Origin: Puniceicoccales bacterium | GTDB lineage: Bacteria; Verrucomicrobiota; Verrucomicrobiia; Opitutales; JAIRLG01 | NCBI GenBank assembly: GCA_031288595.1 | Contig: JAITRB010000007.1 | Span: 1-32,000, forward strand | DNA length: 32,000 nucleotides | Reading direction: 5' to 3' | In this document: positions 1 to 32,000 of the stretch, one piece after another | Layout of the letters: each line of letters opens with the position of its first letter | Position numbering within the stretch: the first letter of the stretch is position 1 | Notes under the pieces: model-generated | What the model saw: only the letters and a program-made list of their open reading frames with translations | What the model was told of the DNA's origin: nothing | Database searches by the model: none | Position numbers and translations under genes: made by a program

Positions 1-17048: not shown

Positions 17049-17525
17049 ATGCCGGAGTTCGGGCGGAGAAGGGTCGAGATCCGCAATGGGTGCCGCGCGC
17101 TGAGCTTCGAAGAGCTTTCCGTTTGGCAGGTCTTTCACATCCTCGACGCCGAGGGGGCATTCTACCTACCGGCCGGCGATCTATCTCTGGCATTTGTCTC
17201 CCTCGCCAAACTGCGCGCCCTACATCATCGCCATCTGGCCGAGGATGTCGCAACGGATGTCCTGAGCTTTCCGGGAAATCCAAACTGGTCCTTCGCGGGG
17301 GAGATCGTCGTCGCTCCGGCTGTCGCCCATCGCCGGTGCCGGCATTACGGCACTTCCTTCCCCGAAGAGCTGAGCCTCTACCTCGTCCACGGCTACCTTC
17401 ACCTCTGCGGCCTGGACGACCTCAGGCCGGGCGATGCTGAAAAGATGCGGCGGGCGGAGGAGGACTGCCTGCAACGGCTGCGGAAACGCGGGGCCCTACC
17501 GGAATTCCTCTGGCGAGGGAAATGA
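17049..17525 (+). CDS. ybeY: rRNA maturation endoribonuclease YbeY (start trimmed from the 16899 ORF, which overlaps rpmG)
   Basis: 158 aa with DVLSFP and the metal-site block LVHGYLHLCGLDD (canonical HGxLHLxGYDH). Confidence 0.85.
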   Translation: MPEFGRRRVEIRNGCRALSFEELSVWQVFHILDAEGAFYLPAGDLSLAFVSLAKLRALHHRHLAEDVATDVLSFPGNPNWSFAGEIVVAPAVAHRRCRHYGTSFPEELSLYLVHGYLHLCGLDDLRPGDAEKMRRAEEDCLQRLRKRGALPEFLWRGK

Positions 17526-17601
17526 GCGGAGACGGTGGGCCAAAGTGGTGCAGGAGAGGTGTTGGATTTGGAACAGGTGCTGGATTGAGGTTCGGGAGAA
17601 G

Positions 17602-17700
17602 CCCGCTGCCTTTGGAGCCCCCTGGGCTCCGGCCCGCGCAGCGGGCCTCAAGGGGTCCCGGGGAAATTCTTTCCCCGGGGCCCCTTGTAAAGGCAGCGGG
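17602..17700 (+). repeat. cloverleaf nested-palindrome element, copy 5
   Basis: Closing stem of 12 bp, CCCGCTGCCTTT (17602-17613) with AAAGGCAGCGGG (17689-17700). Hairpins: GGAGCCC-CCT-GGGCTCC (17614-17630); GGCCCGC-GCA-GCGGGCC (17631-17647); AAGGGGTCCCGGGGAAA-TTC-TTTCCCCGGGGCCCCTT (17650-17686). Confidence 0.85.
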
Positions 17701-17804
17701 AAGGGTTTGCTGGGGCGTTTGGGGTTAGCGCAGCGCTCGACGGAATGGCTGCTGCATCCGGCAGGAGGACTGTCGCATTGGGTGGATTGCCCCGGGGAAG
17801 GGTT

Positions 17805-19817
17805 TTATTCGAGGGCCGACAGAAGGGGTGTAGTGGCATCGAGCTCACCCGATTGTTGCCGCTCTTCGATCTGGCCGTTTTTCAGGGCGATGGAGATGGA
17901 GGTACTCAGGATATGGGGGTGAAAAGCGGCCTCTTGGTCATCCTGGGCACCTGAATGGAGAATGGCGATGAGGGAGAGTTCGGCCCCGAGAAGAGGGTAG
18001 AGCCTCTCCTCGAGCGCCGAGGCATCGATCCCGACGAAGGCGAGAAATTCCGGATCATGGGGGAAGGTGCCGATCTTCGGGTCGCGGGCGTTGAGCCGGC
18101 GGTGGGTCGCGAGACAGTCGCGGAAAGCATCGGCGGTTTTTAGGAAATTTCGGCCCGAAGCGGTTCTGAAAACGCTCCGCTCCAGCTCATCGGCAATCGC
18201 TGCGATGCTCCGGGCCCGTTCCGGATCGATGGGGATTTCTTCCGGTCGTAGGTCACCCTTGGCGAGCCGCAGGGCTTCTTCCCAGTCGAAGGACGGATCC
18301 ATCCAGTTCTGCAGATCCTCGGTCGTAATACGCCTAGGCTCCGAAGCGATCTGGGAGGATATTTGGGTATAGATCAGTATGGGCGATGGGCGTCTTCGGG
18401 ATGAATGTCTATACCTGCGAGGAGGATTTAGGCATTCCTCCGGAACGGAGCGCTTGGCCGGCGACAGATCGAGGCCCTCTAGGGCTTCAAAGCTGGTGCT
18501 CATGGCCAGGCGATGCGCATGGTTGCAGATACCGGCAAAGCCCTGGGGCGTGATCATCTCATAGCGGAAGAAGGGAGAAATAAGGAGGAATTTGATGTAG
18601 TGCCAGTAGAGGCTCTTGTGCGGCTCGTCTTTGGACACCTGGAGGATCTCGTCCTGGGCGTCATTCGACGGCAGGCGTGCCCGTTCCGCCACTCTGTCGA
18701 AGCGCTTCGGATCGAATTGTGCCCGGAGCTTTTTGTAGAACAGCATCCGATAGTGATGGGATACATCCGCCTGGATGGCCCGATGGATGGCATCGGAGAT
18801 GGAGACGATGGCTGGGGTTCCCACGTGGACGTAGCCCTGAAAGGCGGCGAGGGTGACGAGGTCGCGGTGGACGAAGAGGCGTAGGAGATTGCGCTGTCCG
18901 ACGTAGCGCTCGAAGGCCTTTCGGGACTTGCAGCCGGCCAGGACCATGGGTGAGGAGAGGGCGAAACAGAAGAAGCGCGGCGTGCGTTGGTTGTCGAAGT
19001 CGTCCCCGAAGAGCCGCTGTCCGTAGGTATGGATTAGCAGCGGCGTCAATAGGGTCGCGAGACCGGCTCCTTGGCTATGGCCCATACAGACAAAGCGGAT
19101 ACGATCGCGTTCCTCCCGTGGGATATGGAGGATCACGTCCCGAAGATCCCTCTGGAGGTTCCAGAAAAAGTTCTGGATCTTTTGGGCATAGCCCGCGTGC
19201 ACGAAGCCATCGATGCCCATGCTGTCGGCGGTGATGCGCCGTTTGGCAGCGAAAAAATTGTCCATCCAAGTGGGGCCGAAGATGCCGTGGGCGGATTGGA
19301 AGAGTTCGCCCTGAGAGCCGCGGAGAACGATGGCGATCACGTGCAGGCCCTGATTTTGGGTATAGGCGACGAAACCGGGGAAATCGATTTCGGCGGCTGT
19401 GACATCGCCACCCGCGCAGCAGCAGGAGCAACAGTTCAGGAGGCAGTGCAGACAGGATTGATAGCAGCCTTCGGCCCGTATCGCTCCCTGTGTTCCGGCA
19501 AAATTCTGTCGGCACTGCCAGACGTGTTCCCCGATCTCCACCTGGGCCTGCATCATCTCTGCCGGCAGGCGGTAGGTCGTGCGATCGCTGCGCTTCGTCG
19601 CATTGTAGCTGCGCTTGACGAGGTACAGGAAATCGGGAACGAGCTCCTGGAACCACGGGGCGATGCCGAGCGTCGGCTCTTGTGTCATCGGGTCGAGACT
19701 CTCATCGATGACGTGGATCAGGGGCGACGTGTCATCCCACACATAATCCGCCTGAGCCAGTGCTGTCCCTTCTAGGCATAAACAGGCGATGCCTCCGATA
19801 AATCGCAAATTGCCCAT
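17805..19817 (-). CDS. secreted class-3 lipase-like alpha/beta hydrolase with an unknown ~350-aa C-terminal region
   Basis: Start set at ATG 19817, five nt after AAGGAGG; the ORF-track start at 19856 lacks an RBS. Signal-peptide-like MGNLRFIGGIACLCLEGTALAQA. The Lipase_3 pattern reads AIVLRGS ... VHAGY ... RFVCMGHSQGAGLATLL, with the nucleophile Ser in GHSQG. Confidence 0.8.
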   Translation of the reverse strand: MGNLRFIGGIACLCLEGTALAQADYVWDDTSPLIHVIDESLDPMTQEPTLGIAPWFQELVPDFLYLVKRSYNATKRSDRTTYRLPAEMMQAQVEIGEHVWQCRQNFAGTQGAIRAEGCYQSCLHCLLNCCSCCCAGGDVTAAEIDFPGFVAYTQNQGLHVIAIVLRGSQGELFQSAHGIFGPTWMDNFFAAKRRITADSMGIDGFVHAGYAQKIQNFFWNLQRDLRDVILHIPREERDRIRFVCMGHSQGAGLATLLTPLLIHTYGQRLFGDDFDNQRTPRFFCFALSSPMVLAGCKSRKAFERYVGQRNLLRLFVHRDLVTLAAFQGYVHVGTPAIVSISDAIHRAIQADVSHHYRMLFYKKLRAQFDPKRFDRVAERARLPSNDAQDEILQVSKDEPHKSLYWHYIKFLLISPFFRYEMITPQGFAGICNHAHRLAMSTSFEALEGLDLSPAKRSVPEECLNPPRRYRHSSRRRPSPILIYTQISSQIASEPRRITTEDLQNWMDPSFDWEEALRLAKGDLRPEEIPIDPERARSIAAIADELERSVFRTASGRNFLKTADAFRDCLATHRRLNARDPKIGTFPHDPEFLAFVGIDASALEERLYPLLGAELSLIAILHSGAQDDQEAAFHPHILSTSISIALKNGQIEERQQSGELDATTPLLSALE

Positions 19818-19888
19818 ACATCCCTCCTTGAAGCTAGAATAGCTCCGTACTTGCACCTGGCAAATGCGCTAGATGTGTATTCCTTTTC

Positions 19889-19918
19889 ATTATCGTTGGG
19901 TATAAGGAAAATTGCTAA
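19889..19918 (-). promoter_or_regulatory. possible sigma70-type promoter of the lipase-like gene
   Basis: The minus strand reads TTAGCA (19918-19913), 18 nt, GATAAT (19894-19889). It lies in an AT-richer stretch about 70 nt upstream of the ATG. Confidence 0.35.
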
Positions 19919-20095
19919 CTATTCCGCTGCCTGTTTCTGTAAGCTGTAATTCCCTTTATTTCTAGCTCTTCCATCACTTCTTGGGTTACTAGGAATGCCC
20001 TTGGTAAAAGGTCACTGGGAGGCTGTCCTTTCTGAGGAGTAGCGGCGATACGCCCTTGACCCATCGAGAGCACTTCTCTTTGATAGCCTCCAGTA

Positions 20096-20180
20096 GCTCA
20101 GGTGGTGAAATTGGCAGACACGCTGTCTTCAGGCGGCAGTGCCGTGAGGCATAGGGGTTCGAGTCCCCTCCTGAGCACCA
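20096..20180 (+). tRNA. tRNA-Leu (anticodon CAG), type II with long variable arm, CCA encoded
   Basis: GCTCAGGTGGTGAAATTGGCAGACACGCTGTCTTCAGGCGGCAGTGCCGTGAGGCATAGGGGTTCGAGTCCCCTCCTGAGCACCA. Anticodon loop TTCAGGC; variable-arm stem TGCC/GGCA. A TTGACC box lies at 20056-20061 upstream. Confidence 0.9.
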
Positions 20181-20225
20181 GAGAATCCCCAGTCCTAGCG
20201 TTGGGGCAGCGTTTCCTTCTTCCTA

Positions 20226-20328
20226 GCTTCGCCGCCTTGGCGATGGGAGGGAAAGGAAGGTTTTCTTTCCCTCCCATCGCGGCCCGCAAAGCGGGCCTAG
20301 GCCCTACGGGCCCCCAAGGCGGCGAAGC
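20226..20328 (-). repeat. cloverleaf nested-palindrome element, copy 6 (inverted orientation)
   Basis: Closing stem of 15 bp, GCTTCGCCGCCTTGG (20226-20240) with CCAAGGCGGCGAAGC (20314-20328). On the plus strand the order is long hairpin (20241-20279, 18 bp), GGCCCGC-AAA-GCGGGCC (20281-20297), then GGCCC-TAC-GGGCC (20300-20312). The short-short-long order is therefore read on the minus strand. Confidence 0.85.
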
Positions 20329-20754
20329 AGGCATGCATTGCGAGGACTGAGAGGCAGCGGCCAGAAAGCTCAGCTTTACTCTCCTTCACGGACAAAATCT
20401 TTCCCCCGTCTTGCTGGTGGAGCTATAGCTTAGAAGCAAGCTGCGGATACGTGTTCACTGTCTGGTTTATTTTTCTCCGGTGCGGCGCGATCAGGACGGC
20501 GAGGGATAGAGGACCTAGGGCTTTGCTCTTTTCTCGCCGTGTCCTGACGAGGGCAGGGCGCCGCTAGGACCCGATGGATAGATTTGCATCCTCGCGAAGG
20601 AGAAAATTGGGCGGGGCCCAGGCTGAATGTAGTCTTCCGGAGAAAAAAGCCCTTATATCACTAGGATTGAAAGGACTGAAGATGTTTTTTTTTGACTTAT
20701 CGAAGGGATTTCGTTACTCCTCGGGGCTATTGGTTGGCAACTAAGAGGATTTTC

Positions 20755-21852
20755 ATGATCCTGAAAGTTTTAGCGTCGAGGTATTTGGGGATAGCTGCGC
20801 TGGTCACAGGGGTGCTGCTCGTGCTGAAATCGCCCTGGCCAGAAGAAGATGGCTATGAGCTGAGGGCCCTGGAGCAATCGCCGTCGGCGGTGACCGCAGC
20901 TACCACATCTAATCTGAGGGAAGAAGCGTCGGTATCCAGAGAGGCCGAAGAGGGAAACTTATCTCTGAAAAGTTCAGCCCTGAGCCCAGAGGGCTTTTTG
21001 ACGGATACCGTGCTCATGGGCTGGCTCGTCTCTTGGGGACTGATCTGGCTCATGCGCAAACTATTTCGGGAACCGACGCTCCTCCCGTCGCGGCGGCAGG
21101 TGGCGGTGGAATTCATCATCGATGGCCTGAAGGGTCTTCTGGAACCGATTGTCGGCAAAGCGGCCCTGAGCTATGCTTTTCCGGCCCTGCTGGCCTATTT
21201 TTTCTTCATCTTGTTCCACAACTGGAGCGGTTTTTTTCCTGGAGTTTCCTCCATCGGCCTTCAGGAAGGAGGGCGCTTTCTTCCATTCCTGCGACCGATG
21301 AACTCCGATCTGAATGCAACCCTGGGAATCGCCCTGGTCTCGATGGTCGTTTGGGGCTACTGCGTCGCGAAATGTGCTGGATTACAGGGCTTTTGCGAAG
21401 AGACTTTTGGCAACAAGGCAGAGCGAGCAGGCATCCCTTTCTTCATCTACCACGCGCTGACCTTCATCTTTCTCGCCGTAGGCTGCATTGAGTGCATCTC
21501 CATTCTCTTTCGGCCGGTCTCCCTCTCGTTCCGGCTCTTCGGCAATGTCTTCGGCGGAGAAACCCTGCTGCATCACATGTACGGTTTCGGGGAATTCCTG
21601 AGCTCGGGAGGCTTTGGCCAGACATCTCTCTACGCTTTGCTGGCTAAAATTTCCTCTGGCATGGCCGATGGGATAAATCTTTTTCTCTCCTGGGCAGGTT
21701 ACTTTCTCCCGCTGCCGTTTTATTTCCTGGAGGGCTTGATCGGCCTGATCCAGGCCTTTGTCTTTACTTTGCTAGTCGCCGTTTACATCGGCCTCATCTG
21801 CCATCACGAGGAGGAGGTGCCGACGAATAGTGCGATGGGCGTTCAATCCTGA
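20755..21852 (+). CDS. atpB: F0 ATP synthase subunit a
   Basis: Start set at ATG 20755, six nt after AAGAGGA; the ORF-track TTG at 20692 is less likely. Carries the essential-Arg motif VSLSFRLFGNVFGGE and multiple TM helices. The N-terminal region includes an acidic/Ser-rich insert. Confidence 0.9.
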   Translation: MILKVLASRYLGIAALVTGVLLVLKSPWPEEDGYELRALEQSPSAVTAATTSNLREEASVSREAEEGNLSLKSSALSPEGFLTDTVLMGWLVSWGLIWLMRKLFREPTLLPSRRQVAVEFIIDGLKGLLEPIVGKAALSYAFPALLAYFFFILFHNWSGFFPGVSSIGLQEGGRFLPFLRPMNSDLNATLGIALVSMVVWGYCVAKCAGLQGFCEETFGNKAERAGIPFFIYHALTFIFLAVGCIECISILFRPVSLSFRLFGNVFGGETLLHHMYGFGEFLSSGGFGQTSLYALLAKISSGMADGINLFLSWAGYFLPLPFYFLEGLIGLIQAFVFTLLVAVYIGLICHHEEEVPTNSAMGVQS

Positions 21853-21864
21853 AAAGAAGCAATT

Positions 21865-22095
21865 ATGGTATTATACACATTACACAGTATGGCCGCCATC
21901 ACAGGCGATTTGGCTAAAGGCCTGACCGGTTCCCTGGGCTGTCTGGCTTCAGCCTTCAGCATCGCGATGATCGGGACAAAGGCGGTCGAGTCGGTCGGTC
22001 GCAATCCCGGGGCGGCCGGTAGAATTCTCGTCCAATCCATTCTGGGCATGGCTTTGGCCGAAGCGATTGCCTTTTACGCGCTCTTTTTATCCTGA
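21865..22095 (+). CDS. atpE: F0 ATP synthase subunit c
   Basis: 76-aa two-helix hairpin with the loop GRNPGAAG and the carboxylate helix GMALAEAIAFYALFL. An alternative start lies at 21889. Confidence 0.9.
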   Translation: MVLYTLHSMAAITGDLAKGLTGSLGCLASAFSIAMIGTKAVESVGRNPGAAGRILVQSILGMALAEAIAFYALFLS

Positions 22096-22184
22096 ATGCG
22101 TCTGGCTTCAGGAATAGAAGGGGACATTTGAAAAGATGGAACTGAGGTCGCTTCGGAGACTTTAGGAACAGGAGCTCTATCTCA

Positions 22185-22748
22185 ATGCTGCTTTTCCCAA
22201 GCACTCCCGTCTTTTTCGCCGTCGGACTCCAAAGTCTGATCGACGTGGTGCAGCGCTTTGGTATCCGCTGGGACTTGCTCCTGCTGCAGAGTGTCAATTT
22301 CATTGCCATGGCGATCGCGCTCTACGCCTTTGCCTTCCGCCCCATCATGAGGATCATGGATGCTCGGCGGGCAAAAATCGCGGAGGGCTTGGCCCAAGCG
22401 GAGGCGGCGACGGGCAAGTGGCAGGAGGCAGAACGGATGAGCCAGCAGATGATCAGGAATGCTGAGGGCAAGGCGCAGCAGATCATGACAGATGCCCGGA
22501 GACAGGCGCAGAACTACGCATCGGAACAGCAAAAGCTGGCTCAGACGCGGGTCGCAGATCTGCTCCAGGAAGCCAGAACGGTCATCGCTCAGGAGCGGGA
22601 ACGGATGCTGGCAGAGATCCGCCATGGGATGAGCGAAATGGTCGCTGATCTGGCGGAACGAGTCTTGGAAAATCAGCTCGGAAGTGCTGAGCGCGAGCAG
22701 TACATGGGCTTGATCAAAGCTCAGCTGGAGAGGAGATCAGTTCCATGA
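22185..22748 (+). CDS. atpF: F0 ATP synthase subunit b
   Basis: One N-terminal TM (NFIAMAIALYAFAF), then RPIMRIMDARRAKIAEGL and a long charged Ala/Gln/Glu/Arg helix, the typical AtpF layout. Its stop overlaps the atpH start (ATGA). Confidence 0.85.
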   Translation: MLLFPSTPVFFAVGLQSLIDVVQRFGIRWDLLLLQSVNFIAMAIALYAFAFRPIMRIMDARRAKIAEGLAQAEAATGKWQEAERMSQQMIRNAEGKAQQIMTDARRQAQNYASEQQKLAQTRVADLLQEARTVIAQERERMLAEIRHGMSEMVADLAERVLENQLGSAEREQYMGLIKAQLERRSVP

Positions 22749-23182
22749 GGACGAAGCGGTCACGGCGGAAAATCGCCGATCTTCTGGCCGAACATTCCTG
22801 GGATCCGCTCCAAGCGGAAAAGCTGTCAGCGGAGCGGGTGGAAGCTGTCCTGAGCGTCATCGGCGAATACCCTCTGGTCGAAGCCTCGCGACTGCGGCAC
22901 CTCTATGGGCATGCCTTAGAAGCGTTCTTCCGCCGCCGCTGCGTGGAGATCGAGTACTGCGGGCCGTACACGGCCCCGTTTTTCGAACGGCTGCGGGATA
23001 GATTTCAGGAGAGAGTGGGTCTGCCGTTGAGCTATGTGGCACGGGAAAATCCCCAGCTGCTCTCCGGTCTCCGCGTGCGCTATGGCGACCACATCTGGTC
23101 GAGAAACGTGAGGGATAATCTCGATGCCTTTCGACGAGCCATTCCGCTAAGGGGGAGCGAATTTCATCCGGAAATGCAGTAA
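22745..23182 (+). CDS. atpH: F1 ATP synthase delta (OSCP) subunit, short form
   Basis: Position after atpF with ATGA coupling. The C-terminal block LLSGLRVRYGDHIWSRNVRDNLDAF matches the delta consensus (l.GG..v..gd...D.S....L..l). At 145 aa it is shorter than the usual ~175. Confidence 0.7.
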   Translation: MRTKRSRRKIADLLAEHSWDPLQAEKLSAERVEAVLSVIGEYPLVEASRLRHLYGHALEAFFRRRCVEIEYCGPYTAPFFERLRDRFQERVGLPLSYVARENPQLLSGLRVRYGDHIWSRNVRDNLDAFRRAIPLRGSEFHPEMQ

Positions 23183-23283
23183 TTCCGATTTGAGAATGTC
23201 CTTCCGAGAAAGCATGACCGTTGCGGGGAGACGAGCCTAGAAAGCTTCTGCCCGTGCCGAGGAGAGGCGCGAGGTCGTTTCTG

Positions 23284-24516
23284 ATGGGGAGAGAGGAGAA
23301 GTTATCTCGCCGAGTTGGGGAGATGAAGTTGGGCCAGAACCATGCCGCCTGGGATGTGATTCAGCCCCTGTGCATGATCGGCTTATTGGCTGTAGGGATC
23401 ACGACGATCTATTCGGCCCAGCTCTGCTTCGATGGCGAGCAGTGGAAAGCGCAGCTCGTCTGGGCGGCCCTCGGCTTTGGCCTCTACCTCGTGGTGGCCC
23501 GCATCGGCTACGAGTTCTACCTGCGTCAGGCCCATTGGCTCTACCTCATAAGCATCGGAGGATTGCTCCTGCTCTGGACACCGCTGGGAGTACATCGCTT
23601 CGGTGCCTTGCGTTGGCTAAAGCTGGGTGCCCTTCGTTTCCAGCCCTCGGAATTGGCCAAGGCGGCGACGCTCTTCCTGGTGGCGAGCATCCTGGCTCGT
23701 TCGGATATCGGAAAGCTGAGGCATTCATGGCCGACGTTGCTGCGGATAGCGGGCCTGTCCTTCCTACCGGCGCTGCTGATCTTTCTCCAGCCCGACCTGG
23801 GTTCCGCACTGGCCTTGCCCCCCATGGTCTTCGCCCTACTCTTCCTCTCGCCCCTCTCGGGGAAATTCTTTCTCAGCGTCCTGGGCATTGCCCTCCTCCT
23901 GCTCTCCGTCGTCACCTGGGATATCTATGCCTATCGCCTCTACCTGGATGCACACCATCTGAATCCTCTGGAGCATAGGGGCCAGTACGAAGCCCGTTCC
24001 TGCTTCCCTCTGAAGGATTATCAGCGGAACCGCATCCTCGCCTTTGTGTCGCCGAAGGTGGTGGATCCGCAGGGCACGGGGATCAGTTGGAACCTGCGCC
24101 AGTCGCTGATGGCGATCGGCTGTGGAGCTTGGAAGGGACGGGGATTCTGCCGGGGAAAGCAGTCGAAGTTGGGCTACCTGCCGCCATCGGTGGCGACGAA
24201 CGATTTCATCTTCTCCGTCCTGGCAGAAGAATGGGGCCTCTTGGGAGGACTGGTTCTGCTCCTGCTCTACGGTTTTCTAGTCGCCGATACCCTGCACGTC
24301 GCCACGCTGGCTCGGGACAGTTTCGGGGCCTTCGTCGCCGTCGGGACCGCCGTCCTGTGGATGATGCACATCGGCATCAACATCGGTATGACCCTAGGCC
24401 TGATGCCCATCACGGGCATACCGCTCCCGTTTGTGAGTTATGGAGGTTCCTTCCTGCTGCTCAGTTGTTTCTTGCAGGGGATAGTCCAGAGTATTTACCA
24501 TTATCGCTTCTACTAA
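23284..24516 (+). CDS. SEDS-family peptidoglycan glycosyltransferase (FtsW/RodA type; subtype not resolved; alternative start at 23323)
   Basis: Multi-TM protein with FQPSELAKAATLF, QPDLGSAL, NDFIFSVLAEEWGLLGG and PITGIPLPFVSYGGS. Confidence 0.9.
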   Translation: MGREEKLSRRVGEMKLGQNHAAWDVIQPLCMIGLLAVGITTIYSAQLCFDGEQWKAQLVWAALGFGLYLVVARIGYEFYLRQAHWLYLISIGGLLLLWTPLGVHRFGALRWLKLGALRFQPSELAKAATLFLVASILARSDIGKLRHSWPTLLRIAGLSFLPALLIFLQPDLGSALALPPMVFALLFLSPLSGKFFLSVLGIALLLLSVVTWDIYAYRLYLDAHHLNPLEHRGQYEARSCFPLKDYQRNRILAFVSPKVVDPQGTGISWNLRQSLMAIGCGAWKGRGFCRGKQSKLGYLPPSVATNDFIFSVLAEEWGLLGGLVLLLLYGFLVADTLHVATLARDSFGAFVAVGTAVLWMMHIGINIGMTLGLMPITGIPLPFVSYGGSFLLLSCFLQGIVQSIYHYRFY

Positions 24517-24549
24517 ACCGTGATGGGATTTTTTGAAAGGGTTTAATTT

Positions 24550-26316
24550 ATGATGAAAGAGGAGTACATGGGTACGGAAAAAAATGAGGGCGAAAGACTC
24601 GTCGATGCGAAGATTTTGGAGGCACTGAAGGGAAAACCGGAGGAAAATCAGCCGAGAAATGTGAACAAGCAGGAACTGCGTCGGGAATCTGGCCAGCGGG
24701 CGAAGCAACAGCCCCTGCTGCAGCGCATTCTGAAGACGCTCACGCGCAAGGACAAGAGCTTTCGGGAGATCATTTTCAACAGCGAGCCGCTGGAGTACCG
24801 CGTGGCCCTGTTGGTGGATGGGGTACTGGAGAACTTCGAGGTCGAGGCGAAGGACAAATGCCGGCGAGTCCACGCGATTTTCAAGGGGCAGATCCAGAAC
24901 CTGGAGCCAGGTCTCAAGGCGGCCTTTGTGGACATCGGGCAGGAGAAAAATGCCTTTCTGCACTACTGGGATGCCCTACCGGCCGCCGATGCCGGAGTGG
25001 AGGTGGTACGGGTCAACGCTTCCCAGAACTCGAAGGAGCGGCAGCGTTACACGACCAAGGACATTCCCAAGCTCTACCCCATAGGCACCGAGATCATGGT
25101 GCAGATTATCAAGGACCAGATCGGTACGAAGGGCCCGCGGGTGACCACAAATGTCGCCTTGCCCGGGCGATTTCTCGTCCTCATGCCCTTTTCCGATGAA
25201 TGCGGAGTCTCGCGCAAGATCGAAAATACCAGGGAACGGGAGCGGCTCAAGGAAATCCTGCAGAAGCTGACGATTCCGGAGGGCATGGGAGTTGTCATCC
25301 GCACCGCCGGCGAGGGCAAGAAGCTCCGCTACTTCATCCGTGATCTCCATCTGCTGCTGCAGAAGTGGCAGGAAATCCAAGAGGGGATGGAGGCGAAGAG
25401 CGAGCCCTGCATTCTTTACCAGGAACCCGACATCGTCGAGCGCACGGTACGGGACTTCCTGACTGAGGACATCGACCGCGTGATAGTCGACTGTGAGGAG
25501 GATTACCGGAGAATCGTCGACTGGGTCGGACGGATTTCCTCACGGGGCAAGTCCAAGGTCGCGTTTTTTCAGGACGACATCCCTATCTTCGAGCGCTTCA
25601 ACGTCGAGCGCCAGATCGAGCAGACCTTCATGCGCCGCGTCGCCCTACCCTCGGGTGGCGAAATCGTCATCGACGAGACGGAGGCACTGACGGCCATCGA
25701 TGTCAACACCGGCGGCCATCGGAACCAGAGCCAGGAGGCGGATGGAGAGAACCGGAGCTTCGTCTACCAGGTCAATGCAGAGGCCTGCAAAGAAGTGGCG
25801 CGCCAGCTGCGCCTGCGTAACATCGGCGGGCTGATCGCCGTCGACCTGATCGACATGAAATCCCGCGGCGACCGCAACCGGCTCTATGAGCTCATGTCGC
25901 AGTTGATGGCGGAGGATAAGTCCCGCGCGCAGGTGGCACCCATTTCTTCCCTGGGTCTCCTGCAGATCACGCGCCAGCGGCACTCCCAGAGTACAGCCGG
26001 TGACATGCGAGCTCCCTGTCCCTACTGTCAGGGCCGAGCCTTTCTCAAATCCCCGCGCACCATGAGTGCCGAAATTCAGAGAAAAATCATCAGTTCGGTC
26101 AAATACCTGCGCCAGCGGGAGAAGACGCAGGATTGCATCGCTGTCCGCGTGCTCCTGCACCCGCAGGTGCTGGAACGCCTGCGGAGCGAGGATGAGGCGC
26201 TGTTGCTGGCGATGGAGGAGCGTTATAACATCCGCCTGAACTTCTGTGCCGATGGGAGCTTTCACATGGAGAATTTCCGCATTTTGGATGCCAGGACCAA
26301 CAACGACCTGCGCTGA
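24550..26316 (+). CDS. rng: ribonuclease G (RNase E/G family catalytic domain only)
   Basis: S1 domain ([27 protein letters not shown]), [23 protein letters not shown] and a Zn-link CPYCQGRAF. At 588 aa it has no long RNase E scaffold tail. Confidence 0.9.
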
Positions 26317-26317
26317 T

Positions 26318-27265
26318 ATGACCTATCCCTTCCGGCTCGTCGTCCTTTCCGGCGGCTCATCGGGGGAGAGGGAGGTCTCTCGGCGCAGCGGAGCGGCGGT
26401 CGCCCGTGCGCTGTCACCCTACTTCCCAACGGAATCCCTCGTCCTCGAGTGCGACGAACTACCCAGGGGGTTGAAGCCCGAACGGGACATCATCTGCCCG
26501 ATGATTCACGGGAGCTTTGGGGAAGATGGGGGCCTTCAGGCCTTGCTGGAACGGGAGGGATTCGCCTATGCCGGCAGCGGCATCGTCTCCAGCGAGCGCT
26601 GCATGCACAAGCTTCAGACCAAGGAAAAATTGCTGGGGTGCTCCGTATGCCTTCCGAAGTGCGTTTCCTTTCGGAATCCGAATGTGCCGAGCTATGAGGA
26701 GATGAGCAGAAATCTAGGCCAGGCATCCTTCGTGCTGAAACCGGAGAACCAGGGTAGCAGTCTCGGTGTCCACAGGATTTTCTCCGAAGGGGACTGGCGG
26801 CAATTCTGCCGAGAGGCGGAGGGAGGGCTGTGGCTGGCGGAGGGGCACATCCCCGGTCGCGAGATCACGGTGGGCTGGCTCCAGGAACGGGCCTTAGCCT
26901 GTGTCGAGATTCGGCCGAAGGCTGGATTTTACGACTACGCGCACAAGTACACGGCTGGCCTGAGCGATTACCTCTGTCCGGCCCCACTGGAGGACTCCGT
27001 GACGCAACGCCTGCTTGCCGATACCGAAAAGGCCTGCACCTACTGCGGCTGCCGCGATTTCGCTCGGGTCGACTTCATCCTCTCGGAACAAAATATTCCC
27101 TACTTTCTCGAGATCAACACGATTCCCGGAATGACCGAGACCAGCCTCTTGCCTAGGAGTGCCCGCAGCGCGGGACTGGACTTCGGGCCGCTCTGCTACG
27201 AAATGGTCTATCCGGCCATCCGCCGCTTCGGCTTTCGGGAACTGCCTCCCCATGCGATGGCCTAG
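26318..27265 (+). CDS. ddl: D-alanine--D-alanine ligase (start trimmed to the ATG 2 nt after the rng stop)
   Basis: LVVLSGGSSGEREVS, HGSFGEDGGLQALLE and EINTIPGMTETSLLP are the Ddl ATP-grasp signatures. 315 aa, and not fused to MurC. Confidence 0.9.
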   Translation: MTYPFRLVVLSGGSSGEREVSRRSGAAVARALSPYFPTESLVLECDELPRGLKPERDIICPMIHGSFGEDGGLQALLEREGFAYAGSGIVSSERCMHKLQTKEKLLGCSVCLPKCVSFRNPNVPSYEEMSRNLGQASFVLKPENQGSSLGVHRIFSEGDWRQFCREAEGGLWLAEGHIPGREITVGWLQERALACVEIRPKAGFYDYAHKYTAGLSDYLCPAPLEDSVTQRLLADTEKACTYCGCRDFARVDFILSEQNIPYFLEINTIPGMTETSLLPRSARSAGLDFGPLCYEMVYPAIRRFGFRELPPHAMA

Positions 27266-28151
27266 GCGAAGAAAGACAAGGGCTTCCGCCTGGCTCCGGC
27301 GCCGACCATTGGTCGCCGAAAAATCCCTGGGGCGCCGCATTGGCGAGGGCTGTGTGCGGGGCATGCTGGTGTTGATGCTTGCGCTGATAGCCATCCTGAG
27401 CGCTTACCGCTGCTTAGCCCGAGCCTTCCAGCGATATGCCTTTAGGATCTACCCGCAGCCCCTGGGAAAAATAGAACTGCGGACAGATGGGGTGCTGTCC
27501 GCTGAGCTCTTGGCCCCCCATCTGGTCCTGCCGCCGAACATCGACCTGATGGAAATCGACCTCAACGCCCTGCGCCAACGACTCAGCCTCCTGGAACAGG
27601 TGCAGGAGGTGGAAGTCGCACGCCAGTTCCAGGATAGAAGCCTGCAGATCACGCTTCGGGAAGAAATACCCTTCGCGCAGGTGCGGCTGCAGGGGAACGG
27701 CGAGCAGGAAGTACTCTGCGTCTCCGTGAGCGGAAAGGCATTCCGCAGCATCGGCTACGACGAGAAATGGCTGCGCTCGCTCCCCTATCTGAGTGGTCGT
27801 CCGTTGCAGAAGAGGGATACTGCTACTTACCACTTCGGCTGCGCACTGGGCCCCATCGACGATTTTCTGGGATGGTGTCGGGAGAAGTATCCGGAAATTT
27901 ATGCCCAGATCCAACACCTCTCGCTGGAGTACTGGGATCCGGACGGCGAGGCCCGCTGGTCACGCCTGGAACTCGTCGCCCGCTGCGCGAAGAAAATCAT
28001 CTTCTTCCCCGATCACTGGGATGAGCAGCTGCAGCGCCTGCGCTACCTGCTGAAGGAGGATTATTTGAGAAAATGCTTTCCACTGGAACGCATCGACTTA
28101 CGCTCTGGACCTGATGTCCGCGTCCGTCTACCACGCCGCAGAAATGAATAG
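27252..28151 (+). CDS. ftsQ: cell division protein FtsQ-like (start trimmed; overlaps the ddl end by 14 nt)
   Basis: Basic N-terminus, a single TM (MLVLMLALIAILSAY), then a POTRA-like segment (IELRTDGVLSAELL ... IDLNALRQRLSLLEQVQEVEVARQFQDRSLQITLREEIPFAQV). Its position directly after ddl also fits. Confidence 0.7.
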   Translation: MRWPRRRKTRASAWLRRRPLVAEKSLGRRIGEGCVRGMLVLMLALIAILSAYRCLARAFQRYAFRIYPQPLGKIELRTDGVLSAELLAPHLVLPPNIDLMEIDLNALRQRLSLLEQVQEVEVARQFQDRSLQITLREEIPFAQVRLQGNGEQEVLCVSVSGKAFRSIGYDEKWLRSLPYLSGRPLQKRDTATYHFGCALGPIDDFLGWCREKYPEIYAQIQHLSLEYWDPDGEARWSRLELVARCAKKIIFFPDHWDEQLQRLRYLLKEDYLRKCFPLERIDLRSGPDVRVRLPRRRNE

Positions 28152-28176
28152 GCGTTAATTCTAGAGAAAATCCACC

Positions 28177-28878
28177 ATGTCATTCCCCGCCTCCACTCTC
28201 TTCGACTGGCCGAGGTCGCTGGAAAATTTTGCCGAATATTTTCCCCTGGACGAGGAACCCTGGCTCTGGCTGCCCAAGATCGAACGGGCACTGGAGGGGA
28301 TTGTGCCGACGCTGCGGGATGGCCAGCGCGATTTCCCGCCAGGACTCCAGGTCGGGCAAAATGTCTACATCCACTCCAGCGTGAAGCTGCCGCACCTGGG
28401 CACGCTTGAGGACAATATCTATATCGGCGAGGGAGTGCACTTAAACCCAGGGATCTATATCCGCAGAAATGTCATCATCGCCGCCAACTGTGTCGTCGGA
28501 ACCGCCTGTGAGCTGAAGAATTCTATCCTGATGGAGGGGACAAAAGTGCCGCATTTCAATTACGTCGGTGATTCGGTACTGGGAAACCGTGTGCAGCTAG
28601 GAGCCATGGTCGTCACGGCTAATCTACGCCTGGATCATCGGGATGTGCTCATCAAAACTCCGGCAAAGTCCTATGCGACTCATCGGCGAAAAGTAGGGGC
28701 CTTCGTTGGCGACGAGGTCAGGGTGGCCTGCAATACGGCTCTGCAGCCGGGGACGGTACTGGGCCGCAGGTGCACGCTCCTGCCGAGGTTCGTCTTCTCC
28801 GGCTTCCTGGAAGCGGAACATACAGGCCTGCCGAAGGATCGCAATGTGGGAGTGATGCCTGGAGGGACTGAGGCCTAG
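28177..28878 (+). CDS. stand-alone left-handed beta-helix (hexapeptide-repeat) protein, resembling the C-terminal domain of GlmU/GCD1-type sugar-nucleotidyltransferases
   Basis: Repeated [LIV]-G-x4 hexads: IGEGVHLNPGIYIRRNVIIAANCVVGTACELKNSILMEGTKVPHFNYVGDSVLGNRVQLGAMVVTANLR ... KVGAFVGDEVRVACNTALQPGTVLG. No nucleotidyltransferase domain precedes it, and there is no clear Shine-Dalgarno. Confidence 0.65.
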   Translation: MSFPASTLFDWPRSLENFAEYFPLDEEPWLWLPKIERALEGIVPTLRDGQRDFPPGLQVGQNVYIHSSVKLPHLGTLEDNIYIGEGVHLNPGIYIRRNVIIAANCVVGTACELKNSILMEGTKVPHFNYVGDSVLGNRVQLGAMVVTANLRLDHRDVLIKTPAKSYATHRRKVGAFVGDEVRVACNTALQPGTVLGRRCTLLPRFVFSGFLEAEHTGLPKDRNVGVMPGGTEA

Positions 28879-28938
28879 TAGCCTCCAGCACTGGCTTCCT
28901 CTGCTCATTTTTCCATTGCCAGACAGGAGGATTTCCTT

Positions 28939-29418
28939 ATGCTCCCCAATGGACTAAAGATGGCGATGGATTGGGAAAGTGGAGTGGCAAAGCTGAATGG
29001 TATGCTCAGCGCCATGGGGAGGGAATTAGATTTGTCGGACCTGAAGCTGGACGAGAAGGGCAACTGCCCGCTGTCCTTCGGCGATGCCTTTATGTTGCGC
29101 TGTTCCCTGGATTCGACAGGGGAGCATGTGACGTTCTACGCCTGTGTCGGCTCGCTTCCGGCTGAGGCTGAGGCCTTTTGGGAGCGCCTCCTGGTGGCGA
29201 ATTACTTCTGGAAGGAAAGTGCCGGTTCTCGGGTGGGACTGGATCCAGAAGCAGGCAACAGCGTGACGCTCACCCAATCTATACCGATGGAATTTCTCGA
29301 CGACGAGCTCTTCTACAAGCATGTGGAGCGCTTCGTCAATGCGATGGATTACTGGGAAAAACGCCTGGCGGCTTTGCAGGAGACGAAGGACAGGGCAGCC
29401 TTTTTAAAACTACCCTAG
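28939..29418 (+). CDS. small acidic protein resembling CesT/Tir-family type III secretion chaperones (YbjN-like fold)
   Basis: AGGAGG sits 8 nt upstream of the ATG. 159 aa. The pattern LNGMLSAMGRELDLSDLKLDEKGNCPLSFGDAFMLRCSLDSTGEHVTFYACVGSLP...FWERLLVANYFWKESAGSRVGLDPEAGNSVTLTQSIP matches the class I chaperone layout as I remember it. No HMM was run. Confidence 0.55.
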   Translation: MLPNGLKMAMDWESGVAKLNGMLSAMGRELDLSDLKLDEKGNCPLSFGDAFMLRCSLDSTGEHVTFYACVGSLPAEAEAFWERLLVANYFWKESAGSRVGLDPEAGNSVTLTQSIPMEFLDDELFYKHVERFVNAMDYWEKRLAALQETKDRAAFLKLP

Positions 29419-29434
29419 CTCCAGGAGAGCAGCT

Positions 29435-30049
29435 ATGTTCCTCACGGGGCTCGAGAAAGCATTGCCGGTGGAGACGGAGCGCCTGCGCCTGCGGCCGCTA
29501 GTGGAGGATGATGAGGTAGAAATAGCCCGTTACCTCAATGATCTCGAAGTGGCGAAGGGGCTGACCTATTCGCCTTATCCCTATACCCTGGAGATGGCTG
29601 CCCAATGGCTTCAGGAGGTGGCCTTTGCGTCGCAGCGGGACCAGGTGCGCTACTGGGCCATCACGCCACGTGAAGGAGGAAACTTCCTGGGCATTCTCGG
29701 TTTCTCCCTCTGTCGAACGCACGACAAGGCGGAAATGCACTACTGGTTGGGCCGGCCCTTTTGGAATCGTGGCTATACTACCGAAGCGGCCCTGGCTATG
29801 ATCCCCTTCATCTTCACCCAAGAAGCGACCTTGCAGCGTCTGGAGATCAACTATCGTACCTGCAACTCCGCCTCGGGTCGCGTGATCGAGAAATGCGGCT
29901 TCGTCTTCGAGGGCGAGCTGCGCGCCTATGTCAAGCGCTTTGGTCACTACGATGACGTCCGCTTCTACAGTCTCCTGCGCCGCGAAGTGATGAAAGAAGA
30001 CTTGCGTTTGAGGAGAGAAGTCAGTCACAGCGAAAATCGACAGGCCTAA
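29435..30049 (+). CDS. GNAT-family N-acetyltransferase (RimJ/RimL-like, Acetyltransf_3 type)
   Basis: TERLRLRPL start, WAI...FLGILGF, PFWNRGYTTEAALAMIPFIF (acetyl-CoA loop) and NSASGRVIEKCGFVFEGELR. AGGAG lies 7 nt upstream, 16 nt after the preceding stop. Confidence 0.85.
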   Translation: MFLTGLEKALPVETERLRLRPLVEDDEVEIARYLNDLEVAKGLTYSPYPYTLEMAAQWLQEVAFASQRDQVRYWAITPREGGNFLGILGFSLCRTHDKAEMHYWLGRPFWNRGYTTEAALAMIPFIFTQEATLQRLEINYRTCNSASGRVIEKCGFVFEGELRAYVKRFGHYDDVRFYSLLRREVMKEDLRLRREVSHSENRQA

Positions 30050-31034
30050 ATCCCGATGGCGGTTCTCCTCATGAGCTCCCTTGAGATTGCAAACATGAAG
30101 AATTTAGATGGGATGAATTTTCATCGGAGGAGATCGATTGATGAGCGGAAAAAGGATCCTCCGATAAAGGGAAAGCCGTGGATTTTCGCTCTTGAAGAAT
30201 AGGCGCTACAGGACTATCGCGAAAATAGATATGGCTTCGATAAGCCTACCGGCGAAGGAGACGAAGAAAGAACCTAGGGACCGTCTTTTCTCAGTTTTGC
30301 GGTCAATCCTATTTTCGGCCCTCCACAGGTGGATCGCCTCCCCATCATGCTGGGTGTAGTGGCTTCGAGGACGTTCCCAGTGGGTGACTGCTTAAATCCG
30401 CTGAGAATAGGACGATTTCCCAAAAATAAGGACCACAGGGTATAGGCCTTTCATAGGGAGGAGTTTTTTTTCTTCCGGAGTACTGACAGAAGAAGGACAT
30501 AACGATCCGTCCGCAGGCGGCCTTCTCCTTTACCCACATCACGCGGTTTGCGCCGATGGCGAGGCTCTATCACGCAGCGCGTCCGCTCTGCCGCAAAAGG
30601 GTGCCTTGGATCGATGAGGAAAAGGACATCCCGAATGCTCGGGACTATGAGTAGCCTCGACGATATTCAGAGACTTTTATTGACCTAATAGGAATCCGCA
30701 ATGGTGGATCTCAGCTTCATCGCCGCTTCCATCGAAGCGGAAGTGACCGGTGAGTAGAAAACGTGTTGGGGAAGCGACCCAAGCGATCCTCGCGTCGCTA
30801 TGGTCGGCCTAGCTTCCGCTCGATTGCCTGCCTACATGGCTGCCAATCCCTTCGGCGGAAATAAGAGGCGGGGCGGACGGGTCTTAATGTCCATCTCCGC
30901 TTTGGGAGACTAGGAATGCATGATCTGGGCGTCTATTTCCTCCTCCACGGCAGCAGCCTGCAAGACGTTGGCACTCGATCTGGGCTCTGTCCATATAGGC
31001 GATGATCTCACGAATTATACCCATACATCCCCCT

Positions 31035-31319
31035 ATGCCTGATCTTGAACCGAATCACGATCGGCCAGTGCTGCCAGACGGCGATTCCCCTAAGCACTTC
31101 AATCTCTACGGCGAGCGCCTCGATGCCGGTCCGATGGAAAATTGGGAACAAACGCTTGACGGAAGAAGCGCGGAGCAGTTGGCAAAATTGGGAAAAATTT
31201 TGGCTAAGACTGTGTTGGAGGATGAGGCCGACAGCGTTTTTCTGAAAAAAGTAGGTTTCCCTAGAAACGGGAAAATGTGGAGGAGCGAGCAGGACGAACG
31301 GATCATTGCAGCTACTTGA
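31035..31319 (+). CDS. hypothetical small protein (doubtful)
   Basis: 94-aa ORF from MPDLE with protein-like soluble composition (LAKLGKILAKTVLEDEADSVFLKKVG, WRSEQDERI). It has no Shine-Dalgarno and no recognisable family, and a competing antisense ORF overlaps it. Confidence 0.3.
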   Translation: MPDLEPNHDRPVLPDGDSPKHFNLYGERLDAGPMENWEQTLDGRSAEQLAKLGKILAKTVLEDEADSVFLKKVGFPRNGKMWRSEQDERIIAAT

Positions 31320-31360
31320 GCCGCAGGCAGCGGAGGCAATTCTTGGGAGAATTGGGGTCC

Positions 31361-32000
31361 TCAACTCCGGCGGAGATGCTGGTTGGCGATGGAGATGCCG
31401 CTCAGCATAGAGCCGATGATGCCGAGATAGCCCTGGTCGGTCCCGCAGAGCTGGAGGCCTTCGAAGGGCAGCTGTCCGCTGAAAACCTTGTGCGGCGTGC
31501 CGTAGATCGCGCCGTTGATATGGCCGGTGAAGCGCTCAAAGGTGTAAGGGGTAAAGGCATCGAGGTCCAGCAACTGAGGGGTTTTGACCTCGGCTGAGGG
31601 ATGGAGGAAGCGGAGGATGCTTTGGGCCTTTTCGAACAGAGCATGCGCCTGCTCCCGCTTGGCCTGGGCATAAGCTTCGGGCCCTTCATCGGCCAGGATT
31701 GCCTTCCAACGGGTCGCATTGGCCAGTTGGGTGATGCGCAGAATGCCTTCGGGCAGGCGGCGGTCGAGGCCATAGCGGTAGTTGTTGGGCAAACAGAGGA
31801 GGCCGGAAGAGGGCCCGACCAGGCCCGTGGGTTGGCGGTAGTGGAAGCGCTCCTGCTCTTCGAAGAAGACGATCGTATCGTCCCAGCCGAGTTCGCGAGG
31901 CTCCTCCTTGAGAACGGCGATGGACTCGCAGAAGGCGAGCTTTCCTGCGGAGGCCAGGGCCGCGTCTCCCTGGCCGCAGAGCCGCATCGTCTCGACGTAA
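31361..32000 (-). CDS. C-terminal part of an FAD-dependent oxidoreductase of the phytoene-desaturase (CrtI)-like family; continues beyond the window edge
   Basis: The frame is open from the window edge, with no stop upstream of the listed ATG at 31987. The C-terminal block LQLCGTDQGYLGIIGSMLSGISIANQHL resembles the conserved end of CrtI-family flavoenzymes, which are ~500 aa. Confidence 0.5.
   Translation of the reverse strand, partial: YVETMRLCGQGDAALASAGKLAFCESIAVLKEEPRELGWDDTIVFFEEQERFHYRQPTGLVGPSSGLLCLPNNYRYGLDRRLPEGILRITQLANATRWKAILADEGPEAYAQAKREQAHALFEKAQSILRFLHPSAEVKTPQLLDLDAFTPYTFERFTGHINGAIYGTPHKVFSGQLPFEGLQLCGTDQGYLGIIGSMLSGISIANQHLRRS

Follow-up and report, generated by a model that had tools for sequence, protein, structure and literature searches.

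What is a nested palindrome doing between the converging 3' ends of two genes, and on behalf of which of them, if either, would it act? The window, the 32,000-nt stretch of Puniceicoccales DNA analysed here, carries the gene for the endoribonuclease YbeY (ybeY) at 16899-17525 on the + strand (PF02130, E = 5.9e-23) and a lipase-like gene with a class 3 lipase domain (PF01764) at 17805-19856 on the - strand. The element between them, W4 (17602-17700), is separated from the ybeY stop by 76 nt and from the lipase stop by 104 nt, distances that agree with the initial annotation of this DNA, and so stands at the 3' end of both transcription units.

Anatomy and stability of W4

W4, to which no strand was assigned, is a nested palindrome, and either of its strands folds into a closed four-way junction, as had been proposed for this interval; a covariance model scored it at 105.6 bits (+ strand). 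A 12-bp outer stem (17602-17613 paired with 17689-17700; 5' arm CCCGCTGCCTTT, 3' arm AAAGGCAGCGGG) encloses three hairpins. Hairpin A (17614-17630) pairs 17614-17620 with 17624-17630 over 7 bp, GGAGCCC-CCT-GGGCTCC with loop CCT, and hairpin B (17631-17647) pairs 17631-17637 with 17641-17647, also over 7 bp, GGCCCGC-GCA-GCGGGCC with loop GCA. The long hairpin L (17649-17687) has 18 bp, and its arms CAAGGGGTCCCGGGGAAA (17649-17666) and TTTCCCCGGGGCCCCTTG (17670-17687) are separated by the loop TTC. Along the + strand the order is CCCGCTGCCTTT, A, B, T, CAAGGGGTCCCGGGGAAA-TTC-TTTCCCCGGGGCCCCTTG, T and AAAGGCAGCGGG, a total of 44 bp with one G.U pair (+ strand) and 3 nt in each of the three hairpin loops. 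The linkers, described earlier as 0, 2 and 2 nt, are 0, 0, 1 and 1 nt in the minimum free energy (MFE) fold. At 99 nt, W4 is the most compact of the window copies (99, 100, 101, 103, 103 and 117 nt), as the initial annotation had stated.

Folding as RNA gave an MFE of -87.7 kcal/mol (z = -9.44) for the + strand and of -83.6 kcal/mol (z = -9.67) for the - strand, and the fold was matched by 0 of 200 shuffles on either strand. Folding with DNA parameters returned the same structure at -53.1 and -51.5 kcal/mol. An identical local-fold scan found five W4-like junctions in the window and none in each of four dinucleotide shuffles, which excludes a chance origin for structures of this type. The W4 structure is real, non-random and evolutionarily maintained. 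The claim that it folds equivalently on both transcripts was correct as to the strong fold on the two strands; it did not hold as to detail, where the order of the arms is mirrored and the G.U pair of the + strand becomes a C.A mismatch on the - strand. A transcript from ybeY would meet the arms as A-B-L, and one from the lipase gene as L-B-A.

W4 is followed by AAGGGTTTGCTGG on the + strand and by CTTCTCCCGAACC on the - strand. There is no U-tract on either side, as had been observed, and the terminator-site scan lists nothing at 17602-17700. Neither strand of W4 has the GC-rich hairpin followed by a 7-9 nt U-tract of a canonical intrinsic terminator, nor does W4 have the upstream A-tract and downstream U-tract round a symmetric hairpin that mark a bidirectional one. 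Its short runs, a TTT that ends the 5' outer arm and an AAA that opens the 3' outer arm, are the reverse of the terminator arrangement, and both are base-paired. Hairpin-plus-T-run sites in the window as a whole were not clearly enriched (18 versus 15.7 expected in the first half, 28 versus 16.2 in the second). According to one study (PMC3993855), hairpins without a U-tract did not terminate, and mycobacterial RNA polymerase, the one lineage tested there, required the U-tract. The missing U-tract counts against true termination at W4.

Copies of the family and covariation at the W4 site

The local-folding scan gave five copies in the window, and a covariance model built from four copies found a sixth (W6). 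By order of starts (4126, 6599, 10195, 13003, 17602 and 20227) W4 is the fifth, which is the rank it had been given. W1 (4126-4228), with outer stem GCGCGATGGCC, belongs to a subfamily distinct from that of W4, as does its paralog W3 (10195-10297), 185 nt after the ftsK stop; both escape the covariance model. W2 (6599-6715, 77.2 bits) has a 23-bp outer stem; on one side of it is the murC stop and on the other a promoter-like motif that precedes atpA. W6 (13003-13102; 60.7 bits, E = 3.8e-9; z = -8.9 and -11.2) is a lower-GC member in the interval between the ftsK start and tRNA-Val, and W5 (20227-20327; 102.3 bits, - strand), in the opposite orientation to the other copies, lies 47 nt after tRNA-Leu and upstream of atpB.

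All six are built alike, with 11-23 bp in the outer stem, two short hairpins (A and B), a long hairpin L, loops of 3-4 nt and linkers of 0-3 nt; in the family at large the unit is ~80-117 nt long. Several copies also have in common the B hairpin GCCCGC-N3-GCGGGC and a junction-proximal outer stem GCCTT(T/G)(G). No flank or upstream promoter-like sequence is common to the copies. All copies are extragenic and lie between transcription units, W2, for example, just upstream of the motif that precedes atpA. Two lie between diverging genes and away from 3' ends: W6 and a copy in L003 (L003a, L003 164-264; L numbers denote contigs of relatives).

W1 and W3 each form the 3' end of a 200-nt repeat unit (4029-4228 and 10100-10297, 81% identity) that consists of a ~97-nt non-coding leader and the cloverleaf, and that are similar precisely up to the end of the outer stem. 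At its end, L133 carries a related leader with outer arm GGGAAATTTTTTCTTTGCGCGACGGCC, which faces the opposite way with respect to atpA. The unit could be composite, or a gene for a small RNA with the cloverleaf as its 3' end. The promoter-like motif, GCRCACTTGCY...TTTAGA(T/A), is common to four genomes (window 6560-6598 on the - strand, immediately adjoined by W2; L133 ~395-435; L132 ~2880-2920; L131 ~4285-4320), and atpA probably starts at 6533 (MNRNIVEE...) rather than at the first ATG at 6563.

Orthologs of W4 occupy the same lipase/ybeY site in L001, where the element is complete, and in L003 and L004, where it is cut by contig ends; the outer-arm sequence is kept in all three. The L001 ortholog agrees with W4 in its outer arm (CCGCTGCCTTT) and in hairpins A and B. 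Hairpin A is found at L001 4288-4383 and 8983-9089 in the form GAGCCC/GGGCTC. The long arm has changed from CAAGGGGCCCCGGGGAAAG in W4 to CAAGCTGCCCCATGAAAG in L001, each change being matched on the opposite arm. Against L001, the most distant ortholog, the element is 71% identical, whereas the flanks are 47-50% identical, which is the level of random 100-mers (48%), and the last 300 nt of the ybeY and lipase genes are 52-60% identical. Tandem repeats suspected between the L001 lipase stop and the element were not confirmed by Tandem Repeats Finder (TRF).

In the four-sequence alignment, 16 of the 44 pairs had changed on both sides and 94.7% of cells were paired, versus 80.6% after shuffling and 42-56% when the partners were slid. 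Eleven copies fitted to the covariance model, one row being the reverse read of W5, gave both-side changes in 37 of 44 pairs with 96.9% of cells paired. Hairpin L accounted for many of these changes (12 of its 18 pairs in the four sequences, 18 of 18 in the eleven), its sequence being free to vary while the pairing is kept. Hairpin B is the most sequence-conserved part of the family and nearly invariant (4 of the 7 pairs of helix 3 are invariant in the eleven copies). Conservation at the site together with compensatory change argues that the structure of W4 matters, and the alignments suggest that base pairing there is kept by selection; alternatively, arm-to-arm repair in extruded hairpins could maintain the perfect stems with no selection at work. 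G.U pairs made up ~2% of paired cells in the eleven copies, and their strand asymmetry, taken as a test of RNA sense, was not significant (10 versus 5). G.U pairs that are rare and strand-neutral are better explained by a constraint that acts on the palindrome as DNA, or on both strands, than by one on a single-strand RNA. A ribozyme or riboswitch reading was rejected, as the stems are free of internal loops and none of the unpaired nucleotides is conserved.

Distribution and turnover

Further copies were found in L001/L006, L003, L132, L133 and L135, with three in L006 and two in tandem in L135. The element-bearing relatives are Pcl387_bin38 and similar high-GC contigs (L003, L004, L133), Pcl387_bin136 (L001/L006, GC 46%), L132 and L135 (GCA_031255915.1). 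The family was absent from the 16-22 kb searched in each of L131 (73% AtpA identity), L007 and L009. Among 5.8 billion proteins, only eight are relatives of the lipase-like protein, and those with a name are metagenome-assembled genomes (MAGs) of Puniceicoccales (Verrucomicrobiota); a scan of a genome collection with this protein returned only two MAGs, both already among those relatives. Relatives of the family are confined to a narrow clade of Puniceicoccales metagenome genomes.

Rfam 15 in gathering mode matched only tRNAs in the window, and in E-value mode 17500-17810 gave only sub-threshold generic hairpins, the best being HIV_FS2 at 32.7 bits against a threshold of 44. The tRNA models (ARAGORN and Rfam RF00005) recognised three genuine tRNAs in the window and none of the cloverleaves. 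Plasmid and phage collections held no match to the W4 family. A metagenome-wide pattern for the two small hairpins (GCCCGY-N3-RCGGGC-N0-5-RGCCC-N3-GGGCY) matched at least 120 loci in unrelated high-GC genomes; none of the matches listed folds as a compact junction, and the covariance model had no match in the first 90 of the loci listed. W4 apparently belongs to a lineage-specific, undescribed family of four-armed palindromic intergenic repeats.

Several comparisons pointed to movement within the clade. The copy between murC and atpA in L132 and the copy after lpxK in L001 (L001b) have the outer stem, A, B and much of L in common despite their different loci. W2, which is orthologous to the L133 copy, differs in subtype from the L132 copy in the same murC-atpA spacer and stands at a different distance from the shared motif upstream of atpA; both this spacer and the one downstream of ftsK are occupied by different subfamilies in different genomes. 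W5 and its L003 ortholog lie on opposite sides of the tRNA-Leu block. There, the cloverleaf and the block formed by the tRNA-Leu 5' end and its upstream sequence occur in swapped order in the window (20026-20330) and L003 (1-266), two genomes with lipase proteins that are ~80% identical. No clear target-site duplication was seen on comparing filled and empty tRNA-Leu sites, the flanks of which are highly diverged. The near-identical copies elsewhere, the relocation round tRNA-Leu and the absence from sister lineages together indicate that the family behaves as a dispersed, partly mobile REP- or MITE-like repeat. Its absence from L131, L007 and L009 also implies that any host role is recent and dispensable.

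No parent insertion sequence (IS), RAYT or other mobilising transposase was found in the ~130 kb read from the clade. An IS200-like Y1 transposase gene (L001 1332-1643, - strand; PF01797, E = 1e-26) lies in an AT-rich insert upstream of the lipase gene; it was rejected as the mobilising enzyme, being AT-rich and having small hairpins of its own that are unrelated to the cloverleaf.

A number of other features of these genomes were recorded. Just upstream of its element, L003 carries part of the outer arm a second time, in degenerate form (GCTTCGTCGCCTCGAGG). The tandem cloverleaves of L135 (9427-9528 and 9571-9649) lie between lpxK and ftsK, and the second, a miniature of 79 nt and 48% GC whose long arm has 9 bp and whose hairpin sequences are unrelated, still keeps the CTTTG/CAAAG junction. 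Contigs of three high-GC relatives end inside a cloverleaf (L003 2525-2603, L004 2185-2218, L133 2095-2158), and the cloverleaves appear to break short-read assemblies, by repeat collapse or by poor coverage across strong hairpins. W1 occupies a place where relatives encode dxs: the 1.4 kb between glycogen phosphorylase and xseB (window 3033-4461) has no credible open reading frame (ORF), and L131 has dxs there (L131 6218-8077), which points to gene loss, as would suit a reduced or host-associated lifestyle.

The clade conserves a gene pair that is odd for Verrucomicrobia, a CesT-family gene (type III secretion chaperone-like) with one for a GNAT acetyltransferase directly after it (window 28939-30049; L007 14695-15775; L009 14305-15393). 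The pair is followed in the window by a gene-poor ~1.3 kb (30050-31360), inside which an identical 1.7-kb Logan contig (L134) ends, at about window 30606. Arrays of SocA_Panacea (PF13274) genes, each with a small ORF, adjoin lipase or ybeY in some relatives (L010 3740-5172; L135 1806-4926) and are absent from the window.

Orientation, proposed role and likeness to known systems

In same-direction gene contexts, eight of nine copies face one way relative to transcription, although the cases are not all independent (two-sided binomial, about 0.04). The transcript meets L-B-A in W1, W2, W3, W5, L001b, L132 and both L135 copies, and A-B-L only in one copy of L006 (L006c). W5 flips with the gene strand while the GC skew keeps its positive sign across the whole window, and the polarity thus follows transcription and not replication. 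On the prevalence of L-B-A, W4 is oriented for the lipase transcript, and it is probably the lipase gene's element and not a symmetric bidirectional device. The initial annotation had proposed a bidirectional 3'-end structure; with its place between converging 3' ends, its two-strand fold, its lack of a U-tract and its conservation with compensatory changes, W4 may fit this, but the proposal was too symmetric given the polarity of the family. As a separate observation, window positions 1-20000 have a positive GC skew, yet nearly all genes there are on the - strand; if the skew reflects replication, ftsK, murC, atpA, lpxK and others are transcribed head-on to the fork.

W4 would be one vertically inherited copy of a lineage-specific nested-palindrome family that has presumably dispersed among the intergenic sites of one small clade of Puniceicoccales, in the fashion of REP elements or MITEs. 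It would most likely work at the level of the transcript, as RNA. At the end of the lipase mRNA, and from the other side at the end of the ybeY mRNA, it could form an extremely stable knot with hardly any unpaired bases. Such a knot would set the limit of the transcription unit as a block to 3'-to-5' exonucleases, as an obstacle to read-through into the converging gene, or as both. We infer that W4 stabilises or ends transcripts and that the lipase gene is its main client. Our tentative reading, to which we give slightly less than an even chance, is that W4 is a structurally selected, REP-like module that acts as a transcript-boundary or 3'-protecting structure. The fold z-scores, orthology, covariation, inter-unit positions, orientation and the lack of enrichment of T-run hairpins were counted for a transcript-boundary role; the absence of a U-tract, the scarcity of G.U pairs, the two copies between diverging genes (W6 and L003a), the family-free sister lineages and the small orientation count were counted against it.

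W4 could instead be purely selfish mobile DNA. The cloverleaf would then be the recognition structure of a non-autonomous REP/REPIN- or MITE-like element, copied by an enzyme encoded elsewhere (e.g. an HUH or tyrosine transposase acting on folded single-stranded DNA), and the intergenic sites would be tolerated insertions. We regard this as doubtful. A dispersed multi-copy family (6 in 32 kb, 3 in L006, 2 in tandem in L135), near-identical copies at different loci (L132 and L001b; W1 and W3, 81% over 200 nt), the swapped order of element and tRNA-Leu block in two genomes, spacers that hold different subfamilies in different genomes, the absence from L131, L007 and L009, the contigs that break inside elements and a palindrome equally good on both strands are all consistent with it. 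Unlike a decaying passenger, however, W4 has stayed fixed at one site across ~37% protein divergence, with its pairing repaired by double changes. The missing target-site duplication and parent transposase (the sole nearby Y1 transposase, at L001 1332-1643, being an AT-rich IS200 with unrelated hairpins) and an orientation bias that tracks transcription also argue against it.

Factor-independent bidirectional termination, in which RNA polymerase would release at the junction on both strands with no need of a U-tract, is the strong form of the bidirectional 3'-end idea, and it seems decidedly unlikely. The convergent 3'-end position, the extreme stability on both strands and the lack of clear enrichment of hairpin-plus-T-run sites would suit it, but T and A runs lie the wrong way round (TTT before the inner hairpins, AAA after), there is no U-tract, which mycobacterial RNA polymerase was shown to require (PMC3993855), the element-free relative L131 has no substitute hairpin in the same spacer, the family is polar, and some copies lie away from 3' ends. 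We find it improbable that W4 serves the host at the DNA level, either by extruding a branched cruciform or, in duplex form, as the binding site of a dimeric protein (candidates being a recombinase, a nucleoid protein or, as in BIMEs, gyrase), and so organises supercoiling or domain boundaries between converging units. Pairing equally strict on both strands with few G.U pairs, loops all at the 3-4 nt minimum, the highly significant folding with DNA parameters and a conserved B arm (GCCCGC-N3-GCGGGC) that could resemble a dimer binding site point that way; no protein emerged as a candidate, the long arm offers no conserved sequence that could be read, and orientation correlates with the direction of transcription. 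That W4 is a small RNA gene with its own transcription, or an RNA akin to a tRNA or a retron, is very improbable. Such an identity would account for the cloverleaf topology, for an order of outer stem, short hairpins and long hairpin that recalls retron msr-msd RNA, and for the ~97-nt leader of W1 and W3 that ends exactly at the cloverleaf. Against this, ARAGORN and Rfam found nothing at W4, the adjacent genes include no reverse transcriptase, unpaired nucleotides are not conserved, with loop sequences varying freely, and the copies have no common upstream promoter-like flank.

Returning to the transcript-boundary reading, it may extend to the whole family, although we think this unlikely: the cloverleaves would form a new class in Verrucomicrobiota, four-way junctions that bound transcripts with no need of a U-tract (as terminators, insulators or exonuclease stops) and have their pairing under purifying selection and a polarity set relative to transcription. 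They would in effect be a mobile punctuation that propagates itself and on which the host has come to depend. The family is unusual in forming a closed four-way junction instead of a hairpin, in the dozens of compensatory changes that preserve pairing while sequence drifts, and in its transcription-linked polarity. To our knowledge, structured intergenic repeats have been studied well in a few proteobacteria and firmicutes and hardly in the PVC superphylum. Were transcripts indeed ended or protected without a U-tract, the rules for annotating transcription units in uncultured phyla would be broader, and a compact, very stable RNA or DNA module would be at hand for engineering. On the practical side, the cloverleaves seem to break short-read assemblies of these genomes.

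Among known repeats, REP elements protect upstream mRNA from 3' exonucleases and bind gyrase and IHF. The cloverleaves resemble REP, BIME and REPIN repeats (PMC2817692, PMC3116915) in being extragenic, GC-rich, palindromic and multi-copy, in lying mostly between transcription units and in persisting at orthologous sites. REPs are single imperfect hairpins, 20-40 nt long, and REPINs are doublets, whereas a cloverleaf has 80-117 nt and three near-perfect hairpins inside an outer stem; the family thus consists of extragenic, dispersed, multi-copy palindromes but not of single short hairpin units. No RAYT gene or conserved GTAG-like head was seen in the ~130 kb of the clade, and the hosts are proteobacteria for REP and Verrucomicrobiota for the cloverleaf.

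Bacterial MITEs (Correia/NEMIS, ERIC, BOX, RUP; PMC2229807, PMC3184786, PMC3049150) are likewise non-coding, ~100-150 nt long, dispersed, variably present between relatives and co-transcribed with their neighbours, and can affect mRNA fate. They are bounded by terminal inverted repeats, which the outer stem of the cloverleaf formally is, its arms being perfect inverted repeats of 11-23 bp across the family. MITEs usually have one long imperfect hairpin, target-site duplications and an identifiable parent IS, none of which was found for the cloverleaf family in the sequence read. We know of no description, for MITEs, of orthologous compensatory evolution of an inner three-hairpin junction.

With intrinsic and bidirectional terminators the cloverleaves share a GC-rich hairpin at gene 3' ends and a palindrome usable from both strands between converging genes; they differ in having neither a U-tract nor an A-tract/U-tract pair, in being multi-branched, and in that some copies are not at 3' ends. 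Plant mitochondrial t-elements (PMC1920247) are intergenic cloverleaf-shaped structures that define mRNA 5' and 3' ends, and they indicate that a cloverleaf can act as transcript punctuation. The t-elements are tRNA-like and cut by RNase P and RNase Z, whereas the cloverleaf has dimensions unlike those of a tRNA (12-23 bp outer stem, 18-bp arm, triloops). Retron msr-msd RNA also has an outer stem, formed from flanking inverted repeats, round short hairpins and then one long hairpin. In contrast to a retron, the cloverleaf has six copies in 32 kb, perfect palindromic stems, a short-short-long order that is antisense to the surrounding genes in most copies, and no adjacent reverse transcriptase gene: no such domain was detected among the window ORFs scanned against Pfam, the neighbours of W4 being ybeY and the lipase-like gene. 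The W4 family is best described as a new four-way-junction form of REP/MITE-type structured intergenic repeat.

Follow-up and report, generated by a model that had tools for sequence, protein, structure and literature searches.

The REP, BIME and REPIN sequences of bacteria are palindromes rich in GC that occur in many copies between genes, frequently at the 3' end of a gene. They fold as single strands, are mobilised by RAYT transposases and vary between related genomes. Their reported roles include mRNA stabilisation, transcription attenuation and protein binding. A REP of the RAYT-associated type is one palindrome, 20-40 bp long, that carries GTAG or CGTC as its terminal tag, and Opitutus terrae, which belongs to the same class as the clade studied here, is rich in REPs of the GTAG type (PMC3733652). 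MITEs have sequence and termini in common and are accompanied by target-site duplications, and the attC sites of integrons preserve a fold of single-stranded DNA while their sequence and length vary, the long ones carrying branched tips. The Correia elements of Neisseria, the enterobacterial ERIC sequences and the pneumococcal RUP and BOX elements are about 100-150 nt long, have inverted repeats at their ends, lie between genes and are transcribed together with them; within the transcript they can change the stability of the mRNA or serve as a target of RNase III. In the msr/msd RNA of retrons, a flanking inverted repeat is followed by short hairpins and then by a long hairpin. The double-hairpin elements and GC clusters of fungal mitochondria are short, mobile, multi-hairpin elements in intergenic DNA. 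Those GC clusters that occur in yeast are covered in PMC4478555.

The element described here is the sixth of six cloverleaf copies (c1-c6) in the window, by which we mean the whole 32,000-nt stretch of DNA that was analysed. According to the original prediction, c6 is a cloverleaf situated 45 nt past the encoded CCA of tRNA-Leu, and ARAGORN, the folds and the sequence all agree with this description. From 20226 to 20328 the letters run GCTTCGCCGCCTTG, GCGATGGGAGGGAAAGGAAGGTTTTCTTTCCCTCCCATCGC, GGCCCGCAAAGCGGGCC, t, AGGCCCTACGGGCCC, c and CAAGGCGGCGAAGC. On the + strand they form a 14-bp outer stem around a long hairpin and two short hairpins, which together make a near-perfect four-way junction. 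The MFE of the 116-nt stretch was -90.9 kcal/mol on this strand, against -48.8 +/- 4.3 kcal/mol for shuffled sequences (z = -9.7; none of 200 shuffles equalled it), and the - strand folded as well (-90.2 kcal/mol, z = -10.8). With DNA parameters each strand reached about -52 kcal/mol, with z about -10. The pair at the base of H1 is G.U on the - strand and A.C on the + strand. The remainder of the spacer between c6 and atpB (20329-20700) held no structure (fold z -0.17). A separate candidate at 15955-16075, which has the purine-rich arm in common with c6, was rejected as not structured (z -0.3 and -0.9).

Table. Cloverleaf copies of the window and of related genomes, the parts of c6, and the features on either side of it
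Feature	Position	Strand	Remarks
Copy 1 (c1), downstream of xseB	4123-4231	+	all three loops GGA
Copy 2 (c2), between murE stop and atpA promoter-like block	6599-6715	+	orthologue at L112 2701-2797 (L112b)
Copy 3 (c3), downstream of ftsK	10194-10298	+	
Copy 4 (c4), divergent spacer between ftsK start and tRNA-Val	13003-13102	+	
Copy 5 (c5), convergent spacer between ybeY and lipase 3' ends	17602-17700	+	orthologue at L003 3566-3659 (L003a)
tRNA-Leu (anticodon CAG)	20096-20180	+	encoded CCA at 20178-20180; ARAGORN; Rfam tRNA model, 48.4 bits
Cloverleaf copy 6 (c6), whole	20226-20328	-	short-short-long order on - strand; folds and descriptor search; covariance model R1, 96.7 bits, E = 1e-21, - strand
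c6 outer stem arm GCTTCGCCGCCTTG	20226-20239		14 Watson-Crick pairs with 20315-20328
c6 long hairpin H3	20240-20280		16-19 bp; purine-rich arm GCGATGGGAGGGAAAGG; hypervariable arm of the family
c6 middle hairpin H2, GGCCCGC-AAA-GCGGGCC	20281-20297		7 bp; most conserved module of the family; loop GAA in L114
c6 short hairpin H1, AGGCCC-TAC-GGGCCC	20299-20313		5-6 bp; L114 orthologue GGGGCCC-TTC-GGGCCCC
c6 outer stem arm CAAGGCGGCGAAGC	20315-20328		L114 and L115 keep CAAGGCGGCGAAGT
T-run plus TTGACTTAT block (T8-TTGACTT), promoter-like, upstream of atpB	about 20680-20700	+	in window, L114, L116 and L004
Copies in relatives: L002a; L003a, L003b, L003c; L004a, L004b; L110a, L111a, L113a; L112a, L112b; L114b			

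c6 belongs to a family of dispersed palindromic repeats, 77-117 nt in length, that is restricted to one clade and defined by its structure. Both a sliding-fold scan and a purpose-written descriptor search found exactly six cloverleaves in the window, a density of 6 copies per 32 kb; as controls, the descriptor search returned 0.1 elements from each block-shuffled window and seven weak, imperfect matches from 1.06 Mb of unrelated bacterial loci. All members follow one plan, and each forms a perfect four-way junction as a single strand of RNA or DNA, whichever strand is taken. The outer stem, 9-22 bp long and usually reading ..CCTTTG/CAAAGG.. at its inner end, encloses a first hairpin (H1) of 6-7 bp, a second (H2) of 6-11 bp, often GGCCCGC-NNN-GCGGGCC, and one long hypervariable hairpin of 21-51 nt (H3), the linkers at the junction being 0-2 nt long and nearly all loops triloops. 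No unpaired nucleotide is conserved across the family, and the loops vary. The primary sequences of the window copies have little in common, c1 and c3 excepted: these two are 86% identical, their likeness extends over about 270 nt including both flanks, and they alone are alike in outer stem and H3, which are unlike among c2, c4, c5 and c6. The H1 of c1 and c3 (CTTTGC-GGA-GCAAAG) was considered as the "empty" target of a nested insertion, an idea dropped since no other such hairpin occurs in the window.

The stems covary. RNAalifold recovered all four helices from six copies, with 23 of 37 pairs compensated. When 12 copies were aligned on a covariance model, 96.9% of the cells were paired, compared with 71.9% in column shuffles and 37-54% in controls with slid partners, and 30 of 36 pairs had changed on both sides, a count matched by none of 500 shuffles; fitting to the model biases such an alignment towards pairing, but the independent folds of single copies agree with it. 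In the per-copy folds of the first 11 copies, the stems comprised 496 Watson-Crick pairs, 13 G.U, 6 A.C and no other combination; read on the short-short-long strand, the 13:6 proportion of G.U to A.C gives no clear signal for an RNA strand. Because the covarying outer stem forms only in a single strand, the relevant state of the element is RNA or single-stranded DNA and not duplex DNA. As for the loops, 29 of 40 triloops read G-N-A on either strand (14 and 15), against about 12.5% expected (p about 4e-18), and in 26 of these 29 the closing pair is C:G on the strand that reads GNA. Loops of d(GNA) with a C:G closing pair make unusually stable DNA mini-hairpins (PMC3201870), and the C-GNA-G loops of the family are no weaker a pointer to single-stranded DNA than to RNA.

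The window FtsK is closest to that of MAGs labelled Puniceicoccales (Verrucomicrobiota), being 85% identical to L002 and 68-69% identical to L003 and L004, and the isolate names suggest that the MAGs of these relatives come from termite-gut samples. The window and five related Puniceicoccales assemblies contain 18 full copies, plus one that is truncated by the start of a contig (L114/L115); the copy L114b is also carried by L115. One copy, L004b, is a miniature form with a long arm of just 9 bp. These counts derive from about 130 kb of clade sequence, in which several copies are mutually orthologous, and with so small a sample the statistics on position and orientation are low-powered. The covariance model found no copies in 735 kb of Planctomycetota and other loci; likewise, the distant Puniceicoccales loci L084-L086 and the relative L109 (MurE 65% identical) carried none. 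Rfam gave no match at gathering thresholds, and a permissive scan gave far-sub-threshold chance matches to miRNA and SRP models on the long hairpin. A metagenome scan with the H1+H2 pattern yielded two matches, both due to chance and without the structure, and a viral-contig scan with H2+H1+AAAGGC yielded 21, none of them family members. Absent from the other data sets scanned, the family is thus restricted to a small, sparsely sampled clade. Neither Rfam nor the searchable literature yielded a description of such a family; it is previously undescribed, and in kind it is REP- or MITE-like, an already-known type of element.

Set beside the known systems, the cloverleaf behaves like REP/BIME, Correia and ERIC repeats, has a definition by structure in common with attC sites and a layout in common with retrons, and lacks a defining feature of each. 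Whereas REPs are single imperfect hairpins, the cloverleaf joins four helices within 77-117 nt, has locus-specific outer stems and bears neither the GTAG nor the CGTC tag at its ends. The outer stem provides terminal inverted repeats, as in MITEs, but the ends and the long arm differ between copies. No target-site duplication was seen at the 11 copies inspected; the comparisons of filled with empty sites were too diverged for exactness. No parent transposon with sequence or termini in common was found in the clade DNA examined. c6 ends in GCTTCG...CGAAGC and has neither the R''/R' cores of attC sites (RYYYAAC/GTTRRRY) nor a cassette array or a nearby integrase. The fungal mitochondrial elements differ in residing in organelle genomes, in having two hairpins as opposed to a closed four-way junction, and in lacking homology. 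Nor is the cloverleaf a tRNA: ARAGORN gives only three true tRNAs in the window, Rfam models of tRNAs and of tRNA-like structures miss 20226-20328, and the loops measure about 3 nt.

Most members of the family adjoin protein genes (murE, ftsK, xseB, lipase/ybeY, atpH/ftsW), and in the window the elements fill six of the eight intergenic spacers of at least 198 nt. c6 occupies the spacer between the 3' end of tRNA-Leu and the conserved T8-TTGACTTAT block, which forms the downstream limit of that spacer and which we infer to be the atp promoter. An alignment of six genomes shows that the murE-atpA spacer, too, ends in a promoter-like block that is conserved; the element is situated between it and the murE stop. 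The same alignment indicated that the true start of atpA is later than the ORF start, and our argument that c2, 35 nt from the ORF start, cannot be a terminator was withdrawn.

With its stable GC-rich structure past the end of a gene or tRNA and before the next promoter, the element is placed as an intrinsic terminator would be; however, it consists of four helices rather than one hairpin and lacks a U-tract. c6 indeed has the GC-rich hairpin, but no U-run directly 3' of it. A terminator scan reported no site at c6, and no T-run or U-tract followed any of 11 copies when the flanks were read in both directions. Therefore, neither c6 nor the family is a canonical intrinsic terminator. Canonical terminators composed of a hairpin plus a T-run were not clearly enriched, and none marks a gene end beside an element; the lineage seems to lack ordinary terminators at the gene ends that bear elements. 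Not all copies mark 3' ends, the site of c4 being a divergent promoter region and that of L112a a 5' leader.

Both scans agree that c6 is, as had been noticed, the only window copy in which the long hairpin comes first on the + strand; the short-short-long order is read on the + strand in c1-c5 and on the - strand in c6 alone. From this inversion it had been argued that the role proposed for the element at the tRNA transcript, if real, does not depend on its polarity. c6 alone is no proof of that, because the genes switch strand at the same place. Window genes from 0 to 20 kb lie on the - strand (glgP, xseB, atpA, murE, ftsK, lpxK, holA, DUF502, lipase) and those from tRNA-Leu onward on the + strand, so that relative to local transcription c6 has the polarity of c1-c3. 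Nor does the flip track replication, since GC skew is positive throughout the window. Independence from polarity is nevertheless plausible, given the equal folding of the two strands and the opposite polarity of copies in the relatives, where L002a, L003c and L114b lie between co-directional genes. An orientation rule, under which the five informative window copies were antisense, failed: L002a, L003c and L114b are sense, and c5 proved to be convergent once ybeY was identified. Orientation with respect to flanking transcription follows no rule, with a tally of roughly 4-5 against 3 sites and p = 0.45 for a tally of 5:2.

Comparison with the relatives revealed both gain or loss of copies and replacement. 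c6 is missing from the orthologous tRNA-Leu(cag)/atpB spacers of L004 (about 120 nt) and L116 (375 nt), the window sites that correspond to L112a (murE leader) and L114b (atpH-ftsW spacer) are empty, and so is the murE-atpA site of L109; presence/absence polymorphism was seen at five sites. The flanks of the ftsK 3' site are homologous between the window and L002, but the elements that they enclose differ and are oppositely oriented. Copies at unrelated loci may be related, as are c2 and L002a, which have an H3 core and an CATCCTCCC tail in common, and L002a and L114b, which are alike at different loci. The turnover shows dispersal of the family in the past and variation that continues.

Individual copies have also been retained. 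In a sister genome (AtpB 88% identical), the orthologue of c6 has the same orientation, identical stems and changed loops. The contigs L114 and L115 start inside this orthologue, in L114 directly after Illumina adapter sequence, and the surviving part reads CCCGC-GAA-GCGGGCC T GGGGCCC-TTC-GGGCCCC CAAGGCGGCGAAGT; the 360 nt that follow align poorly, up to the conserved T8-TTGACTTAT block. Between c2 and L112b the outer, H1 and H2 stems are identical and all three loops have changed; 34 pairs are the same, three have changed on both sides and one on one side, the changes being in H3. c5 and L003a have unalignable flanks, a conserved outer stem, H1 and H2, and double changes of which five are in H3 and one in H2. 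The compensatory counts were scripted for c2/L112b and for the H3 of c5/L003a, and the others were checked by eye. Orthologous copies persist across lineages whose proteins are 63-88% identical, and a covariance model search detected no decayed copies at E<1. Retention with compensatory change, together with conservation above that of the flanks, shows that the element remained under constraint long after its insertion.

We read c6 as a clade-restricted, structure-constrained palindromic repeat that may serve as an orientation-independent boundary structure between genes, and we give this reading about an even chance. c6 would have been inserted into the spacer between tRNA-Leu and the atp promoter in the common ancestor with the sister lineage, and retained since. 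Most probably, the element would form the 3' trailer of the transcript of the upstream unit, and its hyperstable fold would act in either orientation as a generic boundary that insulates neighbouring transcription units. Such a boundary might stop or pause read-through, block trimming by 3'-exonucleases or offer a site to a double-strand RNase, as REP, ERIC and Correia elements do. The usefulness of the fold would explain why the repeat is kept at gene boundaries. Spread to new sites would most likely proceed via the folded single strand, through the action of a putative enzyme. Boundary function, transcription and mobilisation are here proposed from sequence comparison.

The main rival is that the family is purely selfish mobile DNA. 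The cloverleaf would then be the single-stranded DNA substrate of a trans-acting transposase or recombinase that recognises hairpins (for example, a HUH/RAYT-like or a tyrosine enzyme), and its structure would be kept for mobility alone, with no benefit to the host. We consider this rather unlikely, much as it would account for the polymorphism at five sites, for the replacement and inversion between conserved flanks at the ftsK 3' site and for the presence of related copies at unrelated loci. The loops also favour it, for C-GNA-G mini-hairpins of DNA are enriched and evenly split between strands that fold equally well as DNA, and assemblies break within the element as they would in a high-copy repeat. 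Retention weighs on the other side: orthologues persist, their stems are conserved above the flanking spacer, their changes are compensatory, and decayed relics were not detected. Moreover, active MITEs and REPINs have near-identical ends, whereas the outer stems vary here within one genome, and the clade sequence examined contained neither a target-site duplication nor a mobilising enzyme, the sole transposase being an unrelated IS5-type gene in L110.

That the elements are a multi-copy family of independently transcribed small RNAs, in which H1, H2 and the junction form a platform for protein and the variable arm confers specificity, is improbable. Their covariation equals that of bona fide structured RNAs, modules H1, H2 and junction are conserved beside a variable arm, and G.U slightly exceeds A.C on the short-short-long strand. 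However, unpaired bases are not conserved, the linkers being minimal and the loops variable, and the flanks of orthologues are unconserved, so that there is no conserved promoter or terminator. Stems that are 96% Watson-Crick and the equal folding of both strands also speak against it, and the density of copies is unlike that of small-RNA genes.

The original prediction had been that c6 ends or processes the tRNA transcript. Its site does fit a structure at the end of a transcript, 45 nt past the CCA and upstream of the atp promoter-like block, and c6 is kept in the sister genome above the conservation of the spacer. As a signal specific to the tRNA-Leu precursor, in a family tied to tRNA genes, the element is highly improbable. 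Three of the six window copies do lie less than 500 nt from a tRNA, as had been stated, with gaps of 45 (Leu), 201 (Val) and 488 nt (Met), and two copies in L004 follow tRNA-Val within 160-380 nt. Yet the tRNA-Leu(cag) genes of L004 and L116 have no element downstream, about two thirds of all copies have no tRNA within 500 nt, and c4 lies upstream, not downstream, of tRNA-Val. When intergenic space is allowed for, the supposed association of elements with tRNA genes disappears, tRNA spacers of the window not being enriched (3/3 against 3/5; Fisher p = 0.46). The two co-occur because elements and tRNAs are both confined to a few long spacers. ARAGORN and Rfam found no likeness to a tRNA or to a substrate of RNase P or Z either. 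A tRNA-specific role of c6 is therefore not supported, and the neighbourhood of a tRNA and the inversion of c6 are by-products of intergenic space and of local gene direction.

An origin as relics of a retron-like or other reverse-transcriptase-templated system is so improbable as to be nearly negligible, for it has in its favour an architectural resemblance, the order of parts being that of msr/msd, while no copy has a reverse-transcriptase gene beside it (the neighbours, as judged from the window proteins, are housekeeping genes), six copies in 32 kb contrast with the single locus of a retron, and retron RNAs are much longer than the elements and have unpaired regions that these lack.

A bolder version of the boundary reading, which we think distinctly unlikely, is that the cloverleaves form a new class of element. 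As four-way junctions recognised by protein, they would need no U-tract and no particular orientation to set the ends of transcripts or insulate transcription units, and they would also copy themselves to new gene boundaries as folded single strands. The C-GNA-G loops and the perfectly paired, fast-covarying long arm would then reflect the requirements of a putative enzyme that binds the junction or its hairpins.

Because the repeats break short-read assemblies, as seen in L114 and L115, the genomes of these uncultured, symbiont-like bacteria would be easier to complete and annotate with a covariance model of the family. To our knowledge, terminators are poorly known in Verrucomicrobiota. Provided that the family has been read correctly, it would extend the structured intergenic repeats of bacteria from simple hairpins to a closed four-way junction whose arms evolve by complete compensatory change under a fixed layout. 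It would also offer an unusually clean natural case in which to study selection on RNA as against single-stranded DNA, the recognition of junctions and the marking of gene boundaries in Verrucomicrobiota.

GNA triloops on either strand made up 29 of 40 when all cloverleaf copies from the window and from loci L002-L115 of other Puniceicoccales were considered together. A C:G pair closes 26 of these 29, which corresponds to d(C-GNA-G), a hyperstable mini-hairpin motif. The two short hairpins of an element, H1 and H2, usually agree in the strand that carries this motif. That strand varies by subfamily, without correlation to transcription.

Coordinates of the features in the window and in related Puniceicoccales loci
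Sequence	Positions	Feature
Window	3034-4460	Non-coding DNA with copy 1
Window	4030-4300	Copy 1 with flanks
Window	4977-6563	F-type ATP synthase, atpA
Window	~6564-6598	Promoter-like block upstream of atpA
Window	10100-10370	Copy 3 with flanks
Window	20197-20213	Small hairpin after tRNA-Leu
Window	20680-20700	Promoter-like block upstream of atpB
Window	20692	TTG of the longest atpB ORF
Window	20692-23182	F-type ATP synthase, atpB and following genes
Window	28939-30049	CesT-family chaperone gene, then GNAT acetyltransferase gene
Window	30050-31360	Long spacer
L002	21-127	Homopolymer-rich site orthologous to copy 4
L004	9479-9555	Miniature cloverleaf
L110	250-891	IS5-type transposase
L114	1-27	Illumina adapter
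L114	28-90	Interior of copy-6 orthologue
L115	1-40	Contig start inside copy-6 orthologue

The likeness between copy 1, downstream of xseB, and copy 3, downstream of ftsK, spans about 270 nt and includes both flanks. One shared flank reads GTATTGTCGA..GGGAAAGAATTT and the other CTAGAA..CTCTTTTTTCG..GATGG. The related locus L002 likewise conserves the flanks around the ftsK 3' site. It therefore appears that copying from the ftsK site to the xseB site involved more than the cloverleaf alone. The xseB neighborhood differs in gene content. In relatives L109, L110, L111, and L113, dxs lies directly 3' of xseB, the order in L109 being xseB, dxs, and then glgP; the window has at this place 1.4 kb of non-coding DNA (GC 0.51) from which dxs is absent, an arrangement that suggests loss or relocation of a gene.

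Promoter-like blocks conserved across genomes precede both atpA (CACTTGCCTTTTGG..CCTTAGATG) and atpB (T8-TTGACTTAT), and the TTG that opens the longest atpB ORF falls inside the atpB block. Given these blocks, atpA and atpB probably both start further downstream than their longest window ORFs would indicate. The F-type ATP synthase genes occupy two places: atpA stands alone beside murE on the minus strand, and atpB, atpE, atpF, and a probable atpH are on the plus strand, 14 kb away. Relatives show the same split. Upstream of atpB, a small hairpin (AGCGTTGGGGCAGCGTT) with a T-rich tail stands 17 nt past the tRNA-Leu CCA and before copy 6. It is a weak terminator-like site, which could end the tRNA-Leu transcript unaided.

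In the sister genome, contig L114 starts with Illumina adapter sequence (GAGTTCAGACGTGTGCTCTTCCGATCT) that runs straight into an internal part of the copy-6 orthologue, and contig L115 also starts inside this orthologue. Short-read assemblies of these genomes are evidently broken by cloverleaf repeats, and such breaks may explain the short contigs in this clade. At the L002 site orthologous to copy 4, a recognizable H1 (GATTCC-TGC-GGAATC) adjoins long C and G runs and A and T runs; this stretch is apparently an artefact of assembly at the end of a contig. The miniature cloverleaf of L004 (77 nt), located 157 nt downstream of tRNA-Val, has a "long" arm of only 9 bp and stands in tandem with the copy L004a. 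The outer stem of this miniature (GGCTGTCTTTG) is similar to those of copies L002a and L112a from other genomes.

Upstream of murE in L110, from the L003 MAG, we found an apparently split IS5-type transposase (DUF4096 and DDE_Tnp_1), with no cloverleaf adjacent to it. One of the two long window spacers devoid of the element extends over 1.3 kb and also lacks a long conserved ORF. The CesT chaperone and GNAT acetyltransferase genes preceding this spacer occur also in L084, L086, and L114, and the pair is kept across distant Puniceicoccales. It may be related to type III secretion or to effectors, in a host-associated lineage.
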